Made by a program: the position numbers and the translations under genes | Notes under the pieces: model-generated | Told to the model about the DNA's origin: nothing | What the model saw: only the letters and a program-made list of their open reading frames with translations | Database searches by the model: none | Source: Maritalea sp. | Lineage (GTDB): Bacteria > Pseudomonadota > Alphaproteobacteria > Rhizobiales > Devosiaceae | Reading direction: 5' to 3' | Length of the DNA: 64,000 nucleotides | NCBI RefSeq assembly: GCF_051251695.1 | Contig: NZ_JBPOEU010000013.1 | Location: forward strand, 37,924 to 101,923 | Shown: positions 1 to 64,000 of the stretch, piece after piece | Numbering within the stretch: position 1 is the stretch's first letter | Layout: each line of letters begins with the position of its first letter

Positions 1-2
1 AC

Positions 3-995
3 ACTTCTGGCGACCTTGACTGGCATTTGAAAGCTGTTGCAACTGCAGACAGCGATTTCGGTCCAGCAATGGCTGTTATTAAGATTTCTGAAAAAGAAGA
101 CGATACATCACGCACCGGTGGTGCTGCAGGTGTAGCTCCAGCAACTTTGACCGCAACTGCTAATGATGTTGTGTTGGAAGAAGGCTATGTTGGTATCGGC
201 GACGCTTCTTCAGTTGTTCTTTATGCTGGTAAAAAAGGCTCAGTTGCTAAAGAAGACGACGACGAAACATTTACAGCAATCTTCGCTCTTGACTCACTTG
301 GTCTATCTGGCGATGCAGCTGGTTCTGACGAAGGTCTAGCACTTGGCGGCGGCGTTGCAACTGGTGGTTATGTTGTTCAAATGTCTGCAAGCCTTGGTGA
401 TGGCGTAAACGCTGTTGTTGCTCTTGAAGATCTTGGTACAGTGAACAATGCTTCTTTGGTTGGCGCTATCGGTGTTAAGCAAGATTGGGGCACTGCACAC
501 GCTACGTTCATTCTTGACGATCTAATTCAAGCTGCAAACGTATGGTCACTTCATACTGGTGCAACTTTCAATGTTGACACAGTGAGCTTCCGTGCTGCTT
601 TCGAAACAGCTAGCGATAGCACATGGTCAGCTTTGCTTTCTGGTAAAGCAACATTTGACATGTTCACATTGGCAGCTGGCGTTGAATTCGATAACGCAAG
701 CCAGTGGGAAGCTGCTGTTTCAGGCGTAGCTAAAGTTGATGACACTACTACATTGACTATTGCTGGTCGTTTCGACGACAACAACGACTGGGATGTTGCT
801 TTGAAAGGCGCGTTTAAAGTATCTGATACTTTGACTGCTTCTGCTAAAGTTAACTTCGACGAAGCAAGTGTTACCAAATTCGAGGGTGACATTGACTGGA
901 TGCCAGGTGGCGGTGCTACTGTTAATGTTGGCTTCAATGCTGACAGCACAGGTCAAACAACTGTTTCTACAAAATTCAAGAAAACATTCGAATAG
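3..995 (+). CDS. Outer-membrane porin (alphaproteobacterial beta-barrel), 5'-truncated by the window edge
   Basis: The frame is open from position 3 (TSGDLDWHLKAVATADSDFGPA...). Alternating amphipathic beta-strand pattern with terminal aromatic residues, codon bias typical of a highly expressed gene, and a strong terminator downstream. Confidence 0.75.
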   Translation, partial: TSGDLDWHLKAVATADSDFGPAMAVIKISEKEDDTSRTGGAAGVAPATLTATANDVVLEEGYVGIGDASSVVLYAGKKGSVAKEDDDETFTAIFALDSLGLSGDAAGSDEGLALGGGVATGGYVVQMSASLGDGVNAVVALEDLGTVNNASLVGAIGVKQDWGTAHATFILDDLIQAANVWSLHTGATFNVDTVSFRAAFETASDSTWSALLSGKATFDMFTLAAGVEFDNASQWEAAVSGVAKVDDTTTLTIAGRFDDNNDWDVALKGAFKVSDTLTASAKVNFDEASVTKFEGDIDWMPGGGATVNVGFNADSTGQTTVSTKFKKTFE

Positions 996-1026
996 TCCTT
1001 TAGGGCAATTTGATTTTGAGTTTGAG

Positions 1027-1054
1027 AAAGCCCGGCATAAGCCGGGCTTTTTTT
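1027..1054 (+). terminator. Rho-independent terminator of the porin gene
   Basis: AAAGCCCGGC-ATAA-GCCGGGCTTT hairpin followed by a T run. Confidence 0.9.
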
Positions 1055-1257
1055 GTGTCTAGTGGGAACCGAACACGAAATTGTTGACAGTCCACTTGAT
1101 TGTCAGAAAATGCTGGTACGAAAAGTATTTGTGCTTAAGATTCTTTCCCAACCGAATGTGTCAACAAGTTAAGCGGGCGGCGGCTTGATTGATACAGAAC
1201 TGCACCAGCTGCGGTAAATTGTACGAATTTGATGCGCCCAGCGGAGTAGCTTGCCAA

Positions 1258-4200
1258 ATGGGATCGATAAAACGTGTGAAATGGTTCACTCTGCTGATTG
1301 CGGGGGTGCTAACCATTGGTGTGGGCAGTGCTGTAGCTGTTTGGCAAACACAGGCATATGTTGAAGCCGAACTCAACGCTGGCGTCAGCGAAAAGCTCCA
1401 CAAGTTTGGGCATAAATGGACTAGCGTCGATGTTGTGGGCCGCGATGTCACAATTTCTGGTCTAAGCACCAACACTGCTGAAATTGATGAAATCACCAAA
1501 CTTGTAGCCGCGCATAATGGTGTTCGTAGTGTCAGTTTAGATATTCAAGTTGCACCAAAGATGGAGCCCTTCAAACTCTCGCTTTCCCAAGACGGCAAGT
1601 CTCGTTCAATGGTTGGCGGTATGCCAAATGATCACGTGACCAAACAAGTCACAGATTGGTTTGGAGAGGGCGACGTGTCTTTGGCGTTGGCGTCAGGCAG
1701 CCCCAGACCAAGTGATTGGCGCGATGCAAGTCAGTTTGCAATTCGGCTGTTGCAGCATTTTGATCAGGGCAATGTAGAAGTTGAAGGCCTGACCGTTTCC
1801 ATGGCGGGACGGGCTAAAGACCATGACGCCTACCACACTCTTGATGTTGTGTTTGGGGCTGGGTTTCCGGACAATTTGGTGCGTGGCAGTGGTGAGATTA
1901 TTCCGCCGCTCGTAGCTCCGTATGAGCTGTCAGGTCAAAAAAGCTCGCAAGGTAATTTGTCTCTTGAAGGAAATGTTCACTCACAGCCAGCAAAAGCAGA
2001 ATTAAGGGAAGCTGGGTTAGACGTTGCAAACTTACAAATCAGTTCAGGCGCACCGAAAGACTTTGAGAACTCTTTGGGTTTGCTCGTGAAATCGCTTGAT
2101 GAGCTTTTGAATGGCGAATTCTCGATCTCTGATGACCGCATACAAATTCAAGGTGAAGTGCCGAACTTTGAGGTTTATGACGATGTTAGCGGGTTGGGTG
2201 ACCAACTGGGTGCATTCAATGTAACGGTAAATCTCGAGAGGCCAGTAATCCAGCCATTTACATTGAAGCTTGAGTTGCGCGATCAACAAATGGTTGTTTC
2301 GGGGTATGTGCCCAGCGAAGAAGGTTTGGCCAAACTGCAAATGGCATCAATGCCAGTAGACGTGTCTAAAGTCAGAGTAGCCCGCGGTGCGCCAGAGCAA
2401 TTTGAAACTGCCACCGAAATGTTAGTGGATGCATTAGGCCATTTATATGATGGTGCTTCGGCAGAGATCGAAGATCAAAAAATTGTTGTGCAAGGAAAAG
2501 CAATTACACCGCAGGACTTTTTGGCGCTCCAAGAAAAGTTTGGCACCCAAATCCCGGACGGATATGACCTCGCCATAGCCAGCATCGAACTGCCGACCGT
2601 GTCGCCATATTCCTGGTCTCTGACCAAAGAGACGACAGATCGAGTTCGGATGGCCGGATATTCGCCATCAAAACAATTCAACTCCCAAGTTTTGCAGCAG
2701 CTTAATGGCGTTAAGTTGATGGATGAGACTTTGCCAGCCATCGGGCAACCGGCTGAATTTGAAACGGTAGCAATTGCGAGCGCCGCTGCTTCAAACCATA
2801 TGGTTGAAGGGCAGGTAATCCTGAATGATGGGCAATGGTCCCTTGCTTCGACGATTGCCAATAAAGAGATGAAAAACAACATCTTTACAGAGTTTTCTAA
2901 TAAAGGGATTAAAGTTGAAAGTTGGCAAGCCCAATTCACAGAACTAGCGCCACCTGTAGCAAAACCGTATCGATTTAGTGCCGTTTGGACCAATGAAGCT
3001 GAATTTTCGTTTGATGGTTATGTGCCAAATGAAGATCTGCAATTGCTTCTTTTGGGCATGGGCACTTCAAACGTCAGCCTAGCGAGTGGCGAACCTGATC
3101 GTTTTGAAGAAATCGCCAATATTGGCATTTCTGCACTTCAACAATTGGAAGAAGGTGAGTTTGGTTTTGACGGCGAACGTTGGCATATTTCGGGTACGGC
3201 AACCGATACGCAAACAGTAGAAAAAATCAAAAATGACCTAGGCGATTTTACGGCTGATGGTTCCGGTTGGACCATTGAGTTGACTGCGCGGATTGTTCCG
3301 GTGGTCCCATATATTTGGTCCGCACAGAAATCCAAAGACGCCGACATTGTCGTCAGTGGTTATGCACCGGAACAGGCTGTGATCGACGAATGGATGGCAT
3401 TGCCCAATGTATCTGGGCAACCAAAAATTGGTGTTGGTGCGCCTGACGAGTTTCAATCCCGTGCGAACGTTGCGCTAAGTAGTTTGCAGGAACTAGAAAC
3501 AGGACGCGCCAGTCTTTCTGGGAATACCTGGTCGCTGATTGGTCGTGCTAAATCTGATCAAGCCCTTGAAAATATGATGAAAATTTTGACGCCGTTCAGC
3601 TCGTCATTCCGACTGGATGTTCATGTTGTACAACCGATAGACCAACTCATCTTTTCAGCCGAACAGACAGAAAACGGTCTAATATCATATACCGGATATT
3701 TGGATGACCCCTTGTCGTGGAAGAAAACGCCGGACAATAGAGCGCTGTTCATTGGAAAAGTAATTGAAGAGCGTGAGCCATTTGTCGCACGGATCGAAAA
3801 CGGTCTAGCCGCCGTCCAGATGTTAAACTTCGGACGCCTTTCGTATGATGGGACCGCTTGGAAAATTGAAGGTGAGGTCGCTGACAAAGCGATTGCAGCG
3901 GCGGTGAAACTAACGCTCGGTGACGACGAAGATCCTGTTTGGATGGTGAACTTGTCCAACGCAGAAGTCAAAGCGAAAGCAAAAGCCGAAGCGGACGAGA
4001 AGGAACGTATGGAAGCAGAAGCCAAAGCGAAGGCTGATGCAGAGGAAAGTGCGCGCATTGAAGCTGAAACAAAAGCAATAGCCGCCGAAGAAGCAAGATT
4101 GGAAGCCGAAGCCAGGGCTAAGGCAGAGGCAGAGGCTGAGGCTGAAGAGAAGTTGCGCTTGGAGGCTGAAACGCAGGCAATAGCTGCCGAAAAGGCAAGG

Positions 4201-5172
4201 CTGGAAGCTGAAGCAAAAGCAAAGGCAAAAGCCGAGGCAGAAGTGCAGGCAGAAGCCGCAGCGCAGGCAGAAACTGAGGCTAAGGAAAAGGCCGAAACCG
4301 AAGAGAAGTTACGCCTGGAGGCTGAAGCAAACGCCGAGGAAAAATCACGTTTGGAATCTGAGGCCAAGGCAAAAGCCCAGGCTGAGGAAAATGCGCGTTT
4401 AGGAGCTGAAGCCAAGGCAAAAGCTGAAGCGGACGAAAAAGCGAAGCAAAGCGAAATCGGTCTCAATTTTACGTGGAGCGCGAAGAAGGCTGGCTCTGGT
4501 TTTGAAATGCTTGGCAACGTGCCTGACCCAAGTGCGCGTTACAGCTTGCAGCTAGCAGTTGGTGCAGCGGAAACTCCGTCGCTTGACGTTGCAGCTGGTG
4601 CGCCTGATCGATTTTTATCAAATGCGCTTACCGGCATATTGGCATTAGAACATTTGGACGAGGGTGAAGTTACCTACAGCAAAGGGGCGTGGGAATTGTC
4701 TGGTGCGACAAGTGATTTTGTTTCAAGAGACAAATCATTGGCCAGCCTAACAACCTCTCCGGGCGATTGGGTGGTCAACATCAAAACGCCGCCAGCACAT
4801 TTGATATGTGGTGAGATAATCGCTGATTTGGTTAAGCAGAAAGCGATTTCGTTTCAGAGCGGCAGCGCGAAACTAGACAATGCATCGACAAATACATTGG
4901 GTGAAATTGCAAAGAACTTACAAATTTGTCCCAAAACATTCGTAGAGGTCGAAGGCCATACAGACTCTGACGGCCCCGCCGACGCAAATTTAACGCTTTC
5001 GGTGATGCGTGCGGAGCGTGTGGTAGATGAATTGGTCGAGCTTGGCGTGGATGCTGGCCGTATCTTTGCAATCGGTTACGGGGAAAGCCTTCCCATTGCA
5101 TCAAACGATAACAGAGCTGGAAAAAAAGAGAACCGGCGCATAGTATTTGCAGTGCGCGAGGCTGTAGAGTAG
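1258..5172 (+). CDS. Large membrane-anchored periplasmic protein: N-terminal TM, BON-like domain, about 8 repeated modules, TolA-like linker, C-terminal OmpA-like peptidoglycan-binding domain
   Basis: The ORF track starts at 1189; ATG 1258 (MGSIKRVKWFTLLIAG) is more likely. VGRDVTISG is BON-like. Modules of the form PY.WSA....GY.P...GAP..F recur. The C-terminus has the OmpA_C motif EGHTDSDG..N..LS..RA..V ... GYGESLPIASN.....NRR. Confidence 0.8.
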   Translation: MGSIKRVKWFTLLIAGVLTIGVGSAVAVWQTQAYVEAELNAGVSEKLHKFGHKWTSVDVVGRDVTISGLSTNTAEIDEITKLVAAHNGVRSVSLDIQVAPKMEPFKLSLSQDGKSRSMVGGMPNDHVTKQVTDWFGEGDVSLALASGSPRPSDWRDASQFAIRLLQHFDQGNVEVEGLTVSMAGRAKDHDAYHTLDVVFGAGFPDNLVRGSGEIIPPLVAPYELSGQKSSQGNLSLEGNVHSQPAKAELREAGLDVANLQISSGAPKDFENSLGLLVKSLDELLNGEFSISDDRIQIQGEVPNFEVYDDVSGLGDQLGAFNVTVNLERPVIQPFTLKLELRDQQMVVSGYVPSEEGLAKLQMASMPVDVSKVRVARGAPEQFETATEMLVDALGHLYDGASAEIEDQKIVVQGKAITPQDFLALQEKFGTQIPDGYDLAIASIELPTVSPYSWSLTKETTDRVRMAGYSPSKQFNSQVLQQLNGVKLMDETLPAIGQPAEFETVAIASAAASNHMVEGQVILNDGQWSLASTIANKEMKNNIFTEFSNKGIKVESWQAQFTELAPPVAKPYRFSAVWTNEAEFSFDGYVPNEDLQLLLLGMGTSNVSLASGEPDRFEEIANIGISALQQLEEGEFGFDGERWHISGTATDTQTVEKIKNDLGDFTADGSGWTIELTARIVPVVPYIWSAQKSKDADIVVSGYAPEQAVIDEWMALPNVSGQPKIGVGAPDEFQSRANVALSSLQELETGRASLSGNTWSLIGRAKSDQALENMMKILTPFSSSFRLDVHVVQPIDQLIFSAEQTENGLISYTGYLDDPLSWKKTPDNRALFIGKVIEEREPFVARIENGLAAVQMLNFGRLSYDGTAWKIEGEVADKAIAAAVKLTLGDDEDPVWMVNLSNAEVKAKAKAEADEKERMEAEAKAKADAEESARIEAETKAIAAEEARLEAEARAKAEAEAEAEEKLRLEAETQAIAAEKARLEAEAKAKAKAEAEVQAEAAAQAETEAKEKAETEEKLRLEAEANAEEKSRLESEAKAKAQAEENARLGAEAKAKAEADEKAKQSEIGLNFTWSAKKAGSGFEMLGNVPDPSARYSLQLAVGAAETPSLDVAAGAPDRFLSNALTGILALEHLDEGEVTYSKGAWELSGATSDFVSRDKSLASLTTSPGDWVVNIKTPPAHLICGEIIADLVKQKAISFQSGSAKLDNASTNTLGEIAKNLQICPKTFVEVEGHTDSDGPADANLTLSVMRAERVVDELVELGVDAGRIFAIGYGESLPIASNDNRAGKKENRRIVFAVREAVE
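3961..4450 (+). repeat. Ala/Glu/Lys-rich degenerate tandem repeats (TolA-like helical linker) inside the OmpA-domain gene
   Basis: Recurring EAEAKAKA, EEKLRLEAE and AIAAE.ARLEAE units, with internal duplications visible at the DNA level. Confidence 0.85.
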
Positions 5173-5197
5173 GGTTTGCCCACAAGGGGAGGTACAC

Positions 5198-5314
5198 ATG
5201 TTTTTTGAAACCATTGGATTTCTAATTTCTCAATATTGGCTATATTTGGCCATCGCTTTGGCGATCGGAATTCTAACCGGTTGGATGAGTTATGCGTCCG
5301 AAGATAAACTATAA
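5198..5314 (+). CDS. Small single-TM protein, 38 aa (MFFETIGFLISQYWLYLAIALAIGILTGWMSYASEDKL)
   Basis: Strong RBS GGGGAGGT just upstream of ATG 5198, stop TAA 5312-5314. It fills the gap between two co-oriented genes and has one hydrophobic helix. It is below the ORF-track length cutoff. Confidence 0.75.
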   Translation: MFFETIGFLISQYWLYLAIALAIGILTGWMSYASEDKL

Positions 5315-5343
5315 ATGCTGCTGACTGAACGAGGGAAACTGGT

Positions 5344-6042
5344 ATGAATGCACCACATCTAATTGAAATTGCGCTGCTAATGCTGGCAGCATTTCTTATC
5401 GGTTGTTTAATCGGATATTTTTTGCGCCGTTTGATGGGCGGTAACGCCCCTGCATCATCTCCATCAAATCAGGCAACGGCCGCTTCCAGTTCTGTTGACA
5501 GCACGGTTGAGAAAACCAGCACCACAACGACCACCGACACCAAAGCTACAGCAAAAAAGGCTCCAGCAGCCAAAAAACCAGTAGCCAAAAAGGTCGCGCC
5601 AGCAAAGTCGTCGGCTTCAAAAGTTGCAACTGCTAAACCTGCGGCCACTAAACCTGCTGCAGCGCGCAAGACTGCGCCTAAAAGCACAGCGATGGCGAAA
5701 AAAGCGACTGCACCAAAGGCTGCCGCTAAACCTACTTCGGCGACCAAACCAGCGGCTGCTAAGAAACCAACCGCAGCAAAAGCAACGGTGGCAACTGACG
5801 GCAAACCAGCGACCTTAACGGCTCCAAAAGGTGGCAAGAAGGACGATCTAAAAACAATCAAGGGTGTGGGACCCAAGATTGAAGGCACCTTGAATAGCAT
5901 GGGCATATATCACTATGACCAAGTCGCTTCATGGGGTGTTAAAGAGGTGAAGTGGGTTGATGAGGAACTGTCTTTTAAAGGTCGAATAGACCGCGAAAAG
6001 TGGGTTTCTCAAGCCAAGCAATTGGCCAAAGACGCAACATAG
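5344..6042 (+). CDS. Membrane-anchored protein with a Lys/Ala/Pro-rich linker and a C-terminal helix-hairpin-helix domain (type found at the C-terminus of some alphaproteobacterial NuoE)
   Basis: N-terminal TM followed by RR, then a low-complexity KKAPAAKK linker, then KDDLKTIKGVGPKIEGTLNSMGIYHYDQVASW...FKGRIDREKWVSQAK. Confidence 0.75.
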   Translation: MNAPHLIEIALLMLAAFLIGCLIGYFLRRLMGGNAPASSPSNQATAASSSVDSTVEKTSTTTTTDTKATAKKAPAAKKPVAKKVAPAKSSASKVATAKPAATKPAAARKTAPKSTAMAKKATAPKAAAKPTSATKPAAAKKPTAAKATVATDGKPATLTAPKGGKKDDLKTIKGVGPKIEGTLNSMGIYHYDQVASWGVKEVKWVDEELSFKGRIDREKWVSQAKQLAKDAT

Positions 6043-6104
6043 TCAATCAACTTCAAGTTTCGATTTTGAACAGTTTGGGCCGGAACCTTTTGGGGTTTCG
6101 GCCT

Positions 6105-7031
6105 TTATTTTCCGAGAGCTCGTTTATTGGTGTGCAGCACAAATTCAGCGATTGTGCCCATTTCATCTGGCTGCTCAAATAAAGCGGGCGACCCTTCACC
6201 TTCAATTTCAAGCGAGATCGCATCTGGCCTGCGGGTTAGCATATGTTGGTACACATCGGCACGTAACAAGTCAGTGTTGCGTGTACGCATGAGCAGCATC
6301 GGCGTTTGGGCAAGGCTGTCAAATAACGCCCAATTGGCGGTCAGCACGTCATCATTATCAAACGCATCAAGACGCTCCAATAGACGCCAGTCAAAGCGCG
6401 GCTCAAGCCGCTTTTTCTTTTTGTTCCATATGTGTGTGCGTCCGGCAATGCTGTCCAACTTGCCGCTTCCCAGCGCCGGATAATCCACACCGATTATACG
6501 ACGAAGAGCGGCAATTGCTTCGTCCTCATTTCGGATTTTTGATAGAAACTTCAAGTTGTTGCGCAACCTTACCAAGCCCTGGGCACTGATGAGCGCCCCC
6601 GCGTCGCATAGTATCGTGCCTGCAATAATGCCTGGTGCTTTTGGACCAAGTGCCATGATCACATTGCCACCATGTGCTTGGCCAAACCAGATCGCGCGAT
6701 GAACGTTCAATATCTTGCAAAGTTCTGCCATATCAACGGCGTCGTCTAGCGTCGAATATTCTTCAGATTTGGGTGCAATTTGTGACTTGCCACGGCCAAT
6801 CAGATCAACGCGAATGATTGGCCACTTAGATCGGGCAAACTCTGAGAACTTGTCGGCAAAAGCAAAGAAGTCCGACATGTTGCGATGATAGCCTGCAATG
6901 CAAATGATGGGCAACTTTGATTTGTCGTCAAAGTCTCCGCTGGTGCGCACGGCCAATTGCCGTGCGCCGGATCGCACGCTGATCATTCTTAGTTCGCTGC
7001 GTTCTTGGCGAATGCTTTGTTCAAGATCCAT
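6105..7031 (-). CDS. Alpha/beta-hydrolase-fold protein, apparently lacking the catalytic Ser and His
   Basis: Fold motifs IICIAG..RN..DF and D.IGRGKS are present. The nucleophile elbow reads GQAHGG and the C-terminal His position reads GEGSPAL. Confidence 0.75.
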   Translation of the reverse strand: MDLEQSIRQERSELRMISVRSGARQLAVRTSGDFDDKSKLPIICIAGYHRNMSDFFAFADKFSEFARSKWPIIRVDLIGRGKSQIAPKSEEYSTLDDAVDMAELCKILNVHRAIWFGQAHGGNVIMALGPKAPGIIAGTILCDAGALISAQGLVRLRNNLKFLSKIRNEDEAIAALRRIIGVDYPALGSGKLDSIAGRTHIWNKKKKRLEPRFDWRLLERLDAFDNDDVLTANWALFDSLAQTPMLLMRTRNTDLLRADVYQHMLTRRPDAISLEIEGEGSPALFEQPDEMGTIAEFVLHTNKRALGK

Positions 7032-7088
7032 AATGATCGCTATACCAAGTCCACGTAATATTGAACAGCGCGAACACCAAAACTAGTC

Positions 7089-9137
7089 TCAATAAATACT
7101 ACGTAAGAATTTCGCCATTTGAAGGCGATTGTCGCCTAAGCGAAGTTTATAAATTTGGTAGTTTCCAAGCACCTTTTGAACGTAGCCGCGTGTTTCGGTA
7201 AACGGAATAAGCTCAATCCAAACGACCGGGTCAATCGACGGGCTGCGTGGATCACCATAGGCTTTGAGCCATTTGTTCACATTGCCGGCGCCCGCATTAT
7301 ATGCGGCTGCGGCCAACACTAATGACCCATCATAGCGTTTTAGCTGCGCCTTTAAATATGTTGAACCGAGCAAGGCATTGTAAGATGGATCAGTTGTGAG
7401 CTTTGATTTCGAATAAGAAATCCCAAGCTTTCCAGCTGTTTCCTTCGCGGTGCCAGGCATCAATTGCATCAACCCGCGCGCGCCTGCATGGCTTATCGCT
7501 GTTCGGTTGAACTTACTTTCTTGCCGGGCAATTGCATATACAGCAGCATTGTCGACATCGGCCAATTTATGGCGAGGGAGACCGTCCTTAGGGAATGCAA
7601 ACAGGTCCAGACCGACGCCTCTGCTGTTTGCGACATCTGACATCAAAATGGCCAGGTCATGTGCTTCAATATCTTGGGCCAGTCGTGCGGCCAGCAACAT
7701 TTCGCCAGCTTCTTTTACTTGATAGATTAAACGACGGGTGAGGGGGCGCGCAAAACTATACGTCTTGTTTGCACCAAACAAACGAATGGCACGAACAATT
7801 TCACGCTGGTTGAACACTGCTTCGTTTTGCTGCCAGCTGGGCATGCCGCGTAATCCAACTGTTTTTTTGCCCAATCGAACCATGGCCAATTGACCATAAT
7901 AATATTGGTTGAACTTTGCAGCTTGTTGGAAGTGCGCGTTCGACTGCGATGTTTGTCCCATTTTAGCATAGGCGCGGCCAAGCCAATATTGCGCTTTCGA
8001 AGCGCTTGTGGCGATGGTTGACATGCTTGCCATTTTTTTAAAGTGCTTCACGGCGGTTGGCGCATCGCCCAAAAACGACAACGCAATCCATCCAGCATGG
8101 AAATTAGAGTCAACCAATCTGCCTTCCGGGCCATTCGTGTATCCAGCTGCTGCCTGGTAGGCGATTGCTGGTTTGTTATAGGCAAGCAGTTTGCGCGTGA
8201 GGGTTCGCCGTTCATACCACCACAAATGGGCTTCTGGCAGTGCGCCTGATGCTTTGTTAAGCTCTTTTACGGCTGCGCTAATTGCGCCATTGTCGCTTAA
8301 ACGTTGCGCATTCGCATAAAAATATAGCGGGTGATTGCGATAACTGGGATCGACACGGTCCAACAAGGAAACCGCGTTCTTTTGCTTACGCGAAACGGCA
8401 ATGCGGGCAACAACTAAACTGCGTTGTGCTGATGATAAGCGATTCATGATGCGCTCAGCACCACGCGCTCTGTCGTGCATCAACAAGCGCTGCGTGCGCT
8501 TCCAATGGTCGTCTCTTGTTAATTGGCGGCTGTAGCGCGCCAAAAGGTCAGCTTCAACAGCCCTCGTTAAAAAGTTGTTGGTCCAAACGGATTTAATAAT
8601 CCGACCTGCACGTTCAACCTGCCCATCTTTGGCGTAAGCGTCGGCAAGAGCAATTTGCGCGGTAAGGGTATAGGGCATTGCGCCACCCAATAGCGAAATA
8701 GCTGTCTGTTTGTCTTGCTTAGATTTCGTCAGCGATTGTTCTATGCGGGTCTTAAATGTCTTTGTGCTGGCAAAATGGGGCGCATCTGCCTGAAACCGCA
8801 ATACGGTGTTGTGATCGATTGCGCCATTGCCAAAATAAATACTGGCCCACTGAATGGTACGTCGTTCAACATTATCGGCAATTGCTCGCGCTGCGCTGTA
8901 GGCGTCAACATAATTGCCGCGTTCCAACGCGCTCAAGGCGTTCTGAAACCGCTGGCTGCCCTTCACCGAAGCTGTTGATGTGGCGGTGGCGCTAATTGAA
9001 CTCGTGACCGTGTTGTCAATTTTTTGCTGAGCGAACGCGTTAGAACTCAGCGTGAGCAATGTTCCCAAGCTGATGCCAGCCAAGATTTTAGCAAGAAACG
9101 CGTTTTTGTTACGAAATATTGGGCGGTCCATAATCAT
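7089..9137 (-). CDS. slt: Soluble lytic murein transglycosylase (Slt70-like)
   Basis: Signal peptide, helical N-domain, SLT motifs ARQESKF, GLMQLMPGTA and AYNAG. Confidence 0.9.
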   Translation of the reverse strand: MIMDRPIFRNKNAFLAKILAGISLGTLLTLSSNAFAQQKIDNTVTSSISATATSTASVKGSQRFQNALSALERGNYVDAYSAARAIADNVERRTIQWASIYFGNGAIDHNTVLRFQADAPHFASTKTFKTRIEQSLTKSKQDKQTAISLLGGAMPYTLTAQIALADAYAKDGQVERAGRIIKSVWTNNFLTRAVEADLLARYSRQLTRDDHWKRTQRLLMHDRARGAERIMNRLSSAQRSLVVARIAVSRKQKNAVSLLDRVDPSYRNHPLYFYANAQRLSDNGAISAAVKELNKASGALPEAHLWWYERRTLTRKLLAYNKPAIAYQAAAGYTNGPEGRLVDSNFHAGWIALSFLGDAPTAVKHFKKMASMSTIATSASKAQYWLGRAYAKMGQTSQSNAHFQQAAKFNQYYYGQLAMVRLGKKTVGLRGMPSWQQNEAVFNQREIVRAIRLFGANKTYSFARPLTRRLIYQVKEAGEMLLAARLAQDIEAHDLAILMSDVANSRGVGLDLFAFPKDGLPRHKLADVDNAAVYAIARQESKFNRTAISHAGARGLMQLMPGTAKETAGKLGISYSKSKLTTDPSYNALLGSTYLKAQLKRYDGSLVLAAAAYNAGAGNVNKWLKAYGDPRSPSIDPVVWIELIPFTETRGYVQKVLGNYQIYKLRLGDNRLQMAKFLRSIY

Positions 9138-9360
9138 TATTTAGATCCGTTTGATGTACGCAAAACAAAATTCAACAATTGTGCGACCCCCATCGCACAA
9201 TCTCGGAAATCATAATTCATTAAGGTGAATGATCGGTTTAGAAGCATGTAAAAACGCACCAAATTTGGATTTGTCGACTTGCGGCCATATTCAACTGCGA
9301 TTATGTTCGTTAACTCCGGCACATTCAGGTTCAAATTGCGGAAATTATTTGACCTTTTGG

Positions 9361-9376
9361 TGACAACATGTTGTCA
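9361..9376. promoter_or_regulatory. Perfect 16-bp palindrome upstream of dapA (candidate operator)
   Basis: TGACAACATGTTGTCA is its own reverse complement and lies in the divergent slt/dapA intergenic region. Confidence 0.5.
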
Positions 9377-9413
9377 ACAGTGCCTATTGATTTGAGTGAG
9401 AAGGGAAATGACG

Positions 9414-10289
9414 ATGTTTCGTGGTTCTATTACAGCGTTGATCACGCCATTTCGCGATGGTGTAGTTGATGAGCCTGCATTTTCCCGTTTCGTAGACTGG
9501 CAAATAGAGGAGGGCACCAATGGTCTTGTACCTATGGGTACAACCGGTGAGTCCCCTACTGTTAGCCATGCCGAACACGAGCGGGTAATTGAGATCTGTG
9601 TTGAAACCACAAACAAACGGGTGCCGGTGATTGCCGGTGCCGGGTCCAATTCCACTAAAGAGGCCATCGGATTCGCAAAATTTGCTCAAAAAGTAGGTGC
9701 AGACGCTATTCTAACTGTGTCGCCCTATTACAATAAGCCAAATCAAGATGGCTTGTTCGCGCATTTCGCTGCGATTGCCAATTCCACCGACTTGCCGGTT
9801 TTTCTCTACAACATTCCAGGCCGCTCAATCGTCGATATCTCTATTGATACGATGGTACGCTTGCGCAAAGAGTGTCCAAATATTGTTGGTGTCAAAGACG
9901 CAACAGCAGATATGGCGCGGGCATCTTTGCAGCGCCATTATTTGGATGACAATTTCATTCAATTGACCGGAGATGATCTCTCAGCGCTCGGTTTTATGGC
10001 GCATGGTGGGCAAGGCTGCATTTCGGTTACGTCAAATGTTGCCCCAAAGCTGTGCAATGAGATGCAAGAAGCCTGTTTAAGCGGCGATTTTGCTAAAGCA
10101 TTATCGGTGCAAGACAAATTGGCACCACTGCACTCGGCTCTATTCAAAGATCCGAACCCAGTGCCCGTGAAGTATGTCGCATCACGTCTAGGGCTTTGCG
10201 AGCCGGACGTTAGGCTTCCTTTGGTATCGATTTCTGACAGCACGAGAGCTGAAGTCGATGCAGCGCTAGAACATGCGGGTTTAATATAG
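9414..10289 (+). CDS. dapA: 4-hydroxy-tetrahydrodipicolinate synthase
   Basis: GTTGES, PYYNKP, YNIPGR and GVKDAT motifs. Start 9414 (or 9408) chosen from the RBS AGGGA. Confidence 0.96.
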
Positions 10290-10294
10290 CCCAA

Positions 10295-10777
10295 ATGGCG
10301 CCGAAAAAGAAAAAAGACAAAGCAATATCGGGTCTGGTGGCGGAAAACCGTCGGGCTCGTTATGACTATGAAATCCTTGATACAATCGAAGCCGGGATCA
10401 TGTTGCAAGGCACCGAAGTTAAGTCACTTCGCAATGGCAAAGCACAAATCACGGAAAGCTATGCCACACCAGAAAACGGTGAGATTTGGCTGATCAACGC
10501 CCATATTCCAGAATATCTGCAAGCAAACCGCTACAATCACCATGAGCGCCGCAAGCGGAAACTTCTTTTGTCGAAAAAAGAAATGAACCGCCTCATGGGT
10601 GCCGTTGAAAGAAACGGCAACACCATTGTTCCTCTAAAACTCTATTTCAACGATCGTGGAATGGCGAAGCTATTGATCGCCCTGGCCAAAGGCAAACAGT
10701 CCCACGACAAACGCCAAACAGAGCGAGATCGCGACTGGGCGCGTCAAAAGTCACGCGTGATGAAAGATCACGGCTAA
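10295..10777 (+). CDS. smpB: SsrA-binding protein
   Basis: NRRARYDY...[14 protein letters not shown] and RKRKLLL motifs. Confidence 0.97.
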
Positions 10778-10783
10778 GCCGCT

Positions 10784-11422
10784 CTAACCGTCAATAATTT
10801 GCCTAGCCCGTGCAAAAATGTCCTCAAACATTTCTTCAGTAAGCACCTTCGTGTTCGTATTGTATCGAGAGCAGTGATAGCTATCGATGAGCAAAGAGCC
10901 GTTCGGCAGACGATGTTCATTGCCGTGACCAAAGGGATGGTCTTTTTTCTTCACGCCAAAAACGGTCAAAAACGAATTGTGGGCAATGCCCCCAAGCGCA
11001 ACCACAATTTGAACAGAACTGTTTTGCTCAATTGTTGCCTCAAGGAATGGGCGGCAATTACTGATTTCTGCGCCAATTGGTTTGTTTTCCGGTGGAACAC
11101 AGCGCACGGCATTGACGATTATCGCATCAACTAGCTTTAAACCATCATCAGATGATTGGCCGTACTCGCCCTGCGCGAAGCCGAATTTTACCAGTGTTTG
11201 ATACAATAAATCACCGGCCCAATCGCCCGTGAAGGGGCGTCCCGTTCGGTTTGCGCCGCGTAAACCGGGCGCGAGACCGACAATCATCAGATTTGGTGCG
11301 GGCGCACTCCAATTGGGAACTGGCCCATTGTGCCAGTCCGGAAATTTCTCGCGCGCGCCATTGCGAAACTGAACGAGCCGCGGGCACAATTGGCAATCCA
11401 AAGGCGGGTTGGTTTCAGTCAA
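10784..11422 (-). CDS. Uracil-DNA glycosylase, Fe-S type (family 5/UdgB-like)
   Basis: CQLCPRL, GLAPGLRGANRTGRPFTGD, RCVPPENKP and YHCSRYN motifs. TTG 11422 is the probable start; the ORF-track start 11500 overlaps the upstream gene. Confidence 0.88.
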   Translation of the reverse strand: MTETNPPLDCQLCPRLVQFRNGAREKFPDWHNGPVPNWSAPAPNLMIVGLAPGLRGANRTGRPFTGDWAGDLLYQTLVKFGFAQGEYGQSSDDGLKLVDAIIVNAVRCVPPENKPIGAEISNCRPFLEATIEQNSSVQIVVALGGIAHNSFLTVFGVKKKDHPFGHGNEHRLPNGSLLIDSYHCSRYNTNTKVLTEEMFEDIFARARQIIDG

Positions 11423-11435
11423 AGGAGTTAGAGAC

Positions 11436-11990
11436 CTATTTATCTGGCGTTTTTGCGCTCTCAGCTGGGTCACGACCAACTGACTTAGCAAGATCTGCAA
11501 TATCCATGAAATAATCAGCCTGACGACGTAAGTCGTCCGAAATCATGGGAGATGCAGTTGCTTTTGTGGAAACTACAGTCACCTTTTTACCGCGCTTTTG
11601 TAGCGCTGCAACAAGGGCCGTAAAATCGCCATCGCCAGAGAACAAAACAAGATGATCATAATGATCAGACAAATCGAGAGCATCGATTGTAATTTCGATG
11701 TCCATATTGCCTTTAATCTTGCGGCGTCCCTGAAAGTCCACAAATTCTTTTGCGGGCTTGGTGACAACTGTGTAACCGTTATAATCCAACCAGTCGATAA
11801 GGGGGCGAATGGAGGAGTATTCTTGGTCTTCCACAAGCGCGGTATAATAATACGCGCGCAACAAATATGCTTGGCTTTGGAATTCAGCCAACATACGACG
11901 ATAATCTAATTCTGCGCCCAATGCCTTTGCAGTAGCATATAGATTGGCACCGTCCATAAATAGGACAATTTTTTCACTCGGATCAAACAT
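11436..11990 (-). CDS. NYN domain protein (LabA/DUF88 family)
   Basis: FMDGANLY, KGNMDIEI.ID, LFSGDGDF and LRRQADYF motifs. Confidence 0.9.
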   Translation of the reverse strand: MFDPSEKIVLFMDGANLYATAKALGAELDYRRMLAEFQSQAYLLRAYYYTALVEDQEYSSIRPLIDWLDYNGYTVVTKPAKEFVDFQGRRKIKGNMDIEITIDALDLSDHYDHLVLFSGDGDFTALVAALQKRGKKVTVVSTKATASPMISDDLRRQADYFMDIADLAKSVGRDPAESAKTPDK

Positions 11991-12267
11991 TCAGCAAATT
12001 TGCCTTACTCTACGTCAACAAGCAATTATGGCTTGTTATTTTTGACATAATATTACGATATGACTCAGTATTATGCCTATAATTTCGCGATTAATAGCAT
12101 TTTTGCCACACAAATCACATTACTTTGGTTCAACCGAGTTAATAAATCAAAAAACACGAATATGTCGATGATTAATATTCGAACAATGCGGGGTAAATTT
12201 GGACCTTGTAAAAAGCTTGTACCTGTTGTAAGCACGGCGACCTATACTTAGTTTTGGAGAAGTCACT

Positions 12268-12639
12268 TTGGCACGCGTCACAGTTGAAGATTGCATCGAA
12301 AAAATTCCAAACCGTTTTGAGCTTGTCCTTTTGGCATCTCATCGCGCACGTTTGATCTCATCCGGTTCGCAAATTACGGTTAGCCGTGACAATGACAAAA
12401 ACCCGGTTGTCTCGCTTCGCGAAATCGGCGACGGCACAATTTCTGCTGGTGACCTAAAAGAAGACTTGATCCATTCTCTTCAAAAATATGTGGAAGTTGA
12501 TGAGCCGGAAGCAGACACTGCTCCGCTTATCGAAAGCCGCACAGATAGCGACGAGGGTATGGTCTTTGATACAATGAGTGAAGAAGAGCTTCTTCGCGGT
12601 ATCGAAGGTTTGGCGCCCCCAGAACGGCGCGACGATTAG
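12268..12639 (+). CDS. rpoZ: RNA polymerase omega subunit (TTG start)
   Basis: ARVTVEDC...[14 protein letters not shown]...[12 protein letters not shown]; RBS GGAGA upstream of TTG. Confidence 0.96.
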
Positions 12640-12673
12640 TCTTGCATCGCAGGGCTACAAACCGTTAGATTTT

Positions 12674-12699
12674 AAGGCGTCGGTTTCGACGCCTTTTTT
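12674..12699 (+). terminator. Terminator-like hairpin between rpoZ and rsh
   Basis: AAGGCGTCG-GTTT-CGACGCCTT followed by TTTT. Confidence 0.8.
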
Positions 12700-12744
12700 A
12701 TGCACTAAGTTCAACCAAATTTTTGCGGAGCAGCGCTAAAAGCC

Positions 12745-15033
12745 ATGATGCGTCAATATGAGCTTGTCGAGCTCGTGCAAGCTTACAACCCCAAAGCTGA
12801 TGAAGCCTTGTTAAACAAGGCTTATGTCTATGGCATGCGCAAGCATGGCGCACAAACCCGTGCATCCGGTGATCCCTATTTCGCGCATCCCTTGGAGGTT
12901 GCAGCGATCCTCACCGAATTGCATTTGGACGATGCCACAATTGCAGTGGCGCTTTTGCACGACACAATTGAGGACACGGACGCAACACGGGCTGAAATTG
13001 ATCAACTCTTTGGCTCTGAGATTGGGGCGATTGTTGAAGGTCTCACCAAGATCGATCGACTAAATCTGACATCGCGCGAAGAGGCGCAAGCCGAAAACCT
13101 TCGAAAACTGCTGCTGGCGATCTCCGAAGATGTGCGGGTGTTGTTGGTTAAACTGGCGGATCGCTTACACAATATGCGCACGCTCGGGTTTGTGCCAGAA
13201 CACAAGCGTAAACGCATAGCTCAAGAAACAATGGAAATTTATGCGCCTTTGGCAGGGCGTATGGGGATGCAAGATTTGCGGTCAGAGTTGGAAGATCTTT
13301 CCTTTAAGACCCTGCACCCAGAGCATCATGCTGCCATTTCTGAGCGTTTGGCTGACTACGAAGAAGAAAACAGACAAGTTGTAGATGAAATTCGCATGGA
13401 GTTGGCCGCGCGATTCGTTGAAGAGGGCATACTTGCCGACGTTACAACACGGTTGAAAGCACCATTTTCGATTTTTAAGAAAATGGAGCGCAAGTCCATT
13501 GGTCTGGAACAACTATCTGATATTATCGGTTTTCGCGTGGTGGTTGATGATGTCGCTAAATGTTATCAGGCACTTGGCGTTGTCCACACCACATGGTCGG
13601 TCGTTCCCGGACGATTTAAAGACTACATTTCCACACCCAAACAAAATGACTATCGCTCAATCCACACAACCATTGTTGGGCCGCGACGCCAACGGGTTGA
13701 GTTGCAATTGCGCACCAGGGAAATGCACCGAATTGCAGAGCTCGGCATTGCCGCCCACGCCCTTTATAAAGAAGGCATCTCGGGCGATATGGGGCGACTT
13801 GAGCAAGAGAGCCGGGCATATGGATGGCTGCGGTCAACAATTGCGCACCTTACCGAAGGGGAAAATCCGCAAGAATTTTTGGAGCACACCAAGCTTGAAC
13901 TGTTTCAGGATCAGGTCTTTTGCTTCACACCCAACGGGCGTCTGATCGCCTTGCCGCGCGGCGCGTCATCCATCGATTTCGCCTACGCAGTGCATACCGA
14001 TATCGGCGACACCTGCGTTGGCTGCAAGGTCAATGGCACAATTATGCCGTTGAACACCCAATTGCGTAACGGTGATGAAGTCGAAATCGTCCGTGACCCC
14101 GAGCACAGCCCGCCACCCAATTGGGAAAATATTGCCATAACGGGGAAAGCCCGTGCTGCAATACGACGCTCCCTGCGCAACGCATCGCAAGAGCGCGCAC
14201 ATTCGTTAGGGCAACAAATTTATGAAGCAATTTTGGAGCGCGAGACAATTGTTCTTGATGTAAAAGAGAGCAAATTGTTGTTGTCAGCCCTTAATTTAGC
14301 TTCGCAGCGTCAATTGTTTATTGCATTGGGTGAAGCAACGCTGTCCGGGGACGATCTCGTTCGGCAGATGGACACAATAAGAGGCGCGGAGAAGGGCAAG
14401 AAACGCAAGCCGATGGGGCTGCGTGTTGGCACATCAGCTGACGGATGGTTTTCTCTCGCCCAAGGGCCTGGATTTAAGTTCCGAGTGCCCGGAGGGCAAA
14501 ATGTGCCTGAAAGTGTCTCGCGGACATTTTCCAGCTTGGACTTTACAACTCCAGTAAAAAAGGCTGCTGAAGGCATCGTGCCCGGAGATCGTCTAGTGGG
14601 CATATTACCTTCGGATGGCATCCTTACGATCTATCCAATAGGGTCTGAGGCATTGCCAGCTTATCACGATCAAAAAGTGCTTTGGATCGATGTCTTATGG
14701 GACATCGCGGACGATGACATGTCAACTTACAGCGCCATTCTAGCGATTCAATCAGTCAATAAACCGGGCATTTTGGCACAAGTAACCTCATCAATTGCTG
14801 CAACGGGAGCCAACATCTCGAATTTACTTTCGCGTTCTGCGACGGTTGATTTCAACGAAATGTTGTTCCAATTGGAGTTGGTTGATATCACGCAGCTAAA
14901 TGATGTCATTGCCACGCTCACACGTATTGTTGGTGTATCCAAAGTTGTTCGCGCCAGCGCCGCAGAAGCTGAAATTGTTGAGAACATGAGTGATCAATAT
15001 CAACAATTGGAAATAGAGGAGAATAAGGGATGA
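12745..15033 (+). CDS. spoT: Bifunctional (p)ppGpp synthetase/hydrolase (Rsh)
   Basis: HD domain (LLHDTIED), synthetase motifs ([17 protein letters not shown]), TGS domain and C-terminal ACT domain. Confidence 0.96.
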
Positions 15034-15614
15034 ACCAAGAAGAAGTTTTAGCGGTTTTTCGGTCGTGTGGGGCAATATTGGAAGGCCATTTTATTCTGTC
15101 CTCTGGCCTACGTTCGCCAACATTCTTGCAAAAACAACGCGTGTTCATGCATGCCGATAAAGCTGAAATTCTTTGCAAAGCGTTGGCCGAGAAAATCGTA
15201 GCGCAAGGATTTGGCGATGTATCTCAAATCGTCTCACCGGCAATCGGCGGCATTATTCCCGGCTACGAAACCTCTCGTCACCTTAAAAAGCCTGCGATTT
15301 TCACCGAGCGCGTGAATGGCAAATTTGAACTGCGCCGGGGCTTTGAAATTGAACCGGGCGAAAAAGTAATTGTTGTTGAAGACATTGTTTCAACCGGCCT
15401 TTCGATCAGGGAGTGCGTTGAGTGCTTAACTGACCTTGGGGCTGAAGTTGTTGCAGCTGCATGTCTTGTTGACCGCTCAGATGGTGAGGCGGATATCGGC
15501 GTGCCGTTGGTCGCTTTGACCGGGTTCAAAGTACCTGCATATGCGCCAGATGATTTACCCCCAGAATTGGCGGCAATACCGGCTGTAAAGCCAGGTAGTC
15601 GCGGTCTTAAATAG
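15030..15614 (+). CDS. pyrE: Orotate phosphoribosyltransferase
   Basis: [11 protein letters not shown] and the PRPP motif VVEDIVSTG. Confidence 0.93.
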
Positions 15615-15629
15615 GGTAGGTGCAAAAAT

Positions 15630-16028
15630 ATGATCATCGGGATGGGCAACGATATTTGTGAGATCGCAAGGGTGGAAAAAACACTAGAGCGTCACAGTGA
15701 GCGCTTCACCATGCGTTGCTTTACCGAAATTGAGCGCACTAAATCCGATCGCCGCAAACAACGCGCTGCAAGTTATGCCAAGCGTTTTGCCGCCAAAGAG
15801 GCGTGTGCTAAGGCCCTTGGGACTGGCATGTCACATGGGGTTTTCTGGCGCGATATTGGGGTTGTCAATTTGCCGTCGGGCAAACCAACGCTTAAGTTGA
15901 CCAACGGCGCCCTAAAAGCGCTGCAAAGACTTGTGCCAGAGGGCCATAATCCCCACATTCATATTTCGATAACTGACGATAACGGCATGGCGCAGGCATT
16001 TGTTATCATTGAAGCTCTTGAAGTTTGA
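15630..16028 (+). CDS. acpS: Holo-ACP synthase
   Basis: [21 protein letters not shown] and SITDD motifs. Confidence 0.95.
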
Positions 16029-16077
16029 CAAAAATCCGTTGATAAGACGCCATCAACCACCAGACAAGCAGGACCAA

Positions 16078-16854
16078 ATGGCCGGAAAAATTGAGAACAA
16101 GCTTGATGCCAATGGCAAGCCCACGGCCAAAAGTGAAATTTGGGAAACGATTGTTATTCTCGTGCAAGCACTTGCTATTGCACTGATTTTCCGTAGCTTT
16201 TTGTTTCAGCCATTTTCAATCCCAACCGCATCGTTGCAGTCAAATGTGATGATCGGTGACTATATTTTGGCGTCGAAATACACCTATGGTTATTCCAAAT
16301 ACTCGTTCCCGTTCGAAATTATTCCCTTTAGCGGTCGGATATTTGGTCGAGCACCAGAGCGTGGAGAAATCGCCGTTTTCCGCCCCGTGCCGCAAACAGT
16401 TGATTATGTGAAGCGCGTAATCGGTTTGCCCGGTGACACAATTCAGATGAAAAAAGGCGTGCTGCATATTAACGGCACAGCCGTACAAAAAGAACGCGTT
16501 GGCACAATTATCGATACGGACAGTCGCGGCGACTCGCTTGAAATGATTCAATATCGTGAAACGTTGCCGAGCGGCGTGAGCTATCTTGTTCAAGAGTTTT
16601 CCGATACGCGCCCATTCGACGAGACAAGCGTTTATACCGTGCCAGATGGTCATTACTTTATGATGGGTGACAATAGAGACCGCTCATTGGATAGCCGTTC
16701 ATTGCAAACCGTCGGTTATGTGCCGTTGGAAAATTTCATTGGTAAGGCTGAGGTACGGTTCTTCTCCATAAAAGACAACATCAATCCTTGGCAGGTTTGG
16801 CGCTGGCCGGGCAATGTTCGCCTAGAGCGCATGTTCCAATCCGTCTACCAATGA
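16078..16854 (+). CDS. lepB: Signal peptidase I
   Basis: FSIPTASL (catalytic Ser), YVKRVIGLPGD and GDNRDRSLDSR. ATG 16078 follows AGGA. Confidence 0.95.
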   Translation: MAGKIENKLDANGKPTAKSEIWETIVILVQALAIALIFRSFLFQPFSIPTASLQSNVMIGDYILASKYTYGYSKYSFPFEIIPFSGRIFGRAPERGEIAVFRPVPQTVDYVKRVIGLPGDTIQMKKGVLHINGTAVQKERVGTIIDTDSRGDSLEMIQYRETLPSGVSYLVQEFSDTRPFDETSVYTVPDGHYFMMGDNRDRSLDSRSLQTVGYVPLENFIGKAEVRFFSIKDNINPWQVWRWPGNVRLERMFQSVYQ

Positions 16855-17561
16855 ACACAAGAAACCGTACAATAGACGAGCTGGAACGACGAACTGGGCA
16901 CCAGTTCAAAGATAGATCGCTGTTAACGCGATCTATCACGCATTCTAGCGCAGTTGCGCCCACCAGACGTACCGAGAACTCATACCAACGGTTAGAGTTT
17001 TTGGGCGACCGGGTTTTGGGGCTTGTTGTTGCTGACAGATTGTTGCGCGACAATGTTGGCGCCAACGAGGGTGGTTTGTCTCGCGCGCTTAATTCAGTTG
17101 TTCGTAAGGAAAGTTGCGCGGATGTTGCGCGTAAACTTGATGTCGGACCTGCGCTCATTATGGGGCAAAGCGAAGCGAAGTCCGGTGGCGCACAAAAAGA
17201 AGCTATTCTTGGCGATGTTTGCGAGGCGATTATTGGCGCGCTCTATGTGGATGGTGGTATCGAGGTTGCTCGAACATTCATCGAAAAACATTTTGCAAAA
17301 TACATTAAAGGCGGCACCGATGGCCGTGGCGATGCGAAAACCAGTTTGCAGGAATGGGCCCAATCAAAAAGCCTAAGCCTTCCTGTTTACGTTGAGGTTT
17401 TGCGCGAAGGGCCCGACCACGCACCTGAATTTACAATTGAAGTACAAATTGAAAAACATGTTTCAGCAACTGCGATGGGCAAGTCGAAGAAGTTTGCTGA
17501 ACATGAAGCGGCCATGAATTTTTTAATCCGCGAAGGCATTTGGAGCGAAGATGACGAATAA
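16851..17561 (+). CDS. rnc: Ribonuclease III
   Basis: QRLEFLGDRVLGL signature and C-terminal dsRBD. The ATG overlaps the lepB stop (ATGA). Confidence 0.96.
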   Translation: MNTRNRTIDELERRTGHQFKDRSLLTRSITHSSAVAPTRRTENSYQRLEFLGDRVLGLVVADRLLRDNVGANEGGLSRALNSVVRKESCADVARKLDVGPALIMGQSEAKSGGAQKEAILGDVCEAIIGALYVDGGIEVARTFIEKHFAKYIKGGTDGRGDAKTSLQEWAQSKSLSLPVYVEVLREGPDHAPEFTIEVQIEKHVSATAMGKSKKFAEHEAAMNFLIREGIWSEDDE

Positions 17562-18462
17562 CCACCCCCTTGATACCAGATGCGGATTTGTCGCGTTGGT
17601 CGGGGCACCCAATGCAGGTAAATCAACACTGCTAAATGCGTTGGTTGGCACTAAAGTGTCGATTGTAACGCACAAGGCGCAAACCACACGGGCGCAAGTG
17701 CGCGGTGTTGTTACCCTTGAGAAAAACCAAATCATCTTTGTTGATACACCAGGTATTTTTCTCCCAAAACGTCGTCTAGACCGCGCAATGGTTCAATCGG
17801 CGTGGAACGGCGTTGGCGACGCAGATATGGTCGCGCTGATCATTGATGCGAAGCGCGGCATTGTTGACGAAGTTGAACGTTTGCTGGATGGTCTTAAAGA
17901 TTACAATCAGCGCAAAGTGCTTGTGCTCAATAAAATCGACCAGATCGATCACGAAAAACTGCTTGAGTTGTCAAAGACACTGAACGAAAAAGTTGATTTC
18001 GATCAGACCTTCATGGTTTCAGCGCTAAAGGGCCACGGCGTAAAAGATTTTGTGAATTTTTGTGGTGAACAAATGCCAGTTGACCATTGGCATTTCCCAG
18101 AAGATCATTTGACCGACCTTACTATGGCGCTTACCGCTGCAGAAGTGACGCGGGAAAAACTGTTTTTGCGTATCCATGAAGAGATACCTTATGGCGCGAC
18201 TGTTGAAACCGAGAGTTTTAAAACGCAAAAAGACGGCTCAATCCGCATCCAACAAATAATTTACGTGGCTCGCGACGGGCACAAGAAAATTATTTTGGGT
18301 AAAAACGGCCAAGCGATTAAGGCAATCGGGGCTGAGTCACGCAAAGAACTCATGGAAATGTTTGATGTCAAAATACATCTGTTCCTGTTCATCAAAGTTC
18401 GTGAAAAATGGGGCGATGACCCATCTCGCTATCGGGAAATGGGACTTGAATTCCCCAAATAG
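17551..18462 (+). CDS. era: GTPase Era
   Basis: GAPNAGKS, DTPG and NKID motifs plus a KH domain. Confidence 0.97.
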   Translation: MTNNHPLDTRCGFVALVGAPNAGKSTLLNALVGTKVSIVTHKAQTTRAQVRGVVTLEKNQIIFVDTPGIFLPKRRLDRAMVQSAWNGVGDADMVALIIDAKRGIVDEVERLLDGLKDYNQRKVLVLNKIDQIDHEKLLELSKTLNEKVDFDQTFMVSALKGHGVKDFVNFCGEQMPVDHWHFPEDHLTDLTMALTAAEVTREKLFLRIHEEIPYGATVETESFKTQKDGSIRIQQIIYVARDGHKKIILGKNGQAIKAIGAESRKELMEMFDVKIHLFLFIKVREKWGDDPSRYREMGLEFPK

Positions 18463-18469
18463 GTCTTAA

Positions 18470-19192
18470 ATGGAGTGGCGTGACGAAGGTCTTATTCTTG
18501 GCACCAGAAAACATGGCGAAAATGCCGTGATTGTGGAAGCTATGACCGTTGAACACGGCCGTCACATGGGTTTGGTTCGCGGTGGTCGCTCTCGACGTTT
18601 CGCTGCGCTTTTACAGGCAGGAAATAGTGTCGAATTGTCTTGGCGCGCGCGTCTAGAAAACCATTTGGGTTCATATACGGTCGAAGCACTTTCGTTGCGC
18701 GCTGCGGCGCTGATGCAAACACGCGAACGCCTTTCATTGAGCCAACTGATTTGTGAACATTTACGCGCATTGCCAGAGCGAGATCCGCATCCGCGTTTGC
18801 TGGCCGAAGCCACCGCAATGCACGACATTGAAGCAAGCGGATATATCCTTGGATCTGCGCTGGCAAAATTCGAAATGCGTTTGCTTAATGAATTGGGTTT
18901 TGGGATCGACATTAAAAGCTGCGCTTTGACCGGAGAAGAAACGGGTCTGGCCTATATCTCTCCAAAAACCGGACGAGCGGTGACCCACGAGGCAGCGCAA
19001 CCCTATTTGTCCAAGCTCATGAAATTGCCCTCGCTGTTCGGCGGAATATTAGAATTGAGCGAAAAAGCTGAACTTGAAGCCGCATTTGCGCTAACAGAGC
19101 ATTTTTTAAACATGCATATTTGGTCGCCGCGCCAATTATCCCCACCTTCTATGCGACAACGGCTGATCAAAACCCTATGTGAAGGGCTATAA
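18470..19192 (+). CDS. recO: DNA repair protein RecO
   Basis: MEWRDEG.ILG..KHGE, HLG and ERDPHP motifs; follows era. Confidence 0.93.
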   Translation: MEWRDEGLILGTRKHGENAVIVEAMTVEHGRHMGLVRGGRSRRFAALLQAGNSVELSWRARLENHLGSYTVEALSLRAAALMQTRERLSLSQLICEHLRALPERDPHPRLLAEATAMHDIEASGYILGSALAKFEMRLLNELGFGIDIKSCALTGEETGLAYISPKTGRAVTHEAAQPYLSKLMKLPSLFGGILELSEKAELEAAFALTEHFLNMHIWSPRQLSPPSMRQRLIKTLCEGL

Positions 19193-19247
19193 TCAGTTGA
19201 GTGATTCGATTTAACTGATCCATTTCTAAAGCGTAACGAGGCAATCT

Positions 19248-21494
19248 ATGGGCGATCAGCAGCCCCCAGACGACAGTGGTCAACTTCCAGTACTAAAACT
19301 CAAGTCAGCGCTTGAAGAGCGTTATTTGAACTATGCGCTGTCGACTATTACTCAACGGGCTTTGCCGGATGTAAGGGACGGGCTTAAACCTGTTCACAGA
19401 CGAATTTTGCACGCCATGCGTTTGCTTAAGCTCGAACCGGGGCAGGGATATAAAAAGTCATCTCGTGTCGTCGGTGACGTTATCGGTAAGTTCCACCCAC
19501 ACGGTGATCAATCTGTCTATGACGCTCTGGTGCGTTTGGCGCAGGATTTTGCAGTTCGTTATCCGCTTGTTGACGGCCAAGGAAACTTTGGTAACATCGA
19601 CGGCGATAGCGCGGCTGCGATGCGGTACACCGAAGCGCGATTGACCGACGTTGCTGGTCGCTTACTCGAGGGTATCACAGAAGACGCCGTTGATTTTCGC
19701 GACACATATGATGGCGAAGACAACGAACCGGTTGTTCTTCCCTCCAATTTTCCCAATCTCTTGGCAAATGGCTCAAGCGGCATTGCGGTTGGGATGGCGA
19801 CGTCTATCCCGCCGCACAATGTTGCTGAATTGTGTGACGCGGCACTTCATCTGATCAAAACGCCGAATGCGCGGACTGAAACCTTGGTCAATTATGTAAA
19901 AGGTCCAGATTTCCCAACCGGCGGCATTTTGATTGATGGCGAACAGTCAATCATCAACGCCTACGAAACGGGACGCGGGGCATTCAGATGTCGTGCGCGT
20001 TGGGAAAGTGAAGATACCGGTCGCGGCGGATATCAAATCGTTATCACCGAAGTTCCTTATCAGGTGCCGAAAGCGCGGTTGGTTGAAAAAATTGCTGACC
20101 TGCTGATCGCTAAGCGCTTGCCACTATTGCGCGACGTACGAGACGAGTCCGACGAAAATGTGCGTCTGGTGTTGGAGCCGAAATCTCGCGTTGTTGACCC
20201 CATTATGTTGATGGAGTCCATGTTCAAGCTCACCGATCTTGAAAGTCGGATTTCACTCAACCTCAACGTATTGACCAAAGGCGCGGTGCCCCGCGTTCTT
20301 GGCCTTGGCGATACACTTCGTGAATGGCTAGATCACCGCAAAGAAGTGCTGGTCAGACGTTCAAATCATCGATTGCGCCATATCGAACATCGCCTGAATG
20401 TTCTAAGTGGTTATTTGATTGCTTACCTCAATCTAGACGAGGTCATCCGCATTATCCGTCAAGAAGACAATGCGAAATCGTCGCTGATGGCTGCATTCAA
20501 TCTGAATGATGTGCAAGCTGAAGCCATCCTCAATATGCGCTTGCGGGCATTGCGCAAACTCGAAGAAGTTGAAATTCGCACGGAATTCGACGGTTTGACC
20601 GTTGAAAAGGCAAAAATTGAAGAGCTTTTGGGCTCTGATCCTCAGCAATGGCAGGTAATTTCGACACAGATTAGAGACCTTCGGAAAGCCTACGGTCAAG
20701 ACACCAAAATTGGTCGTCGTCGTACGACGTTCGAGGATGCCCCCGTGGCCAATCTGGAAGACATCCAAACCGCAATGATTGAGCGGGAGCCGGTGACCAT
20801 TATCCTATCGGAAAAAGGCTGGATTAGAGCGCTTAAAGGGCACACGACTGATATTGAAGGTTTAACGTTCAAAACTGACGACCGGATAAAGACGTGGGCA
20901 CACGCTCAAACGACAGACAAATTGTTCCTTGTGGCAACAAACGGCAAGGTCTTCACACTGCTTGCGGATAAACTGCCGGGCGGGCGAGGGCATGGTGAAC
21001 CTGTTCGTATTCTGATCGATTTGGAAGAAAGTGCCGACATTTTAGACCTTTGTGTCCATGTACCAGGAACAAAACGCATGATTGCATCTGACATTGGCAA
21101 CGGGTTTGTTGTTGGTGAAGAAGCCATGATCGCCAATACGCGCAAGGGCAAGCAGGTGCTTAATGTTACGGGCGAACAAGAAGCTAAGATTTTCGTTAAA
21201 GCTGAAGGCGATATGGTCGCTGTGATCGGCCAAAATCGCAAGCTGCTTGTGTTCTCAAGAGATCAGTTGCCTGAAATGGGACGTGGAAAAGGCGTCCGTT
21301 TGCAGCGTTACAAAGACGGTGGGGTTTCTGACGTTAAACTCTTCAACGCTGAGGACGGTCTAACTTGGACAGATAGCTCCGGAAGGACTTACACCAAAAA
21401 GGGTGAAGAACTTCTGGAATGGCAGGGTGAACGCGCCCAAGCTGGACGACAGCCGCCAACCGGTTTCCCGCGCAACAACAAGTTCAAAGGCTAG
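19248..21494 (+). CDS. parC: DNA topoisomerase IV subunit A
   Basis: [21 protein letters not shown] and the catalytic [10 protein letters not shown]. Confidence 0.95.
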
Positions 21495-22492
21495 TTGAGT
21501 TCGCCAGAATAGATTTGAAAGTCGATCACCAACGGATAATGATCAGAACCACCATTGGCGCCGCGGTGCCAATTGGTGGGTTTTATATGACTTGATGCAA
21601 GAATGTGATCCAACTGCAGCCAAGCTGGCATTGGAACAGGGTGAGTTGGTGGCGCAGGCCAAGTCGGCATCAGCCAAACGGCGCGCTTAAGTTTGCTCTG
21701 ATCCACCAAGTTTTTAAATGAATATGAAAACGGTGTTGAGTTGAAGTCACCCCCAAACAATGTCGGCCCTGACTGAGCCAAGATCACATTTACTACCGTT
21801 TGCATCTGTTCGCGTTGCCGCCCAGCAGGAATTGGCCAATCAAAATGGGTGGTTATCACATTAAACGGAATCTCATCTTGAACTTGAACAGCGATTATCG
21901 AAGTGCGTTGTTTGGTACTCAGCTTGTCGATGCAATTGTGTCCTGGTAACTCTTTGAGCGGCAGTTTTGAATAAATGCCAAGGAATGACCTTTTCCCGCC
22001 TTGGCAATGAACACTATAGGGGAACAGAACCGTTAAGCGTTCCTCGAGTTCTCCCCTATGCCAGCGCCAATATTCCTGCATCAGTAAAACGTCCGGATTT
22101 TCGTCTTTAATGCTGGCAAATAGACCTTCAATGTCTTCGTTCTTTGCATAAATGTTGAACGTCATCAGCCGTTTAGTATTTTCGATTTGGGTCAGTTGAG
22201 GAGTTTGCCGAATGGCGCCAACAATTTCTGGGACAGTCACAAGACAAGAGGCAATAAACCCAGTTGCGCTTACGCTCAGCATTAGGCCCCGAAACGGCTG
22301 CCGGTGCGCAAATATTGCAGATGTGACAAACAGAACTAACGTGACCGGAAAGATGACAGGCTGGAAATGGTTGAAAACATCCAGCGGCCAAAAAGCAAAG
22401 GCCAGAAAACCAGCAATCGCCGCCAGTGAGACAAAAAAAGCGCCGCTCGAAAACAAGAACAGAAAAATGGGCTTAAGTCGCTTAATGATCAC
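21491..22492 (-). CDS. Membrane-anchored endonuclease/exonuclease/phosphatase (EEP) family protein
   Basis: Three N-terminal TM helices; [21 protein letters not shown] and SDHYP motifs. Confidence 0.85.
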
Positions 22493-22505
22493 AGGCGAAA
22501 CAGTC

Positions 22506-23264
22506 TCATTTCTGCCCGGTTGGGGCGTCGTCTAACAATTGCCAGCGATCCCCGTTTCCAAGGATTTCCAACGGTTGAAAGGAACTTTTATAGGTCATTT
22601 TAGGCGAATTTTTGACCCAATATCCCAAATACAAAAACGGCAGGCCCAATCGACGAGACCGCTCTATTTGGTCCAACACCATAAACCGCCCAAGACTGCG
22701 TCGATGGGCTTCCGTATCGAAAAAGCTATAGACCATCGAAATGCCGTCCGGCAGAAGATCAGTAAGGGCTAACCCCACAAGAGGGCCATCGTCCTGATCC
22801 AAATCAGTTCGAATACGGTATTCTACAACCATTGACTGAACAGGCGTGTCTTCCAGCATAAACTCATAATCAATATGTGACATTTCCGACATGCCACCAT
22901 CTTGATGCCGCGTTTTTAGGTAGCGTTTGAACAAAGCGTACTGTTCTTGTGTCGCTACGGGGTCAACTGGCGTACCAACAATATCTGCATTCTTTCGCCA
23001 GATTCGGCGTTGATTGGCGTTGCGCTCGAAGTCGTCAACCAGAACGCGTGCAGATTGACAAGCATCGCAACCTTCGCAGGCCGGACGATAAGCGATGTTT
23101 TGGCTGCGTCGAAATCCGTGCAAACTCAACATATCATGCAAGTCCCCGGCGCGTTTGCCGGCCAAGTGGGTGAATAGCTTGCGTTCAAATTTTCCCGGCA
23201 AATAGGGGCAGGGCGTTTCGGCGGTCAAATAAAACTGCAAATCTGACGGGCTATGTTCAGTCAT
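22506..23264 (-). CDS. Arginyl/leucyl-tRNA-protein transferase (Ate/Bpt family)
   Basis: TPCPYLPG..ERK, GFRRSQNIAYRP.C..C and YLGYWV..S.KM.YK motifs. Confidence 0.9.
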   Translation of the reverse strand: MTEHSPSDLQFYLTAETPCPYLPGKFERKLFTHLAGKRAGDLHDMLSLHGFRRSQNIAYRPACEGCDACQSARVLVDDFERNANQRRIWRKNADIVGTPVDPVATQEQYALFKRYLKTRHQDGGMSEMSHIDYEFMLEDTPVQSMVVEYRIRTDLDQDDGPLVGLALTDLLPDGISMVYSFFDTEAHRRSLGRFMVLDQIERSRRLGLPFLYLGYWVKNSPKMTYKSSFQPLEILGNGDRWQLLDDAPTGQK

Positions 23265-23318
23265 TGCATGCTTATTCGCCAGTTTCCCGGCTATCCCTTT
23301 GGGTTCTTTTAGGAGAGT

Positions 23319-25148
23319 TTAGACCCCATAATACCATGGCGCAACTATGCTAAATGTTATCCAAACCAAAAGGATAAGTGGCACACCAGCGATGAAGTAA
23401 TGTTTGAACCGATAATGCCCTGGGCCCATTACGAGCAAATTGGTTTGATACCCAATGGGGGAGGCAAACGAAGCGTTGGCACCAAGGATTACAGCTACAA
23501 CAAACGGAAGCGGATCGACGCCTAAACTCTGCGCGGTTGATATCGCAATTGGTGTAAATAGCACTGCAGTGGCATTGTTGCTCAGCACATTGGTCAGAAT
23601 TGCTACGATAATGAAGATGATCGCCATCACAAGAGACGGCGTGACGTTGCCCAAGCCGCCCACAGCCCAATCAGCCAGCAATTGCGCACCTCCGGTTGCT
23701 TCAAGAGCGCCAGACATTGCGATTGCAGAGCCAACGAGCAAAATGATTCGACGGTCAATGGCACGGGTCGCCTGGCGTACGTTCAAACAGCCGGTGGCTA
23801 GCATGCCAAACGCCCCAGCAATGGCGGCAAACACAATGGGCACGAACCCAGTAGCAATTGCTGCGACAGTTGCCAGAAAGACCATTTGTGCTCGAAACGC
23901 AAACCGATGAGGCCGCAATTCTGACGCGCTCCACTCAATCACGACAATGTCTTGCAACCCGCGCATTCTGTTGATGCGGTCAGCTGGCCCAGCGATTAGC
24001 AATACATCGCCAGCTTCCAATCGAATGTCTGATAGTGATTCGCGGGGCATGCGGCTACGTCGCTCGACGCCCAAAATCAGACAGCCATGTTGCGCCAAAA
24101 ATCCGCGTTGATCGATACCGTTGTTGATTAGGCGTGAGCCGGGCTGCACCAGCGCTTCACACATCACAACGCCGTGGTCTGTGGTGCCTTCGTCCGCACC
24201 AGGCTTTAGCGGCGTATCAAAAGCGCGCCATTGCTTTAGGGCGTCGGTCAGTTTCTCTCGGGTGGCAGCAAGAATCAGCACATCACCTGTACGAAGAGTA
24301 ATGTCGTCGAACGGTGGCAAATAGCGATGATAGCCCCGAATGACCGCCCTAACGGTCATGGTCGTTATCTTGGGGAACATGCCAGCGACGGTTTTTTCCC
24401 CAACCAACGGGTGGCTATCGTAAAGCCGAATTTCTGAAATGAATTGTAAGTTGCGTTGCTGAACTTCTTGTCCGTCTGCATTTACGGCGCTTGGCAGTAA
24501 TTTGGGCATGACAAACAAAACATATACGCCACCCACTAGCGCCATTACGGAGCCCGGCACTGTGAAAGCGAAAAAGTCTAACCCCTTAACACCTGCACCA
24601 ACCGCAATACCAGCGGCCAAAAGGTTGGTGGAAGAGCCGATCAGCGTGGTCATACCGCCAAGTATCGATATGAAGCTTAGGGGCATCATTATTTTAGGTG
24701 TCGGTAGCTTGCGCCGGGCCGCGACGGCTGTGAGCAGCGGTATGAACATAACAACGACCGGCGTATTGTTGATGAACGCGCTCGCAACACCTGCAATGAT
24801 GAGGACGATGGGAATAACACGTTGGGGATGTCGTGGCCAAAGTCGTTCAAAAGTCTTCGTCAGACTGCCAAGAGCATCTGTTTGAAACAAAGCTTGCCCG
24901 ATAACAAGGAGCGCTAAGATCGTCAGCAATGACGGGTTAGAAAACCCGGACAGTAATTCTTCGGCTTCTAGCCCTGCTTCCGGCGCCAGCAAGCCGATTG
25001 CCATCAATACAACAATTGCACCAAGCGCGACCAGCTCCAAGGAAACGAGTTCAGTTGCGAACAGTACAATTGCAATAGCAATTACCGCAAAACTTGCCCA
25101 CATGGCTAAAGAATCAGCGCTTAAAATTTGTGCAACCATGGTCGACAC
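23319..25148 (-). CDS. SLC13/DASS-family permease with TrkA-C domains
   Basis: SAFINNTPVV, GG.TTLIGSSTN, SNNATA and PIGYQTN motifs around a central soluble region. Confidence 0.88.
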   Translation of the reverse strand: MSTMVAQILSADSLAMWASFAVIAIAIVLFATELVSLELVALGAIVVLMAIGLLAPEAGLEAEELLSGFSNPSLLTILALLVIGQALFQTDALGSLTKTFERLWPRHPQRVIPIVLIIAGVASAFINNTPVVVMFIPLLTAVAARRKLPTPKIMMPLSFISILGGMTTLIGSSTNLLAAGIAVGAGVKGLDFFAFTVPGSVMALVGGVYVLFVMPKLLPSAVNADGQEVQQRNLQFISEIRLYDSHPLVGEKTVAGMFPKITTMTVRAVIRGYHRYLPPFDDITLRTGDVLILAATREKLTDALKQWRAFDTPLKPGADEGTTDHGVVMCEALVQPGSRLINNGIDQRGFLAQHGCLILGVERRSRMPRESLSDIRLEAGDVLLIAGPADRINRMRGLQDIVVIEWSASELRPHRFAFRAQMVFLATVAAIATGFVPIVFAAIAGAFGMLATGCLNVRQATRAIDRRIILLVGSAIAMSGALEATGGAQLLADWAVGGLGNVTPSLVMAIIFIIVAILTNVLSNNATAVLFTPIAISTAQSLGVDPLPFVVAVILGANASFASPIGYQTNLLVMGPGHYRFKHYFIAGVPLILLVWITFSIVAPWYYGV

Positions 25149-25229
25149 ATTGCCGATTAGCTAGCCGACCTCCAAGCACAAATTTGGACTATACGCACCG
25201 AAATCAACACTTTTTGTGCTTTTTTACCA

Positions 25230-25784
25230 CTATTCGTCCCAGCGTGGATTGGTAGGCGAAACCCATGGTTCATCATAGCCGCGCACTTCTTCTTGCCAAA
25301 AACGTTGCATGGGTGAACGACGAACCATCAATGTGCCGACAACAAGGTCATGCAACATCTGACGACGCTTAGTGAAAAGCGGAACCAGAAGAACAAGCGG
25401 GGTGAGGGATTGCGAAATCCAACCTACAATTGGGTGCAAAATGGCCAAGCCACCGTCAAGCGTGCGGGTGCGGGTTGGCGTCAGCACAATGTCCATCAAC
25501 TGCATGCCGATGGTCGCCCGGGCAGGAGAACCTAGCGTAATGACATAATATGCGAATATCACGCCGGGCACCAAAATAAAGTAACCGAGCCAAGCAAGAC
25601 CGAGTGTCAGAATGCCCAAAATACCCAGAATGACGGCGGAAACAGCGATCGAAGCGATCAGAATTACCGCGTCAATTATGAACGCGAAAACGCGACGTTT
25701 CAAAACACCCTCAAAAAGTTCAGGGGAAGTGTCAGGTGTTGGCAGGTCGTCACGCATATTCAGTCCAAATGTATCTTTTGGCAT
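25230..25784 (-). CDS. RDD family membrane protein
   Basis: RRVFAFIID, AT.GM..M and RRQMLHDLVVGT motifs. Confidence 0.88.
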   Translation of the reverse strand: MPKDTFGLNMRDDLPTPDTSPELFEGVLKRRVFAFIIDAVILIASIAVSAVILGILGILTLGLAWLGYFILVPGVIFAYYVITLGSPARATIGMQLMDIVLTPTRTRTLDGGLAILHPIVGWISQSLTPLVLLVPLFTKRRQMLHDLVVGTLMVRRSPMQRFWQEEVRGYDEPWVSPTNPRWDE

Positions 25785-25959
25785 TGTTCGTCTCCATCTC
25801 TAACGCATAGATGGTTCAAAAATCGAGTGGAACAAGTGCAAAATGCCAAATTATCGGCGTAGGCCGTCATTTGAGTTTTGCGACGGCCATTCTGCACGGT
25901 CGTCGCTGTCATATGAAACGTATGCAAAACCGTATTGCTGCAGTTTTTGTTGCAGCGTC

Positions 25960-26475
25960 CTAATTGATGGCGTTGCCCAGTGCTTTTATACCTGCCGCAC
26001 CGATAGTTATGTCAAGCTTAGGTGTAGTCGCGCCACTAACACCAATTCCGCCAACGAGTTCATTGTTTATATAAATCGGTTGGCCACCACCCAATGCAAA
26101 CAACTCGCCCGATGTTCCAATAAATGGCAATGGTCCACCTTCCAAATTCTCACCAAATGCCCAGTCAGACAAGGATTGTGTTGGCACACCAAAGGATACG
26201 GAGCTGGTCGATTTGTCTATGGCGAAATCAATGCTACCCAAGGCAGAGCCGTCCATTTTTTCAAATGCAATCAATGTTCCGCTTTGGTCGACAATTGCGA
26301 TGCTAACTGCCGCATTGTTGGCTATCGCGGCCCCTTTGGTCGCATCCATCATGAGTTCTGCCGCATCAAGTGTCAGCATTGTTTGCTTGCTCAAAAGGTG
26401 ATCGCTGGCAATGGCTGGCAGTGCGGACGTCGCAAGCATGGTGGCAATAAATAAAATTTTCATTCGTTGTTCCAT
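25960..26475 (-). CDS. GlcG/HbpS-family heme-binding protein with a signal peptide
   Basis: IAIVDQSG..IAFEKMDG and GGGQPI...ELVGGIGVSG motifs; N-terminus MKILFIATMLATSALPAIA (alternative start 26463). Confidence 0.8.
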   Translation of the reverse strand: MEQRMKILFIATMLATSALPAIASDHLLSKQTMLTLDAAELMMDATKGAAIANNAAVSIAIVDQSGTLIAFEKMDGSALGSIDFAIDKSTSSVSFGVPTQSLSDWAFGENLEGGPLPFIGTSGELFALGGGQPIYINNELVGGIGVSGATTPKLDITIGAAGIKALGNAIN

Positions 26476-26484
26476 AATAGTGGA

Positions 26485-26525
26485 TTGTCAATTTTACAAA
26501 TTTGGTAATATTGTAAAATTGACAA
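26485..26525. promoter_or_regulatory. Perfect 15-11-15 inverted repeat in the divergent glcG/tetR promoter (probable TetR operator pair)
   Basis: TTGTCAATTTTACAA-N11-TTGTAAAATTGACAA; each arm contains TTGACA on opposite strands. Confidence 0.75.
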
Positions 26526-26553
26526 AAAAACAAGCCTAAGCAATATACTTCTT

Positions 26554-27144
26554 ATGTTTGAACATGATGTGACAAAACGCGAAGAAGAAATTATTGAGGC
26601 AATGATTGTTGTCATTATGCGTTATGGTTTGTCTAGAACCAGCATGAACGATATTGCCAAGCAATCAGGTTTGTCTCGACAATCAATTTATTTGTGTTTC
26701 TCGACGAAAGACGAGCTTTTGCGCGCAGCAACACGGCTACTTTGCGGCAGGGCAATTGCGGAGATTAAACAAGAGTTCGAGCAATCCGATGACCTCGCAC
26801 AGCGACTAAACAAAATATTTGACGCAATCGCAGTCAAAAGTTTCAAAATGATCCAGCAATCGACAGATCCTTCTGACATTTTAAATGGATTTAATGAAGC
26901 TGCGCGTGATGAACTGGTTTCGGCTTCCGAACAGTACCGAATCGCCATCGAGGAAGCATTAGCCCCTTACGAAGAGGCGATTGTTGGCCATCAAATGAGT
27001 CTTTTTCAGCTCTCAGACTATATTCAGCAATCTTTGATGGCCTTGAAGCATTCACCCAAAAACGAAGCCCACTTGCACGAACTGCTCAGCGTTTTGCGCA
27101 ACAGCACGCTTACCCTTTGTGGCGTAGATATCGCAAAAAGCTAA
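26554..27144 (+). CDS. TetR/AcrR-family transcriptional regulator
   Basis: N-terminal HTH: YGLSRTSMNDIAKQSGLSRQSIY..FSTKDEL. Confidence 0.9.
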   Translation: MFEHDVTKREEEIIEAMIVVIMRYGLSRTSMNDIAKQSGLSRQSIYLCFSTKDELLRAATRLLCGRAIAEIKQEFEQSDDLAQRLNKIFDAIAVKSFKMIQQSTDPSDILNGFNEAARDELVSASEQYRIAIEEALAPYEEAIVGHQMSLFQLSDYIQQSLMALKHSPKNEAHLHELLSVLRNSTLTLCGVDIAKS

Positions 27145-27181
27145 GACGTGAAAATCTAAGAATGGTGCTCTACGATCAAGA

Positions 27182-28195
27182 CTAGCTGTTGAGCAACTCC
27201 GCCATGTCTTTGGCGAAATAGGTCAATATGCCTGAGCATCCTGCGCGCTTGAACGCAATTAGGCTTTCTACCATCGCGGCTTGGCGATCAATCGCGCCAG
27301 CTTGAGCTGCGAATTCAATTTGGGCATATTCGCCAGAAACTTGATACGCGAACACGGGGATTTCAAACCGAGTTTTGATTTCTCGCACGATATCGAGATA
27401 CGGCATACCGGGTTTGACCATTATCCAGTCAGCGGCTTCCAAGATATCTTGCTCGACCTCGCGCATGGCTTCCTCGCGGTTATATGGCTCGAGCTGATAC
27501 GTCTTTTTGTCGCCTTTCAAGCGGGAGCCAGAACCAACAGCCTCACGAAATGGTCCGTAGAAGGCGGATGCGTATTTAGCCGCATAGGAAAGCAACAGCG
27601 TGTTTTGATGCCCCTCAGCGTCCAAAGCTTCTCGAATTGCGCCAATGCGTCCGTCCATCATGTCAGATGGGGCAATAATATCGGCACCTGCGCGCACTTG
27701 GTTAAGAGATTGCTTGACCAATATTTCGACGCTCTCGTCGTTTAGAATGCGTTCACCATCTAGCAATCCGTCATGACCATGGGTGGTGTAGGGGTCCAAC
27801 GCAACGTCGGCGATAAGACCAATTTCGGGTACTGCCGACTTAATTGTTGAAAGAGCGCGACACATCAAATTGTCAGGATTATAGCTTTCAGAACCATCTT
27901 CAGATCGTGCATCAGCTGGCGTGTTCGGAAAAAGGGCGAGGGCAGGGATGCCAAGAGCGAGCGCTTCTTTTGCAGCTTGGACGGCGAGATCAATGGATAA
28001 TCGATCCACGCCAGGCATGGATTTAACGGCCTGCCGTTCATTCTCACCCTCAATGATAAAGAGCGGCCAAATCAAATCGCTCGGCTGAACGATAGTTTCG
28101 CGCACCATATCTCGGCTCCAACCATATTGCCGAGAGCGACGGAGGCGACGTCCTGCTAGAAAATCCATATTCACACGCTCAAAATTCTTACTCAT
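27182..28195 (-). CDS. hemB: Porphobilinogen synthase
   Basis: DVALDPYT.HGHDG, SDMMDGR, YAAKYASAFYGPFR, MVKPG and YQVSGEY motifs. Confidence 0.97.
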   Translation of the reverse strand: MSKNFERVNMDFLAGRRLRRSRQYGWSRDMVRETIVQPSDLIWPLFIIEGENERQAVKSMPGVDRLSIDLAVQAAKEALALGIPALALFPNTPADARSEDGSESYNPDNLMCRALSTIKSAVPEIGLIADVALDPYTTHGHDGLLDGERILNDESVEILVKQSLNQVRAGADIIAPSDMMDGRIGAIREALDAEGHQNTLLLSYAAKYASAFYGPFREAVGSGSRLKGDKKTYQLEPYNREEAMREVEQDILEAADWIMVKPGMPYLDIVREIKTRFEIPVFAYQVSGEYAQIEFAAQAGAIDRQAAMVESLIAFKRAGCSGILTYFAKDMAELLNS

Positions 28196-28362
28196 ATGCC
28201 GTCATTTTCCTGAATTGGATTTTTGCTTGGAATCTTAAATTGCTTGACGCATTTGGAACTTAACTTGAAACAATGGTCCAGCAAAATTTATGCAATTTAG
28301 CTGCGGCACCTTGCCACGAGCAGCCTAGTTTGGTTATGCAGCTTTAAAAGAGGAAACGCAAA

Positions 28363-28755
28363 ATGGCATTTTCAGCCCGACGGATTCGTATTGTTGCACG
28401 CATTGTTGCTGGCGTTAGCCTTGTCGTGGGTTTGATGAATGCGTTCAACGCTATGGGTGTATCTGCCAGTTTAATAAGCCCAATCGAACAATATGGCGAA
28501 GCAGCATTCGCTGTGTTGTCTGTTGTAGCGCTATTAAGGCTTTTTGCGGCGGTCGGGTTGTGGGCCCATGCAACTTGGGGCGCATTTCTGCTTCTTTTTG
28601 CAAGTGTGCTCGAAATGTTTATTGCGACCTCAGGTCTTGTTGACCTCATGATCAGCCCTACCGGATTTGCAATCAGCATCCTGTTGCTTGCTTCATCATT
28701 GGGATTGTTAATTTGGCGTTCAGTGAACAAGCACCAGCACGTAAACCAATTGTGA
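28363..28755 (+). CDS. Hypothetical multi-pass membrane protein
   Basis: 130-aa ORF with about four hydrophobic helices; RBS GAGGA upstream. Confidence 0.6.
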   Translation: MAFSARRIRIVARIVAGVSLVVGLMNAFNAMGVSASLISPIEQYGEAAFAVLSVVALLRLFAAVGLWAHATWGAFLLLFASVLEMFIATSGLVDLMISPTGFAISILLLASSLGLLIWRSVNKHQHVNQL

Positions 28756-28918
28756 AGGTTATGAAAACCTGAACGTGCTTAAGGTTTGAGAAAGCTAAAA
28801 ATGCCTATTTATTCAGTAAGATATTCTTAAGTCTGTATCTTAAACTGATATTATAGCTCGTTCGCTAATTTGGCTGCATAGACACGAAAAATCGTGCGAC
28901 CAAAACAGTGAGGCAATT

Positions 28919-29431
28919 ATGACTACGAACCCGATGAAAGTTAAGGCGCATTTGCCTGAAGAAGCTGGCCCCTCTTTAAAGCCAAGCTATCTGGAAGCCG
29001 TTTCTCGCGTGGAGCGTCTTCACCGTCGTTTACTCGATCTGGTAAAAGACGAGTTTGACCGCATGGGTTGGGATGATATCAACCCAGTTCAAGCCATTAT
29101 GATGTTCAATATTGGTGGCTCTGAGTTGACAGCAGGCGAATTGCGTTCGCGAGGCTACTATTTGGGATCAAACGTATCTTACAACCTCAAAAAGTTGGTG
29201 GATACAGGATATATTTTTCAGGAACGCTCAAAGGCTGACAGACGTTCAGTTCGAATTAAGCTTACGCCAAAGGGCGAAGAGGTTGCAGAAGTGATCGACG
29301 AACTTTATGACCGCCACTTGAAATCCATCGCGCATGTTGGTGGTTTGTCGGAAACAGAATTTGAAGGTCTAAACACAGCCCTTGCACGTCTGGAACGTTT
29401 CTGGGTCGATCAAATTCTTTATAAACTTTAG
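28919..29431 (+). CDS. ldtR: MarR-family regulator LdtR
   Basis: ERLHRRLLD..KDEFDR and ELTAGELRSRGYYLGSNVSYNLKKLV; lies directly upstream of an L,D-transpeptidase as in other Rhizobiales. Confidence 0.85.
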   Translation: MTTNPMKVKAHLPEEAGPSLKPSYLEAVSRVERLHRRLLDLVKDEFDRMGWDDINPVQAIMMFNIGGSELTAGELRSRGYYLGSNVSYNLKKLVDTGYIFQERSKADRRSVRIKLTPKGEEVAEVIDELYDRHLKSIAHVGGLSETEFEGLNTALARLERFWVDQILYKL

Positions 29432-29690
29432 AACTTACGATATTACCTGTTTGGTTAAGCACACCGGCTGCGCCTGTTTCTTCATCGAAACATGGCGTGG
29501 CTTGATGCTTCATTGCTAGTTTAGGTGTCGCTTCCAATTGAGGCGCTGGCAATTCAATAAAGCCGCAAACGACACAAAGATGCCTTAAACACCAACTAGG
29601 CAAAACCAATACAATCATTGGTTGAGGGTTTGCGCATGTAGTGTTAAACACGCTGATGTATTCATAAGCTGTAGTTGGGGCATTTTTGTC

Positions 29691-30893
29691 ATGAAATTCT
29701 TGAAGCGAAACACTGTTAAAATGCTTGCTGGCGCGATCGTCGCCATGTCGCTTGGCGTTTCAGCGCCTTTTGCGCAGGATAGTGTAAGCGCGGCACAAGA
29801 TGCGATCGACTCGATCGAGCCCGTTCTTTCCTACGACACGGCCTACAATCTACAATTAGCCATCCAAAAATATGAAGCGATCGCTGCTGCAGGCGGCTGG
29901 GAGCCGATTTCGCGCGGATCGTACGGTTTAAAGCTTGGCAAAAGTCAGGGCCATGTGCGTGGCATTCGTAGACGTTTGATGGCATCTGGCGATTTGGATC
30001 CCAATCTTCGGCTGTCTGACGAATTTGATGCAGATGTTGATGCTGCGGTACGCCTCTTTCAGGCCCGTCACGGTTTGCGTTTAACGGGCGTTCTTGACCA
30101 AGAAACCTTCATCACCATGAATGTGCCGGTACAGGAAAAGCTCAATCAGCTTCGTCTGAACCAAGCACGTGTTCAGGAATTGGTACCAGCACTCGCAGAT
30201 CAGTATATTGTTGTGAACATTCCTGCCGCTTCAATTGAAGCCGTGTCAAACGGCACCGTTGAGCGCCGTCACACGGCGATTGTTGGCCGTATTGATCGCC
30301 CAACTCCAATTTTGCAGTCCAAAGTCCACCAGATCAATTTTAACCCATATTGGCATGTGCCCAAGAGCATTATTCGCCGCGACATCATCAAATATATGAA
30401 TGATGATCCGCAGTATTTGGCCAATTTCCGGATTAAAATTTATGACGGCAATGGTGAGGAACTCGAGCCAAGCTCTGTTGACTGGAAAACAGAAGAGGCA
30501 GTTCAGTATTCATTCCGCCAGGAGCCCGGTGCTGAAAACTCCATGGGTCATGTGAAAATCAACTTTCACAATAAACATGCGGTTTATCTGCACGATACGC
30601 CTCAAAAATCACTGTTTGGTCAAAACAGACGTTTTCACTCTTCAGGCTGCGTGCGCGTGGATGACGTCGATCAGCTTGTGTCATGGTTGTTGCAGAGCAA
30701 CGGCGAATGGGACCAAAACGCTGTGGACGCAGCATTTGAATCTGGGGAACGTTTAGACGTCAGCATAAAAAATCCAGTGCCGATTATCACGACCTACATC
30801 ACTGCCTGGGCAAACCGCGAAGGTGTTGTTTCGTTCCGTGAAGATATCTACCAATATGATGCGCAGGGCCGAGTGGCATTGGCTAGCGATTAA
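29691..30893 (+). CDS. L,D-transpeptidase (YcbB/LdtP-like) with a peptidoglycan-binding domain
   Basis: Signal peptide, AVRLFQARHGL PG-binding domain, YLHDTP...SSGCVRV catalytic motif. Confidence 0.9.
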   Translation: MKFLKRNTVKMLAGAIVAMSLGVSAPFAQDSVSAAQDAIDSIEPVLSYDTAYNLQLAIQKYEAIAAAGGWEPISRGSYGLKLGKSQGHVRGIRRRLMASGDLDPNLRLSDEFDADVDAAVRLFQARHGLRLTGVLDQETFITMNVPVQEKLNQLRLNQARVQELVPALADQYIVVNIPAASIEAVSNGTVERRHTAIVGRIDRPTPILQSKVHQINFNPYWHVPKSIIRRDIIKYMNDDPQYLANFRIKIYDGNGEELEPSSVDWKTEEAVQYSFRQEPGAENSMGHVKINFHNKHAVYLHDTPQKSLFGQNRRFHSSGCVRVDDVDQLVSWLLQSNGEWDQNAVDAAFESGERLDVSIKNPVPIITTYITAWANREGVVSFREDIYQYDAQGRVALASD

Positions 30894-30911
30894 GAACTAA
30901 AGGGTTCGTCC

Positions 30912-31112
30912 ATGAGAGAGCGTGACGTTACGCCGGTCGGCACCGTTTATTTCGAGTTCATTCAAATGGGTGGGCAAGTGCGAATCGCAGCCATTCATGA
31001 AGAAACCGGCACAGAAGTCATGGCAATTGCACCAATTCAAGCGACTGAGCAGCATATGCGACAGTTGGCGTTGGGCAAATTGCGTCGGAAACTAGCAGAA
31101 GCAAAGTCTTAG
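30912..31112 (+). CDS. Small conserved hypothetical protein (DUF6898-like)
   Basis: VYFEF...G..VR..AI.E.TGTEV pattern recalled from proteins encoded upstream of glyA in alphaproteobacteria. Confidence 0.6.
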   Translation: MRERDVTPVGTVYFEFIQMGGQVRIAAIHEETGTEVMAIAPIQATEQHMRQLALGKLRRKLAEAKS

Positions 31113-31208
31113 CAAGAACCGATTGAACTTTAGACGACTTGGATTACCCAATTCTCTATGATATGCCGTCCTCACCGAAATTGGTCGTTATAATCGCGAG
31201 GATTTTCC

Positions 31209-32495
31209 ATGACCGAAATTTTTCCAAATTTCTTCACCAATTCGCTGGCAGATGTCGATCCTGATGTTGCGCGGGCAATTGATGCTGAACTTAAGCGTCA
31301 GCAAACTGAAATCGAACTTATTGCTTCAGAGAATATCGTCTCTAAAGCGGTAATTCAGGCGCAGGGCACAGTCCTGACCAACAAATATGCTGAGGGCTAT
31401 CCCGGCAAACGTTATTATGGCGGTTGTCAGCATGTTGATGTTGTTGAGAACTTGGCCATTGATCGCGCCAAGAAGCTCTTCGATTGCGCATATGCCAATG
31501 TGCAGCCGAACTCTGGCTCACAAGCCAACCAAGGCGTATTCCAAGCACTTATTCAGCCCGGCGATACGATCCTGGGCATGAGCCTTGATGCAGGTGGACA
31601 CCTTACCCACGGCGCGCGTCCTAACCAATCTGGTAAATGGTTCAATGCGATCCATTATGGCGTGCGTAAAGAGGACGGTCTGTGTGATATGGACCAAGTG
31701 CGTGACTTGGCTAGGGAACATAAACCCAAGCTGATCATTGCAGGTTTCTCCGCTTATTCGCGCGTTCTTGATTTTGCGGCCTTCCGCGAGATTGCGGACG
31801 AAGTAGGCGCCTACTTCATGGTGGATATGGCACACGTTGCTGGCCTTGTGGCTGGTGGCAAATATCCTAGTCCGTTCCCACACGCCCACGTTGCAACCAC
31901 AACTACGCATAAAACGTTGCGCGGACCACGCGGCGGCATGATTCTGACAAACGATGAAGCGCTCGCCAAAAAGTTCAATTCAGCGATTTTCCCTGGTATT
32001 CAGGGTGGACCTCTGATGCATGTTATTGCAGCAAAAGCAGTGGCTTTTGGTGAAGCTTTAACAGATGACTTCAAGCAATATATCACTAAAGTTGTCGACA
32101 ATGCCCAAAGCATGTCAGACGCGCTTATTGAAGGTGGGTTGGACATTGCATCAGGCGGTACAGACAACCATTTGATGCTCGTTGACCTTCGTCCTAAAGG
32201 CGTTACCGGTAAGGCAACTGAGGCTGCTCTGGAACGTGCGCACATTACCTGTAACAAAAACGCCATTCCGTTTGATCCGGAAAAGCCTTTCGTAACGTCC
32301 GGTATTCGTGTGGGTACACCAGCGGCAACATCACGCGGTTTTTGTACAGTGAGCTTTAAGACTGTCGGCGAATTGATCGTTGAAGTTGTTGATGGGCTTT
32401 CAAAAAATGGCGAAGAGGGCAATGCAAGCGTTGAAGCTGGCGTACGTGAGCAAGTAAAACTGCTCACAGATTCGCACCCGATTTACGCTGATTAG
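31209..32495 (+). CDS. glyA: Serine hydroxymethyltransferase
   Basis: [23 protein letters not shown] and [13 protein letters not shown] motifs. Confidence 0.98.
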
Positions 32496-32510
32496 GCCTC
32501 TGGAGGCACC

Positions 32511-32978
32511 ATGCGCTGCCCATATTGCGGTAATCACGATACGCAAGTGAAGGATTCTCGGCCAACCGAGGATTCTAACGCGATCCGTCGCCGCCGAGTT
32601 TGCTCGGCGTGCGGTGGGCGGTTCACCACGTTTGAACGTGTGCAATTGCGCGAGCTGATTGTCAGCAAAAAATCGGGCCGCAAAGTGCCTTTTGATCGCG
32701 AGAAACTCACGCGATCAATCAAAACCGCTCTTCGCAAACGCGAAGTCGATGCAGAAGCTGCAGATCGAATGATCTCTGGCGTGGTGCGTCGGCTCGAAAG
32801 CATTGGCGAAAACGAAATCACCTCAGAGCAAATTGGCCAACTGGTTATGGAGGGCCTTAAAGAGCTCGATGATGTGGCCTTTGTTCGGTTTGCCTCCGTT
32901 TATAAGAATTTTTCCAAAGCAGATGATTTCAAATCCTTCCTTTCCCAGCTTGATGCCGGAAGTAAGGAAGACGAGTAG
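32511..32978 (+). CDS. nrdR: Transcriptional repressor NrdR
   Basis: MRCPYC...DSR...RRRR.C..C..RFTTFE followed by an ATP-cone. Confidence 0.97.
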
Positions 32979-32989
32979 TTGGGCGGACT

Positions 32990-33165
32990 AAGGTCCAGCT
33001 TGACGCTATTTCTTCCTGTTTCAATGAGGCATTTTATAAAGTACGCCCCATTAATCGGGGGCAGGCAAATGCGGCCTTGCAAATGTGGGCAATGAGATAA
33101 ACATTGAAATTGATCATGCGGCGCGATATGCAGCCAGCTTGATCGCAATGAACTATGCTCGCTAA
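32990..33165 (+). pseudogene. ribE: Degraded 3' remnant of riboflavin synthase (ribE)
   Basis: 33076-33165 translates LANVGNEINIEIDHAARYAASL...*, matching the RibE C-terminal VGD.VNLE.D..ARY..RL motif. A weaker upstream motif in another frame (32993: VQLDAISSCFNE, similar to VALDGISLTVNE) is collinear. No start codon; located at the canonical ribE position. Confidence 0.7.
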
Positions 33166-33185
33166 TTCGCAATTTGAGGACCAAA

Positions 33186-33638
33186 ATGACAGATAAGCCA
33201 AGTATTTTGCTCATAGAAGCGCGCAATTATGAAGAACTTGCCGACGAGTTGGCAACAGGCGCCATGGAAGTTTTGGACGAAGCAGGCGCTGTTGTGACAC
33301 GTATTTCTGTCCCCGGCGTACTCGATATACCCAGCGCGCTATCGATGGCGCTTATTGGTGCAGAAGTTGCTGATGCTGATGTTTACGATGGTTATGTCTT
33401 GCTTGGCGTGGTTATTCGATCTGAAACATCCCGCTATGAGATTGTCGCAAATGAGAGCGCACGCGCAATTATGAGCATGGTGACGTCTGAAGGCTTAGCC
33501 TTAGGTAATGGTATTCAAACTGTGGAAAACCAAGACCAAGCGCGGGGTCGGGTTAAACGAACCAACAAAAATAACGGCGCAGATGCCGCCAGAACAGCAC
33601 TTGCCATGATCGACGTGAAAAAGAAGTTTGGATTGTAA
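33186..33638 (+). CDS. ribH: Lumazine synthase homologue with degenerate active-site motifs
   Basis: RibH1-like backbone (VPG...IP, LG.VIR.ET, NES.RA, GNGI.TVEN..QA) between nrdR and nusB; RBS GAGGA precedes ATG 33186. Confidence 0.85.
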   Translation: MTDKPSILLIEARNYEELADELATGAMEVLDEAGAVVTRISVPGVLDIPSALSMALIGAEVADADVYDGYVLLGVVIRSETSRYEIVANESARAIMSMVTSEGLALGNGIQTVENQDQARGRVKRTNKNNGADAARTALAMIDVKKKFGL

Positions 33639-33641
33639 GAG

Positions 33642-34124
33642 ATGAACGAAGATAAACAACAACGTTCGCCCGGACAGGCCAATCAGCGCGGCGCGGCGCG
33701 TCTAGCTGCGGTGCAAGCGCTTTATCAAATGGATATCGGCCGAAGTTCGCTTGAGGCGACTTTGACCCAGTTTGACATGTTTTATTTGGGTAAAGAAGTA
33801 GAGGGAGACGAGTATCTCCCTGCGGACAAAGACTATTTCACCCAAATCCTAAAAGGCGTGAAAGCGCATCAGCTCAAGATTGATCCAATAGTCGATAATT
33901 CACTGGTTGAAGGTTGGCCCGTTACTCGAATCGATAGTACACTCCGTGCGATCCTGCGTTCTGCAGCGTTCGAATTATTGTACAAAAAAGATGTTCCCGT
34001 ACGTGTAGTCATCACTGAATATGTCGATGTTGCACGGGCGTTTTTCGAAAAAGATCAACCTGCCATGGTCAATGGCGTTTTGCATAATATTGCGCAGATA
34101 TTTAGACCAGACGAACTGAAATAA
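33642..34124 (+). CDS. nusB: Transcription antitermination factor NusB
   Basis: RGAARLAAVQALYQMD, RAILRSAAFEL and VNGVL motifs. Confidence 0.96.
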   Translation: MNEDKQQRSPGQANQRGAARLAAVQALYQMDIGRSSLEATLTQFDMFYLGKEVEGDEYLPADKDYFTQILKGVKAHQLKIDPIVDNSLVEGWPVTRIDSTLRAILRSAAFELLYKKDVPVRVVITEYVDVARAFFEKDQPAMVNGVLHNIAQIFRPDELK

Positions 34125-34139
34125 ACGGAGTCCCCAAAG

Positions 34140-35351
34140 ATGACTGAGCCCGAATTTAATAAAGAAAAAAATGCGGGCCGAAACATCGGGCTCTTGGCTT
34201 TAACGCAGGCTGTCGGCGGCTCTAGCCAAGCTATCGTTATGGCTGTTGGTGCGCTTACTGCCGCAAATCTAGCCACAGATAAAAGCCTAGCAACACTTCC
34301 AACAACAGCAATGATTATCGGTTTGGCCCTTATGGCCGGACCAGCAACAAAAATCATCTATTCGATTGGACGTCGAAATGGATTTTTGGTGGGCGCAGGA
34401 CTAGGGGTGATTGCGGGATTGGCCGCCGCCGCCGCCGTTACTTTGTCATCCTTTATTTTGTTCGCCTTGGCACTTTCCATTGTTGGAATGGGTGCGTCAT
34501 TTACCCAACAATACCGTTTTGCCATTGCCGATAGTGTGCCTGATGGCATGAAGGCGCGTGCCATCTCTTTGGTTCTGCTTGGCGGTGTTGCTGCAGGCTT
34601 TTTTGGGCCAAGACTTTCTTACATTTCAAAGGACTGGTTGGGCGGGGTTGAATTTGCAGGCTCGTTTTTGATCATCTCGTTTCTATCGATCGCGGCGATC
34701 GTTTTGCTTTCACAAACCAAACTTGCCCCGATTGTGAAGCCAAAAGTAGGGGATGCCAAAGGCCGGTCGGCCATGGCACTGATCAAAGTGCCTGAAATCG
34801 GCATTCCGATCCTAACAGGAATGATTTCGTACGCGCTGATGACGTTTGTCATGGTTGCTGCACCTTTGGCCATGGTTCATGTGTGCGGTCACTCTGCGGA
34901 ACAAGCAACCACAACAATTCAGTGGCATATTATTGCAATGTTCGCGCCCAGTTTGGTCACCGGTAACATCATCAATCGTATTGGCGCTCACGCAACGGTA
35001 GGCATAGGTCTTGTGTTGATTCTCATCTGCGCGTTGATCAACCTCAACGGCGTATCAGTTACCCATTTTGATGCCGCTTTGATCATGCTCGGTGTGGGCT
35101 GGAACTTCGGGTTTATCGGCTCGACAACGTTGTTGTCTCAGGCTTACCGTCCAGAGGAAGCCTCAACTGCTCAGGGCCTAAACGAGCCGTTGGTGTTCGG
35201 TTCAATGGCTGTCGCTTCAATTAGCTCAGGCGTTTTGTTGAATACGTTGGGTTGGCAATCAATCAACGTGATGGTGTTGCCAATCGTCACAGCAGCGCTT
35301 GCCCTGCTGGCGTGGGGCGATTATCGCCAGCGCAAGCTTCGCACCCAATAA
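34140..35351 (+). CDS. rfnT: MFS transporter, probable riboflavin transporter RfnT
   Basis: 12-TM MFS (QQYRFAIAD, GWNFGFIG). It occupies the position after nusB where RfnT is encoded in Rhizobiales rib operons. The substrate is assigned from synteny only. Confidence 0.6.
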   Translation: MTEPEFNKEKNAGRNIGLLALTQAVGGSSQAIVMAVGALTAANLATDKSLATLPTTAMIIGLALMAGPATKIIYSIGRRNGFLVGAGLGVIAGLAAAAAVTLSSFILFALALSIVGMGASFTQQYRFAIADSVPDGMKARAISLVLLGGVAAGFFGPRLSYISKDWLGGVEFAGSFLIISFLSIAAIVLLSQTKLAPIVKPKVGDAKGRSAMALIKVPEIGIPILTGMISYALMTFVMVAAPLAMVHVCGHSAEQATTTIQWHIIAMFAPSLVTGNIINRIGAHATVGIGLVLILICALINLNGVSVTHFDAALIMLGVGWNFGFIGSTTLLSQAYRPEEASTAQGLNEPLVFGSMAVASISSGVLLNTLGWQSINVMVLPIVTAALALLAWGDYRQRKLRTQ

Positions 35352-35356
35352 CAAAA

Positions 35357-35389
35357 AGGCGGGAAGTTCGTTTATGAAACTTCCCGCCT
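35357..35389. terminator. Bidirectional terminator between the MFS gene and bamE
   Basis: AGGCGGGAAGTT-N9-AACTTCCCGCCT with an A run before and a T-rich tract after. Confidence 0.85.
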
Positions 35390-35416
35390 AATTTTCTTTG
35401 AATACTTCTGTTTCGC

Positions 35417-35857
35417 CTAGAAACTAAGCGAGCCGAGCAATTGCTGCAGGAATGAGCGGTCTTGCCCAAATCCTGGCGTTGTGCGGGACACTGTGTCGAT
35501 CACCTTGCCATCTTCAAGCTTGTAAACTGCTTTGTCGATCACACGATCTTTTTTGTCGAAATAGACAGCAACAACAGTGCGGTCCTTGACGTTTTTCATA
35601 CCGAACGCGGTCTGTTCGATCTTCGTTTCTACATAATAATAAGCTTCTTCATCGCCAAACGTATTTTTTGACTGAGGCGAACCCATGACGAATTCGACCA
35701 ATTGCTTGGATACACCTGGACGAACCTGGGCTAAGCTATCCTCAGGAATATCATAACCCTGAGTGCGTTGTTGGGTCAGGCAGCCGGAAAGCAAAAGGGC
35801 TGCCGCGATAACGCTGACAAGTGAAAAGAAGCGGATTGCTGTACGCATAACCATCAT
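35417..35857 (-). CDS. bamE: Outer-membrane assembly lipoprotein BamE
   Basis: Lipobox LLSGC; G.SK..V...MGSP and YYY motifs. Confidence 0.85.
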   Translation of the reverse strand: MMVMRTAIRFFSLVSVIAAALLLSGCLTQQRTQGYDIPEDSLAQVRPGVSKQLVEFVMGSPQSKNTFGDEEAYYYVETKIEQTAFGMKNVKDRTVVAVYFDKKDRVIDKAVYKLEDGKVIDTVSRTTPGFGQDRSFLQQLLGSLSF

Positions 35858-36011
35858 TTAATTGGCTTTCTCACAAAAACTCTATTAACAAGACAAATCG
35901 GCGCAACTTGATACGCGCATTCCAAATCTGTTTAGCTGCCTAAGTCGTAACATGGCAAGTCACAGATAGAACTTAAAAAATTCGACCTGCAGCGGAACCT
36001 ACGACAAACCA

Positions 36012-36560
36012 ATGATTTTCAATCCCTTTAGAAAAGACCCATATGCCGAAGCAGCGCTAGCTGCCTACAATATCATTGTGGCACAATCTCGGCATCCCGA
36101 TTTCTATTTATCCTATGATATAGCAGACAATGTAACCGGCCGCTTCGATATGATCGCCTTACATATGTCGCTTGTTTTTCATCGATTACACAAGGGTGAT
36201 GTAGAACAACGCAAATTTGCCCAATCATTATTTGACTTGTTTTTCAAAGACATGGATAGATCTCTGCGCGAAATGGGCGTTGGTGATATCACCGTACCCA
36301 AAAAAGTAAAAAAGATGGGTGAGGTGTTCTACGGGTTGTTGGGCGCGGTTAAAGGCGCACTTGATGAAAAAGATATTGATGGGCTGACGGCAGCGTTAGA
36401 CCGAAATCTCTACAACGAAGAAAACTCAAAATGCGCTGAAGAGTTGGCAAAATACACCATCGGGCAGGTGGGGTATTTGGAAGGGCAAAATGAATTTTTG
36501 CAAGGCTTGCTAAATTTTTTGAGCCCTGAACAATCACAATCCAGCTATTTGGCCAAATAG
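36012..36560 (+). CDS. Ubiquinol-cytochrome c chaperone (Cbp3) family protein
   Basis: GRFDMI.LH and DMDRSLREMGVGDITVPKK.KKM motifs. Confidence 0.88.
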   Translation: MIFNPFRKDPYAEAALAAYNIIVAQSRHPDFYLSYDIADNVTGRFDMIALHMSLVFHRLHKGDVEQRKFAQSLFDLFFKDMDRSLREMGVGDITVPKKVKKMGEVFYGLLGAVKGALDEKDIDGLTAALDRNLYNEENSKCAEELAKYTIGQVGYLEGQNEFLQGLLNFLSPEQSQSSYLAK

Positions 36561-36597
36561 CGTTGGCCAATTAATACAAGTAATAAATGATGAGCAA

Positions 36598-37164
36598 TTG
36601 ATAATGAGCGACAAACAAGAACGACGCACCCATAGCCTAACTCTACTTCTGGACATTGTGGCCAGACTTGATGAGATATCTGTTGAGGGGCGAAAATACG
36701 ACTTTGACGCCGACGAAGAGGGATTGGCTTGGTTGACGCAGAATTCTCCAGCGTCGCAGGTTAGTAAATTTGTCGGTCATGTCGAATTACGCCCAATCAG
36801 AGGTGGATATGAAGCAACTGGCAAATTAGTCGCCTCACTGCAACAACCATGTGTCATAACCCTTGAACCAGTAGATGAGAATATCGACATTGAGATGCGA
36901 CGCATCTTTATGCGGGGTGAAGAGCCTGAAATGGATGTGACCTCAAATGGGGAAGTGTTCATTGATCTTGAGGCAAGTGCAGACAATGAATGGTTTAATG
37001 AAGACAAAATCGACTTGAGTGAATTTGTACTTGAGCAGTTTTTGTTATCCATCAATCCATATCCAAAAAAGGATGGCGCAGTGTTGCCTGAATTGAATAT
37101 CGATGATGAACCGGCGGAGAAATCACCGTTTGCTGCACTCGCGGCACTAAAGAAGTCAGATTAA
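36598..37164 (+). CDS. DUF177/YceD family protein
   Basis: QPCV.TLEPV, IDL.E...EQ.LLS..PYPK and SPFAALAALK motifs; upstream of plsX. Confidence 0.85.
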   Translation: MIMSDKQERRTHSLTLLLDIVARLDEISVEGRKYDFDADEEGLAWLTQNSPASQVSKFVGHVELRPIRGGYEATGKLVASLQQPCVITLEPVDENIDIEMRRIFMRGEEPEMDVTSNGEVFIDLEASADNEWFNEDKIDLSEFVLEQFLLSINPYPKKDGAVLPELNIDDEPAEKSPFAALAALKKSD

Positions 37165-37251
37165 TCGGTCGACAAAGGTGCGAAAAAGCTTGTACGGGGC
37201 TTATACATAGATAAGCTGTCGAGCAGTTTTGCTAAAAAAACCAAAGCGAAT

Positions 37252-38337
37252 ATGGCAAAAAATATAACAATTTCAGTCGACGCCATGGGTGGCGACAATG
37301 GTCCAGAGATCGTCCTTTTGGGGGCAAAAATGTCTCTTCTTGAGCGACCCAACACCCGCTACATCTTTCATGGGCGTGAAGATGAATTGGCACCTTTGCT
37401 TCAAAAATACAGCGATTTGCAGGCAGTATCCGAGATTCGGCACAACGACAATGTTGTTTCGATGGACGAAAAGCCATCTCAGGCCCTGCGCAAAGGGCGT
37501 GGCAAGTCCTCAATGTGGAATGCGTTGCAATCCGTTGCAGATGGGGAAGCGGATGCCGCAATTTCAGGCGGCAATACCGGCGCGTTGATGGCGATGGCAA
37601 CATTTTGCCTGCGCCCCATGGAGGGCATCTCCCGTCCGGCCTTAGCTGCGGTTTGGCCCACGCTACGCACAGAAATCGTTGTGCTCGATGTTGGCGCGAC
37701 CGTGGGTGGCGACGCGAAACAACTTATCGATTTTTCAATTCTAGGCGCTGCAATGGCCCGCTCCCTGTTTGATATGAAAGAACCAACAATTGGTTTGCTC
37801 AATGTTGGTACGGAAGAAGTAAAAGGCTTAGAAGCGGTAAAAGATGCTGCGAAGGAGCTAAGCTCCCATACAGGTCGCGGATATCAATATCACGGCTTTG
37901 TTGAAGGTGATGATATTGGCAAAGGCACGGTTGATGTTGTCGTTACTGAAGGCTTTACCGGCAATATTGCGCTAAAGACCGCTGAGGGCACAGCCCGGCA
38001 GGTCGCTACATATTTGCGCACCGCACTCACTCAAAGTTGGGTTTCCAAATTGGGCGCTCTGCTTGCTTCTGGCGGATTGCGGACATTGCGGGACAAAATG
38101 GACCCAAGAAACGTCAATGGTGCCGTATTTTTGGGTGTAAATGGCATCGTGATTAAAAGCCATGGCGGCACGGACGAAGTGGGCTTTAAAAGCGCGCTCG
38201 GGGTTGCATATGAAATGGCACAGAACCGACTGATGGATAAAATCGGTGAAGGTTTGAAACAGTTTGAAACGCCTGACCAAGAGGCCCAAAAAGCGGCATC
38301 GGATGGCGAAAATGATGGTGAGGTAGCGTCAGCGTGA
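37252..38337 (+). CDS. plsX: Phosphate acyltransferase
   Basis: [25 protein letters not shown] and KSHG motifs. Confidence 0.96.
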
Positions 38338-39308
38338 GTGGGGTAAAAACAGTTGTTCGGGGTGTGGGGCATCATTTGCCCAAAAATGTGGTCACAAACA
38401 CGGAACTAGCCAAAACGGTTGATACATCCAACGAATGGATCGTGCAACGCACAGGCATCGAACAGCGATATATAGCGGGTGACGACGAGCAAACGTCTGA
38501 TCTGGCTTTAAACGCCGCTAAAAACGCGTTAGCTGCCGCCGGAATGGATGCCAGCGAAATCGACCTGATTATTCTGGCCACCACAACGCCTGACCGCACG
38601 TTTCCAGCGACAGCGGCGCTAGTTCAAGAAAAACTAGGCATCACTCAAGGCGCTGCTTTTGATATTCAGGCCGTATGCTCTGGTTTTGTTTATGCGGTCG
38701 CGACAGCTGACAGCTACTTGAAAAATGGATTGGGCACCAAAGCCCTAATCATTGGTGCAGAAACCTTCTCACGTCTTTTAGACTGGGAAGACCGCACCAC
38801 CTGTGTGTTATTCGGCGACGGCGCAGGTGCGATGGTTGTTGAGGCTGTTCCTGACAACACTGAAGGTGATCGCGGCGTTTTATCAAACTGCTTGCGTTCA
38901 AATGGCGAACATTGGCGAAAACTTTATGTCGATGGCGGCCCCTCACTCACGAAATCTGTTGGTTTCGTCCGCATGGAAGGAAAAGAAGTTTTTCGCCATG
39001 CGGTGGGTATGATTTCTGATGTGGTTGAAGGTGCGTTCGAAAAAGCGAACGTAGAGCCGAGCGATTTGGATTGGTTCGTTCCCCATCAAGCAAACAAGCG
39101 GATAATTGATGGCGCTGGCAGAAAATTGAAAATTCCTGCTGAAAAAGTCATCGTTACCGTCGACAAGCATGCGAACACTTCCGCCGCATCAGTGCCCATG
39201 GCGCTGAGCATAGGCGTTGAAGATGGACGCATAAAGCAGGGCGATTTGGTTATGTTAGAAGCCATGGGTGGTGGTTTTACATGGGGTGCGTCACTGGTTA
39301 GGTGGTAG
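38334..39308 (+). CDS. fabH: 3-oxoacyl-ACP synthase III
   Basis: Catalytic triad motifs AVCSGF, PHQAN and NTSAAS. Confidence 0.96.
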
Positions 39309-39329
39309 AGCGTAACGCATGTTTCTTCT

Positions 39330-39364
39330 TGGTCATTGACCAGATGAAATGTCGCATCTATGCT
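39330..39364 (+). promoter_or_regulatory. Sigma70-like promoter of ihfA with an overlapping palindrome
   Basis: TTGACC (39336-41)-N17-TATGCT (39359-64); the TGGTCA-T-TGACCA palindrome overlaps the -35. Confidence 0.65.
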
Positions 39365-39397
39365 CGTTAACATATTGAAATGCATTGCGGAGCGGAT

Positions 39398-39709
39398 ATG
39401 GCAGGGAAAACTTTAACACGCGCTGACCTAAGTGAGGCAGTGTATCAGCAGGTTGGTCTATCGCGGGCAGAATCCTCGGATTTGGTCGAACGCGTATTGG
39501 ATTTGATGAGTGATTCACTTGTGGCGGGTAAAAGCGTCAAGCTTTCATCTTTCGGTTCATTTTTAGTTCGATCGAAGAATGAAAGAATTGGCCGCAACCC
39601 TAAAACGGGCGAAGAAGTGCCGATTTTGCCAAGACGTGTTTTGGTGTTTAAACCAAGCAATGTTTTGAAATCAAAAATCAATGACAAGATGCTGAGCGCT
39701 AAAAAATAA
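39398..39709 (+). CDS. ihfA: Integration host factor alpha
   Basis: TLTRADL, VKLSSFG.F and [12 protein letters not shown] motifs. Confidence 0.96.
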
Positions 39710-39736
39710 CAATAATCGCGTTTCAGAATTTAAAGG

Positions 39737-40210
39737 GTGGAGCCGTTGGAAAAGTCGCCTGACGCATTTCGTACAATCTCGGAAGCGGCACAAGAGCTTG
39801 ACTTGCCTCAACACGTATTGCGGTTTTGGGAGACGCGATTTTCCCAGATCAAACCGCTTAAACGTGGTGGTGGGCGGCGGTATTATCGTCCCGATGATGT
39901 GCAGCTGCTGCGTGGCATTCGTTTCCTTCTTTATGATGAAGGATTTACGATCAAAGGCGTTCAAAAAATCCTCAAAGAAAACGGCGCACGCCACGTCATT
40001 ACGATTGGCGAAACCGGCGCTATTGAAACTGTAACGTCGGCAGGTGCTGGCGATGAAATGGTGACCACTCCTCAAATTACTGCCCCAGAAGTTGCCACAT
40101 CCGGCTCAGTTATAGACACTTATTCACGTGCCCGGCTCAATGAGGCGTTGCATGAATTGCTAGAGTGCAAACGGATTTTAGACAAGGCGACAGAAGAGCC
40201 GTTAAACTAG
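39737..40210 (+). CDS. MerR-family regulator downstream of ihfA
   Basis: [11 protein letters not shown]...[24 protein letters not shown]. Confidence 0.92.
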
Positions 40211-40494
40211 CGGACTTTAATTCCTCCCACAAATTGATGTAACCTTCTGATTGTCATGTAAATTGTGACGTCTTTTGGTGTTTTCCGTACCCCTTTGAAA
40301 TATTGTTCATAATTCCTGCATTCTGTGTTCGAGCAAGCGCAAGAAACACTTAATATTTCGTTCACCATACATATTTATACATTTGAATAGTTATGTGGTG
40401 TGGCTCGAATATCAAAAGGTCGCTTTCCGAAGAAGCGATGGATTCTTGTGATGTTTTAGCTGGAATTACAGGTGAAAAACTAGGTTGGGGTTAT

Positions 40495-42882
40495 ATGAGC
40501 GAGCAAGTCAAAAATACTACGGGGTCCAAGACACTTTTTTCCAAACTGTCTATCTCAAACATCAAAGTTTCACGGCAGATAGCCTTAGGGTTTTCTCTGG
40601 TACTCGTTTTGTTGGTGGGGGTTGCATATTTTGCATACGATGGCCTGTCCAGTGCAAATAGTAACTTTAAGCAATACCGTAGTTACGCAATTCAGACCAA
40701 TCAACTGGGACGCATTCAATCCAATTTGCTTTCTGCTAGACTTGCGGCAAAGGATTTTCTGCTCAAAAATACGGAAGAAGCGGCCGAAGAAGTTCGAAAG
40801 CGCCTAGCATCAGTTTCCACTCTTATTGACGAAAGCATGACGCTGTTTGATCGTCCTGAAGCATTGCAGGTCGTGAAAGATCTGCAGGCGGGTATCGCAC
40901 AATATGACAGCTCCTTCGAACAAGTGACTGTGTTTGTTCAGGAACGTAATAAGCTAGTCAATATATTGAATACGGTTGGACCTAAGGCTGAAAAAGACCT
41001 TACATCCATTATGAAGAGTGCGTTTAAAGACGATGATGCGCAGGCAAGTTTCATGGCTGGTTCCGCATTGCGCTCACTATTGCTGGCACGTCTATATTCA
41101 AACCGCTATTTGGTGGACAATTTGGAGGCAAGTGGTGAACGTGCAAACGCAGAGCTTTCAGATTTTGAAAAACAATCCGCGGAAATGCTCAAAGAACTTC
41201 AAAACCCTCAACGCAATAAACTTGCGAAATCAGTTATGGCGTTGGCTGGCGAATACACAGCGACGTTCAACGAAGTTATTTCGGTCATCACAGACCGTAA
41301 TGCTATCATCACAGGTACTTTGGACGTAATCGGCCCTCAAATGGCGACAGAGATGGAAGATCTCAAACTTGCCAATAAAGCGTTGCAAGATGAACTCGGC
41401 CCACAGGCTTCTGCAGAGGTTAGTCAGTCAGTAACTGTAACATTGACCATCTCAATCGTTGCTATCGTGTTTGGTGCAATCTTAGCGTTCGTCATAGGCA
41501 AGCTAATTTCGGTTCCCGTTCAAGGACTGACCAACACAATGTCCAAACTCGCTGGTGGCGATTTGGATGTTGAGGTTAAGGGCTTGGATGCGAGCAATGA
41601 AATTGGTGCGATGGCCCGCGCGGTTGAAGTGTTTAAGAAAAACGCAATCCGAGTGGCTGCGCTTTCCAGTGAAGAGGAGCAAGCAGACGCTCAACGTAAA
41701 CTCGAACATGCAACGATGATGGGCGACTTGCGATCTGCATTCGGTGAAGTTGTTGACGCAGCCATCGCCGGTGATTTCAGCAAACGCGTTCCTGCAGACT
41801 TCCCTGACGCAGAACTCAATGAATTGGCTGCTTCTGTAAACAACTTGGTATCCACAGTGGACTCTGGGTTGGATGAAACAGGAAAAGTACTTTCTGCATT
41901 AAGCAATACTGATCTGACCATTCGGGTTGAAGGCGATTATCACGGTGCGTTCCAGCGTCTAAAGGATGACACCAACCTTGTTGCTGATAAGCTTTCAGAT
42001 ATTGTCGGCGAACTAAAAGAAACCTCATCTGGTCTCAAATCAGCGACGAGTGAGATCCTTTCTGGCGCAAACGATCTTTCTGATCGAACAACCAAGCAAG
42101 CAGCGATGATTGAAGAAACATCTGCTGCAATGGAACAGCTCTCAACCACAGTGACCAGCAATACAAAGCAAGCACAGACTGGTGCGAGCAAAGCGCAAGA
42201 GGTTAGAAAAACGGCCGAAGAGAGTGGTGATGCTATGTCGCAGGCTAGTTCTGCTATGGAGCGTATTACATCGTCTTCTTCAAAAATCTCAAACATTATC
42301 GGTATGATTGATGACATTGCTTTCCAAACCAACTTGCTAGCGCTTAACGCTTCAGTTGAAGCTGCAAGGGCAGGTGAGGCCGGTAAGGGATTTGCAGTTG
42401 TTGCGATCGAAGTTCGTCGTTTGGCTCAATCCGCAGCAGAAGCTTCTAATGAAGTTAAGCAGTTGGTCGAGCAAAGTGCATCAGAAGTTGCAACCGGCTC
42501 TAAGTTGGTCGCGGATGCTGCAGGACGACTCTCTACAATGCTAGATGGTGTTAAAGAAAACACCGCATTGATGGAAGGCATTGCTGATAACAGTCGCGAT
42601 CAAGCATTCTCAATTGATGAAGTGACCGCTGCGGTTCGTGAGATGGACGAAATGACCCAACACAATGCGGCACTCGTTGAAGAAACAAACGCCGCAATCG
42701 AACAAACCGAGACACAGGCCAGCGACCTGGATCGCATTGTCGATGTCTTCAAGCTAAACGATCGTGCTGTAGACAAGCTAAGAGATGCTGGTCATGAATT
42801 ACGTGAAAAAGCGGCAGTTGCTGCACCTAGTCCAGCCCCAGCCAGCAAAGTAGCAGTTGGTCAAGATTGGGCTGAATTCTAG
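40495..42882 (+). CDS. Methyl-accepting chemotaxis protein (periplasmic helical sensor, HAMP domains, signalling domain)
   Basis: Two TM helices, [37 protein letters not shown], and the C-terminal pentapeptide DWAEF. ATG 40495 is preferred over the track start 40393. Confidence 0.93.
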
Positions 42883-42905
42883 CCGCACTTATCGACCTCA
42901 AAATC

Positions 42906-42939
42906 AAAGGCGCCTCTGGAATTTCCGGGGCGCCTTTTT
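42906..42939 (+). terminator. Rho-independent terminator after the MCP gene
   Basis: AAAGGCGCC...GGCGCCTTT stem followed by a T run. Confidence 0.85.
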
Positions 42940-43040
42940 CGTTGCAATTCGGAATTTCATCGGTCGTGAAACATCATCAAACGAATATGAATCGGATTGA
43001 CCACAGGCATGCGAAATGGGCATCCAAATAAATTTGTGAA

Positions 43041-43117
43041 TGGTCGGAGTGGCCAGATTTGAACTGACGACCCTCTGTCCCCCAGACAGATGCGCTACCA
43101 GGCTGCGCTACACCCCG
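43041..43117 (-). tRNA. tRNA-Pro(GGG)
   Basis: Reverse complement CGGGGTGTAGCGCAGCCTGGTAGCGCATCTGTCTGGGGGACAGAGGGTCGTCAGTTCAAATCTGGCCACTCCGACCA folds as a cloverleaf with anticodon GGG, TTC T-loop and encoded CCA. Confidence 0.97.
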
Positions 43118-43256
43118 AACTGACGCTTTGTTATCTAAATTCGTCTGCATGCGCAAGCTGCTCAAACTGCGTTTTTTGCGAAACAGAACAGTTTATCCAA
43201 GTTTGTGGCTTAACAGCCTGCCCAAATTGGGTTAGCCATCCAACTCAAAGGTTGGG

Positions 43257-44252
43257 ATGGACATGAGTTTGATCGAAAATACAGGTATCTCCAGAAGTGG
43301 ATTGACCAAGGCTTTCGATCTTTGGCCCAACCTGCAGAATTCCCGGTTTAAGTTGATCAATCACACTGAAAACGCGACGTTTCTGATCGACATGCCCAAT
43401 GGGCAACGAAAAATTCTGCGCGTTCACCGCCCGGGCTATAATACAAAAAATGCGATCCAGTCGGAGCTGGCTTGGAGCAAAGCATTGCGGGCAGATGAAC
43501 AGATTAAAACACCCGTCGCATTACGCGGTTTGAACAACCAACTTGTTCAAAGCGCCCCGGTAGGTGCTGACGCACAAGAACACTTTATGGTTCTTTTTGA
43601 ATTTGAGGCAGGCGTTGAGCCAAGTCCAGATGATGATCTCGAGAACTCATTTGTTGAGCTAGGCATTTTGGCAGCCAAAGCGCACAATCATTCGCAACAT
43701 TGGGTCAAACCTGCAGGATTTGAGCGGTTGCGATGGTCAGCCAACACCATATTGGATCCAGATGGATTGTGGGGCAACTGGCGCACGGCACCGGGGATGG
43801 TCAGCGACTACAATACCGTTTTTGAACGTGTTGATGTGTTGCTGCGCAAGCGGTTAAGGGCATTCGGTAGTGAAGCCCAGCGATATGGACTGATCCATGC
43901 CGATATGCGGTTGGCCAACCTTTTGATCGATGGGGATCAGATCAAATTGATCGACTTCGACGATTGCGGATTTTGCTGGTTCTTGTACGATTTCGCCGCG
44001 GCTATTTCATTCATCGAAGACAGCCCTCAAGTGCCAAAGCTAAAACAGGCTTGGCTTAAAGGCTATCGCACCCAACGCCAATTGTCTGCCAGTGACGAAG
44101 CAGAAATCGATACGTTTGTCATGCTTAGGCGTATGGCGCTAACGGCTTGGATCGGCTCCCATGCGGAAACCCCTTATGCAAAAAGCTTGGCACGTGACTT
44201 TGTGCCAAGAGGCGCAGCATTGGCGCAAAAGTATCTAGAAAATTTCAGCTAG
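43257..44252 (+). CDS. APH/choline-kinase-like phosphotransferase
   Basis: HTENATF, LRVHR, Brenner-type motif IHADMRLANLL, and LIDFDDCG. Confidence 0.85.
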   Translation: MDMSLIENTGISRSGLTKAFDLWPNLQNSRFKLINHTENATFLIDMPNGQRKILRVHRPGYNTKNAIQSELAWSKALRADEQIKTPVALRGLNNQLVQSAPVGADAQEHFMVLFEFEAGVEPSPDDDLENSFVELGILAAKAHNHSQHWVKPAGFERLRWSANTILDPDGLWGNWRTAPGMVSDYNTVFERVDVLLRKRLRAFGSEAQRYGLIHADMRLANLLIDGDQIKLIDFDDCGFCWFLYDFAAAISFIEDSPQVPKLKQAWLKGYRTQRQLSASDEAEIDTFVMLRRMALTAWIGSHAETPYAKSLARDFVPRGAALAQKYLENFS

Positions 44253-44253
44253 T

Positions 44254-45513
44254 TTACGGGAGACGTCGGATGTTGCGTTGGCCAGCATAAACGTCGTAAC
44301 CCGCTGAAATACCCCAAATCATGCCCATAATCAAAAACAGATGCCGCCAATGGTCAATGTCAATAATGGCTGCCTCCAAAATCAAAGGCAAAAATGTCGC
44401 GAAGGCAGGGATCATCAACAAGCGGTTGGGTGAGGGGATCGCAAGCGACGCGACTGCACGCCAAAGCGTCATCAAAATTAGCCACACAAACGCACCACCG
44501 CCGAGCCATCCATAATCAAGGAAAACCTTAAGATAAGTGTTGTGCGGTTGCTCATTCACCAAAAGGTTGCCGAATTGCCAGGGCCCAAGCCCCAGTGGAT
44601 TGTTGAGCGCCAGTCCGTAGCCCCACGCCTGACGGGCGAAACGACCTGTCTCCCCGCTATCATAGCTTTGCACCAGCGTCGCGCGCTGTGTGAACAACTC
44701 CGCGACGCTTGGGATCATCAGCAGCCCCAAAATGGATAAAACCAAGAGAAAAACACCAAGAAGCGCTAGGCCGATCATGCGCAGTTTTTCACGCGCCGTC
44801 GCTTCCAGTGCAAAATTCAAAACGAATACAATCGCCAGTGTGAGCAACAAGTGCGCCCAAGCACCTCGAGAAAAAGACACAAATACGCCAACAAAGATGA
44901 TCCCCAACAGGATTGCGTTGCCAATCATCTTTAAAGGATTGTTGAGCAAAATGCGTTGAACCAAATACGCAGCAGGCAGTATCAAAAAGGGTCCAAATAC
45001 GTTCGGGTCCTTAAACAATGCCTTTGCCCGCCCATATCGTAAAAAGAAGTCCTTGCCAGGCAACAAGCCGAGATAGGCTAAAGTGCCGAGCAGCGCTGTA
45101 AACACGGCAGCAACAATGTATGCCTTTACAATCAAGCTGGTGCGTTCAAATGGCTTTTCTGCAATAAAGTTGGCGACAAAATACCCGGTCAGCAGAAGAA
45201 AAACGGTAACGACCGTAAACATCAAACCTTTATCCAGCGTAGAGTATTTCATCTGCAGGATGGCCACAAAAGCTGGCGGAATGAACAACAGAACGGCAAA
45301 CAAATAGTTATTGGTGCGCCGGCTTATGGGTAATCCTGCGATCAAAGCTAGGCCGAAGACAGCAACAAACAAAAGTTCGTAAGGCGAAGGTTCAAAGAAC
45401 ACAAAAGCGCCGCCCACAATCCACACAGGCACCAGCATAAGCATTAAGCGGTGGGCAATTGCCGCACCGCTAACTTTAACGCCTTGATGTCCGAAGTCAG
45501 ATTGAACTGCCAT
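44254..45513 (-). CDS. O-antigen ligase/Wzy-like polymerase (UppF-like)
   Basis: Multi-TM; RA...FKDPNVFG, SFSRGAW and PHNTYL motifs. Confidence 0.82.
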   Translation of the reverse strand: MAVQSDFGHQGVKVSGAAIAHRLMLMLVPVWIVGGAFVFFEPSPYELLFVAVFGLALIAGLPISRRTNNYLFAVLLFIPPAFVAILQMKYSTLDKGLMFTVVTVFLLLTGYFVANFIAEKPFERTSLIVKAYIVAAVFTALLGTLAYLGLLPGKDFFLRYGRAKALFKDPNVFGPFLILPAAYLVQRILLNNPLKMIGNAILLGIIFVGVFVSFSRGAWAHLLLTLAIVFVLNFALEATAREKLRMIGLALLGVFLLVLSILGLLMIPSVAELFTQRATLVQSYDSGETGRFARQAWGYGLALNNPLGLGPWQFGNLLVNEQPHNTYLKVFLDYGWLGGGAFVWLILMTLWRAVASLAIPSPNRLLMIPAFATFLPLILEAAIIDIDHWRHLFLIMGMIWGISAGYDVYAGQRNIRRLP

Positions 45514-45525
45514 AAGAAATCCGAG

Positions 45526-47046
45526 TTAGTATGCGCCTTCATTCTTGCTGACCAACGAAATCGGCGTCATCAGTAGGATGTACAAATCAAGGAAAATCGA
45601 CCAGTTTTCAATGTAGTAGAGGTCGTGGTTGACTCGATGCATGATCTTATCAACCGTATCAGTTTCACCACGCCAGCCGTTAATTTGCGCCCAACCGGTA
45701 ATTCCAGGCTTCACCCGATGCCGCGCGAAATAGCCGTCGACCGCATCATGATAAAGGCGATCTTCGGCTTTTGCCTGTAAGGCGTGTGGACGTGGCCCAC
45801 AAATTGAAAGTTCCCCACGCAACACATTCAAAAACTGGGGCAGCTCGTCAATCGATGTTTTGCGGATAAACTTGCCGACCTTAGTGACACGAGGGTCATC
45901 TTTTGTGACCAGCTTACTGGCTTGTGCATCCGCACTCTCTGTGCGCATGGAGCGAAACTTATAAATTTCGATCAGCTCATTGTTGAAGCCGTGACGTTTT
46001 TGCTTGAAGAAGATAGGGCCCTTGCTATCCAGCTTGATCGCAATTGCGGTCAACAACATGATTGGTGAAAACACCACCAATGCGACCGCCGCAACCACCA
46101 TGTCAAAAATCCACTTGGCGACGATGTTCCAGTCTGAAATTGGTTTGTCCGCCATATCAAAGACCGGCACATCACCAAGAAAAGAATAGGCGCGGGATTT
46201 GAACTTAAGCTTGCTCATGTGCGCGCTCAAACGAATATCCACGGGTAAAACCCAAAGCTGCTTAAGCATATGCAAAACGCGGGTTTCTGCAGAAACGGGC
46301 AGGGACACGATCACCAAATCAATGCGGGTCAACCGTGCAAACTCTACGAGGTCAGTCACTTTGCCAAGTTTTGGGCAGTCAGCAACGAGTTCAGGGGAAC
46401 GTTTGTCTGCCCGGTCGTCAAATAGGCCAAATAGTTCAATATCGTTATGGGCTGAGTTTTTGATGCCATTGATCAACACCTCAGCTTCTGGGCCACCGCC
46501 CACAAGCACGGTTCGTCTTTTTAATCGGCCTGCTTTGGTCCACTGCAATATCAAACTGCGTACCGCCATGCGGTAAAAAACCAAGGTTGCGGCACCTGTC
46601 GTCAGCCAGATCAAAATCCAGGCCCGTGAAAAATACTCACTGAGTTTTAGCAAAAATATCGCGGCAACCAGCAACACAATGGCAGATGCCCATACGGCTA
46701 AAGCTCGGCCAACTTGGGTCAGTGTTGTGCGGTATTTCTGTATCGAATGGTTTTTGACAAGGTTTTGCCCGAAAAGCGAAATCCCAGATGCTGCCAAGCT
46801 AAGTGTAAGATAATGAAATAAATCACCATCCTTCACATATGCGAAATAAATCGCCAAACCTAAGACGGCTATCAATAGGAATTCAATTGATTGAACAACG
46901 CCAACAATGATCTTGCTCGACATAGCGCGATCAACTGGTTGAGCAGCAATTTCCTTCGCCCGTTTAGATAGCGAACTCTCCGCAACGGCTTGCTGGCGCT
47001 CACTTAACATTTCAGCGACAACTTCTTTGGGATCAATTCGATACAT
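45526..47046 (-). CDS. uppE: Undecaprenyl-phosphate glucose phosphotransferase (WcaJ/UppE type)
   Basis: KWIFD, DSKGPIFFKQKR.G, FRSM, DDPRVT.VG.FIRKTSIDELPQ..NVL and KPGITGWAQING motifs. Confidence 0.88.
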   Translation of the reverse strand: MYRIDPKEVVAEMLSERQQAVAESSLSKRAKEIAAQPVDRAMSSKIIVGVVQSIEFLLIAVLGLAIYFAYVKDGDLFHYLTLSLAASGISLFGQNLVKNHSIQKYRTTLTQVGRALAVWASAIVLLVAAIFLLKLSEYFSRAWILIWLTTGAATLVFYRMAVRSLILQWTKAGRLKRRTVLVGGGPEAEVLINGIKNSAHNDIELFGLFDDRADKRSPELVADCPKLGKVTDLVEFARLTRIDLVIVSLPVSAETRVLHMLKQLWVLPVDIRLSAHMSKLKFKSRAYSFLGDVPVFDMADKPISDWNIVAKWIFDMVVAAVALVVFSPIMLLTAIAIKLDSKGPIFFKQKRHGFNNELIEIYKFRSMRTESADAQASKLVTKDDPRVTKVGKFIRKTSIDELPQFLNVLRGELSICGPRPHALQAKAEDRLYHDAVDGYFARHRVKPGITGWAQINGWRGETDTVDKIMHRVNHDLYYIENWSIFLDLYILLMTPISLVSKNEGAY

Positions 47047-47135
47047 TTGCGGTTCCTGCGAAAATTCGAGTTATTCAAGAATTACAATATCTTAAAGGCG
47101 TGAAAGTGAGGTGAAGTATCAGGGTTAATGATTTG

Positions 47136-48248
47136 CTATCGTTCAAAATATTTAGCAGTAATTTCACCAGCCATTTTATCAATCACGAAGTTTGAGCGAA
47201 CATGGTCGAACAATGCGTTGCGGTGTTTTTGTTGTTGGCTGGAGTTAGCCAGTGATTGGATCATTTTGCCCCTTAGCGCGTCGACATCGGCTGCCGGGAT
47301 AAGTTGAGCCTTCTCCGGGCCATATATTTCACCAATTCCACCTACATCAGTCGCGATGACATGTTTGCCAGCAGCCACAGCTTCCATCACGATATAGGGC
47401 AGGGATTCTTTGAGCGATGGCACTATGACGATGTCAGCGCTTGCAAACCCGTTTTTTGCTGGCTGGGGCCCAACGAACTTTGCGCTATCATTGAGCCCAA
47501 GTTCGCCTGCAAGTTGTTCAAATTGAGCGCGATGTGGACCATCGCCAATAAGCAACAGTTTGGCTTGCACGCCTTGTGCAGTTTTTACGCCCTTTAAAGC
47601 GTGCAACAAATATTCAACGCCTTTTAGATCTCGCATTTCGCCCACGAAAACAAAATCATACGCGTCAGATGAGGGGATAGGCGTGAATTCTGTACTGGAC
47701 AGCCCGTTGTGAATGACACTGCCAATTTCACCAACATCGCCGATTTGCGCTTTGTAGGTGTTTTGTGCGTATGAACTTTCGAAAATGATGTGATCACTTA
47801 GAGGGATAAGACGCTTTTCCAAAAAATGAAAAATGCGACCAGCCATTGAGGTTTGAGAAAAATGCAACGCTCCGCCATGTGGCGTATAGATCTTTTTGAC
47901 TTTAGGTTTGTTCCACCCAGCCAAACGAGCGTGAAATCCACCTTTGGCACCATGACCATGCACAACATCTATTTGGTGTTGCGCGAATAACTTGCTTATC
48001 TTAAAGGGCGCCAGCAGGTCTTGAGGTCCGAAAAGCCTAGGAATGGCTATGGGGTGAATGCCGAGCTTTAAGCGCGGCGAAATTTGAGCCAGCTTCAATT
48101 CGGTTTCGCTGTCATAGGAAAGGGCATCCACAACAATGCCCACCTGATGGCCATTTTCATCCAACTGCGTTGCCAAATCGCACACATGGCGAAACAATCC
48201 GCCCACAGGCGCTCGCAAAACTTGCAATACGCGCAATGACTTATCCAT
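47136..48248 (-). CDS. GT4 glycosyltransferase (UppD-like)
   Basis: VGGLFRHV, VHGHGAKGG and the EX7E motif PSLKESLPYIVMEA. Confidence 0.88.
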   Translation of the reverse strand: MDKSLRVLQVLRAPVGGLFRHVCDLATQLDENGHQVGIVVDALSYDSETELKLAQISPRLKLGIHPIAIPRLFGPQDLLAPFKISKLFAQHQIDVVHGHGAKGGFHARLAGWNKPKVKKIYTPHGGALHFSQTSMAGRIFHFLEKRLIPLSDHIIFESSYAQNTYKAQIGDVGEIGSVIHNGLSSTEFTPIPSSDAYDFVFVGEMRDLKGVEYLLHALKGVKTAQGVQAKLLLIGDGPHRAQFEQLAGELGLNDSAKFVGPQPAKNGFASADIVIVPSLKESLPYIVMEAVAAGKHVIATDVGGIGEIYGPEKAQLIPAADVDALRGKMIQSLANSSQQQKHRNALFDHVRSNFVIDKMAGEITAKYFER

Positions 48249-48274
48249 GTTTTCAGATTCCGATTATGAGCGAC

Positions 48275-48844
48275 TTATAACCAGCGCTCGTGAACAACAA
48301 TTGTGTCGCCGGGTTGCACTGGCGTATCCAATGATGCGCGCATTTGCGTAGTACCGGTCTTGGTGCGGCGATAGATGGTGACAGAGTTTTTTGACGCAGT
48401 GTCACTGAAACCACCGGCTGTGCTGATCGCAGCACGTACACTCATCCCGAAAATGAACGGAAATTGTCCGGAGGTTTTCACTTCGCCTTGAATGAAGAAC
48501 GGTCGGTACTGCGCAACTTCAACGGCAACATTAGGATCGCGTAAATAGCCAGCGGCCAGTCGTGCGGTAATCAATGTGGCTGCTTGGCTAACGGATTTGC
48601 CACGTGCATAAACGCGTCCAACAAGCGGCATGGAAATGTAGCCGGCATCGTCAATACCATATTGGCTTGTTAGTTGCGCATCGTTGTAAACAGTCACGCG
48701 CAAAACGTCGCCAGTATCCAATAGGTATGAAGCCCCAGCGTTTGAATAAACACCTGGATCGTCACTTGTTGAAACGCGAGATGTGGCTGCACATCCAGAA
48801 AGAAACAAGACAACCAACAAAAACGCAGGACGCAACAATGGCAT
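48275..48844 (-). CDS. uppC: Polysaccharide export lipoprotein (Wza/OPX, UppC-like)
   Basis: Lipobox LSGC; YLLDTGDVLRVTV, G.ISMPLVG and PGDTIVV.ERW motifs. Confidence 0.85.
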   Translation of the reverse strand: MPLLRPAFLLVVLFLSGCAATSRVSTSDDPGVYSNAGASYLLDTGDVLRVTVYNDAQLTSQYGIDDAGYISMPLVGRVYARGKSVSQAATLITARLAAGYLRDPNVAVEVAQYRPFFIQGEVKTSGQFPFIFGMSVRAAISTAGGFSDTASKNSVTIYRRTKTGTTQMRASLDTPVQPGDTIVVHERWL

Positions 48845-49038
48845 AACAATGACCTTTAAGAATCGACTACTGACCTTCTTATGAGGGGCTTATGGTTAAT
48901 TTTCAGGAAAAATGCAGAGCATAGCTGTTTGGCTGTCCGCATTGCACATCTGCAACCAAAGCGAAAATTAACTGAATTCTTACTATACGTAGGCGAAAAG
49001 GGGACGGAATACTTTTTCGACCGCGAAGGAATCGTTGC

Positions 49039-51291
49039 ATGACCCAGAACGGGGCTAAGAGCTACGAAGACGTACAACTTAACATCCACCAGCTTTTTGG
49101 TGCGATTTGGCGTGCATTACCGCGGATTGTGATCATCACGGCAATTCTATGCGCTTTGACCTTTGTGATCACCTCCTTGATGACCAAGGAATATACATCC
49201 AACGCGAGTGTTCTTTTAGAGCCCAGAAGTGACAGCTTTGCGCAAAGTTCAGGCGCACGCACAAACCCGACGAACCAGTCTGCTGTTGATAATGCAGCGA
49301 TTGCCAGTCAAATCCAGTTGCTTAAGTCGCGCGAAACATTGCTCCGTGTTGTTGATGATCTTGATCTAAGATCAAATCCAGAATTTTTGGGCAAGGGTGC
49401 TGGACCATTAGACTTAGTGTTCGCGCTATTCTCGATTGGCGGAAGCAACGCCGATGCGCCGAGTTCTTCGCTCGACAATAAAATCATTGCCAAGATTTCC
49501 AGTAAATTGGTTGCCGCTCAAGCGCGCGATAGCCGGGTTATTTCGATTAAGTTTTCATCGACTGATCCAAAAATTGCGGCTGATGTCGCTAACGCCTTGG
49601 CTAAGGCATTGGTCAACCGTCGCTCAGACCTTGCGATCTCGGATACGTCTGACGCAACCAAATGGTTGGATCAAGAAATTAAGAGTTTAGGCATAGATGT
49701 TGTAAACGCCGAGAATAGGGTCGCCAATTTCCGGGTGGAAAATGATCTTTTCCGCTCAACGCGCGACACAACACTAATTGGTCAGCAATTGTCAGACCTT
49801 TCGCGCCAAATTAGTACCGTGTCTGAACGGAAGAATTCGGCAGCCACTAGATCACGCCTGATCCGCAATTTGTTGCGCGGCGGTCAAAGTTTAGAATCTG
49901 TTCCAGATGTACGCCAATCACCAGTTATTCAGCGCATGTCTCAGCAAAAGGCCAACTTTCAGGCGTCGCGTGCGCAATCTGCTGCGACCTTGTTGAGCAA
50001 TCACCCCACTTTGCAAGCGCTTGATGCTCAGATTGTCGATATCGACCAGCAAATACAAAGAGAAGGTCGTCGAATTGCAGAATCGCTGGATACGCAGGCT
50101 CAAATTGAAGGTGAGTTGGAAAAGTCACTTCGCGATGACCTAGTGCGATTGAAACTCACAGCTTCGGGTGCAGAACGAAGCGGTGTGACACTTGCTGAGC
50201 TAGAGCGAGAAGCAAGCGCAAAACGTAATTTGTTGAACACCTTCCTAGCGCGCCAGAGCGAAGCTACAGCAAGGACCAATACTGGCGCCATCTTCCCTGA
50301 CGTTCGTATTATCTCGACGGCATCAGCGCCAAGCAAACCGTCTTGGCCAAATAAGCCGCTTCTATTGATTCTCGTGGCTTCGATTTCAGTTGTTTTGCAA
50401 TTGGGCATGGTGATCATTTCAGAACTCGCCGCTGGAAATGTAATCACGGTGCGTCATGAGTTGGAAGATGACGAGCTGCAGCAAGCGGAATATGCGCAAG
50501 CAGCGCCAATTGTCGCTCAACCTCAAACCGAACAGGCCCAAGCTGCGCAATCCCATGTGGAGCAGCCTCCAGCACTTGAGCCAAAATATGTACCGCAAGA
50601 CATACATGAAGAAATTCATGATATGGAAAATGATGAATTGCAAGATATGGCACCAGTCGTTGCGGCCGCACCGATTGCGCCTGCCGAACCTACCGTTCAA
50701 GCACGGGCCAACATAAGTGGGCAGGCAAACCTTCCGGCAATAGCAAATGGCTCCATGTCCGCATTGGCTGCGCAAATCATAGCCAATCGCGAGAGCACTA
50801 TACTTGTAACAAACGCTGCGCCAACCCGCACAGACAGTGTGGTTGCCGATGAGCTGTTGCAATATCTTGCCCAAAACGGACGAACTGCAATTGTTGTGAA
50901 TGCTGGCGGACCAGACCAATTACGCATGGCCGGGTTAACCGACATGTGCGTCGGTGACGCTGATTTTGGTTCGATTATTCGTAAAGGCGCGACAGAAGAG
51001 CAATATTACGTGCCATGGGGCACCAAGGACCGACTACATTTTTCAGGTGAACGTTTCACTTTGATGATGGATGCATTGAGCGAAATTTACGATCACGTGA
51101 TCGTCGAATGCGGACGTTTGGGACTAAGTGCGCCTTTGGCTCCGTTTGCGGATTTGGATCCAGCCCTTTTGTTGGTTACAAACACCTCAGATCAGGAACA
51201 GCTTGAAGCGTTGATGGGCGATGTTCGGGCACTCGGCATTCGCAATATCACCTGCATCGAGCAATCCAAAATCCACACTAATGTCGCCTAA
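49039..51291 (+). CDS. Polysaccharide co-polymerase (Wzc/GumC-like) with a degenerate C-terminal kinase-like domain
   Basis: Two TM helices flanking coiled coils; SQIQLLKSRE and P..PS.PNK motifs. No GK[ST] Walker A and no terminal Tyr cluster. Confidence 0.82.
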   Translation: MTQNGAKSYEDVQLNIHQLFGAIWRALPRIVIITAILCALTFVITSLMTKEYTSNASVLLEPRSDSFAQSSGARTNPTNQSAVDNAAIASQIQLLKSRETLLRVVDDLDLRSNPEFLGKGAGPLDLVFALFSIGGSNADAPSSSLDNKIIAKISSKLVAAQARDSRVISIKFSSTDPKIAADVANALAKALVNRRSDLAISDTSDATKWLDQEIKSLGIDVVNAENRVANFRVENDLFRSTRDTTLIGQQLSDLSRQISTVSERKNSAATRSRLIRNLLRGGQSLESVPDVRQSPVIQRMSQQKANFQASRAQSAATLLSNHPTLQALDAQIVDIDQQIQREGRRIAESLDTQAQIEGELEKSLRDDLVRLKLTASGAERSGVTLAELEREASAKRNLLNTFLARQSEATARTNTGAIFPDVRIISTASAPSKPSWPNKPLLLILVASISVVLQLGMVIISELAAGNVITVRHELEDDELQQAEYAQAAPIVAQPQTEQAQAAQSHVEQPPALEPKYVPQDIHEEIHDMENDELQDMAPVVAAAPIAPAEPTVQARANISGQANLPAIANGSMSALAAQIIANRESTILVTNAAPTRTDSVVADELLQYLAQNGRTAIVVNAGGPDQLRMAGLTDMCVGDADFGSIIRKGATEEQYYVPWGTKDRLHFSGERFTLMMDALSEIYDHVIVECGRLGLSAPLAPFADLDPALLLVTNTSDQEQLEALMGDVRALGIRNITCIEQSKIHTNVA

Positions 51292-51308
51292 CCCGACAGG
51301 GGAATATA

Positions 51309-52364
51309 GTGAGCGCCTTGAAATATCACGCAATCCATTTGGCAATGGAAGTCTTCGCGTTGCCCGGTGTGGCTGCTCTTATTCGCCAGTTTTCCGCATC
51401 TAAAGGCATCATTTTTACCTTGCATCGCGTGTTGCCTTCAACGCCTGCGGAATTTTCGCCCAATGCGATCTTGCAGATCACGCCTGATTTTCTTGAACAA
51501 ACGATTTTGCGCTGCCGTCATCTCGGGGTGGATATCGTTGACTTGGATGAAGCTTTGCGACGTCTCAAATCTACAGAAAAAGAAAACCGGTTTGCGGTTT
51601 TTACGTTCGATGATGGGTATAGAGACAATTTACGACACGCCTTGCCAGTTTTGCGCAAACATAATTGCCCGTTCGCCCTGTTCATCGCTCCCAACCTCAC
51701 AAGCGCGACAGCTGAGATTTGGTGGCAGGCGTTAGAAGATATCATTGGAGAAAATGATGAGATTAAGTTTGATCTGGGTGAGGGGGAACAGACTCTAGAA
51801 TCAGTAACGATACCGCAAAAAAACGCAGCGTTTGATCATCTCTATTGGTATATGCGCAATCAGCCTGAAGAGAAGCGATTGGCATTGCTGCACCAGCTGG
51901 CGCATCGATATGGTCTAGATTTAACTCAGCATTGCCGCGCCTTGATCATGGACTGGGAAGAGCTGCAAATATTCGTTGATGAGCCATTATGCACAATCGG
52001 TGCGCATACAATGAATCACCCAGAGCTTGCCAAATTACCCGAACATCAGATGCGCGGTGAGATTTTGCAATCTGTAGAGGTTTTGGGCGAAAAGTTAGGT
52101 AAGAAGCCGTCACACTTCTCCTACCCACTGGGCGGTCCTGCTTCGGCAGCAAAACGTGAATTTGACGCGGTTAAGTCGATGGATATCACGTCAGGGGTCA
52201 CGACGCGCCCGGGTGGACTTTACGCCGAAAACGCACAATTCCCGAACGCATTGCCGCGTGTATCGTTGAATGGCAAATACCAAAAACGCCGATTTTTAGA
52301 TGTGTTTTTAACCGGCGCAATCTTTACCGCGCACAGCGGCATGAAAAAAGTCAATCTTGACTAG
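51309..52364 (+). CDS. Polysaccharide deacetylase (CE4/NodB family)
   Basis: LHRV, TFDDGY, GAHTMNH and FSYP motifs. Confidence 0.88.
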   Translation: MSALKYHAIHLAMEVFALPGVAALIRQFSASKGIIFTLHRVLPSTPAEFSPNAILQITPDFLEQTILRCRHLGVDIVDLDEALRRLKSTEKENRFAVFTFDDGYRDNLRHALPVLRKHNCPFALFIAPNLTSATAEIWWQALEDIIGENDEIKFDLGEGEQTLESVTIPQKNAAFDHLYWYMRNQPEEKRLALLHQLAHRYGLDLTQHCRALIMDWEELQIFVDEPLCTIGAHTMNHPELAKLPEHQMRGEILQSVEVLGEKLGKKPSHFSYPLGGPASAAKREFDAVKSMDITSGVTTRPGGLYAENAQFPNALPRVSLNGKYQKRRFLDVFLTGAIFTAHSGMKKVNLD

Positions 52365-52590
52365 GCGGCAATTCGTGCGGCCGCGCAGACATCCATTTGA
52401 TCGTCCACGCAGCTGGGAAAAACCAACCGGTGCCTACAACAACAAAATAGACCAGCAAAATCAGATTGTGCGCCCCCGTTAGAAACCGCTCATAAATCAA
52501 CATGCCAATCGTTGCATAGACAATGATGATCACGATCATAATTGGAATGCCGAGAAATTTGCGCTGTCGTAAAGTCAATGTAATCCCCAT
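52351..52590 (-). CDS. Small membrane protein (DUF2842-like)
   Basis: RKFLG...Y...Y...G.GW..P...I.WM pattern; two TM helices. Confidence 0.75.
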   Translation of the reverse strand: MGITLTLRQRKFLGIPIMIVIIIVYATIGMLIYERFLTGAHNLILLVYFVVVGTGWFFPAAWTIKWMSARPHELPPSQD

Positions 52591-52612
52591 CTATCCACTT
52601 TGAGTGGCATGT

Positions 52613-52646
52613 ACTGCGTCACTATGAGCCCACTGCGTCATTATGA
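52613..52646. repeat. 15-bp direct repeat in the DUF2842/ctaA divergent promoter
   Basis: ACTGCGTCACTATGA (52613-27) and ACTGCGTCATTATGA (52632-46). Confidence 0.65.
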
Positions 52647-52725
52647 TCGCATGTGATTTCTTGGCGATCCCTTGCAGTTTCGCTTCCAACGATTTATCAC
52701 GAAGTCTATCTCAAGCAAGGGCATA

Positions 52726-53784
52726 ATGCGCATGTCGTCAATTGATCTCACCTCTTCGGCTCCCAACGCATACGCTAAATTGCGTCCGGTACGCATCTGG
52801 CTTTATGTGATGGCGTTGCTTGTCTTGCTCATGGTGGTCGTTGGCGGGGCGACACGTCTCACAGATTCTGGCCTATCCATTACCCAATGGAAGCCGATTT
52901 CAGGCACCATCCCACCCTTGAATATCCAAGACTGGACCGCAGAGTTTGAAGCATACAAGCAAATTCCAGAATATCAGCAGATCAACAAGGGCATGTCGCT
53001 TGAAGAGTTCAAGGGCATCTTTTGGTGGGAATGGGGCCACCGCTTCCTTGGCCGTATAATTGGTTTGGCATTCCTATTTCCATTTTTGGTGTTTTTGTTT
53101 CAAAAGCGCCTGAATTGGAAATTGGCACCCGCACTGGCGACTTTGTTTTTCTTGGGCGGGTTTCAAGGGTTCTTAGGCTGGTGGATGGTGTCCTCAGGCC
53201 TTAGCAATCGGGTCGACGTTTCTCAATATCGCCTAGCCGCGCATCTAGGTGCAGCGTGTATCTTGTTGATGGCCTTGATCTGGGTCGCGCGTAGGCTAAG
53301 AGAACCAACAGTGATTTGGGTTCAAAAGGGTTGGCCTTTATTGGTGTCCGGGTTGGGCATCCTTGTTTTTGTTCAAATCATCGCAGGCGCGTTTGTTGCA
53401 GGGCTAGATGCAGGCTTTTCCCATAATACATGGCCGCTTATGGACGGGAAGTTCGTTCCTGACGGTATGTTGATGCTCGTGCCGTCTTGGCTAAACCTAT
53501 TTGAAAACATCATCACGGTGCAATTCTCTCACCGCATGCTTGCCTACTTCATATTTGCTGTGGTGGTTGGTCTAACATGGCATGGGTGGGTCAAAACTCA
53601 GTTTGATGGGGTACACGGCTGGATGATCTCCATTGCCGTTTTGACCGTTCTCCAAGTGGTTCTCGGCATTTTGACGCTTATTTATGTGGTGCCAATTCAC
53701 TTAGCTCTGGCGCACCAGGCAACAGCGTTTATCTTAATGGCGACAATCATGGCCTATCTCGCTGATATGTCTCATCAAAATTAG
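52726..53784 (+). CDS. ctaA: Heme A synthase (COX15/CtaA)
   Basis: GGATRLTDSGLSITQWKP, EWGHR.LGR, RLAAHL, QF.HR and HQ motifs. Start is 52726 or 52732. Confidence 0.93.
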   Translation: MRMSSIDLTSSAPNAYAKLRPVRIWLYVMALLVLLMVVVGGATRLTDSGLSITQWKPISGTIPPLNIQDWTAEFEAYKQIPEYQQINKGMSLEEFKGIFWWEWGHRFLGRIIGLAFLFPFLVFLFQKRLNWKLAPALATLFFLGGFQGFLGWWMVSSGLSNRVDVSQYRLAAHLGAACILLMALIWVARRLREPTVIWVQKGWPLLVSGLGILVFVQIIAGAFVAGLDAGFSHNTWPLMDGKFVPDGMLMLVPSWLNLFENIITVQFSHRMLAYFIFAVVVGLTWHGWVKTQFDGVHGWMISIAVLTVLQVVLGILTLIYVVPIHLALAHQATAFILMATIMAYLADMSHQN

Positions 53785-53841
53785 CGGTATTCAAATACCT
53801 CATTACTAAGTTATTGAAAAACAATAATAAAAACTTTGTGC

Positions 53842-53870
53842 TTGACGAGGAGTGTAATCTTGTCTAAATC
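53842..53870 (+). promoter_or_regulatory. Putative sigma70 promoter of rplM-rpsI
   Basis: TTGACG-N17-TAAATC. Confidence 0.5.
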
Positions 53871-53938
53871 GCACGACGAACGGGGTGAACTTTGGGAAAC
53901 GCTCAAAGTCTCAATCCTACCAATTCAAGGAATTTGAA

Positions 53939-54403
53939 ATGAAGACGTACTCGGCAAAACCGAGCGAGATCGAGAAAAAATGGATCTTGATCGACGCTGA
54001 AGAGGTGGTTGTTGGCCGCCTTGCAGCTTTCATCGCAACACGTTTGCGTGGCAAGCACAAACCAACATTCACACCGCACATGGATTGTGGCGATAATGTT
54101 ATTGTTATCAATGCTGACAAAGTGAAATACACCGGCAAGAAGATGGACGACAAAATCTTCTACTGGCACACAAATCACCCTGGCGGTATTAAAGAGCGTT
54201 CAATGCGCGATCTTCTTGAAGGTCGTTTTCCTGAACGTGTGTTGGAAAAAGCTATTGAGCGTATGATGCCTGGTGGTCCATTGACTCGTGCGCAGTTGAA
54301 AAACTTGCGCGTCTATGGCGGTACAGAGCACCCACACGAAGCCCAAAGTCCAGAAGTAATGGACGTGGCATCTATCAACCCTAAAAACAAGCGGGTGAAG
54401 TAA
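53939..54403 (+). CDS. rplM: 50S ribosomal protein L13
   Basis: MKTYSAK...W.LIDA...GRLA and [16 protein letters not shown]. Confidence 0.98.
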
Positions 54404-54404
54404 C

Positions 54405-54893
54405 ATGGCTGAACAAGAGACCATCAACTCGCTCGAAGAATTGGGCGAAGCTACAGTTGTAACGACTGAAAATGACGCGCCTGTTTATGAGCAAAAGCTT
54501 GACGCACAAGGCCGCGCATATGCAACCGGCAAGCGTAAAGATGCTGTTGCTCGTGTTTGGATTAAACCAGGTTCAGGCAAGATCACAATCAATGGCCGCG
54601 ATATGCCTGTTTATTTTGCACGTCCTGTGTTGCAAATGGTTGTACAACAGCCGGTGATTGCTGCTGAACGTAAAGATCAGTACGACGTTGTCGCTACTGT
54701 TTCTGGCGGCGGTCTATCTGGCCAAGCTGGTGCAGTACGTCACGGTATTTCTAAAGCGCTTACACATTTTGAACCTGCGCTTCGTCCTGTCTTGAAAAAA
54801 GGCGGCTTCCTAACACGCGATAGTCGTGTTGTTGAACGTAAGAAATTCGGTCGCGCAAAAGCTCGTCGTTCTTTCCAGTTCTCAAAGCGCTAA
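54405..54893 (+). CDS. rpsI: 30S ribosomal protein S9
   Basis: [21 protein letters not shown] and C-terminal [10 protein letters not shown]. Confidence 0.98.
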
Positions 54894-54919
54894 TTTTCAA
54901 AGCACTTTTCTTGCTTTTT

Positions 54920-54950
54920 AAAAGGGTCGGCATTCGCTGGCCCTTTTTTT
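54920..54950 (+). terminator. Terminator of rplM-rpsI
   Basis: AAAAGGGTCGGC-ATTC-GCTGGCCCTTTTTTT. Confidence 0.88.
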
Positions 54951-55039
54951 GTTTTATGTATCAAATATCAACAACCTGTTCTTGCGAGTTGCATTTTGAA
55001 GCGCTAGCCTAAAACTCTTCAAACATTTAGGTTTCCATT

Positions 55040-55921
55040 TTGACACAGTCCCAACCCCTTAAGGCCGCCTATTGGATGGTCGGTGCAATGTCTTCTTTTT
55101 CCCTTATGGCCATTGCGGGTAGGGAACTTGGTGGTCGGCTCGATACATTTGAGATCATGATGTATCGCTCATTTTTGGGCGTCATCATCGTGTTGACTGT
55201 GGCAAAGTTTGCCGGGACGTTAGGCGACATCGGATTTTCAAAATTTCGTCTACATTTGATACGGAACAGCTGCCATTTCGTGGGGCAGAACCTGTGGTTT
55301 TACGCGGTCACGATTGTTCCGCTGTCTCAACTATTTGCATTTGAGTTTTCCTCACCTCTGTGGGTCGTGCTTCTAGCGCCTATATTTCTGGGTGAGCGCC
55401 TAACGCCAACCAAAATCTTTGCCGCCATATTAGGGTTCACAGGCATCTTAATCGTAGCTCGTCCTGACAACATTATCGTCGACCCTGCCATCATTGCCGC
55501 TGCGACATGCGCTATCTTTTTCGCAGGTACGACAATGGCGACCAAAAAGCTTACCGGCACGCAATCAACAACTGCTATTCTGTTTTGGCTGGTTGTCATG
55601 CATTCGGTTCTTGGTGCCGCATCCGCTGGTTTTGATGGCCAAATCGCCATCCCTGAAGGCGTTGAAATCCTGCTCGTTGCCTTGATCGGCGTGTGTGGGC
55701 TGCTGGCGCATTTCTGCATAACAAATGCACTCAATCTGGCACCCGCTACCGTCGTGACACCGCTAGAGTTCGTCCGGTTGCCATTGATCGCTTTCATTGG
55801 ATTTGTGCTCTATCAGGAAGCGTTTGAATGGCCTGTTATTCTTGGCGCTGTGCTTGTGTTGGTTGCTAACATCGTCAATATTATGAGTGAAAATGCGAAG
55901 AACAAGAGACAGGCTATATAG
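55040..55921 (+). CDS. DMT/EamA-family transporter (TTG start)
   Basis: About ten TM helices; two EamA repeats (F..P....LA..FLGE; A..V.P..F..L). Confidence 0.85.
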   Translation: MTQSQPLKAAYWMVGAMSSFSLMAIAGRELGGRLDTFEIMMYRSFLGVIIVLTVAKFAGTLGDIGFSKFRLHLIRNSCHFVGQNLWFYAVTIVPLSQLFAFEFSSPLWVVLLAPIFLGERLTPTKIFAAILGFTGILIVARPDNIIVDPAIIAAATCAIFFAGTTMATKKLTGTQSTTAILFWLVVMHSVLGAASAGFDGQIAIPEGVEILLVALIGVCGLLAHFCITNALNLAPATVVTPLEFVRLPLIAFIGFVLYQEAFEWPVILGAVLVLVANIVNIMSENAKNKRQAI

Positions 55922-55969
55922 CGTAAAACCCGAGTTAAGCTCGCACATTCGCAACCATTTAAGGTCTAT

Positions 55970-56644
55970 ATGCGCCAACAACCGACAATAGTTTTTGACC
56001 TAGATGGAACGCTTGCTGACACGCTAAGTGACCTTGTTGCAGCGCTAAATCGCACGCTTGCCCTTCACAAAGTGAAGAGCGTCGAGGCAACCCAAGTTGG
56101 GTTCATGACCGGCAGAGGAGGGCTAAGAGCGATGATCATGCATGCCATCCAGCAAGCGGGCATGCCGATAAACCAAGAATTAATCGAAGAACTGTTCATC
56201 GAGAGCATCATTGACTATCAGCAGAATATGTCTGTTGAGACAGCCTTGTATCCCGGTGTTAATGACAGCCTCCAGCGATTCTCAGACAAAGGATGGTTGC
56301 TTGGAGTTTGTACAAACAAGCCGATTGAACTTGCAGAGAAATTGTTACTTGAACTGGAAATCGACCAACTGTTCTCAGCTGTCACTGGCGTTGGTAGTTT
56401 TAAATTCAAAAAACCGGATCCCAGACACTTGATACGCACAGTGGAACTGGCTGGCGGAAATTGCTCAAAGGCGATCATGGTCGGTGACACGCAAAACGAC
56501 ATACTCACCGCACAACGCGCGAATATTCCCGTAATTGCAGTCGACTTTGGATATTCTGAGCATCCCATACAGACTTATGGTCCTGATCATGTGATATCCA
56601 ATTTTGAAAACCTATTTTGCGTGGCCGATAAGTTGATCGGCTAA
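55970..56644 (+). CDS. HAD-family hydrolase, phosphoglycolate-phosphatase-like
   Basis: FDLDGTL.DT, CTNKP, KKPDP and MVGDT.ND motifs. Confidence 0.88.
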   Translation: MRQQPTIVFDLDGTLADTLSDLVAALNRTLALHKVKSVEATQVGFMTGRGGLRAMIMHAIQQAGMPINQELIEELFIESIIDYQQNMSVETALYPGVNDSLQRFSDKGWLLGVCTNKPIELAEKLLLELEIDQLFSAVTGVGSFKFKKPDPRHLIRTVELAGGNCSKAIMVGDTQNDILTAQRANIPVIAVDFGYSEHPIQTYGPDHVISNFENLFCVADKLIG

Positions 56645-56687
56645 TTGGCCTCAAACACCACCTCTCAGACAATTTAGGCTTCACCGC

Positions 56688-56735
56688 TTGACTCTATTTA
56701 GATTAGTATCTAATTAGATGATATTCGAAATAGAT
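56688..56735 (+). promoter_or_regulatory. Promoter/operator of the sdpR-sdpI-like operon
   Basis: TTGACT at 56688-93, followed by TTAGAT-TAGT-ATCTAA (56698-713), TTAGAT-GATA-TTCGAA (56714-29) and an ATAGAT half-site; 16-bp periodicity. Confidence 0.65.
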
Positions 56736-56743
56736 GAGTGGTC

Positions 56744-57013
56744 ATGAATTCTGTCTTTGAAGCTTTGTCGCACCCCGTGCGGCGCAAAATTGTGAAAACC
56801 CTCAAGCAGGGGCCAAAATCGGCGGGTGAGTTGGCGGGTATGTTTGACCTGACCAAGCCAACCATCTCGTCCCATTTCGCAAAGCTAAAAAAGGCCGAAC
56901 TTGTGCGCACCACGAGACAGGGCAATTCCATTCTGTATCACCTCAACGCATCAGTTTTGGAGACGGCGTTAAGCGATTTGCTCGATTTTAGTGAAGGGAA
57001 CAAAGATGATTAG
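56744..57013 (+). CDS. ArsR/SmtB-family autorepressor (SdpR-like)
   Basis: FEALSHPVRRKI...L..G..SAGELA..F..TKPTISSHF..LK.A.LV...R.G..I.Y.LN.SVLE; translationally coupled to an SdpI-like gene. Confidence 0.85.
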   Translation: MNSVFEALSHPVRRKIVKTLKQGPKSAGELAGMFDLTKPTISSHFAKLKKAELVRTTRQGNSILYHLNASVLETALSDLLDFSEGNKDD

Positions 57014-57659
57014 AGTTTTTTCGCCACTAAACGTGGCCATGTTGACCGCTATTGGCTTGGCGTTCGGGTACGGTTGGTTCAACATTCCATTGGATAAACA
57101 AGTGGCGGTTCATTGGGATATTTTCGGTCAGCCCGATAGTCTTATGGCAGCATCATACGCGCTTCTGATCGCGCCCATTGGAGCTTCACTCATTGTCATA
57201 GGCGCGATGGCTTACAACGCGCGCATATCTCAAAATGAGCAGGCAGCGGGTAAATCTTTGGTAAATGCAAGCGTCACAATCGCTTTTGCCGCCATGTGTT
57301 TCGCGCAGCTTATGATCGTCATTCAGGCGAGCGGGCCGGGGCTTGATATCACACGGTTTGGCACCCTATTCGTTGGTTTTGTGCTGCTCATTATTGGCAA
57401 TTACCTTCCAAAATCACAGCGCAATAAATGGTCCGGAATTCGAACCAAATGGACGTTGAGTTCCGAAGATAATTGGACAAAGACCCATCAATTTGCAGGC
57501 AGGATATTTATGTTGGCGGGCCTCGCGGCGGTGCTTGTTGGGGTGATCGGTATCCCGGCACCTTACAATCTCGGTATCGCAATTTTTTGCTTGGCAGCAA
57601 GCACCATCGCGTCAATTGCATATAGCTACCTCATTCGCGAAAGCGCAGGTGCCGAGTAA
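57006..57659 (+). CDS. SdpI-family membrane immunity protein (DUF1648 plus SdpI)
   Basis: VAVHWDI.GQPD and IGNYLPK..RN..SGIRT.WTLSSE.NW.KTH..AG motifs. Confidence 0.85.
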   Translation: MIRVFSPLNVAMLTAIGLAFGYGWFNIPLDKQVAVHWDIFGQPDSLMAASYALLIAPIGASLIVIGAMAYNARISQNEQAAGKSLVNASVTIAFAAMCFAQLMIVIQASGPGLDITRFGTLFVGFVLLIIGNYLPKSQRNKWSGIRTKWTLSSEDNWTKTHQFAGRIFMLAGLAAVLVGVIGIPAPYNLGIAIFCLAASTIASIAYSYLIRESAGAE

Positions 57660-57682
57660 GTGTTGCAGCTAAAGTGGTGCCG

Positions 57683-58975
57683 CTATCGCGCGGCACTGCC
57701 TTTTCCCAACGAAATCGGCTGGTAATTGGCAATCACATCACCAATTATGTCGCAAGCACGCTCACGGCCATCTTCCGCACGCAGCTTTGCAGCCATATTC
57801 TCGGCGCTATTTTTGAATTCTTCATTGGTTGCCAATTGGCGCAAAGCGTAGGCCAAATCATCGGATGTTAGCTTGCGCAACGCCACAGGCTTTGGGCCAC
57901 AGCCAAGCACATGTATCCGACGACCCCAAAATGGCTGATCCATTGTTTGCGGCACGACAAAAGTTGGCTTGCCAGCGTGAAGCCCAGCAGATGTGGTGCC
58001 CGCGCCGCCATGATGCACGACGCCACGCACATATTTGAACAGCTTGTCATGCGGCGCGCGACGAATGGCGTAGATCGTATCAGGCAAGTCTTCCGGGTTT
58101 ATACCGCCCCAACCACGCCCAACAACAACACGGCCCCCCCATTTAGCAACGGCGTCTTTCAGTATCTGCGTATTCCGCTCAGCACCAAATGGCATCGACC
58201 CAAAGCCGACATAAATCGGCTCGGAGCCATTGGCCAAAAATTCTTTAAAACTGTCGCTTGGTTCCCAGTCAGCTTGGTCTTTTAACTGCCAGTAGCCAGT
58301 GACGTGGGCGGTTTTGGGCCAATCGTCCGGTCGATGGCTAACTTGGGATGAATAGGCGTAAAGCGCAGGCAGATCATGCCCGTGATTGTCCTTGAAAAAC
58401 CCGCCCTTTTTGCGTGGTTCCATGCCCATCAACGATTTGCGCAATTTATTGCGCGGCCAATCATAAAACATCTGCTGCCAGTTCATCGGCGCATGAGAAA
58501 TATAATTGAATGCTGGGCCCAAATCGGGACCGTCATAAGCAACAATTGGGAATTCGCTGGTCGCAGTAAGAGGCTGCAGCGCCGACATGATCACCGGAAT
58601 GTCCAACGCTTCGCCGATATCGATGCAAAAGGTGGTGTTCATATTTGCCATCAGCAAATCGGCACCCTGGGCCATTTCCCATGAACGGCGCGCGGCAATT
58701 TCCACAATCTTTTGGCCCTGGCGCATCAGTTTTGGCGCGCTCGTCAGTAGTGTTTTGGTGACGACTTCATCCAAGTTGGATTGTTTTACAAAGGCTTGAA
58801 TGTTTCGACCAAGCGAGAAAAATTCGAGACCTGCGGTCTCAATCATCTCTTTAAAGTCGTTGGGCGCACCCAGAACAACCGAATATCCTCGATCCCGAAG
58901 AGCAACTGCCAGCGCAACATATGGCTGGACATCACCTTGCGTGCCGATCGTGGCGATCGCAATGCGTTTTGCCAT
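57683..58975 (-). CDS. GT1/GT28-N glycosyltransferase, sterol-glucosyltransferase-like
   Basis: GTQGDVQPY..LA, P.DWP...HVTGYW, YVGFGSM, VVHHGGAGTT.AGL and DQPFWG motifs. ATG 58975 is preferred. Confidence 0.85.
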   Translation of the reverse strand: MAKRIAIATIGTQGDVQPYVALAVALRDRGYSVVLGAPNDFKEMIETAGLEFFSLGRNIQAFVKQSNLDEVVTKTLLTSAPKLMRQGQKIVEIAARRSWEMAQGADLLMANMNTTFCIDIGEALDIPVIMSALQPLTATSEFPIVAYDGPDLGPAFNYISHAPMNWQQMFYDWPRNKLRKSLMGMEPRKKGGFFKDNHGHDLPALYAYSSQVSHRPDDWPKTAHVTGYWQLKDQADWEPSDSFKEFLANGSEPIYVGFGSMPFGAERNTQILKDAVAKWGGRVVVGRGWGGINPEDLPDTIYAIRRAPHDKLFKYVRGVVHHGGAGTTSAGLHAGKPTFVVPQTMDQPFWGRRIHVLGCGPKPVALRKLTSDDLAYALRQLATNEEFKNSAENMAAKLRAEDGRERACDIIGDVIANYQPISLGKGSAAR

Positions 58976-59118
58976 CAAAACCTCACTTCCTATAACTCCA
59001 CAGCGCTTTTGAAGCGCCGCGCCCAAACATCGAACCATTTACAACACCATGCGGCGCAGATAGAACAGCGCAATTGGACACATTTGTTTCGCATAATCAA
59101 CCAAAGAGGGCAAGTATC

Positions 59119-60171
59119 ATGAGCCAGAAGCTCAACGCCGCACTGCTGGGTGCATCCGGATATACGGGTGCTGATTTGATGCGATTAGGTGTCTTACATC
59201 CACATGTTCAATTTAAGGCCCTAACTGCAAACACCCATGCGGGCAAAGCCGTAGAGGACGTGTTTCCGCACTTAGGTGGGGTTGAATTGCCAACTTTGCA
59301 ACGGGCAGAAGAGCTAGATTGGGCAGAATTTGACGTTATTTTTTGCGGGTTGCCACACGCAACGAGCCAAAAAATTGTAAGTGAAATCATTACAAAAACC
59401 GACCGGCCCAAGATTGTGGATATGTCCGCTGACTTTCGCTTGAGAGACCCGGCGCAGTATAAAAACTGGTACGGCAATGACCATATTGACCCAAAACTGC
59501 AAGAAATCGCTGCCTACGGACTGACGGAACACAATCGCGACGCGATTCGGGAGAAGCGGATCATCGCTTGCCCTGGCTGTTACCCCACCGCTGTTCTGTT
59601 GGCATTGTTGCCCTTGGCCAAAGCCAATTTGATCAATGTGGACGCGATCATTGTGGATGCGAAATCCGGCGTAACTGGCGCGGGTAGGGGACTGAAACAA
59701 AATACACTCGCCGCCGAAGCAGGGGAAAGTCTTTCTCCTTATGCCGTCGGCGCCCATCGCCATACTGCCGAGTTGGAACAAGAACTCGGCGCCGTCGCCG
59801 GCAAAGAGATCAAAGTCAATTTCACCCCCCACCTTATCCCTATGAGTCGGGGCGAATTGATCACTGCGCACTTAGAGCTATCGAATGGCAAAACCGCGGC
59901 CGATTTGCGCAGTGCGCTTGAAACGGCTTATTCGAACGAGCCTTTTGTTAGGGTGTTGAGCGAAGGCAAAATGCCCTCAACCGGCATGGTGCGCGGCTCT
60001 AATTCGTGCGTTATCAATGTGTTTGAAGACCGCATTCCGGGTAGAGCAATAGTGATCGCCGCGCTTGATAATTTGGTCAAGGGTAGTGCCGGGCAGGCGC
60101 TACAAAACTTCAACGTCGCGTTCGGTTTTGAAGAAACAACAGGCTTAAGCCAACAACCAATGTTCCCTTAA
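59119..60171 (+). CDS. argC: N-acetyl-gamma-glutamyl-phosphate reductase
   Basis: GASGYTG, LPH, PGCYPT, SG.TGAGR and DNLVKG.AGQA motifs. Confidence 0.96.
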   Translation: MSQKLNAALLGASGYTGADLMRLGVLHPHVQFKALTANTHAGKAVEDVFPHLGGVELPTLQRAEELDWAEFDVIFCGLPHATSQKIVSEIITKTDRPKIVDMSADFRLRDPAQYKNWYGNDHIDPKLQEIAAYGLTEHNRDAIREKRIIACPGCYPTAVLLALLPLAKANLINVDAIIVDAKSGVTGAGRGLKQNTLAAEAGESLSPYAVGAHRHTAELEQELGAVAGKEIKVNFTPHLIPMSRGELITAHLELSNGKTAADLRSALETAYSNEPFVRVLSEGKMPSTGMVRGSNSCVINVFEDRIPGRAIVIAALDNLVKGSAGQALQNFNVAFGFEETTGLSQQPMFP

Positions 60172-60232
60172 GTTCAATTGCTTACCACTCAAAGCAGAAT
60201 CATTTTGGCAACATCTTGAATCATTTTGTGAA

Positions 60233-60387
60233 CAGCGCTAACCTTTCAAAAGGTTCAGCGCTGCCTGCTGCGTGCGTCCCGTTGGGATTGGTGAAAGCGC
60301 TTTCTGTACTTTGCAAATCGTCAATCATTGCGACGATGTGTTGGCAATGCACGCACTGACAAATTGATCGTCGCCAATGGGACGAAT
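60233..60387 (+). other. Candidate structured cis-regulatory leader upstream of the PF20066-like gene
   Basis: Hairpin CAGCGCT-AACCTT/AAGGTT-C-AGCGCTG (60233-63), hairpin ATCGTC/GACGAT, and an 11-bp pairing of 60275-85 with 60374-84 that covers the RBS region. Confidence 0.45.
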
Positions 60388-61074
60388 ATGTATACTGAAG
60401 AACAGATTAAGGGCTACGCGAAAGCCTTGCGCAACGCGCTGTCATCGCGAAATTCAGAATTTTCTCACTCAGATTGCTTGGAAATCATTGCAGAAACGGT
60501 CGGCGAGAAAAGCTGGAACCATCTGAGCGCAAATTTGCGGAAAACGCCCAATGAATGTCGAAATAACCAAATTCCCGACGGCTGGTCCTTTATTGGACGG
60601 GATCATCTGGAATGCTACAATGCTCGACTTGAAGGGGAGGCCCACGCCAAGGAAATGGTGATTGACTGCATCGAAGCGCGTGCCAACACGTTTGCTTCGC
60701 TTATGCAGTTCATTTCTGCAAAAACATATTTGGGAAGTCATATACGAATGGCCGCAGAAGTTGCGACGCGAAACGCTGGGCCCACAAGCCTGTGGATGCG
60801 CGTTGATGGAAAGCCGAATAGCACGCTCGCATTCGACAACATGGTCGACGTGGCGCCCTATCGAGCGCTCGAAGGCACCAACGAATGGACACCGCTAGAG
60901 CTGGTGCTGGACGTGCCCGACGGTGCAGATATCGTCAACTTTGGTTGTATGTTGTCTGGCAGCGGCATGGCCCGGTTTCGCAACATCAAGTTTGAAAAAG
61001 TGGACAATTCGGTCCCGGTGTCTGGTGGACGAAAATATGGTGGTGATGAACCAACAAACTTGGGACTGAACTAA
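60388..61074 (+). CDS. Fusion of a 'glyoxalase superfamily' N-terminal domain (PF20066-like) and a C-terminal beta-sandwich, CBM-like domain
   Basis: AKALR.AL......SHSDCLE.IA...G...WN.LSA at the N-terminus. The C-terminal LMQ.I.A..Y.G...R...LWMRVDG...LAFDNM....GT.EW....LVLDVP....FG..L.G.G is a domain type seen in AraC/peptidase fusions. Assignments are from pattern recall. Confidence 0.7.
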   Translation: MYTEEQIKGYAKALRNALSSRNSEFSHSDCLEIIAETVGEKSWNHLSANLRKTPNECRNNQIPDGWSFIGRDHLECYNARLEGEAHAKEMVIDCIEARANTFASLMQFISAKTYLGSHIRMAAEVATRNAGPTSLWMRVDGKPNSTLAFDNMVDVAPYRALEGTNEWTPLELVLDVPDGADIVNFGCMLSGSGMARFRNIKFEKVDNSVPVSGGRKYGGDEPTNLGLN

Positions 61075-61075
61075 T

Positions 61076-61597
61076 TCACCCAAACAAACTCAATTGCGGA
61101 AGCTCGGCGTTATCAACGGCGGGCTTTTCTGCTTTTTTCTTAGGCTTTGGTTTCGACGCTGGTTTCTCAATCGCTTGATTTGGTGTAATTTTTGCCTCTA
61201 GCGATTGAGATGAAATCATCGCCAGCACGTCGGCACTTAAGGTTTCAAGCAATTGCGCATATGCCGCTTTTCCTTGCACGCGAAGCGCTTCACCGCTTTT
61301 ACTTAGGATGAAATGTTTCGCCCGCGCATCGCGCTTGCACGGCTTTACCCGCACCAATTTGCGCTTTTCCAACTTGTCCATCATCGCACTGGCTGAAGCT
61401 TTGTTGACGCCCATAGCGGTTACCAAATCATGCAGATGCTGGCCGTGAAAATCATCAGCCGTGCTAAGTACTTCTTGTTCTTTGATTGCGCTTAAATATT
61501 CGAATTCGCTGTAACTTAGCCCCAGCGTCGAGCCATGTTTCATCCAGTGGCGATGGGCCTGCCGGTGCAGTGTTTCCAAATGATCGGCGATATTCAT
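61076..61597 (-). CDS. MarR-family regulator with a Lys/Pro-rich tail
   Basis: LS.SEFEYL, MGVNKASASAM..KLE.R.LV and DARAK...L...G motifs. Confidence 0.8.
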   Translation of the reverse strand: MNIADHLETLHRQAHRHWMKHGSTLGLSYSEFEYLSAIKEQEVLSTADDFHGQHLHDLVTAMGVNKASASAMMDKLEKRKLVRVKPCKRDARAKHFILSKSGEALRVQGKAAYAQLLETLSADVLAMISSQSLEAKITPNQAIEKPASKPKPKKKAEKPAVDNAELPQLSLFG

Positions 61598-61613
61598 ATG
61601 CAATCCAAAATTT

Positions 61614-61628
61614 GTACGGTTTCCGTAC
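61614..61628. promoter_or_regulatory. Palindrome upstream of marR (candidate autoregulatory operator)
   Basis: GTACGG-TTT-CCGTAC, 17 bp from the ATG. Confidence 0.45.
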
Positions 61629-61744
61629 TAACTTCAAATTAGCGTGGCACGTCAATCACTTGCTTGGGTAGAACTCCATCATAATGCAACTTATCAACCG
61701 CAAATCAAGTCATCGTTGCGCAATGACAAACTCTTCCAATAAGA

Positions 61745-61969
61745 CTAGCAGCCAATTTTCTTTCGAATTTTTTGAACGTCAGCAAGTGATTTGCAAACAT
61801 TCTCGCAAGGAATTCCATCTCCGTCGCCATCTGCTCTCGGGTGGCTTCCTTCGCACCAGTTTTTAACGGCTTGTTGGCAAGTCGAGTAGCTTTTGCAAGT
61901 GGCAGCCTGGGCTGAGGTTGTGCTTAGAAATAGTGCCAATATGAATGTCGTAAAAATACACTTTTGCAT
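61745..61969 (-). CDS. Secreted Excalibur calcium-binding domain protein
   Basis: Signal peptide; C....TC.......RADGDGDGIPCE motif; RBS AGGAG. Confidence 0.85.
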   Translation of the reverse strand: MQKCIFTTFILALFLSTTSAQAATCKSYSTCQQAVKNWCEGSHPRADGDGDGIPCENVCKSLADVQKIRKKIGC

Positions 61970-62215
61970 AAAACACTCCTTTCAATGACCTAATCGCAAT
62001 ACCCTACATCTTAAACGCTTCAGGATTAATTCCAAGCGACATGATAAGTCGTCTATTCCCAGTGGTATAACGGCTACACAAGCCCGAATTTTCAGCGTTT
62101 GGTTCTAGATTATCCTTTTAAAAACCATAATTCTTCACAATAGATGCTATAGCGCATTTTACGCAGTACCAGTTAGGTACGTTTCAACATCAACAAGAGG
62201 TCGAAAGAGATCAAG

Positions 62216-63430
62216 ATGACCGAAGAATTTCACCGTATACGCAGACTACCCCCTTACGTGTTTGAACATATCAACCCGATCAAGGCGGCGGCGCGAGCGG
62301 CGGGAACGGACATTATAGATCTTGGCATGGGCAATCCAGACTTGCCGACCCCCAAGCACATTGTTGAAAAACTAAAAGAAACCGTGAACGATCCGCGTAC
62401 CCACCGCTATTCGTCGTCTCAGGGCATTCCCGGACTTCGCAAAGCGCAGGCGTCCTATTATGGCCGCCGTTTTGGCGTGAAGCTGGACCCTGACACGCAA
62501 GTTGTCGCCACGCTTGGCTCCAAAGAAGGGTTTGCCAACATGGCGTCGGCCATCACCGCGCCCGGTGATGTGGTGTTGGTGCCTAATCCAACTTATCCCA
62601 TTCACTCATTTGGCTTCATCATGTCTGGCGGCGTAGTTCGTTCTATGCCAGCTGAGCCGAATGAGCACTTCTTTGAGGCGTTAGATCGCTCCGTACGGCA
62701 TTCAATTCCAAAGCCAATCGCGTTGATTTTGAATTATCCATCTAACCCAACAGCCTATGTTGCGGACCTAGATTTCTATAAACGGGTCGTTGAATATTGC
62801 CGCAAGCACGAGATTTTCATCCTGTCGGATCTCGCTTACTCCGAAATCTATTTTGACGGCACACCACCGCCTTCAATTCTAGAAGTGCCCGGCGCTATAG
62901 ACATCGCAGTTGAATTCACATCAATGTCCAAAACATTCTCGATGCCGGGTTGGCGCATGGGATTTGCTGTCGGCAATGAACGTTTGATCAAGGCGTTAAA
63001 ACGCGTGAAATCCTATTTGGATTATGGCGCGTTTACGCCAATTCAAGTCGCCGCCGCCGCCGCTCTTAACGGCCCAGATGATTGCGTTTCTGAAGTGCGC
63101 GAGATTTATCAACATCGCCGCGATGTGCTGGTCGACAGCTTTGCGCGCGCAGGGTGGGACGTCGCACCACCACCGGCAACCATGTTCGCGTGGACCCCAA
63201 TTCCCGAGCAGTTCGCACATTTAGGTTCGCTCGAGTTCGCCAAATTGTTGATCAAAGAGGCAGACGTTGCGGTAGCACCAGGTCTGGGCTTCGGTGAATA
63301 TGGCGACAACTACGTGCGCATCGCCCTAGTAGAAAACGAACAACGCATCCGCCAAGCAGCCCGCAACATCAAAAAATTCATGACTGAGCACGGCAAACGC
63401 GGCGATAATGTCGTGAAAATGAGCAAGTAA
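62216..63430 (+). CDS. PLP-dependent class I aminotransferase (AlaC/YfdZ-like, often annotated LL-DAP aminotransferase)
   Basis: RLPPYVF, DLGMGNPD, NYPSNPT, DLAY and SMSK.FSMPGWRMG motifs; upstream of hom as usual in alphaproteobacteria. Confidence 0.88.
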   Translation: MTEEFHRIRRLPPYVFEHINPIKAAARAAGTDIIDLGMGNPDLPTPKHIVEKLKETVNDPRTHRYSSSQGIPGLRKAQASYYGRRFGVKLDPDTQVVATLGSKEGFANMASAITAPGDVVLVPNPTYPIHSFGFIMSGGVVRSMPAEPNEHFFEALDRSVRHSIPKPIALILNYPSNPTAYVADLDFYKRVVEYCRKHEIFILSDLAYSEIYFDGTPPPSILEVPGAIDIAVEFTSMSKTFSMPGWRMGFAVGNERLIKALKRVKSYLDYGAFTPIQVAAAAALNGPDDCVSEVREIYQHRRDVLVDSFARAGWDVAPPPATMFAWTPIPEQFAHLGSLEFAKLLIKEADVAVAPGLGFGEYGDNYVRIALVENEQRIRQAARNIKKFMTEHGKRGDNVVKMSK

Positions 63431-63456
63431 GACGGCATTTGCACAAGGGATTAATT

Positions 63457-63488
63457 AGGCGTGCGTCTATCGGACGGGTGCCTTTTTT
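63457..63488 (+). terminator. Terminator between the aminotransferase gene and hom
   Basis: Imperfect AGGCGTGCGTC/GACGGGTGCCT stem followed by TTTTT. Confidence 0.6.
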
Positions 63489-63520
63489 ACTTTCACTCCC
63501 AACAATCCCATGCACTACTG

Positions 63521-63551
63521 TTGACGAATAGGACTTTTCCTATTCTATAGG
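63521..63551 (+). promoter_or_regulatory. Sigma70-like promoter of hom with a 20-bp palindrome in the spacer
   Basis: TTGACG (63521-26), then TCTATA at 17 bp or TATAGG at 19 bp; GAATAGGA-CTTT-TCCTATTC at 63526-45. Confidence 0.7.
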
Positions 63552-63578
63552 CGTTTCAACAACAAGAACGTGAAGTTC

Positions 63579-64000
63579 ATGACCGAATTAGACCAGTTTC
63601 GTGACCGTGTAGAGCGCTTTATGGAACGAAATGAGTGGACACCAACCCGCTTTGGCCGGGAGTTGGCGTCTGATCCGCAATTTGTATTCAACCTTCGTGA
63701 AGGGCGCGAGCCTCGCGCCGAAACAAGAAACAAGATTACCGATATGATCAAAACCATCGAAAAACAATCCACAAATGCTAATGCTCCGATACGTATAGGT
63801 GTTGCAGGTGTTGGCACCGTTGGCGCGGCTCTTGTTTCCATTTTGCAAAGCCAGCAAGATGATGTTCAAAAGCGTTTTGGGCGCGATATCGAAGTAACCG
63901 CTGTTTGCGCTCGTTCGCGCTCACGCGATCGCGGCGTCGATATGAGCGAAGTCGAATGGTTCGACGATCCTGTTGCCCTCGCAAAGTCTAGCTCTATCGA
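63579..64000 (+). CDS. hom: Homoserine dehydrogenase with an N-terminal HTH-like domain; 3'-truncated by the window edge
   Basis: Manual translation: MTELDQFRDRVERFMERNEWTPTRFGRELASDPQFVFNLREGREPRAETRNKITDMIKTIEKQSTNANAP-IRIGVAGVGTVG...VTAVCARSRSRDRG...WFDDPVALA. No stop codon before the window end, which is why it is missing from the ORF track. Confidence 0.88.
   Translation, partial: MTELDQFRDRVERFMERNEWTPTRFGRELASDPQFVFNLREGREPRAETRNKITDMIKTIEKQSTNANAPIRIGVAGVGTVGAALVSILQSQQDDVQKRFGRDIEVTAVCARSRSRDRGVDMSEVEWFDDPVALAKSSSI

What the first reader, a model, noticed from the sequence alone, without database searches (positions are those of the whole stretch)
32979..33185. Fossil of a deleted ribD-ribE block: riboflavin synthase remnant hidden in the nrdR-ribH spacer
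Known: the alphaproteobacterial operon order is nrdR-ribD-ribE-ribH-nusB. Seen: only 207 bp separate nrdR from ribH. Within them, 33076-33165 encodes LANVGNEINIEIDHAARYAASL..., matching the RibE C-terminal VGD.VNLE.D..ARY..RL signature. A weaker collinear motif (VQLDAISSCFNE) lies upstream in another frame, implying a frameshifting deletion. Inference: ribD and most of ribE were deleted and the strain may be a riboflavin auxotroph.
Basis: partly seen in the sequence, partly recalled or inferred. Interest (0 to 1): 0.72.

Follow-up and report, generated by a model that had tools for sequence, protein, structure and literature searches.

The report
Leftover tail of deleted riboflavin genes
The short gap between nrdR and ribH holds the decayed last ~30 codons of the riboflavin synthase gene ribE, a scar of a ~1.5 kb deletion that removed ribD and most of ribE. 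It is an ordinary deletion scar, but it belongs to a wider dismantling of this bacterium's own vitamin B2 pathway.

Summary
The main observation is real. Window 33066/33075-33185 aligns collinearly, at 78-86% identity (E 6e-20 to 3e-16), with the last ~90 bp of ribE plus the ribE-ribH spacer of four species of the same genus. All four carry glyA-nrdR-ribD-ribE-ribH-nusB. A flanking-gene tree puts this genome inside that clade (100/100), so about 1.5 kb was deleted here.

The first ~87-96 bp of the spacer matches nothing.

The scar is one of several losses:
- The native ribBA is cleanly deleted at its own locus (contig C1).
- No DHBP synthase (RibB) was found in the 99.5%-complete assembly.
- The retained ribH is open, but F22, E58, G84, H88 and K135 (B. 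subtilis numbering) are replaced. It changes about as fast as the dead remnant.

An FMN-riboswitch-controlled RibN-like importer and RibF remain.

One complication is a foreign rib cluster on a 5.8 kb contig (C69): FMN riboswitch, ribH2 with TGA at codon 5, ribE, ribA, ribD, and no ribB.

Riboflavin auxotrophy is therefore likely (about 0.6) but unproven. This is an ordinary kind of feature that happens to be well preserved.

The parts
31209..32495 (+). glyA (serine hydroxymethyltransferase), the conserved left flank of the operon
   Evidence: ORF. It is 89-92% identical to the congeners' glyA in the same position.
32511..32978 (+). nrdR, intact. In congeners its stop codon abuts the ATG of ribD.
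   Evidence: Pfam Zn_ribbon_NrdR plus ATP-cone. The TAA|ATG junction in congeners is shown.
32979..33065 (+). Filler of unknown origin at the deletion junction (87 bp; up to 33074 if only the confidently aligned part is counted as remnant). It contains a small hairpin at 33044-33063.
   Evidence: No similarity above shuffled controls to the congeners' ribD or ribE at DNA or protein level. No other copy in the genome or in any fetched locus. The hairpin was seen. There is no Rfam match.
33066..33155 (+). ribE remnant: the last ~26-30 codons of riboflavin synthase, decaying. It has no start codon, an upstream in-frame stop at 33052-33054, and its original stop codon is mutated away, so the frame runs on to 33165.
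   Evidence: Collinear DNA alignment with the ribE 3' ends of G003, G005, G006 and G007. Protein comparison. tblastn E 5e-4 genome-wide. Private changes: 7/45 at codon positions 1+2 and 4/18 at position 3.
33156..33185 (+). Ancestral ribE-ribH intergenic spacer with the ribH ribosome-binding site (TTTGAGGACCAAA), retained
   Evidence: Aligns with the congeners' ribE-ribH spacer.
33186..33638 (+). ribH (type-1 lumazine synthase). The ORF is intact, but active-site residues are replaced and evolution is accelerated.
   Evidence: Pfam DMRL_synthase 108 bits. Below the TIGR00114 cut-off (73.6 against 84.6), whereas congeners score 97.6-104.4. F22N, E58D, G84S, H88R and K135N in 1RVV numbering. dN is 3-4 times that among congeners.
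33642..34124 (+). nusB, starting 3 bp after the ribH stop; intact
   Evidence: ORF. It is 76-82% identical to the congeners' nusB. No private changes at invariant columns.
34140..35351 (+). RfnT-like/CalT MFS transporter, the last gene of the ancestral operon
   Evidence: Pfam MFS_1. The motifs MTFVM and HIIAM can be read in the translation. The family was shown to import copper, not riboflavin (PMC6362234).

Best explanation
The spacer is a deletion scar. The ancestor of this genome carried the usual Rhizobiales-type operon glyA-nrdR-ribD-ribE-ribH-nusB-MFS. One deletion of about 1.5 kb removed all of ribD and the first ~170 codons of ribE. It left 87 bp of unassignable filler, the last ~26-30 codons of ribE, and the original ribE-ribH spacer with the ribH ribosome-binding site. 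The remnant has no start codon and has lost its stop codon. It accumulates changes at all codon positions, so it is non-coding debris. It probably survives because it lies on the read-through transcript that carries ribH and nusB (inferred).

The scar is one step in the loss of the native riboflavin pathway:
- ribBA was excised cleanly at its own locus.
- No DHBP synthase remains in the assembly.
- The surviving ribH has lost Phe22, His88 and other conserved residues. It changes at nearly the rate of the dead remnant.

Flavin supply most likely comes from uptake through an FMN-riboswitch-controlled RibN-like importer, followed by RibF (inferred). A foreign, riboswitch-led ribH2(TGA)-ribE-ribA-ribD island on contig C69 cannot complete the pathway without ribB.

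What is shown: the homology, the deletion, the second deletion, the absence of ribB from the assembly, and the residue replacements. What is inferred: auxotrophy (about 0.6), co-transcription, and loss of RibH activity.
For: - Collinear homology of window 33066/33075-33185 to the ribE 3' end plus spacer in four congeners, E 6e-20 to 3e-16; 0/300 shuffles reach the score.
- tblastn E 5e-4 genome-wide.
- Synteny: the interval is 1634-1662 bp in congeners against 207 bp here.
- The tree places G000 inside the full-operon clade at 100/100.
- The junction is reproduced at 100% identity over 1077 bp in an independent Logan contig.
- ribBA: PF00926 is absent from G000 but present in all 8 congeners, and the control rings in 14/14 genomes. 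The syntenic locus C1:134599-136549 has a 106 bp gap where G005 has ribBA, with both flanks aligned. In the three full-operon congeners covered by the search (G003, G005, G006), the only GTP cyclohydrolase II domain lies in that ribBA.
- ribH: 4 private changes at columns invariant in 19 orthologs, against 1, 0 and 0 in glyA, nrdR and nusB. Residue mapping to 1RVV. Below the NCBIfam cut-off, unlike congeners. Private change rate at codon positions 1+2 is 28/265, against 7/45 in the remnant (p = 0.31) and 19/794 in glyA (p = 3e-7).
- Uptake route: an FMN riboswitch at C29:2573-2736 precedes a 305-aa EamA protein, conserved in congeners. RibF is present. RibN of alphaproteobacteria keeps the FMN riboswitch (PMC4418817).
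Against: - Contig C69 carries apparently intact ribE, ribA and ribD behind a good FMN riboswitch (110.8 bits). Its composition fits the genome. This looks like replacement rather than pure loss.
- ribB could sit in one of the gaps of a 114-contig assembly.
- ribH is still an open frame of full length. From memory, mutagenesis of B. subtilis lumazine synthase found no single residue to be absolutely essential, so some activity may remain.
- dS is saturated, so branch-specific omega could not be estimated properly.
- nusB is also somewhat accelerated in this genome.
- The origin of the 87 bp filler is unexplained.
Confidence: 0.9

Rival explanations
1. Replacement, not loss. A horizontally acquired rib island (C69: FMN riboswitch, ribH2, ribE, ribA, ribD) made the native ribD, ribE and ribBA redundant, and they were then deleted. 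The strain is still a prototroph. In this reading ribB lies in unassembled DNA, and lumazine synthase comes from the native ribH or from read-through or re-initiation of ribH2.
For: - C69 carries full-length RibE, RibA and RibD that pass NCBIfam cut-offs, behind an FMN riboswitch of 110.8 bits.
- Its tetranucleotide make-up sits at the 79th percentile of the genome's own chunks, and its GC is 48.1% against 49.2%.
- Keeping the native ribH would make sense if ribH2 is broken.
- The C69-type RibE is unique to this genome among 31 relatives and 400 genomes of the class, with at most 41% identity. That fits a recent acquisition.
Against: - No DHBP synthase was found in a 99.5%-complete assembly, while the same search rings in 14/14 control genomes and 8/8 congeners.
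- ribH2 has TGA at codon 5, right after a perfect Shine-Dalgarno and ATG. The stop is reproduced in an independent assembly.
- The native ribH has lost F22 and H88 and drifts like the dead remnant.
- Both facts point to no selection for lumazine synthesis.
Confidence: 0.3
2. Assembly or binning artefact. The nrdR-ribH junction is a mis-join or a collapsed variant, and the real organism has the full operon.
For: The genome is a 114-contig draft whose exact sequences recur in neighbouring SRA runs, so it may be a metagenome bin.
Against: - The junction lies in the middle of a 118 kb contig.
- A Logan contig assembled independently from run SRR34144892 is 100% identical over 1077 bp across the whole scar.
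- The remnant has diverged 14-22% from the congeners and lost its stop codon. That is evolutionary decay, not a mis-join.
- A second, independent rib deletion exists on another contig.
Confidence: 0.03
3. Chance resemblance. The RibE-like peptide is a coincidence in an ordinary intergenic spacer.
For: The Pfam Lum_binding model gives no hit on the 36-aa peptide, and the whole-genome family search did not flag this site.
Against: DNA-level collinear alignment at the orthologous position in four genomes, E down to 6e-20. None of 300 shuffles comes close: 78-92 observed against a highest shuffled score of 31.
Confidence: 0.01
4. Exaptation. The spacer, including the remnant, is now kept for a function, for example a new promoter or regulatory leader for ribH-nusB, or a small ORF (GTG 33085-33165, 26 aa).
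For: - The ribH ribosome-binding site and spacer are conserved.
- nusB needs transcription through this region.
- A 26-aa ORF exists.
Against: - No promoter-like site on the + strand and no Rfam family.
- The remnant changes at codon positions 1+2 as fast as at neutral-looking sites, 7/45.
- The nrdR-nusB spacers in seven other genomes of the family keep no such piece.
Confidence: 0.05

Closest known systems
The Rhizobiales riboflavin operon nrdR-ribD-ribE-ribH-nusB-rfnT (described for Mesorhizobium, Sinorhizobium and Agrobacterium; PMC6362234, PMC4418817)
   Same: The same flanks in the same order and orientation: glyA-nrdR ... ribH-nusB-MFS. No FMN riboswitch on this operon. Four congeners carry the complete version.
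   Different: ribD and about 85% of ribE are missing. Only a decayed 3' piece of ribE is left. ribH has lost conserved catalytic residues.
Gene remnants left by deletion during loss of a vitamin pathway (reductive evolution toward auxotrophy, with an importer retained)
   Same: Several genes of one pathway are removed at separate loci. There is a short recognisable 3' remnant, a surviving partner gene under relaxed constraint, and a retained riboswitch-controlled importer. Other genomes of the same family have already reached nrdR-nusB adjacency, and some lack RibB, RibE and RibH altogether.
   Different: The genome is of normal size (3.7 Mb), not a reduced symbiont. It also carries a foreign partial rib cluster, so the end state, auxotrophy or replacement, is not settled.
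Brucella RibH1 (PDB 2F59, 2I0F), the type-1 pentameric lumazine synthase of alphaproteobacteria
   Same: It is the best match among solved structures for the retained ribH (E about 1e-41 over the full length).
   Different: Brucella RibH1 and all 19 compared orthologs keep F/Y22, E58, G84, H88 and K/R135. The window's protein has N, D, S, R and N at those positions.

Membership tests
Riboflavin synthase RibE (Lum_binding, PF00677) | Significant match to the Lum_binding profile | tested here: not met
   No Pfam hit on the 36-aa frame at E up to 10. The genome-wide PF00677 search did not list this site. The piece covers only the end of the second domain.
Riboflavin synthase RibE (Lum_binding, PF00677) | Orthologous position and collinear sequence homology to intact ribE genes | tested here: met
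   78-86% DNA identity with the ribE 3' end of four congeners at the same place in the operon. tblastn E 5e-4.
Riboflavin synthase RibE (Lum_binding, PF00677) | Complete two-domain ORF of about 200 aa with a start codon | tested here: not met
   Only ~26-30 terminal codons remain. There is an in-frame stop at 33052-33054, no ATG, and the original stop codon is lost. It is a gene fragment, not a gene.
nrdR-ribDEH-nusB-rfnT operon of Rhizobiales | Gene order nrdR, ribD, ribE, ribH, nusB, MFS on one strand | tested here: not met
   The flanks and ribH-nusB-MFS are present. ribD and ribE are absent from the locus. Congeners meet the full order.
Lumazine synthase type 1 (RibH; PF00885 / TIGR00114) | Domain match over the curated cut-off | tested here: inconclusive
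   Pfam 108.4 bits, above the 26.7 cut-off. NCBIfam TIGR00114 73.6 bits, below the 84.6 cut-off, while congeners score 97.6-104.4.
Lumazine synthase type 1 (RibH; PF00885 / TIGR00114) | Conserved catalytic residues Phe22, His88 and Arg127 (B. subtilis numbering; PMC12871164) | tested here: not met
   Phe22 is Asn14 and His88 is Arg83. Arg127 is kept as Arg122. In addition E58D, G84S and K135N.
RibN riboflavin importer (EamA/DMT) | EamA-family membrane protein directly behind an FMN riboswitch in an alphaproteobacterium | tested here: met
   FMN riboswitch at C29:2573-2736, 115.3 bits. 305-aa ORF at 2843-3760 with Pfam EamA. The criterion is from PMC4418817.
RibN riboflavin importer (EamA/DMT) | Riboflavin transport activity | not testable with these tools
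   Needs an uptake assay or complementation of a laboratory riboflavin auxotroph.
CalT / RfnT-like MFS copper importers | MFS fold with MxxxM and HxxxM motifs, encoded after ribH-nusB | tested here: met
   Pfam MFS_1. MTFVM and HIIAM are read in the translation of 34140-35351. The criteria are from PMC6362234.

The most novel reading that the evidence does not exclude
The retained ribH is not simply a young pseudogene. It may be a pseudoenzyme kept open by selection, either because its translation is coupled to the nusB gene that starts 3 bp after its stop, or because it has a non-catalytic flavin or lumazine-binding role. The C69 element may be a small mobile 'riboflavin cassette': it is bounded by 29-bp inverted repeats and carries a riboswitch, four rib genes and a toxin-antitoxin pair. 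Such a cassette could displace native vitamin genes.
Probability: 0.12. Interest if true: 0.55.

Novelty: new member of a known kind. Interest (0 to 1): 0.33.

Why it matters
On its own this is an ordinary deletion scar. Its value is as a dated snapshot. One genome is caught midway between relatives that keep the full nrdR-ribDEH-nusB operon and relatives that have lost all rib genes from the locus. It still shows the remnant, a drifting partner enzyme, a second clean deletion and a retained riboswitch-controlled importer.

It gives a testable prediction of vitamin B2 dependence, which is useful for cultivation and for reading cross-feeding in the source community. It also warns annotators that the 'lumazine synthase' here probably does not signify a working pathway.

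Tried and rejected
- **Pfam Lum_binding on the remnant peptide.** No hit, because the piece is too short.
- **Rfam on 30000-36000.** No RNA family in the spacer.
Its scores fall below shuffled controls against RibD and RibE.
- **Origin of the first 87-96 bp.** No match to the congeners' ribD or ribE, to the genome, or to any fetched locus.
- **Promoter scan.** Nothing on the + strand of the spacer.
- **Weak Lum_binding hit with stops at C32:39857-40066.** It lies antisense inside an ABC-ATPase gene and is chance.
- **Remnants in the nrdR-nusB spacers of seven other genomes of the family.** None found.
- **Source of the C69-type RibE.** At most 41% identity in plasmids, in 31 relatives and in 400 genomes of the class.
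- **Pairwise dN/dS.** dS is saturated, so private-change counts were used instead.
- **The look-up of sequencing runs was closed.** Read depth of C69 against C20, and reads across the junction, could not be checked.

Full report
**What is at the coordinates.** The + strand carries glyA (31209-32495), nrdR (32511-32978), a 207-bp spacer (32979-33185), ribH (33186-33638), nusB (33642-34124) and an MFS transporter gene (34140-35351). No Rfam family matches in 30000-36000.

**Is the RibE resemblance real?** The Pfam Lum_binding model finds nothing on the 36-residue peptide. The whole-genome PF00677 search did not flag this spot either.

Four species of the same genus (handles G003, G005, G006, G007) have glyA-nrdR-ribD(341 aa)-ribE(201 aa)-ribH-nusB. 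In them the nrdR stop abuts the ribD ATG, and the nrdR-to-ribH interval is 1634-1662 bp. The results of comparing the spacer with that interval were:
- blastn gives one strong collinear hit in each genome, at the very end of ribE and running on through the ribE-ribH spacer: 78-86% identity, E 6e-20 to 3e-16.
- None of 300 shuffles approaches the score, 78-92 observed against a highest shuffled score of 31.
- The multiple alignment places the start of homology at about 33066-33075.
- The congeners' RibE ends ...AGDEINIEIDQMARYAARLIEMQ*, and the window reads ...VGNEINIEIDHAARYAASLIAMN.
- tblastn of a congener's RibE against the whole 3.7 Mb assembly recovers the site at E 5e-4.

The remnant has no start codon and has an in-frame stop just upstream. 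Its own stop codon is lost (CAA TAA has become AAC TAT). It carries private changes at 7 of 45 first and second codon positions and 4 of 18 third positions, counted where the four congeners agree. It is decaying non-coding DNA.

**What is not supported.** The first 87-96 bp of the spacer shows no similarity to the congeners' ribD or ribE at DNA or protein level. The frame holding VQLDAISSCFNE scores below the mean of shuffled controls. This stretch has no other copy in the genome or in any fetched locus. There is thus one collinear remnant, not two pieces in different frames. The origin of the filler is unknown.

**Direction and reality of the event.** The full operon is found in every genome of the order whose locus I read through nrdR, so it is ancestral. 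A maximum-likelihood tree of GlyA+NrdR+NusB puts the window's genome inside the clade of the four full-operon congeners with 100/100 support. That clade is apart from a second clade of the genus (G001, G002, G004, G008) in which nrdR is followed directly by nusB. The event is therefore a lineage-specific deletion of about 1.5 kb.

A Logan contig assembled independently from run SRR34144892 is 100% identical over 1077 bp, including the whole scar.

**The scar is one of several.** Pfam DHBP_synthase (RibB) has no match in this 99.5%-complete assembly. All eight congeners have a ribBA, and the control rings in 14 of 14 well-known genomes. The ribBA locus of G005 is syntenic with contig C1:134599-136549 of this genome. 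There the two flanking genes are 106 bp apart. The alignment jumps from the end of the upstream gene to the last few bases of ribBA and its downstream hairpin. This is a second clean deletion. In the three full-operon congeners that the search covered (G003, G005, G006), that ribBA also holds the only GTP cyclohydrolase II domain.

**The retained ribH.** It is a full-length open frame and the best match to Brucella RibH1 structures. However, it carries private substitutions at four columns that are invariant in 19 other orthologs across the order. GlyA, NrdR and NusB of the same genome show 1, 0 and 0 such changes.

Mapped on B. subtilis lumazine synthase (1RVV), the replacements are F22N, E58D, G84S, H88R and K135N, and R127 is kept. 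Phe22, His88 and Arg127 are the residues cited as important for catalysis (PMC12871164). Further measures point the same way:
- The protein falls below the TIGR00114 cut-off (73.6 against 84.6 bits), while congeners score 97.6-104.4.
- dN to the congeners is 0.149-0.175, against 0.042-0.044 among G003, G005 and G007.
- Its private-change rate at codon positions 1+2 (28/265) is not distinguishable from that of the dead remnant (7/45, p = 0.31). It is far above glyA (19/794, p = 3e-7) and nrdR (3/285).

dS is saturated, so a proper branch omega could not be obtained. nusB is also mildly accelerated (15/260).

I read ribH as released from selection for catalysis. Why the frame is still open is not settled. 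It may be a young pseudogene, or it may be kept open because nusB starts 3 bp after its stop; this second option is an inference.

**How flavins are probably obtained.** The genome has two FMN riboswitches. One, at C29:2573-2736, precedes a 305-aa EamA-family membrane protein that is conserved behind the same riboswitch in the congeners. That arrangement is the signature of the RibN riboflavin importer of alphaproteobacteria (PMC4418817). RibF is present.

The MFS gene after nusB carries the MxxxM and HxxxM motifs (MTFVM, HIIAM). It belongs to the RfnT-like CalT group, which was shown experimentally to import copper and not riboflavin (PMC6362234). It should therefore not be counted as a riboflavin importer.

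**The complication: contig C69.** The second riboswitch (110.8 bits) heads a cluster on the 5.8 kb contig C69:
- a type-2 ribH whose ATG follows a perfect Shine-Dalgarno but which has TGA at codon 5
- ribE (222 aa), ribA and ribD
- SRPBCC and DUF1801 genes and a toxin-antitoxin pair

The TGA is reproduced in an independent Logan contig. The contig's composition fits the genome. Its RibE has no relative above 41% identity in 31 relatives, 400 genomes of the class, or the plasmid collection. It therefore looks foreign. It contains no ribB.

But with no DHBP synthase and two impaired lumazine synthase genes, de novo synthesis still looks unlikely. I put auxotrophy at about 0.6. I put the rival at about 0.3, namely replacement of the native genes by the island with ribB hidden in an assembly gap.

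**Family context.** nrdR-nusB adjacency occurs in seven of the genomes examined and needs at least three independent losses on the tree. None of those spacers keeps a recognisable rib remnant. Several genera of the family lack RibH and RibE, and two (G009, G011) also lack RibB. An earlier agent's note names the family as Devosiaceae; I did not check this. Loss of riboflavin genes is thus recurrent in this family, and this genome is the one caught in between.

**Verdict.** The interpretation, a fossil of a deleted ribD-ribE block with possible auxotrophy, is supported. It is a new instance of a well-known kind of feature. Its interest lies in being a clean intermediate stage and in the cultivation prediction it gives.

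Noticed in passing
window 33186-33638: ribH is a full-length ORF but has F22N, E58D, G84S, H88R and K135N (B. subtilis numbering). It falls below the NCBIfam lumazine synthase cut-off, unlike its congeners, and changes about as fast as the dead ribE remnant.
   Followed up: yes
own genome, contig C1:135337-135442 (outside the window): A second rib deletion scar. The native ribBA, present between the same two flanking genes in congener G005, is cleanly excised. Only its last few bases and the downstream hairpin are left.
   Followed up: yes
own genome, contig C69 (L001), 234-3209: A foreign-looking cluster: FMN riboswitch, type-2 ribH with an in-frame TGA at codon 5, ribE, ribA and ribD, followed by SRPBCC, DUF1801 and a HigB/HigA-like pair. 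A 29-bp inverted repeat sits at C69:45-73 and 5757-5785. It could be a mobile element, an assembly-graph feature, or both.
   Followed up: partly
window 34140-35351: The MFS after nusB carries MTFVM and HIIAM, the MxxxM and HxxxM motifs of CalT copper importers. RfnT-like proteins were shown not to transport riboflavin (PMC6362234). Reading this gene as a retained riboflavin importer is therefore doubtful.
   Followed up: partly
own genome, contig C29:2573-3760 (L085): An FMN riboswitch (115 bits) directly before a 305-aa EamA-family transporter, conserved in congeners. It is a RibN-like riboflavin importer candidate.
   Followed up: partly
loci L057-L063 (G001, G002, G004, G008, G009, G014, G016): In seven other genomes of the family, nrdR is followed directly by nusB, with no rib genes and no recognisable remnant. 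The tree needs at least three independent losses. Four of these genomes have a separate ribE-ribBA-ribH cluster elsewhere, and others have no RibE or RibH at all.
   Followed up: partly
window 33642-34124: nusB of this genome also shows a raised rate of private changes at codon positions 1+2 (15/260, against 2-5 of about 250 in G003, G005 and G007). None fall at columns invariant across the family.
   Followed up: no
window 33044-33063: A small GC-rich hairpin (CGCCCCATTAATCGGGGGCA) inside the unassignable filler. It is terminator-like only on the minus strand.
   Followed up: no
own genome, contig C32:39857-40066 (L003): A weak Lum_binding match with three stops. It lies antisense within an ABC-transporter ATPase gene, so it is a chance hit and not another fossil.
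   Followed up: yes

What the first reader, a model, noticed from the sequence alone, without database searches (positions are those of the whole stretch)
33186..33638. Lumazine synthase with an intact ORF but a dismantled active site
Seen (B. subtilis numbering, aligned by eye): F22->N (ARNY; codon 33225-27), A56->V and E58->D (PGVLDIP), G84->S and catalytic H88->R (IRSETSRY; codon 33432-34), K135->N (NKNNG). R127 is retained. There is no stop or frameshift, and the RBS is good. Known: F22 stacks the pyrimidine substrate, H88 is the proton donor, and RibH forms pentamers or icosahedral shells. Inference: either a pseudoenzyme kept for translational coupling to nusB, or a repurposed flavin/lumazine-binding protein or nanocompartment acting with the downstream transporter.
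Basis: partly seen in the sequence, partly recalled or inferred. Interest (0 to 1): 0.75.

Follow-up and report, generated by a model that had tools for sequence, protein, structure and literature searches.

The report
Dead lumazine synthase kept before nusB
In one Maritalea genome that has deleted most of its vitamin B2 pathway, the leftover lumazine synthase gene has lost its substrate-binding residues but is still kept as an intact, well-conserved protein, most likely because the next gene, nusB, is translated off its stop codon.

Summary
The ORF at 33186-33638 is a RibH1-type lumazine synthase, closest to Brucella RibH1. The equivalents of F22, E58, G84, T87, H88 and K135 are replaced and R127 is kept. 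All these changes are private to this genome: 118 homologues, including congeners 68-77% identical, keep the consensus. A56V is a subfamily trait, not damage.

The gene is stranded. ribD and most of ribE are deleted beside it, and ribBA is deleted cleanly elsewhere, so no DHBP synthase remains. A horizontally acquired ribH2-ribE-ribA-ribD cluster carries a nonsense codon in ribH2. A RibN-like importer behind an FMN riboswitch, and ribF, remain.

This is not uniform decay. On this lineage omega rose from 0.007 to 0.41 at 16 active-site codons and from 0.047 to 0.41 in helix 118-137. The other 116 codons stay near background (0.068 against 0.045).

Best reading: a catalytically dead pseudoenzyme whose ORF and fold are still selected. 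The probable reason is that nusB starts 3 nt after the ribH stop, without a usable SD, in all relatives.

The downstream MFS is a CalT-type copper importer, not a riboflavin partner.

This rests on a single lineage, and dS is near saturation. It is moderately interesting.

The parts
32511..32978 (+). nrdR, the first gene of the ancestral nrdR-ribD-ribE-ribH-nusB block
   Evidence: Pfam Zn_ribbon_NrdR plus ATP-cone. It is 94% identical to the congeners' nrdR, which abuts ribD there.
32979..33185 (+). Deletion scar where ribD (341 aa) and about 180 codons of ribE used to be. The last ~21 ribE codons survive at 33091-33165 (NEINIEIDHAARYAASLIAMNYAR*). The old stop is mutated to TAT (33154-56), and 5 of 14 formerly invariant residues are changed.
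   Evidence: tblastn with a congener's RibE matches residues 166-201 at 33046-33153. Supported by the translation and nucleotide alignment and by synteny with L001-L004, G003, G005, G006 and G007.
33094..33116 (+). 23-nt stretch (GAGATAAACATTGAAATTGATCA) inside the ribE remnant. It is identical in this genome and six congeners, synonymous sites included. It may be a regulatory or promoter element for ribH-nusB; this is inference only.
   Evidence: Nucleotide alignment and motif search. The consensus promoter scan did not flag it.
33176..33180 (+). Shine-Dalgarno GAGGA of ribH1, conserved in most congeners (GGGGA in meta1 and G005, absent in G006)
33186..33638 (+). ribH1*: a RibH1-type lumazine synthase homologue, 150 aa, with an intact ORF and its substrate-binding residues replaced
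33225..33227 (+). Codon 14, AAT (Asn), where all relatives have Phe (B. subtilis F22, the ring-stacking residue). It differs by two nucleotide changes from TTT.
   Evidence: The W22A change at the equivalent site abolishes activity in Brucella RibH2 with the fold intact (PMC2828483).
33420..33440 (+). Loop S79-E80-T81-S82-R83-Y84-E85, which reads GETTHYD in relatives. G84S, T87S, H88R and D90E fall in the phosphate/proton-transfer loop.
33537..33596 (+). Helix region, residues 118-137 (QARGRVKRTNKNNGADAART against QAWARANRSEKNKGGGAAEA). R127-equivalent R122 is kept. The K135 equivalent is now N130. W120R, A121G, A123V, G132A, G133D and A137T also lie here. On this lineage omega is 0.41 against a background of 0.047.
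33636..33644 (+). Coupling junction: ribH stop TAA (33636-38), then GAG, then nusB ATG (33642-44). There is no well-spaced SD.
   Evidence: The same stop-to-start geometry (2-3 nt apart, or overlapping) is seen in meta1, meta2, G003, G005, G006, G007, G010 and G013.
33642..34124 (+). nusB
   Evidence: Pfam NusB, 109 bits
34140..35351 (+). MFS transporter of the CcoA-like (CalT / 'RfnT-like') kind, probably a copper importer. It is not specific to the riboflavin loss.
   Evidence: Pfam MFS_1. MxxxM at 234 and HxxxM at 263. Conserved after nusB in congeners. See PMC6362234.

Best explanation
ribH1* is a catalytically disabled lumazine synthase left behind when this Maritalea lineage dismantled its ancestral riboflavin pathway. 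Shown: ribD and most of ribE were deleted next to it. ribBA was deleted cleanly elsewhere, so no DHBP synthase remains to supply one of the enzyme's two substrates. Both substrate pockets of RibH1 have been rewritten: the F22, E58, G84, T87, H88 and K135 equivalents and the helix around R127. Also shown: the rest of the protein and the reading frame are still under purifying selection at close to the normal level. Inferred: the gene survives because it is the translated ORF that delivers ribosomes to nusB. nusB starts 3 nt after the ribH stop and has no usable SD of its own. A nonsense, frameshift or sloppy deletion would therefore cut NusB synthesis, and a constantly translated product must still fold harmlessly. 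Riboflavin is presumably imported through the RibN-like EamA permease behind an FMN riboswitch and converted by RibF. A likely order of events (inference): first, acquisition of an FMN-riboswitch ribH2-ribE-ribA-ribD cluster made RibH1 catalysis and ribDE redundant. Later, ribBA was lost and ribH2 acquired a nonsense codon.
For: The catalytic and substrate-binding residue changes are private to this genome, and their mapping is verified against 1rvv and 2f59. The ribDE deletion and ribE fossil are shown. PF00926 has no hit in this 99.5%-complete genome but is present in all 8 congeners. ribBA is missing exactly between conserved neighbours at C1:135336-135443, with no remnant. A second FMN riboswitch precedes an EamA/RibN-like gene that is conserved family-wide, including in relatives with no rib genes. 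ribF is present. In the codon branch model, with branch lengths fixed from six neighbouring genes, ribH omega is 0.135 on this lineage against 0.041 elsewhere (p = 1.8e-6), while the neighbours show 0.7-2.7x. Partitioned, the 16 active-site codons go from 0.007 to 0.41, helix 118-137 from 0.047 to 0.41, and the remaining 116 codons from 0.045 to 0.068 (CI 0.033-0.118, n.s.). Changes hit 7 of 15 invariant active-site columns against 5 of 67 other invariant columns (p = 8e-4). Private substitutions are more conservative than random mutation (BLOSUM62 +0.25 against -0.39, P = 0.04). The coupling geometry is conserved in all ribH-bearing relatives and is re-created with nrdR in G009. Loss of the position-22 aromatic residue alone abolishes activity in Brucella RibH2 (PMC2828483), and F22, H88, R127 and K135 are the recognised key residues (PMC12871164, PMC4735121).
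Against: Only one genome carries this allele, so there is no clade-level conservation and no within-species polymorphism to test recent selection. Synonymous divergence on the lineage is high (dS about 0.7). A model with free branch lengths could not separate the omegas, so the result depends on borrowing branch lengths from neighbouring genes. The 16-site active-site list comes from the literature and from memory, and I drew it up after seeing the data. Coupling explains why the ORF stays open, but it does not easily explain scaffold constraint as strong as in working orthologues. Seven relatives removed ribH altogether and express nusB directly after nrdR or from a new leader, so ribH is not indispensable for nusB.
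Confidence: 0.5

Rival explanations
1. Plain relic in early decay. The gene has no remaining role, the frame is open by luck, and the apparent scaffold constraint reflects how recently constraint was lost.
For: The pathway is gone. The allele is unique to one genome. Other Devosiaceae that lost the pathway also lost ribH. After about 40 neutral substitutions a 150-codon frame still has a 26% chance of carrying no stop. The own branch of RibH is about 3x longer than neighbouring genes predict.
Against: Relaxation is strongly uneven. With that much neutral time the chance of no stop falls to about 0.01-0.07 before counting indels. Substitutions are more conservative than random.
Confidence: 0.25
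2. Repurposed protein. The lumazine synthase fold and pentamer are kept for a new non-catalytic or altered job, such as binding a different small molecule or partner. The pocket changes are then adaptive rather than drift.
For: Scaffold omega is indistinguishable from that of functional orthologues, while both pockets are rewritten. Several pocket codons took two or three nucleotide changes. R127-equivalent R122 and the GNGI/TVEN core are untouched.
Against: There is no second genome with this allele. Pocket omega is 0.41, not above 1. The aromatic residue that stacks flavin or pyrimidine rings is lost. No new partner gene has appeared in the neighbourhood, which is identical to that of congeners. 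The downstream MFS is a CalT-type copper importer (PMC6362234).
Confidence: 0.18
3. Still a working lumazine synthase with an unusual active site, serving the acquired ribA-ribD-ribE genes now that ribH2 carries a stop codon.
For: R127-equivalent R122 is retained. The acquired cluster on contig C69 has intact ribE, ribA and ribD above the NCBIfam cut-offs, while its ribH2 is interrupted. From memory of the B. subtilis mutagenesis literature, single active-site replacements often leave partial activity.
Against: No DHBP synthase gene exists in the genome, so one substrate is missing. Six pocket residues are replaced at once, including the position-22 aromatic residue whose loss alone kills Brucella RibH2 (PMC2828483). 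The score is below both NCBIfam equivalog cut-offs.
Confidence: 0.07

Closest known systems
Brucella RibH1 (PDB 2F59, 2I0F, 2O6H), the pentameric type I lumazine synthase of the Rhizobiales nrdR-ribDEH-nusB operon
   Same: Best solved-structure match (E = 2e-41, aligned end to end). Same subfamily, same operon position directly before nusB.
   Different: Brucella RibH1 keeps F, E, G, H and K at the pocket positions and is active in vivo (PMC2828483). The window protein has N, D, S, R and N there, and its genome lacks ribB, ribD and ribE at the ancestral loci.
Engineered Brucella RibH2 W22A (PMC2828483)
   Same: A lumazine synthase that loses activity through loss of the ring-stacking aromatic residue while its structure and stability stay intact. 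This is the state proposed here.
   Different: That mutant was made in the laboratory, carries a single change and is a type II enzyme. The window protein is a natural allele with about 12 changes at otherwise invariant positions.
Pathway erosion in vitamin auxotrophs, with retention of a salvage transporter (RibN; PMC4418817, PMC6362234)
   Same: Biosynthetic genes are deleted, while an FMN-riboswitch-controlled RibN-like importer and ribF are kept. Sister genera in Devosiaceae show the completed version of the same loss.
   Different: Here one biosynthetic gene is neither deleted nor broken. It is kept with site-specific relaxation.
Conserved ribH-nusB gene pair with stop-start translational coupling
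   Same: The stop of ribH and the start of nusB are 2-3 nt apart or overlap in all relatives examined.
   Different: That coupling alone keeps a dead upstream gene alive is an inference here. I know of no described case for ribH.

Membership tests
[quoted passage not shown] | DMRL_synthase fold (PF00885) above the gathering score | tested here: met
   108.4 bits against 26.7, covering positions 3-138 of 139. Best PDB match is Brucella RibH1.
[quoted passage not shown] | Reaches the curated equivalog score (NF000814 or TIGR00114) | tested here: not met
   122.5 against 174, and 73.6 against 84.6
[quoted passage not shown] | Key substrate and catalytic residues F22, H88, R127 and K135 (PMC12871164, PMC4735121) | tested here: not met
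   The residues are N14, R83, R122 and N130, so three of the four are replaced. All 118 homologues examined keep them almost without exception.
[quoted passage not shown] | Substrate supply in the same genome (RibB for DHBP; RibA and RibD for the pyrimidine) | tested here: not met
   PF00926 has no hit and ribBA is cleanly deleted. The ancestral ribD is deleted. Only an acquired ribA and ribD exist, on contig C69.
[quoted passage not shown] | Enzyme activity | not testable with these tools
   Needs an assay or complementation
Pseudoenzyme (dead enzyme kept by selection) | Catalytic residues lost while the fold-determining sequence and ORF are intact | tested here: met
Pseudoenzyme (dead enzyme kept by selection) | Purifying selection continues on the non-catalytic part | tested here: met
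   For 116 scaffold codons omega is 0.068 (CI 0.033-0.118) against a background of 0.045. The pockets are at 0.41. Caveats: branch lengths are borrowed, dS is about 0.7, and there is only one lineage.
Pseudoenzyme (dead enzyme kept by selection) | The dead form is conserved across a clade of orthologues | tested here: not met
   The nearest relatives (68-77% identical) are all canonical
Pseudoenzyme (dead enzyme kept by selection) | The protein is expressed | not testable with these tools
Unitary pseudogene (neutral relic) | Disrupted frame, or omega not different from 1 | tested here: not met
   The frame is open. Omega = 1 is rejected for the whole gene (p = 1e-28) and for the scaffold. Only the pocket codons approach neutrality (CI 0.19-0.83).
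CalT / CcoA-like MFS copper importers (the downstream gene) | Single MxxxM and HxxxM motifs about 28 residues apart, in the ribH-nusB-calT-BamE-cytochrome bc1 chaperone neighbourhood (PMC6362234) | tested here: met
   MTFVM at 234 and HIIAM at 263. Neighbourhood.

The most novel reading that the evidence does not exclude
The lumazine synthase scaffold is kept because it has taken on a job of its own after losing catalysis. One version is a pentameric binding or assembly protein with rewritten pockets. A bolder version is that, together with the acquired ribA-ribD-ribE genes, it condenses the pyrimidine with a carbon donor other than DHBP and so bypasses the missing RibB. Either would be the first natural lumazine synthase pseudoenzyme or neo-enzyme with evidence of selection.
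Probability: 0.15. Interest if true: 0.7.

Novelty: new variant of a known kind. Interest (0 to 1): 0.45.

Why it matters
This is a clean natural snapshot of a vitamin pathway being taken apart. Sister species show the intact state and sister genera the fully erased state. It shows selection releasing only the substrate pockets of an enzyme while still holding its fold and reading frame. If the nusB-coupling explanation is right, operon architecture alone can preserve a dead gene as a translated spacer. That would be a caution for metabolic reconstruction: an annotated ribH here does not mean lumazine synthase activity. It would also be a testable example of how pseudoenzymes arise. Finally, it corrects the reading of the neighbouring MFS as a riboflavin transporter.

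Tried and rejected
(1) A codon branch model with free branch lengths left synonymous change on the own branch undetermined (0.14-2.9 per codon across genes). Its omegas were therefore uninformative, and I replaced it with branch lengths fixed from six concatenated neighbouring genes.

I counted private differences instead.

(4) I tried the ribE fossil as a neutral clock. Only about 21 codons are recognisable, and 23 nt of them are frozen at the nucleotide level, so it gives only a rough match: 5 of 14 invariant residues changed, against 7 of 15 at RibH pocket sites.

(5) I tested a sigma-70 promoter in the frozen 23-nt stretch (TTGAAA-17-TATGCA). The consensus scan does not report it, so I kept it only as a note.

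(6) I tested the downstream MFS as the riboflavin transporter RfnT and rejected the idea (PMC6362234).

(7) I considered contig C69 as contamination, which is unlikely. Both its ends are inverted copies of a 73-77-nt repeat that sits at several contig ends in this assembly and in congener G003. However, no relative carries the cluster, and its nearest homologues are Rhodobacteraceae-like.

(8) I looked for a clade of similarly damaged RibH proteins. There is none among the 120 best of 833 homologues.

Full report
**What is there.** The ORF at 33186-33638 (+) encodes 150 aa. It has a GAGGA Shine-Dalgarno 5 nt upstream and no stop or frameshift. It is a DMRL_synthase (PF00885, 108 bits). Its best solved relative is Brucella RibH1, the pentameric type I enzyme of the Rhizobiales rib operon (E = 2e-41). 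It nevertheless falls below both NCBIfam equivalog cut-offs: 122.5 against 174, and 73.6 against 84.6.

**The residue map.**
- F22 is now N14 (AAT, 33225-27).
- E58 is now D47.
- G84 is now S79.
- H88 is now R83 (CGC, 33432-34).
- K135 is now N130.
- R127 is kept as R122.

Further changes are T87S, D90E, W120R, A121G, A123V, G132A, G133D and A137T. A56V is not damage, because every relative with an intact pathway also reads PGVLEIP.

**The changes are private and far beyond chance.** Of 833 homologues, the nearest are 68-77% identical and all keep the consensus residues. The window protein deviates at 9 of 62 columns that are >=95% conserved. In 118 homologues the mean is 0.45 and the maximum 4. 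Against eight relatives it differs at 12 of 82 otherwise invariant columns. Eleven neighbouring genes together differ at 33 of 1661 (p = 4e-7).

**Who and where.** The genome is a Maritalea (Devosiaceae). The assembly is 3.7 Mb in 114 contigs and 99.5% complete. A tree from 11 neighbouring genes places it as sister to a clade of seven Maritalea genomes or contigs. All seven carry hemB / DUF6163 / MarR / YkuD / DUF6898 / glyA / nrdR / ribD / ribE / ribH / nusB / MFS / BamE in perfect synteny.

**The pathway around the gene is dismantled.**
- In the window, nrdR ends at 32978 and ribH starts at 33186. ribD and about 180 codons of ribE are gone. The last ~21 ribE codons survive at 33091-33165, with the stop mutated and 5 of 14 invariant residues changed.
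- DHBP synthase (PF00926) has no hit in the genome but is present in all eight congeners.
- At the syntenic site, ribBA is missing exactly between conserved neighbours (C1:135336-135443) and has left no remnant.
- Two FMN riboswitches exist. One precedes an EamA/RibN-like permease, which is conserved across the family, including in genera with no rib genes.
- The other heads a ribH2-ribE-ribA-ribD cluster on contig C69. No relative has this cluster. Its nearest homologues are Rhodobacteraceae-like, at 76-78%, and a metagenomic contig with different flanks reaches 89%.
- Contig C69 is bounded by inverted copies of a repeat found at other contig ends in this assembly. It therefore looks like an acquired, mobile insert rather than contamination.
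- The ribH2 in that cluster reads MTHT*YAFIKANWH where homologues read MTHTRYAFIKANWH, a CGA->TGA nonsense change at codon 5.
- ribF is present.

With no RibB, neither lumazine synthase has its four-carbon substrate. The organism is predicted to import riboflavin.

**Relatives show the end states.** The G001/G002/G004/G008 subclade of the genus lacks the whole ribDEH block at this locus and carries another rib cluster elsewhere. G009, G012 and G014 lack rib genes altogether, and their nusB directly follows nrdR; G011 also lacks rib genes, but no nusB match was found in it. The window genome is therefore an intermediate in a loss that recurs in this family.

**Is it drifting or held?**
- A codon model with free branch lengths was uninformative, because synonymous change is near saturation.
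- I then fixed branch lengths in proportion to those of six concatenated neighbouring genes (own-branch dS about 0.71). ribH omega on this lineage is 0.135 against 0.041 elsewhere (p = 1.8e-6) and far from 1 (p = 1e-28). The neighbouring genes show 0.7-2.7x.
- The amino-acid branch is about 3x longer than the neighbours predict.
- The rise is not uniform. The 16 canonical pocket codons go from 0.007 to 0.41 (CI 0.19-0.83). Non-pocket codons of helix 118-137 go from 0.047 to 0.41. The other 116 codons go from 0.045 to 0.068 (CI 0.033-0.118; not significant).
- Pocket columns changed 7 of 15, against 5 of 67 for other invariant columns (p = 8e-4).
- Private substitutions are milder than random single-nucleotide mutations (P = 0.04).
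- A single episode of complete relaxation cannot produce both values. The pocket figure implies roughly 0.2-0.8 of the branch without catalytic constraint, and the scaffold figure implies only a few per cent.
- Over that much neutral time an open 150-codon frame would be unlikely, about 0.01-0.07 before counting indels.

**Why it is kept.** In this genome and in every ribH-bearing relative, the ribH stop lies 2-3 nt before the nusB ATG or overlaps it, and there is no well-spaced SD. In G009 the deletion of ribDEH re-created the same geometry with nrdR. The G001 clade instead has a new leader carrying its own GGAAGAG. This supports translational coupling as the force that keeps the frame open.

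Coupling does not fully explain scaffold constraint as tight as in working enzymes. A need for harmless folding of a constantly made protein, or a genuine second function, is needed on top.

**The downstream transporter is not involved.** The MFS after nusB is conserved in congeners with intact rib genes, and no riboswitch precedes it. It has the single MxxxM (234) and HxxxM (263) motifs of CalT copper importers. Proteins in this exact neighbourhood were shown to import Cu, not riboflavin (PMC6362234).

**Known biology used.** W22A at the equivalent aromatic position abolishes Brucella RibH2 activity without altering structure (PMC2828483). F22, H88, R127 and K135 are the recognised key residues (PMC12871164, PMC4735121). 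The wider 16-site pocket list, and the statement that single replacements in the B. subtilis enzyme can leave partial activity, are from memory.

**Verdict.** The pseudoenzyme reading and the nusB link are supported, and the transporter link is not. The case rests on one lineage with high synonymous divergence, borrowed branch lengths and no expression data. I rate the explanation at about 0.5 and the interest as moderate.

Noticed in passing
window 33094-33116: A 23-nt stretch in the 3' end of ribE (GAGATAAACATTGAAATTGATCA) is identical at synonymous sites in six congeners, and it survives in the deletion scar here. It may be a regulatory or promoter element for ribH-nusB. The consensus promoter scan did not flag it.
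   Followed up: partly
genome contig C69 (= L005) 234-3209: An FMN riboswitch (110.8 bits) heads a type II ribH2, ribE, ribA and ribD cluster that is absent from all 25 relatives. Its nearest homologues are Rhodobacteraceae-like. ribH2 has a CGA->TGA nonsense codon at position 5, while the other three genes look intact. The cluster has no ribB.
   Followed up: partly
genome contig C69 ends (1-73 and 5757-5829), plus ends of C19, C67, C61, C55, C65 and C41: Inverted copies of a 73-77-nt repeat bound contig C69 and recur at several contig ends. The repeat is 100% identical in congener G003. It is probably the terminus of a multi-copy insertion sequence, so the acquired rib cluster sits in a mobile context next to a RelE/ParE-family toxin gene.
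   Followed up: partly
genome contig C29:2573-3757 (= L006 1501-2688): An FMN riboswitch (115 bits) is followed by a 305-aa EamA transporter, a RibN-like candidate riboflavin importer. It is 92% identical in congeners and is present in the Devosiaceae genera that have no rib genes.
   Followed up: partly
genome contig C1:135336-135443: ribBA (388 aa in M. porphyrae) has been excised cleanly between two conserved neighbours, leaving about 107 nt and no recognisable remnant.
   Followed up: yes
window 34140-35351: The MFS after nusB carries one MxxxM (234) and one HxxxM (263) motif and sits in the ribH-nusB-MFS-BamE-cytochrome bc1 chaperone neighbourhood. It is therefore a CalT/CcoA-like copper importer, not the riboflavin transporter 'RfnT' (PMC6362234).
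   Followed up: yes
L053-L059 (G001, G002, G004, G008, G009, G012, G014): The ribDEH block has been lost repeatedly in Devosiaceae. One Maritalea subclade replaced it with a ribE-ribBA-ribH cluster elsewhere, whose RibH is only about 30% identical. Four other genera have no ribB, ribE or ribH at all. The G001 subclade has a conserved ~45-nt element (TTAAACTTTTTTGTCGCATTGTGCG...TATGCGC) in the new nrdR-nusB spacer.
   Followed up: partly
window 43044-43117 (-): A tRNA gene is the only Rfam hit above the gathering score in the window.
   Followed up: no

What the first reader, a model, noticed from the sequence alone, without database searches (positions are those of the whole stretch)
60233..60390. 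Riboswitch-like leader with alternative pairings over the RBS of a PF20066-domain gene
Seen: (a) a strong hairpin at 60233-63; (b) CGTCCCGTTGG (60275-85) is complementary, with one G-U pair, to CCAATGGGACG (60374-84), which contains the only SD-like GGGA, just before ATG 60388; (c) the same CCAA can instead pair with TTGGC of TTGGCAATG (about 60342); (d) local hairpins TCCC/GGGA and ATCGTC/GACGAT. From memory only: similar blocks (GCCTGCYGC, GGTGAA, CTTTGC, TTGGCAATGC, GCCAA) precede other 'glyoxalase superfamily' genes. I cannot assign an Rfam family. Inference: a conserved cis-regulatory RNA, possibly bound by the small N-terminal domain itself.
Basis: partly seen in the sequence, partly recalled or inferred. 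Interest (0 to 1): 0.65.

Follow-up and report, generated by a model that had tools for sequence, protein, structure and literature searches.

The report
New pseudoknotted leader RNA before PF20066 genes
The 140 bases in front of this gene are one copy of a widespread, strongly covarying, double-pseudoknotted leader RNA that matches no catalogued RNA family, sits before almost every gene carrying one small three-helix protein domain and before some drug-efflux pumps, and most likely switches their translation on or off in response to a still unknown signal.

Summary
The leader is real and conserved. A covariance model built from it finds one full-length copy in 52 of 151 genomes of the same family. 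It also finds copies across many Alphaproteobacteria, some Beta- and Gammaproteobacteria and Actinomycetota, and Agrobacterium and Rhizobium plasmids. Six helices, two of them pseudoknots, are 92-93% paired. Of 32 pairs, 27-28 show changes on both sides. Rfam 15 has no match.

His 60275/60374 helix over the ribosome binding site (RBS) and the 60233-63 hairpin exist only in this genome. The hairpin overlaps the predicted -10 box.

The conserved way of masking the RBS is a linker:RBS helix stacked under P5-P4. The P4 loop pairs with the aptamer junction.

About 90% of copies end at a gene starting with the PF20066 N-terminal three-helix domain, fused to varied C-terminal domains. The rest precede MATE pumps. 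Of 30 loci chosen by protein alone, 29 carry the RNA.

I read it as an undescribed translational leader of riboswitch type. The trigger is either a small, probably toxic, molecule or the N-domain protein itself. I could not decide between them.

The scan had noted the protein domain on other DNA before, but not this RNA.

The parts
60216..60244 (+). Predicted sigma-70-type promoter: -35 TTGAAT (60216-21), 17-nt spacer, -10 TAACCT (60239-44).
   Evidence: Read. A promoter-like pair with the -10 box ending 4-8 nt before the start of the RNA model match is found in 36 of 55 homologous leaders. This places the transcript start at about 60250-52. It is a prediction; no RNA data were available.
60250..60390 (+). 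The whole leader RNA, from the predicted 5' end to the ATG.
   Evidence: Full-length covariance-model matches: R1 124.6 bits and R2 92.5 bits. It is the only copy in this genome.
60251..60266 (+). P0: AGGU (60251-54) pairs with GCCU (60263-66). It encloses the 5' strand of P1, giving an H-type pseudoknot with P1.
   Evidence: This helix was not part of the model. It is 92-94% paired, and the two variable pairs change on both sides.
60257..60301 (+). P1: AGCGCU (60257-62) pairs with AGCGCU (60296-301).
   Evidence: All six pairs show changes on both sides and 94-95% of cells are paired. These are the top mutual-information pairs in an all-against-all scan.
60267..60276 (+). Conserved junction J (GCUGCGUGCG). 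GCGUGC (60270-75) is the 5' strand of the long-range pseudoknot.
   Evidence: It pairs with the loop of P4 (60349-54). 96% of cells are paired and 5 of 6 pairs change on both sides in the unbiased set A4.
60277..60287 (+). P2 hairpin: UCCC (60277-80), GUU loop, GGGA (60284-87).
   Evidence: It covaries; all 3 modelled pairs change on both sides.
60290..60295 (+). Invariant unpaired GGUGAA block.
   Evidence: Present in nearly all of 101 aligned leaders. The rare variants are GGCGAA and GGCAAA.
60302..60329 (+). Variable linker carrying the anti-RBS segment (AUCGUC, 60317-22).
   Evidence: Linker:RBS complementarity has mean z -1.9, with 29 of 45 below -1.5. The linker can also pair with P5-5'/P4-5': mean z -1.27 against +0.24 for a control region.
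60330..60374 (+). P5 (GCGACGAU 60330-37 / AUCGUCGC 60367-74) enclosing P4 (GUUGG 60340-44 / CUGAC 60356-60). The P4 loop is CAAUGCACGCA (60345-55), and its GCACGC (60349-54) is the 3' strand of the pseudoknot.
   Evidence: All 8 pairs of P5 and 3-4 of the 5 pairs of P4 change on both sides. Frequent G-U pairs fix the strand.
60379..60390 (+). Shine-Dalgarno-like GGGACGA (60379-85) and the start codon ATG (60388-90).
   Evidence: Read. The RBS is paired in the MFE fold of 44 of 45 homologous leaders, with the linker in 30 of them.
60388..61074 (+). Regulated gene, 228 aa: a PF20066 N-terminal three-helix domain (res 3-55) plus a CBM-like beta-sandwich.
   Evidence: Pfam gives PF20066 over residues 3-55 only. 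The AF2 model has pLDDT 78. Foldseek against the PDB hits CBM4/16/22 and a hyaluronan-binding module, E about 1e-7.
60233..60263 (+). It spans the -10 box and the first 13 nt of the RNA.
   Evidence: -18.1 kcal/mol, z -6.3. Not present in orthologous loci. Its role is unknown. It could be an operator, or a structure formed only in read-through transcripts from argC.

Best explanation
Window 60250-60390 is the 5' untranslated leader of the PF20066-domain gene. It belongs to an undescribed family of structured cis-regulatory RNAs.

Shown by comparison:
- Transcription probably starts 5-6 nt after a conserved sigma-70-like -10 box.
- The first ~52 nt fold into a compact sensor domain. P0 and P1 form an H-type pseudoknot, P2 is a hairpin, and the junction CCUGC(C/U)GCNYGC and the block GGUGAA stay unpaired and conserved.
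- A variable linker leads into a long hairpin made of P5 and P4.
- The P4 loop (CAAUGC-RYGC-A) base-pairs with the junction of the sensor domain. This is the second pseudoknot.
- The RBS follows P5 directly. In most members it pairs with the linker (helix P6), so the default fold hides the RBS.

Inferred:
- The linker can instead pair with the 5' strands of P5 and P4. That destroys P4, P5 and the pseudoknot and frees the RBS. The RNA would then toggle between an RBS-masked and an RBS-open state, and docking of the P4 loop on the sensor domain would decide which.
- I think the most likely trigger is a small molecule bound by the sensor domain, i.e. a riboswitch. It is probably a toxic compound, because the regulon consists of MATE exporters, VOC/bleomycin-resistance-like, pentapeptide-repeat and other binding-domain proteins, and Nu-class GSTs.
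- Whether the ligand turns translation on or off is not settled.
For: Structure:
- 45 leaders give 92.8% paired cells, against 35-40% when partners are slid. 27 of 32 pairs change on both sides, and 0 of 500 shuffles reach this.
- The same holds on 101 leaders from several phyla: 92.3% paired and 28 of 32 pairs.
- P0 and the J-loop pseudoknot covary although they were not in the model.
- An all-against-all scan finds no competing pairs.
- Abundant G-U pairs fix the sense strand.

Distribution:
- 52 of 151 genomes of the family, 27 of 151 of the order and 16 of 151 of the phylum have a match.
- An exact-pattern scan found at least 120 stretches, in Alpha-, Beta- and Gammaproteobacteria and Actinomycetota.
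- It is also on Agrobacterium and Rhizobium plasmids.

Position:
- Every strong hit ends at a start codon.
- A conserved promoter lies 4-8 nt upstream.

Expression platform: RBS masking and the alternative linker pairing are supported.

Genes:
- MATE pumps without the N-domain carry the leader (L072, L083, L088, L102, L112, L117, L128, L140, L206).
- MATE and PF20066 genes form operons in both orders, and YfcG-like GSTs follow PF20066 genes.

No Rfam match.
Against: - No ligand is known, and none can be tested here.
The transcript start and the existence of the RNA are therefore inferred.
- About 90% of regulated genes share one protein domain, and that domain is almost never found without the leader (29 of 30). 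This is unusual for metabolite riboswitches and fits autoregulation by the protein at least as well.
- Single-sequence folding energies of the leader are not better than shuffles (z -0.4 to -1.9).
- The support for the two-state platform is moderate (mean z -1.3 to -1.9).
Confidence: 0.5

Rival explanations
1. The same RNA and the same RBS-masking platform, but the trigger is the PF20066 N-terminal three-helix domain. The protein binds the folded leader of its own mRNA, and in trans the MATE leaders, and so represses or activates translation. Ligand binding by the variable C-terminal domain could release the RNA. Synthesis of a stoichiometric binder or efflux pump would then scale with the toxin. 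This would be an RNA-level counterpart of the MerR/TipA-type drug-binding regulators.
For: - Domain and leader are almost never found apart. 29 of 30 loci chosen by protein alone carry the leader, and all of about 130 N-domain genes seen have it or sit in an operon behind it.
- Every genome checked that has a MATE-only leader also has an N-domain gene with its own leader, or has one in the same operon.
- The domain is the only constant part of otherwise unrelated proteins: VOC, pentapeptide, LON substrate-binding, DUF3471, CBM-like and a small beta-barrel.
- 'Regulator first, pump second' operons exist (L095, L110, L152).
Against: - The domain is nearly neutral, with mean net charge +1.3 and 0 in the window protein.
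- It has no detectable relative among known RNA-binding folds or solved structures.
- A ~100-nt core with two pseudoknots conserved across phyla is more than most protein operators need.
- Most loci are single genes, so the 'regulator' would control only itself.
- Several paralogues with different C-terminal domains in one genome would cross-regulate.
Confidence: 0.3
2. The leader is a structured mRNA element acted on by something else. Candidates are a general RNA-binding protein, an RNase, a small RNA or temperature. Alternatively it serves as an mRNA stabiliser or translation enhancer with no specific signal.
For: - The structure and position are certain, but the trigger is not.
- The MFE state hides the RBS in 44 of 45 members, as in RNA thermometers and sRNA-activated leaders.
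Against: - Long stretches of invariant unpaired nucleotides and two tertiary pairings conserved from Actinomycetota to Proteobacteria suggest a specific binding pocket rather than simple melting.
- No conserved partner sRNA or factor was seen in the neighbourhoods.
Confidence: 0.12
3. The conservation reflects a DNA-level element, such as an operator, a recombination site or a plasmid single-strand element, or is a by-product of recent horizontal spread. On this view it is not an RNA structure.
For: - The element travels with its promoter and gene across phyla and on plasmids.
- The window has a genome-specific DNA palindrome over the -10 box.
Against: - Compensatory changes keep six helices while the sequence diverges.
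- Many positions are G-U pairs. They would be C-A mismatches on the other strand, so only a single-stranded sense RNA explains them.
- The element always lies between the promoter and the start codon.
Confidence: 0.03

Closest known systems
Orphan riboswitch candidates and translational riboswitches with pseudoknots that mask the SD (e.g. SAM-II, preQ1-II, guanidine-III)
   Same: It is a 5' leader with a conserved, pseudoknotted sensor domain. The expression platform is variable and covarying, ends at the RBS, and has no terminator. The regulon has a detoxification and efflux flavour.
   Different: The sequence and fold are unrelated, and Rfam 15 gives no match. It is much larger, about 140 nt, with two separate domains joined by a loop-junction pseudoknot. 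The ligand is unknown. The regulated genes are dominated by one protein domain.
ZTP (pfl motif) riboswitch architecture
   Same: Two subdomains are separated by a linker of variable length and sequence, and are tied together by a long-range pseudoknot that controls the expression platform.
   Different: It has different conserved nucleotides and helices and different genes. It is not detected by the ZTP model, since no Rfam family matched. The resemblance is one of design only and is recalled from general knowledge, not tested structurally.
Guanidine-IV (mepA motif) riboswitch before MATE exporters
   Same: It is a leader RNA in front of MATE efflux genes, and a loop-loop or loop-junction tertiary pairing decides gene expression.
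   Different: Guanidine-IV is a short transcriptional ON switch of mainly Firmicutes, with a kissing loop to a terminator. Here there is no terminator, the core is different, it occurs mainly in Alphaproteobacteria, and MATE genes are the minority of targets. No Rfam family matched at all.
Autoregulatory protein-binding leaders (ribosomal-protein leaders, the PyrR or ThrRS operators)
   Same: A structured leader sits almost invariably in front of the gene for one protein (domain), and the RBS is masked.
   Different: No binding has been shown. The protein domain has no known RNA-binding fold. The same leader also precedes genes that lack the domain.

Membership tests
Any Rfam 15 family (4227 models) | A covariance-model match at or near the family's gathering score | tested here: not met
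   The window 59000-61500 at E<=10 gave only two chance hits of 16 bits. Twenty diverse alphaproteobacterial loci at E<=0.1 gave none. Gamma-, Beta-, Actino- and plasmid examples at E<=1 gave nothing at the motif.
Riboswitch (generic definition) | A conserved structured aptamer domain in a 5' leader, supported by covariation | tested here: met
   Six helices, 92-93% paired cells, 27-28 of 32 pairs with compensatory changes.
Riboswitch (generic definition) | An expression platform with mutually exclusive structures that affect the RBS or a terminator | tested here: inconclusive
   The RBS is paired in 44 of 45 MFE folds, and the linker:RBS and linker:P5-5' complementarities exceed controls. The effect sizes are moderate, there is no experimental support, and the direction of switching is unknown.
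Riboswitch (generic definition) | Direct, selective binding of a small molecule or ion without protein | not testable with these tools
   This needs in-line probing, ITC or similar. No ligand candidate has been established.
Guanidine-IV (mepA motif) | A two-hairpin kissing-loop motif overlapping an intrinsic terminator upstream of mepA-like MATE genes | tested here: not met
   No Rfam hit. No terminator-like site lies between 60172 and 60388. The conserved core is different.
Protein-binding autoregulatory leader | The encoded protein binds its own leader | not testable with these tools
   Only indirect evidence exists. For: the strict co-occurrence, 29 of 30. Against: a near-neutral domain with no known RNA-binding fold.

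The most novel reading that the evidence does not exclude
The leader and the PF20066 N-terminal three-helix domain form a portable RNA-protein feedback module. The domain binds the folded leader of its own mRNA and of MATE pump mRNAs. The interchangeable C-terminal domain (VOC, pentapeptide repeat, CBM-like, LON substrate-binding, small barrel) binds a toxin or other ligand and releases the RNA. These proteins would then be one-component, translation-level drug sensors and sequestrators, an RNA-operator counterpart of MerR/TipA-type regulators, spread by horizontal transfer across phyla.
Probability: 0.25. Interest if true: 0.9.

Novelty: new member of a known kind. Interest (0 to 1): 0.72.

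Why it matters
If it holds, this is a new and fairly widespread class of structured regulatory RNA. It occurs in hundreds of species, in plant-associated Agrobacterium and Rhizobium plasmids, in Pseudomonas and in actinomycetes. Its fold is unusually elaborate and its signal is unknown.

It gives a direct handle on a protein domain known only as the front end of 'glyoxalase superfamily protein'. That domain is fused to many different C-terminal domains and is linked to MATE efflux pumps and GSTs.

Finding the trigger would either reveal a new riboswitch ligand, possibly a natural toxin or antibiotic, or reveal a new RNA-binding domain with a portable feedback mechanism. Both can be tested directly with reporter fusions and RNA probing.

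Tried and rejected
- **Known RNA family.** Rejected by three Rfam searches.
Rejected, because it is not conserved even in the closest orthologues.
- **Hairpin 60233-63 as part of the RNA or as the argC terminator.** It overlaps the -10 box, has no U-tract and is specific to this genome.
- **A leader peptide or uORF.** The only ORF across the leader (60216-60359, TTG) starts inside the promoter and is not conserved.
- **Phage or anti-defence origin.** There was only one pattern hit in 2.9 million viral contigs.
- **Genomes with a MATE-linked leader but no N-domain gene.** I looked for them, because they would have excluded the protein-binding model. None was found.
- **Solved structures or fold relatives of the N-domain and the canonical PF20066 protein.** None is significant.
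- **Literature.** Searches for PF20066, for glyoxalase, MATE or bleomycin resistance together with riboswitch candidates, and inside the Breaker and Weinberg discovery papers, found no description. A 2026 preprint (10.64898/2026.10.21.760802) mentions a different-looking cluster before glyoxalase, monooxygenase and NmrA genes. I could not tell whether it is related.
- **Weak model hits below about 31 bits** (L071, L073, L074, L211-L215, L218). They lie in coding regions and were discarded. The pattern hit L094 was not confirmed by the model.

Full report
**What is there**

The finding lies in the 216-nt spacer between argC (59074-60171, +) and a 228-aa gene (ATG 60388, stop 61074). Only residues 3-55 of the gene's product match Pfam PF20066 'Glyoxalase_8'. 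Rfam 15 has nothing for the region even at E<=10.

On its own the leader does not fold better than shuffled sequence: z is -1.9 for 60172-60420 and -0.4 for 60250-60392. Any case for function must therefore come from comparison.

- The hairpin 60233-63 is real and strong, at -18.1 kcal/mol and z -6.3.
- The 60275-85/60374-84 complementarity is also real, at -23.3 kcal/mol and z -5.2. It is part of the MFE of this particular RNA.
- Neither is conserved. The orthologous leaders of the same genus lack the upstream hairpin.
- The P2-region/RBS complementarity has a mean z of -0.47 over 45 homologues. The four nearest orthologues are at or above chance.

**A conserved RNA family**

Relatives of the protein in the same bacterial family all carry a similar 130-150-nt stretch ending at the start codon. 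Earlier notes of this scan name the genome as Maritalea, in the Devosiaceae; I did not test that.

A covariance model from 11 leaders (R1) gave these results:
- One full-length match in 52 of 151 genomes of the family.
- Matches in 27 of 151 genomes of the order, spread over many families.
- One copy in the window's own genome.

A broader model (R2, from 101 leaders) matched 16 of 151 genomes sampled across the phylum. The strong matches were almost all in Alphaproteobacteria.

The named records include:
- Alphaproteobacteria: Devosia, Rhizobium, Ensifer, Mesorhizobium, Bosea, Hyphomicrobium, Pseudovibrio, Sphingomonas, and Hyphomonadaceae and Rhodobacteraceae.
- Betaproteobacteria: Caldimonas and Pandoraea.
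- Gammaproteobacteria: several Pseudomonas species, Kosakonia and Enterobacter.
- Actinomycetota: Cellulomonas, Williamsia, Actinoplanes and Desertihabitans.

Most of these were confirmed by the model. The motif is also on Agrobacterium and Rhizobium plasmids, for example directly after repABC on a pAt plasmid. It is nearly absent from viral contigs. Rfam searches of 28 diverse examples found nothing at the motif.

**Structure**

On 45 model-aligned leaders I counted a structure with six helices:
- P0, 60251-54 / 60263-66.
- P1, 60257-62 / 60296-301.
- P2, 60277-80 / 60284-87.
- P5, 60330-37 / 60367-74.
- P4, 60340-44 / 60356-60.
- A pseudoknot between the junction GCGUGC (60270-75) and the P4 loop GCACGC (60349-54).

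92.8% of cells form standard pairs, against 35-40% when the partners are slid by 1-3 columns. 27 of 32 pairs change on both sides, and no shuffle out of 500 reaches the observed values.

P0 crosses P1, so the two form an H-type pseudoknot. Neither P0 nor the J-L4 pseudoknot was in the model, yet both covary. Examples for J-L4 are GCUCGC/GCGAGC, GUGGGC/GCCCA, GCUUGC/GCAAGC and GUCUGC/GCAGAC.

On 101 leaders from several phyla the figures are 92.3% and 28 of 32. There the J-L4 columns are nearly invariant, because the pattern used to collect those sequences fixed them.

An unbiased scan of all column pairs returns only these helices as covarying pairs. Many positions alternate between G-C, A-U and G-U. 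That fits only a sense-strand RNA.

The unpaired blocks CCUGC(C/U)GC, GGUGAA and CAAUGC are almost invariant.

**Promoter and 5' end**

A TTGACA/TAnnnT-like pair lies at a fixed distance upstream in 36 of 55 leaders.

In the window the pair is TTGAAT (60216-21) and TAACCT (60239-44). The RNA should therefore begin at about 60250-52.

**Expression platform**

There is no terminator-like site in the leader, and the RBS follows P5 directly.

- In MFE folds the RBS is paired in 44 of 45 leaders. In 30 of them it pairs with the linker that precedes P5.
- This linker:RBS complementarity (P6) exceeds shuffles: mean z -1.9, and 29 of 45 below -1.5.
- If the RBS is forced open, the linker most often pairs with the 5' strands of P5 and P4 (19 of 45). 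That complementarity is specific: mean z -1.27, against +0.24 for the 3' strands.
- In the window these elements are AUCGUC (60317-22), GCGACGAU (60330-37), AUCGUCGC (60367-74) and GGGACGA (60379-85).

I infer a two-state switch:
- State A is P6+P5+P4 with the P4 loop docked on the sensor domain. The RBS is masked.
- State B is the linker:P5-5' hairpin without P4, P5 or the pseudoknot. The RBS is freer.

Which state the signal favours cannot be decided from sequence.

**Genes under the leader**

Every strong hit ends at a start codon.

About 90% of the genes begin with the same ~50-aa domain, with consensus K..AK.LR..L...Hs.aLE..A.Q.G..DWN.L.A. AF2 models it as three helices. The C-terminal parts differ:
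- the canonical PF20066 small beta-barrel;
- Glyoxalase_7 and PF00903 VOC domains;
- pentapeptide repeats;
- the LON substrate-binding domain;
- DUF3471;
- in the window, a CBM-like beta-sandwich.

The remaining leaders precede MATE efflux genes that lack the domain. There are at least nine such cases.

MATE and canonical PF20066 genes also form operons behind one leader, in both orders. YfcG-like GST genes follow PF20066 genes in three loci.

In the reverse test I chose 30 loci by the protein profile alone. Of these, 29 have the leader. The exception is an N-terminally truncated gene. Every genome checked that has a MATE-only leader also has an N-domain gene.

**Interpretation**

That this is a structured cis-regulatory leader acting on translation is, in my view, nearly certain. 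The trigger is open.

For a small-molecule riboswitch:
- the complex, deeply conserved sensor core with invariant unpaired bases;
- the classical split into a conserved aptamer and a variable platform;
- the presence before MATE pumps without the domain;
- the detoxification flavour of the regulon.

- the almost obligate linkage of domain and leader, which is unusual for metabolite riboswitches;
- the 'regulator-pump' operons.

- the domain's near-neutral charge (mean +1.3);
- the lack of any known RNA-binding relative;
- the fact that most loci are single genes.

I put the riboswitch reading at about 0.5, the protein-binding reading at about 0.3, and other triggers at about 0.12.

**Novelty**

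I found no description in Rfam, in the Breaker and Weinberg discovery papers or in full-text searches. A 2026 preprint that clusters millions of intergenic motifs may contain it without comment.

Earlier notes of this scan had recorded the N-terminal module on unrelated proteins of a conjugative plasmid (e1-5244248) and the CBM-like fusion in this window (e1-5246795). They had not recorded the RNA.

Noticed in passing
window 60187-60197 and 60218-60228: An 11-nt direct repeat, GAATCATTTTG, occurs twice 31 nt apart. The second copy overlaps the predicted -35 box. It could be a duplicated promoter piece or paired operator half-sites. A MarR-family gene lies convergent just downstream (61076-61603).
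   Followed up: no
window 60388-61074, and loci L055, L064, L121, L090, L086: The PF20066 N-terminal three-helix domain is a portable module fused to at least seven unrelated C-terminal domains: CBM-like, small barrel, two VOC types, pentapeptide repeats, LON substrate-binding and DUF3471. Pfam treats it only as the front of 'Glyoxalase_8'. The canonical C-terminal part models as a small beta-barrel, not as a VOC fold.
   Followed up: partly
own genome, contig C60:36881-37036 (locus L019): There is a second, divergent N-domain-like gene (24 bits to PF20066; DWN replaced by KNY). It has no leader RNA.
   Followed up: partly
L037 (612-750 and 1501-1640) and L100 (3991-4127 and 4734-4874): Some genomes carry two leader-plus-gene units in tandem.
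   Followed up: no
L232 1486-1896: This is the only PF20066 gene among 30 without a detectable leader. Its product lacks the first ~13 residues of the domain, so it may be a decaying copy.
   Followed up: partly
L131 (record titled Gordonia sp. IEGM753): Its leader and N-domain-VOC gene are almost the same as the Pseudomonas versions. This suggests either very recent transfer or a mislabelled or contaminated assembly.
   Followed up: no
window 61745-61969 (- strand): A small 74-aa ORF with a signal-peptide-like start and a weak Excalibur calcium-binding motif (E 9e-4, below the Pfam cut-off).
   Followed up: no

What the first reader, a model, noticed from the sequence alone, without database searches (positions are those of the whole stretch)
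63457..63578. hom has its own promoter with a 20-bp palindrome between -35 and -10
Seen: a terminator-like hairpin ends the aminotransferase transcript. It is followed by TTGACG and a -10 candidate, with GAATAGGA-CTTT-TCCTATTC filling the spacer. The alternative 19-bp spacing to TATAGG resembles MerR-type promoter geometry. Inference: the operator for the HTH fused to Hom immediately downstream.
Basis: partly seen in the sequence, partly recalled or inferred. Interest (0 to 1): 0.65.

Follow-up and report, generated by a model that had tools for sequence, protein, structure and literature searches.

The report
Phage-derived operator in hom promoter
The palindrome in front of the homoserine dehydrogenase gene is most likely the DNA site bound by the phage Cro-like domain fused to that enzyme; the promoter, the site and the domain appear to have been captured together from a temperate phage, so the enzyme probably switches off its own gene.

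Summary
GAATAGGA-CTTT-TCCTATTC lies at 63526-63545. It fills the 17-nt spacer between TTGACG (63521-26) and TCTATA (63544-49), downstream of a terminator-like hairpin.

The palindrome alone is not exceptional: the window holds 33 comparable inverted repeats. The comparative evidence is strong.

- The element TTGAC-N3-TAGG-N6-CCTAT stands in register before the fused hom in 79 of 80 named Devosiaceae loci.
- It occurs exactly once per genome, always at hom, in 69 of 101 family genomes.
- It was not found before the unfused hom of seven genomes from other families.
- In one genus, six species have lost the domain. They keep the promoter but have lost the left arm in 5 of 6.

The N-terminal 66 residues model as a Cro/C1-type four-helix HTH. 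Free-standing homologues occupy the cro position of temperate phages, opposite an S24 CI-like repressor. They are preceded by the same palindromes in the same promoter layout, often leaderless.

So hom appears to have captured a phage cro gene with its promoter and operator. The most likely mechanism is autorepression by promoter occlusion.

The MerR-like 19-bp reading is not supported.

The parts
62216..63430 (+). Class I/II aminotransferase gene upstream of hom. This neighbour is not conserved in all relatives.
   Evidence: 404-aa ORF ending in TAA. In some relatives (L012, L015) its stop codon lies just before the hom promoter.
63457..63488 (+). Intrinsic-terminator-like hairpin plus U6 tract that ends the aminotransferase transcript.
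   Evidence: Listed by the terminator scan. RNA fold dG -13.5 kcal/mol, z -2.83.
63521..63526 (+). -35 hexamer TTGACG of the hom promoter.
   Evidence: TTGAC is invariant (2.0 bits per position) in 37 distinct fused-hom promoters.
63526..63545 (.). Operator palindrome GAATAGGA-CTTT-TCCTATTC. The conserved core is ATAGG-N6-CCTAT at 63528-63543.
   Evidence: Perfect inverted repeat, unique in the genome. Core conserved at 1.4-2.0 bits across the family. One copy per genome, at hom. Same motif in phage cro-position promoters.
63544..63549 (+). Most likely -10 hexamer TCTATA, with a 17-nt spacer.
   Evidence: The spacing is conserved in 42 of 44 aligned relatives. In 22 of 79 relatives this hexamer ends 6-9 nt before the ATG, as expected for a leaderless mRNA. 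Its sequence is only weakly conserved and the scan does not call it.
63546..63551 (.). It is also a third TAGG half-site peculiar to this genome.
   Evidence: Present in the sequence. Not conserved in relatives.
63579..63776 (+). Codons 1-66 of hom: the phage Cro-like four-helix HTH domain.
   Evidence: AlphaFold2 pLDDT 82.7, four helices. Foldseek top hits are all Cro/C1-type HTH proteins. Free-standing homologues sit in the cro position of phages. Only copy in the genome. The core is 85% identical across genera.
63777..64000 (+). Variable linker and the start of the homoserine dehydrogenase proper (Rossmann motif PIRIGVAGVGTVG from residue 70). The gene runs off the window; the full protein is 504 aa.
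   Evidence: NCBIfam NF004976, 515 bits over residues 69-503. Pfam NAD_binding_3, Homoserine_dh and ACT. Full-length model.

Best explanation
The 20-bp palindrome (core ATAGG-N6-CCTAT) is the operator for the Cro-like helix-turn-helix domain that forms residues 1-66 of homoserine dehydrogenase in Maritalea and the rest of the Devosiaceae.

It fills the 17-nt spacer of hom's own promoter (TTGACG ... TCTATA). A Hom dimer bound there would keep RNA polymerase off the promoter, so the enzyme would repress its own gene, as a trigger enzyme does.

The whole module of promoter, operator and cro-like reading frame is homologous to the early rightward promoter and operator region of a group of alphaproteobacterial temperate phages. 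It was most likely captured once, at the base of the family.

Shown here:
- the anatomy of the site;
- its uniqueness in the genome;
- family-wide conservation in register;
- co-occurrence with the fusion and decay after loss of the domain;
- the HTH fold;
- the phage cro position and matching operators of the free-standing homologues.

Inferred:
- physical binding;
- the sign of regulation (repression);
- any control by a metabolite such as threonine acting through the C-terminal ACT domain.
For: 1. Anatomy: the palindrome lies exactly between the -35 and the -10. It is the only copy with 2 or fewer mismatches in the genome.

2. The 68-aa extension is present in every hom found in the same-family genomes (L001-L021, plus one hom split in two pieces), and the hom of other families starts at about residue 60-70. 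The domain was found in 188 of 201 family genomes, nearly always as a single copy, in frames of about 505-530 aa.

3. The promoter element is in register in 44 fused loci, with consensus tccTaTTGACg.aTAGG..a.TTCCTATtca. TAGG and TTCCTAT are about as conserved as TTGAC, and the flanks are random.

4. 79 of 80 named Devosiaceae loci carry the element. The pattern TTGACNNNTAGGNNNNNNCCTA hits exactly once, at hom, in 69 of 101 family genomes and never twice. The reversed control gives 6 hits.

5. No palindrome was found before the unfused hom of other families, 0 of 7.

6. In genus g34, six species lack the domain anywhere in the genome. They keep TTGACC-N17-TCTAAC/TCTATG, but the left arm is destroyed in 5 of 6. 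Three fused congeners keep both arms. The tree needs two losses.

7. The domain models as a four-helix bundle with pLDDT 82.7. The top Foldseek hits are HipB, SinR, P22 c2 and phage Cro/CI proteins.

8. All five free-standing homologues looked up, and 40 of 47 IMG/VR loci, lie divergent from a Peptidase_S24 CI-like gene.

9. TAGG-N6-CCTA occurs at 5.0 per kb in the 150 nt before those phage genes and at 0.22 per kb elsewhere in the loci. 27 of 42 loci have an exact copy. The layout is the same, for example TTGAAT-gATAGGCAAAATCCTAT-AGAGTG-5 nt-ATG.

10. The HTH core is 85% identical across genera, against 80% for the catalytic domain and 28% for the linker.

11. This genome has no other copy of the domain. 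Its one clear CI-like S24 homologue (C36) is of another HTH type and has no such palindrome beside it; a second, much weaker S24 match (C28) was not examined.
Against: - There is no binding, footprint, reporter or transcription-start evidence.
- The -10 is weak, and the sigma-70 scan does not call the promoter.
- The right arm TCCTAT largely survives in species that lost the domain: intact in 3 of 6, with one mismatch in the other 3. Part of its conservation may therefore serve the promoter itself.
- In phages the same operators are expected to be shared by the CI-like repressor and the Cro-like protein. The phage data therefore do not prove which of the two reads the motif.
- The Foldseek E-values are weak (0.02-3), and no Pfam HTH model matches.
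- Relatives are not independent. The fusion arose once, and the loss happened once or twice.
Confidence: 0.75

Rival explanations
1. The domain binds the palindrome but activates transcription instead of repressing it. This could work in a MerR-like way by spacer distortion, or by contacting RNA polymerase.
For: The -10 is weak, which is typical of activator-dependent promoters. In this genome a 19-nt spacing to TATAGG can be drawn.
Against: The spacer is 17 nt in 42 of 44 relatives and 18 nt in two. The 19-nt alternative is not conserved. The domain has a Cro/C1-type fold, not a MerR winged helix. A site that fills the spacer of a promoter with optimal spacing normally occludes polymerase, as in the phage homologues. 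Species that lost the domain still keep the promoter, so it works without the protein.
Confidence: 0.1
2. The conserved block is only a promoter, with RNA polymerase contacts and a spacer or extended -10 signal. Its symmetry is an inherited relic with no binding protein.
For: TTGAC is invariant. The right arm abuts the -10 and mostly survives in species without the domain.
Against: The left arm TAGG sits mid-spacer, where sigma-70 makes no base-specific contacts (established knowledge). It is nevertheless invariant in GG across 37 distinct promoters, and it decays only where the domain is lost. The HTH core is under stronger constraint than the enzyme, which demands a function for it. The phage homologues carry two or three such palindromes, not only the one in the promoter.
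Confidence: 0.07
3. The palindrome is bound by another protein acting in trans, such as a prophage CI-type repressor or a host regulator, and not by Hom.
For: In phages the same operators lie next to an S24 CI-like repressor gene. This genome does carry an S24 repressor homologue.
Against: That homologue has a different HTH type, and its own upstream region has no TAGG palindrome. No regulator gene is conserved next to hom, and the upstream neighbours differ between genera. The site tracks presence or loss of the fused domain. The two Devosiaceae prophages examined use TGGG/CCCA operators instead.
Confidence: 0.06
4. The palindrome works as an RNA hairpin (attenuator, stabiliser or terminator) in a read-through or longer hom transcript.
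For: As RNA it folds at -9.5 kcal/mol, z -3.9.
Against: The four core pairs never covary, and the outer pairs are unpaired in 11-21 of 33 sequences. The paired fraction equals that of shuffles, 76.9% against 75.9%. No U tract follows it. It lies upstream of the inferred start, and in 22 of 79 relatives the mRNA would be leaderless. There is no Rfam match.
Confidence: 0.02

Closest known systems
Cro with the rightward promoter and operators of lambdoid phages (lambda, 434, P22); recalled from established knowledge
   Same: A small Cro/C1-fold protein is encoded directly after a promoter whose spacer and -35 region carry palindromic operators. The gene is divergent from an S24 self-cleaving CI repressor gene, and the protein represses its own promoter. 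The free-standing homologues found here have exactly this layout.
   Different: Here the cro-like frame is fused in frame to a core biosynthetic enzyme on the chromosome. There is no CI partner and no other phage genes, and only one full operator remains. The family has no Pfam model and no detectable sequence similarity to any solved structure.
Trigger enzymes with a fused DNA-binding domain: PutA (ribbon-helix-helix plus proline dehydrogenase), BirA (winged helix plus biotin ligase), NadR (HTH plus NMN adenylyltransferase); recalled from established knowledge
   Same: One polypeptide joins an N-terminal DNA-binding domain to a metabolic enzyme. The operator lies in the promoter of its own gene or pathway, which suggests feedback control by the enzyme itself.
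   Different: The enzyme is homoserine dehydrogenase, which four full-text literature searches did not find described as a DNA-binding protein. The DNA-binding domain and its operator are of recent phage origin. The only target appears to be hom itself. No effector is known.
MerR-type promoters
   Same: A palindrome lies between the -35 and the -10.
   Different: The spacer is 17 nt, not 19-20. The regulator has a Cro/C1-type fold, not a MerR winged helix with a coiled coil.

Membership tests
Cro/C1-type (XRE) HTH DNA-binding domains | Compact four- or five-helix bundle in which helices 2 and 3 form the helix-turn-helix | tested here: met
   AlphaFold2 model with pLDDT 82.7 and helices 3-18, 22-29, 35-41 and 47-67. 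All top Foldseek hits are HipB, SinR, P22 c2, CapH or phage Cro/CI, with TM 0.55-0.76 and probability up to 1.0, but E-values of only 0.02-3.
Cro/C1-type (XRE) HTH DNA-binding domains | Significant match to a curated sequence model (Pfam HTH_3, HTH_26, HTH_31 and the like) | tested here: not met
   No Pfam or NCBIfam hit for the domain. The best among homologues is HTH_26 at E 0.12. phrog_4779 'transcriptional regulator' scores E 1.3e-3. The PDB profile search found nothing.
Phage Cro (functional class) | First gene of the rightward early operon, divergent from the CI-type repressor, with shared operators between the two | tested here: met
   This holds for the free-standing homologues: 5 of 5 looked up and 40 of 47 IMG/VR loci, with palindromes in the intergenic DNA. 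The hom copy itself has no CI neighbour.
Sigma-70-type promoter | -35 and -10 hexamers near consensus at 16-18-nt spacing | tested here: inconclusive
   TTGACG matches 5 of 6 and TTGAC is invariant in relatives. The spacer is 17 nt. The -10 TCTATA is weak, is not called by the scan and is poorly conserved. The conserved 6-9-nt distance to the ATG in 22 of 79 relatives supports its position.
Sigma-70-type promoter | Mapped transcription start | not testable with these tools
Repressor operator | Dyad-symmetric site overlapping core promoter elements, conserved by sequence, and co-occurring with its binding protein | tested here: met
   and the decay after domain loss.
Repressor operator | Demonstrated protein binding and an effect on transcription | not testable with these tools
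   This needs EMSA or footprinting and reporter assays.
MerR-type promoter | Over-long 19-20-bp spacer with a dyad bound by a MerR-family protein | tested here: not met
   The family spacer is 17 nt, or 18 nt in L053 and L058. The fused domain does not have a MerR fold.
Trigger enzyme (enzyme and transcription factor in one protein) | An intact enzyme and a DNA-binding domain in one polypeptide | tested here: met
   One uninterrupted 504-aa frame. NF004976 scores 515 bits over residues 69-503. It is the only hom in the genome. Full-length model.
Intrinsic terminator (after the aminotransferase gene) | G+C-rich hairpin followed by a U tract | tested here: met

The most novel reading that the evidence does not exclude
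Hom of the Devosiaceae is a metabolite-responsive trigger enzyme built from a domesticated phage Cro. Threonine or substrate binding to the enzyme or ACT part would tune occupancy of the captured operator.

Because the protein still recognises the TAGG-N6-CCTA operators of a widespread group of alphaproteobacterial temperate phages, it could also act on incoming phages of that immunity group. It might block or bias their early promoter. That would couple amino-acid status to phage immunity or to the choice between lysis and lysogeny.
Probability: 0.12. Interest if true: 0.85.

Novelty: new variant of a known kind. Interest (0 to 1): 0.74.

Why it matters
Homoserine dehydrogenase is the branch-point enzyme for threonine, methionine and isoleucine synthesis. 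By established knowledge its control is allosteric, through the ACT domain, or through attenuation and separate regulators.

A family-wide version that carries its own DNA-binding domain and sits behind the matching operator would add a direct route of control, in which the enzyme regulates its own gene.

It would also be an unusually clear case of a host taking over a complete phage regulatory cassette (promoter, operator and cro) for a core metabolic gene. The donor-type cassettes are still visible in present-day phages.

The hypothesis can be tested directly with standard assays. It also gives a functional name to a large family of about 65-aa alphaproteobacterial proteins, with more than 2,000 clusters, that has no annotation.

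Tried and rejected
1. A regulon. Genome-wide scans for the 20-bp palindrome, for the 16-bp core and for TAGG-N6-CCTA found no convincing second target. The single 1-mismatch hit overlaps the ribosome-binding site of an esterase-like gene. Across 101 family genomes the promoter-operator pattern never occurs twice.

2. An RNA structure. There is no Rfam hit and no covariation.

3. The MerR geometry. It is not conserved.

4. Alternative sigma factors (RpoH-type, ECF). These were compared from memory only. The distance from TTGAC to CCTAT is 2-3 nt too short for the alphaproteobacterial heat-shock consensus and too short for ECF promoters. This was not tested further.

5. Sequence homology between the Cro-like family and the N-terminal domain of the neighbouring S24 repressors. 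hhalign gave E 0.044 and probability 1.2%, which is not significant.

6. GenBank phage records. Only one weak tblastn hit was found, in Synechococcus phage MinM1. The phage evidence therefore rests on IMG/VR and metagenome or prophage contigs.

8. Literature.

It was repeated with A4.

Full report
**The observation**

- The aminotransferase ORF (62216-63430) ends in TAA.
- A hairpin at 63457-63483 (dG -13.5 kcal/mol, z -2.8) with a U6 tail follows.
- TTGACG lies at 63521-63526.
- The perfect inverted repeat GAATAGGA-CTTT-TCCTATTC lies at 63526-63545.
- TCTATA lies at 63544-63549 (17-nt spacer) and TATAGG at 63546-63551 (19-nt spacer).
- The ATG of hom is at 63579.

Two cautions apply. A perfect inverted repeat with 8-bp arms is not rare: the window has 33 with loops of 0-10 nt, against 6-20 in shuffles. 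The consensus scan does not call this promoter, because the -10 is weak. The palindrome is, however, unique in the 3.7-Mb genome, with no other copy at 2 or fewer mismatches.

**The gene behind it**

The full hom frame, read on the genome contig, is 504 aa.

- Residues 69-503 are a standard homoserine dehydrogenase with NAD-binding, catalytic and ACT domains: NF004976 at 515 bits, plus the Pfam families.
- Residues 1-68 match no Pfam or NCBIfam model. The only hit is a weak one to a PHROG 'transcriptional regulator'.
- An AlphaFold2 model built on 62 homologues gives a confident four-helix bundle (pLDDT 82.7; helices 3-18, 22-29, 35-41, 47-67).
- Every top Foldseek match, in the PDB and in the viral library, is a Cro/C1-type HTH protein: HipB, SinR, P22 c2, phage Cro/CI. 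TM-scores are 0.55-0.76 but E-values are modest.
- In the full-length model the last helix runs straight into the first Rossmann strand.
- This is the only hom in the genome and the only copy of the domain.

**Distribution**

- The extension is present in every hom found in the same-family genomes (L001-L021, plus one hom split in two pieces). In the other families of the order, hom starts at about residue 60-70.
- In a sample of 201 family genomes the domain was found in 188, nearly always once, in frames of about 505-530 aa.
- Named records show that the family is the Devosiaceae: Maritalea, Cucumibacter, Pelagibacterium and Devosia. The nearest relatives of the window are Maritalea porphyrae.
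- Across genera the HTH core (residues 20-50) is 85% identical. The catalytic domain is 80% identical and the linker 28%. The domain is therefore under strong purifying selection.

**The element is conserved and tied to the fusion**

Upstream of every fused hom examined there is an ungapped block with consensus tccTaTTGACg.aTAGG..a.TTCCTATtca, set in otherwise unalignable DNA. TTGAC carries 2.0 bits per position, TAGG 1.4-2.0 and TTCCTAT 1.3-1.8. The hexamer at 17-nt spacing carries only 0.2-0.9.

- In 80 named Devosiaceae loci, 79 carry the element. The exception, Maritalea mediterranea, has a degraded right arm.
- The pattern TTGACNNNTAGGNNNNNNCCTA occurs exactly once, at hom, in 69 of 101 family genomes and never twice. 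The reversed control pattern gives 6 hits.
- No such palindrome lies before the unfused hom of seven genomes from other families.

Genus g34 provides a natural experiment.

- Six of its species have no copy of the domain anywhere, and their Hom begins at the Rossmann fold.
- Their promoter is still there (TTGACC-N17-TCTAAC or TCTATG), and the right arm is intact or one mismatch off.
- The left arm is destroyed in five of the six.
- Three fused congeners keep both arms.
- A Hom-core tree needs two losses, although one loss is not excluded.

Taken together, the left arm is needed only when the domain is present. The right arm overlaps something the promoter itself needs.

**Not an RNA element**

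The four core pairs never covary. The outer pairs seen in this genome are unpaired in 11-21 of 33 relatives. The paired fraction equals that of column shuffles, 76.9% against 75.9%. There is no Rfam match. The site lies upstream of the inferred transcription start.

**Where the module came from**

The domain belongs to a large unannotated family of proteins of about 60-75 aa, mostly alphaproteobacterial. It has 529 representatives at E < 1e-3 and 2,289 clusters.

- All five free-standing members whose contigs were fetched lie divergent from a Peptidase_S24 (CI/LexA-like) gene, among phage early genes such as ERF and HNH.
- An IMG/VR scan returned 48 viral contigs. In 40 of the 47 examined, an S24 repressor gene starts 30-150 bp upstream on the other strand. 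This is the cro position.
- The intergenic DNA carries the same palindromes. Exact TAGG-N6-CCTA occurs in 27 of 42 distinct loci, or 32 with one mismatch allowed. The density is 5.0 per kb, against 0.22 per kb in the rest of the loci.
- The layout matches base for base. In a Xanthobacter prophage, three operators are followed by CTCTTGAAT-aATAGGCAAAATCCTAT-AGAGTG-cgctc-ATG. The window has TTGACG-AATAGGACTTTTCCTAT-TCTATA.
- The TCCTA that abuts TTGAC in most Devosiaceae corresponds to the right arm of the phage's second operator. Two Maritalea genomes instead keep the left arm of that operator.
- In many phages, and in 22 of 79 Devosiaceae, the -10 ends 5-9 nt before the ATG, which implies leaderless mRNAs. 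This fixes the -10 at the 17-nt position.
- Other phages of the family use TCGGA or TGGGA half-sites in the same geometry, with changes next to helix 3. This is what different immunity specificities would look like.

**Mechanism**

The most economical reading is that an ancestor of the Devosiaceae fused a phage cro-like gene, together with its promoter and operator, to hom.

Bacterial Hom proteins are dimers or tetramers (established knowledge), so the fusion would present two HTH domains to a dyad whose half-sites are 11 bp apart. A site that fills a 17-nt spacer should occlude RNA polymerase, giving negative autoregulation. This is inferred, not shown. Modulation by threonine through the ACT domain is plausible but is pure inference.

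The MerR-like 19-nt reading is specific to this genome and is not supported. A trans-acting prophage repressor is unlikely. The genome's one clear S24 homologue has another HTH type and no such palindromes beside it; a second, much weaker S24 match was not examined. The prophages examined in two other Devosiaceae genomes use different operators.

**Limits**

- There is no binding, reporter or transcription-start evidence.
- The phage data cannot say whether the Cro-like protein, the CI-like protein or both read the motif.
- The fold matches are consistent but statistically weak.
- The comparative counts are over related genomes: one gain, and one or two losses.

**Novelty**

Four full-text searches found no report of a Hom-HTH fusion or its operator. 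An earlier first-reader note on this window flags the fusion itself. A follow-up report that overlaps or touches this stretch exists and was withheld.

The kind is known: trigger enzymes such as PutA, BirA and NadR, and domesticated phage regulators. This enzyme, this domain family and the capture of a whole cassette are new. The finding is therefore a new variant of a known kind, with an interest score of 0.74.

Noticed in passing
G000:C20:105094-105107 (about 3.2 kb beyond the window's end, 3.6 kb downstream of the hom operator): A perfect palindrome TTAGGA-GAAA-TCCTAA with the same geometry as the hom operator. It lies 59 nt upstream of a 521-aa ORF of unknown function. It could be chance or a weak second site.
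   Followed up: partly
G000:C60:39140-39155 (another contig): ATGGGAATAGTCCTAT, one mismatch from the operator core. It lies between a metA-like homoserine O-acyltransferase gene and an esterase-like gene and overlaps the latter's ribosome-binding site. Next to it is an AT-rich palindrome of about 45 nt. It is probably chance.
   Followed up: partly
whole genome G000: TAGG-N6-CCTA occurs 9 times, against about 56 expected from base composition. ATAGGA-N4-TCCTAT with 2 or fewer mismatches is about half as frequent as in shuffles. General avoidance of TAG-containing words is the likely cause. Selection against stray operators is not excluded.
   Followed up: no
L005-L008 (Maritalea mobilis, M. 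myrionectae, M. mediterranea and Maritalea sp. S77), the 34 nt before the hom ATG: This sub-clade uses TGTAGGA/TCCTACA half-sites. It carries a tandem TGTAGGA-TT-TGTAGGA directly before the ATG, plus a TCCTACA upstream of the -35. These could be extra operator half-sites or a Shine-Dalgarno mimic.
   Followed up: no
proteins P0029, P0031 and P0156 (about 147-219 aa) and P0097 (445 aa): The Cro-like domain also occurs as tandem two-domain proteins. In one case it is fused to a long coiled-coil, mitofilin-like protein.
   Followed up: no
L072, L082, L203 and L204 (phage and prophage loci): Operator variants GTCGGA-N4-TCCGAC, ATGGGA-N4-TCCCAT and ATGGGC-N4-GCCCAC appear in the same promoter layout. 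The residues just before helix 3 of the Cro-like protein also differ (DQM or DGK instead of DPL). These look like distinct immunity specificities within one phage group.
   Followed up: partly
G000:C36:39247-39915 (another contig, near its end): A CI-like XRE-HTH/S24 repressor gene, probably part of a prophage or a remnant. It is unrelated in operator type to the hom site.
   Followed up: partly
window 61076-61603 (-) and 61745-61969 (-): A MarR-like regulator ORF and a 74-aa cysteine-rich ORF with a signal-peptide-like N-terminus lie upstream of the aminotransferase gene. They were judged by eye only.
   Followed up: no
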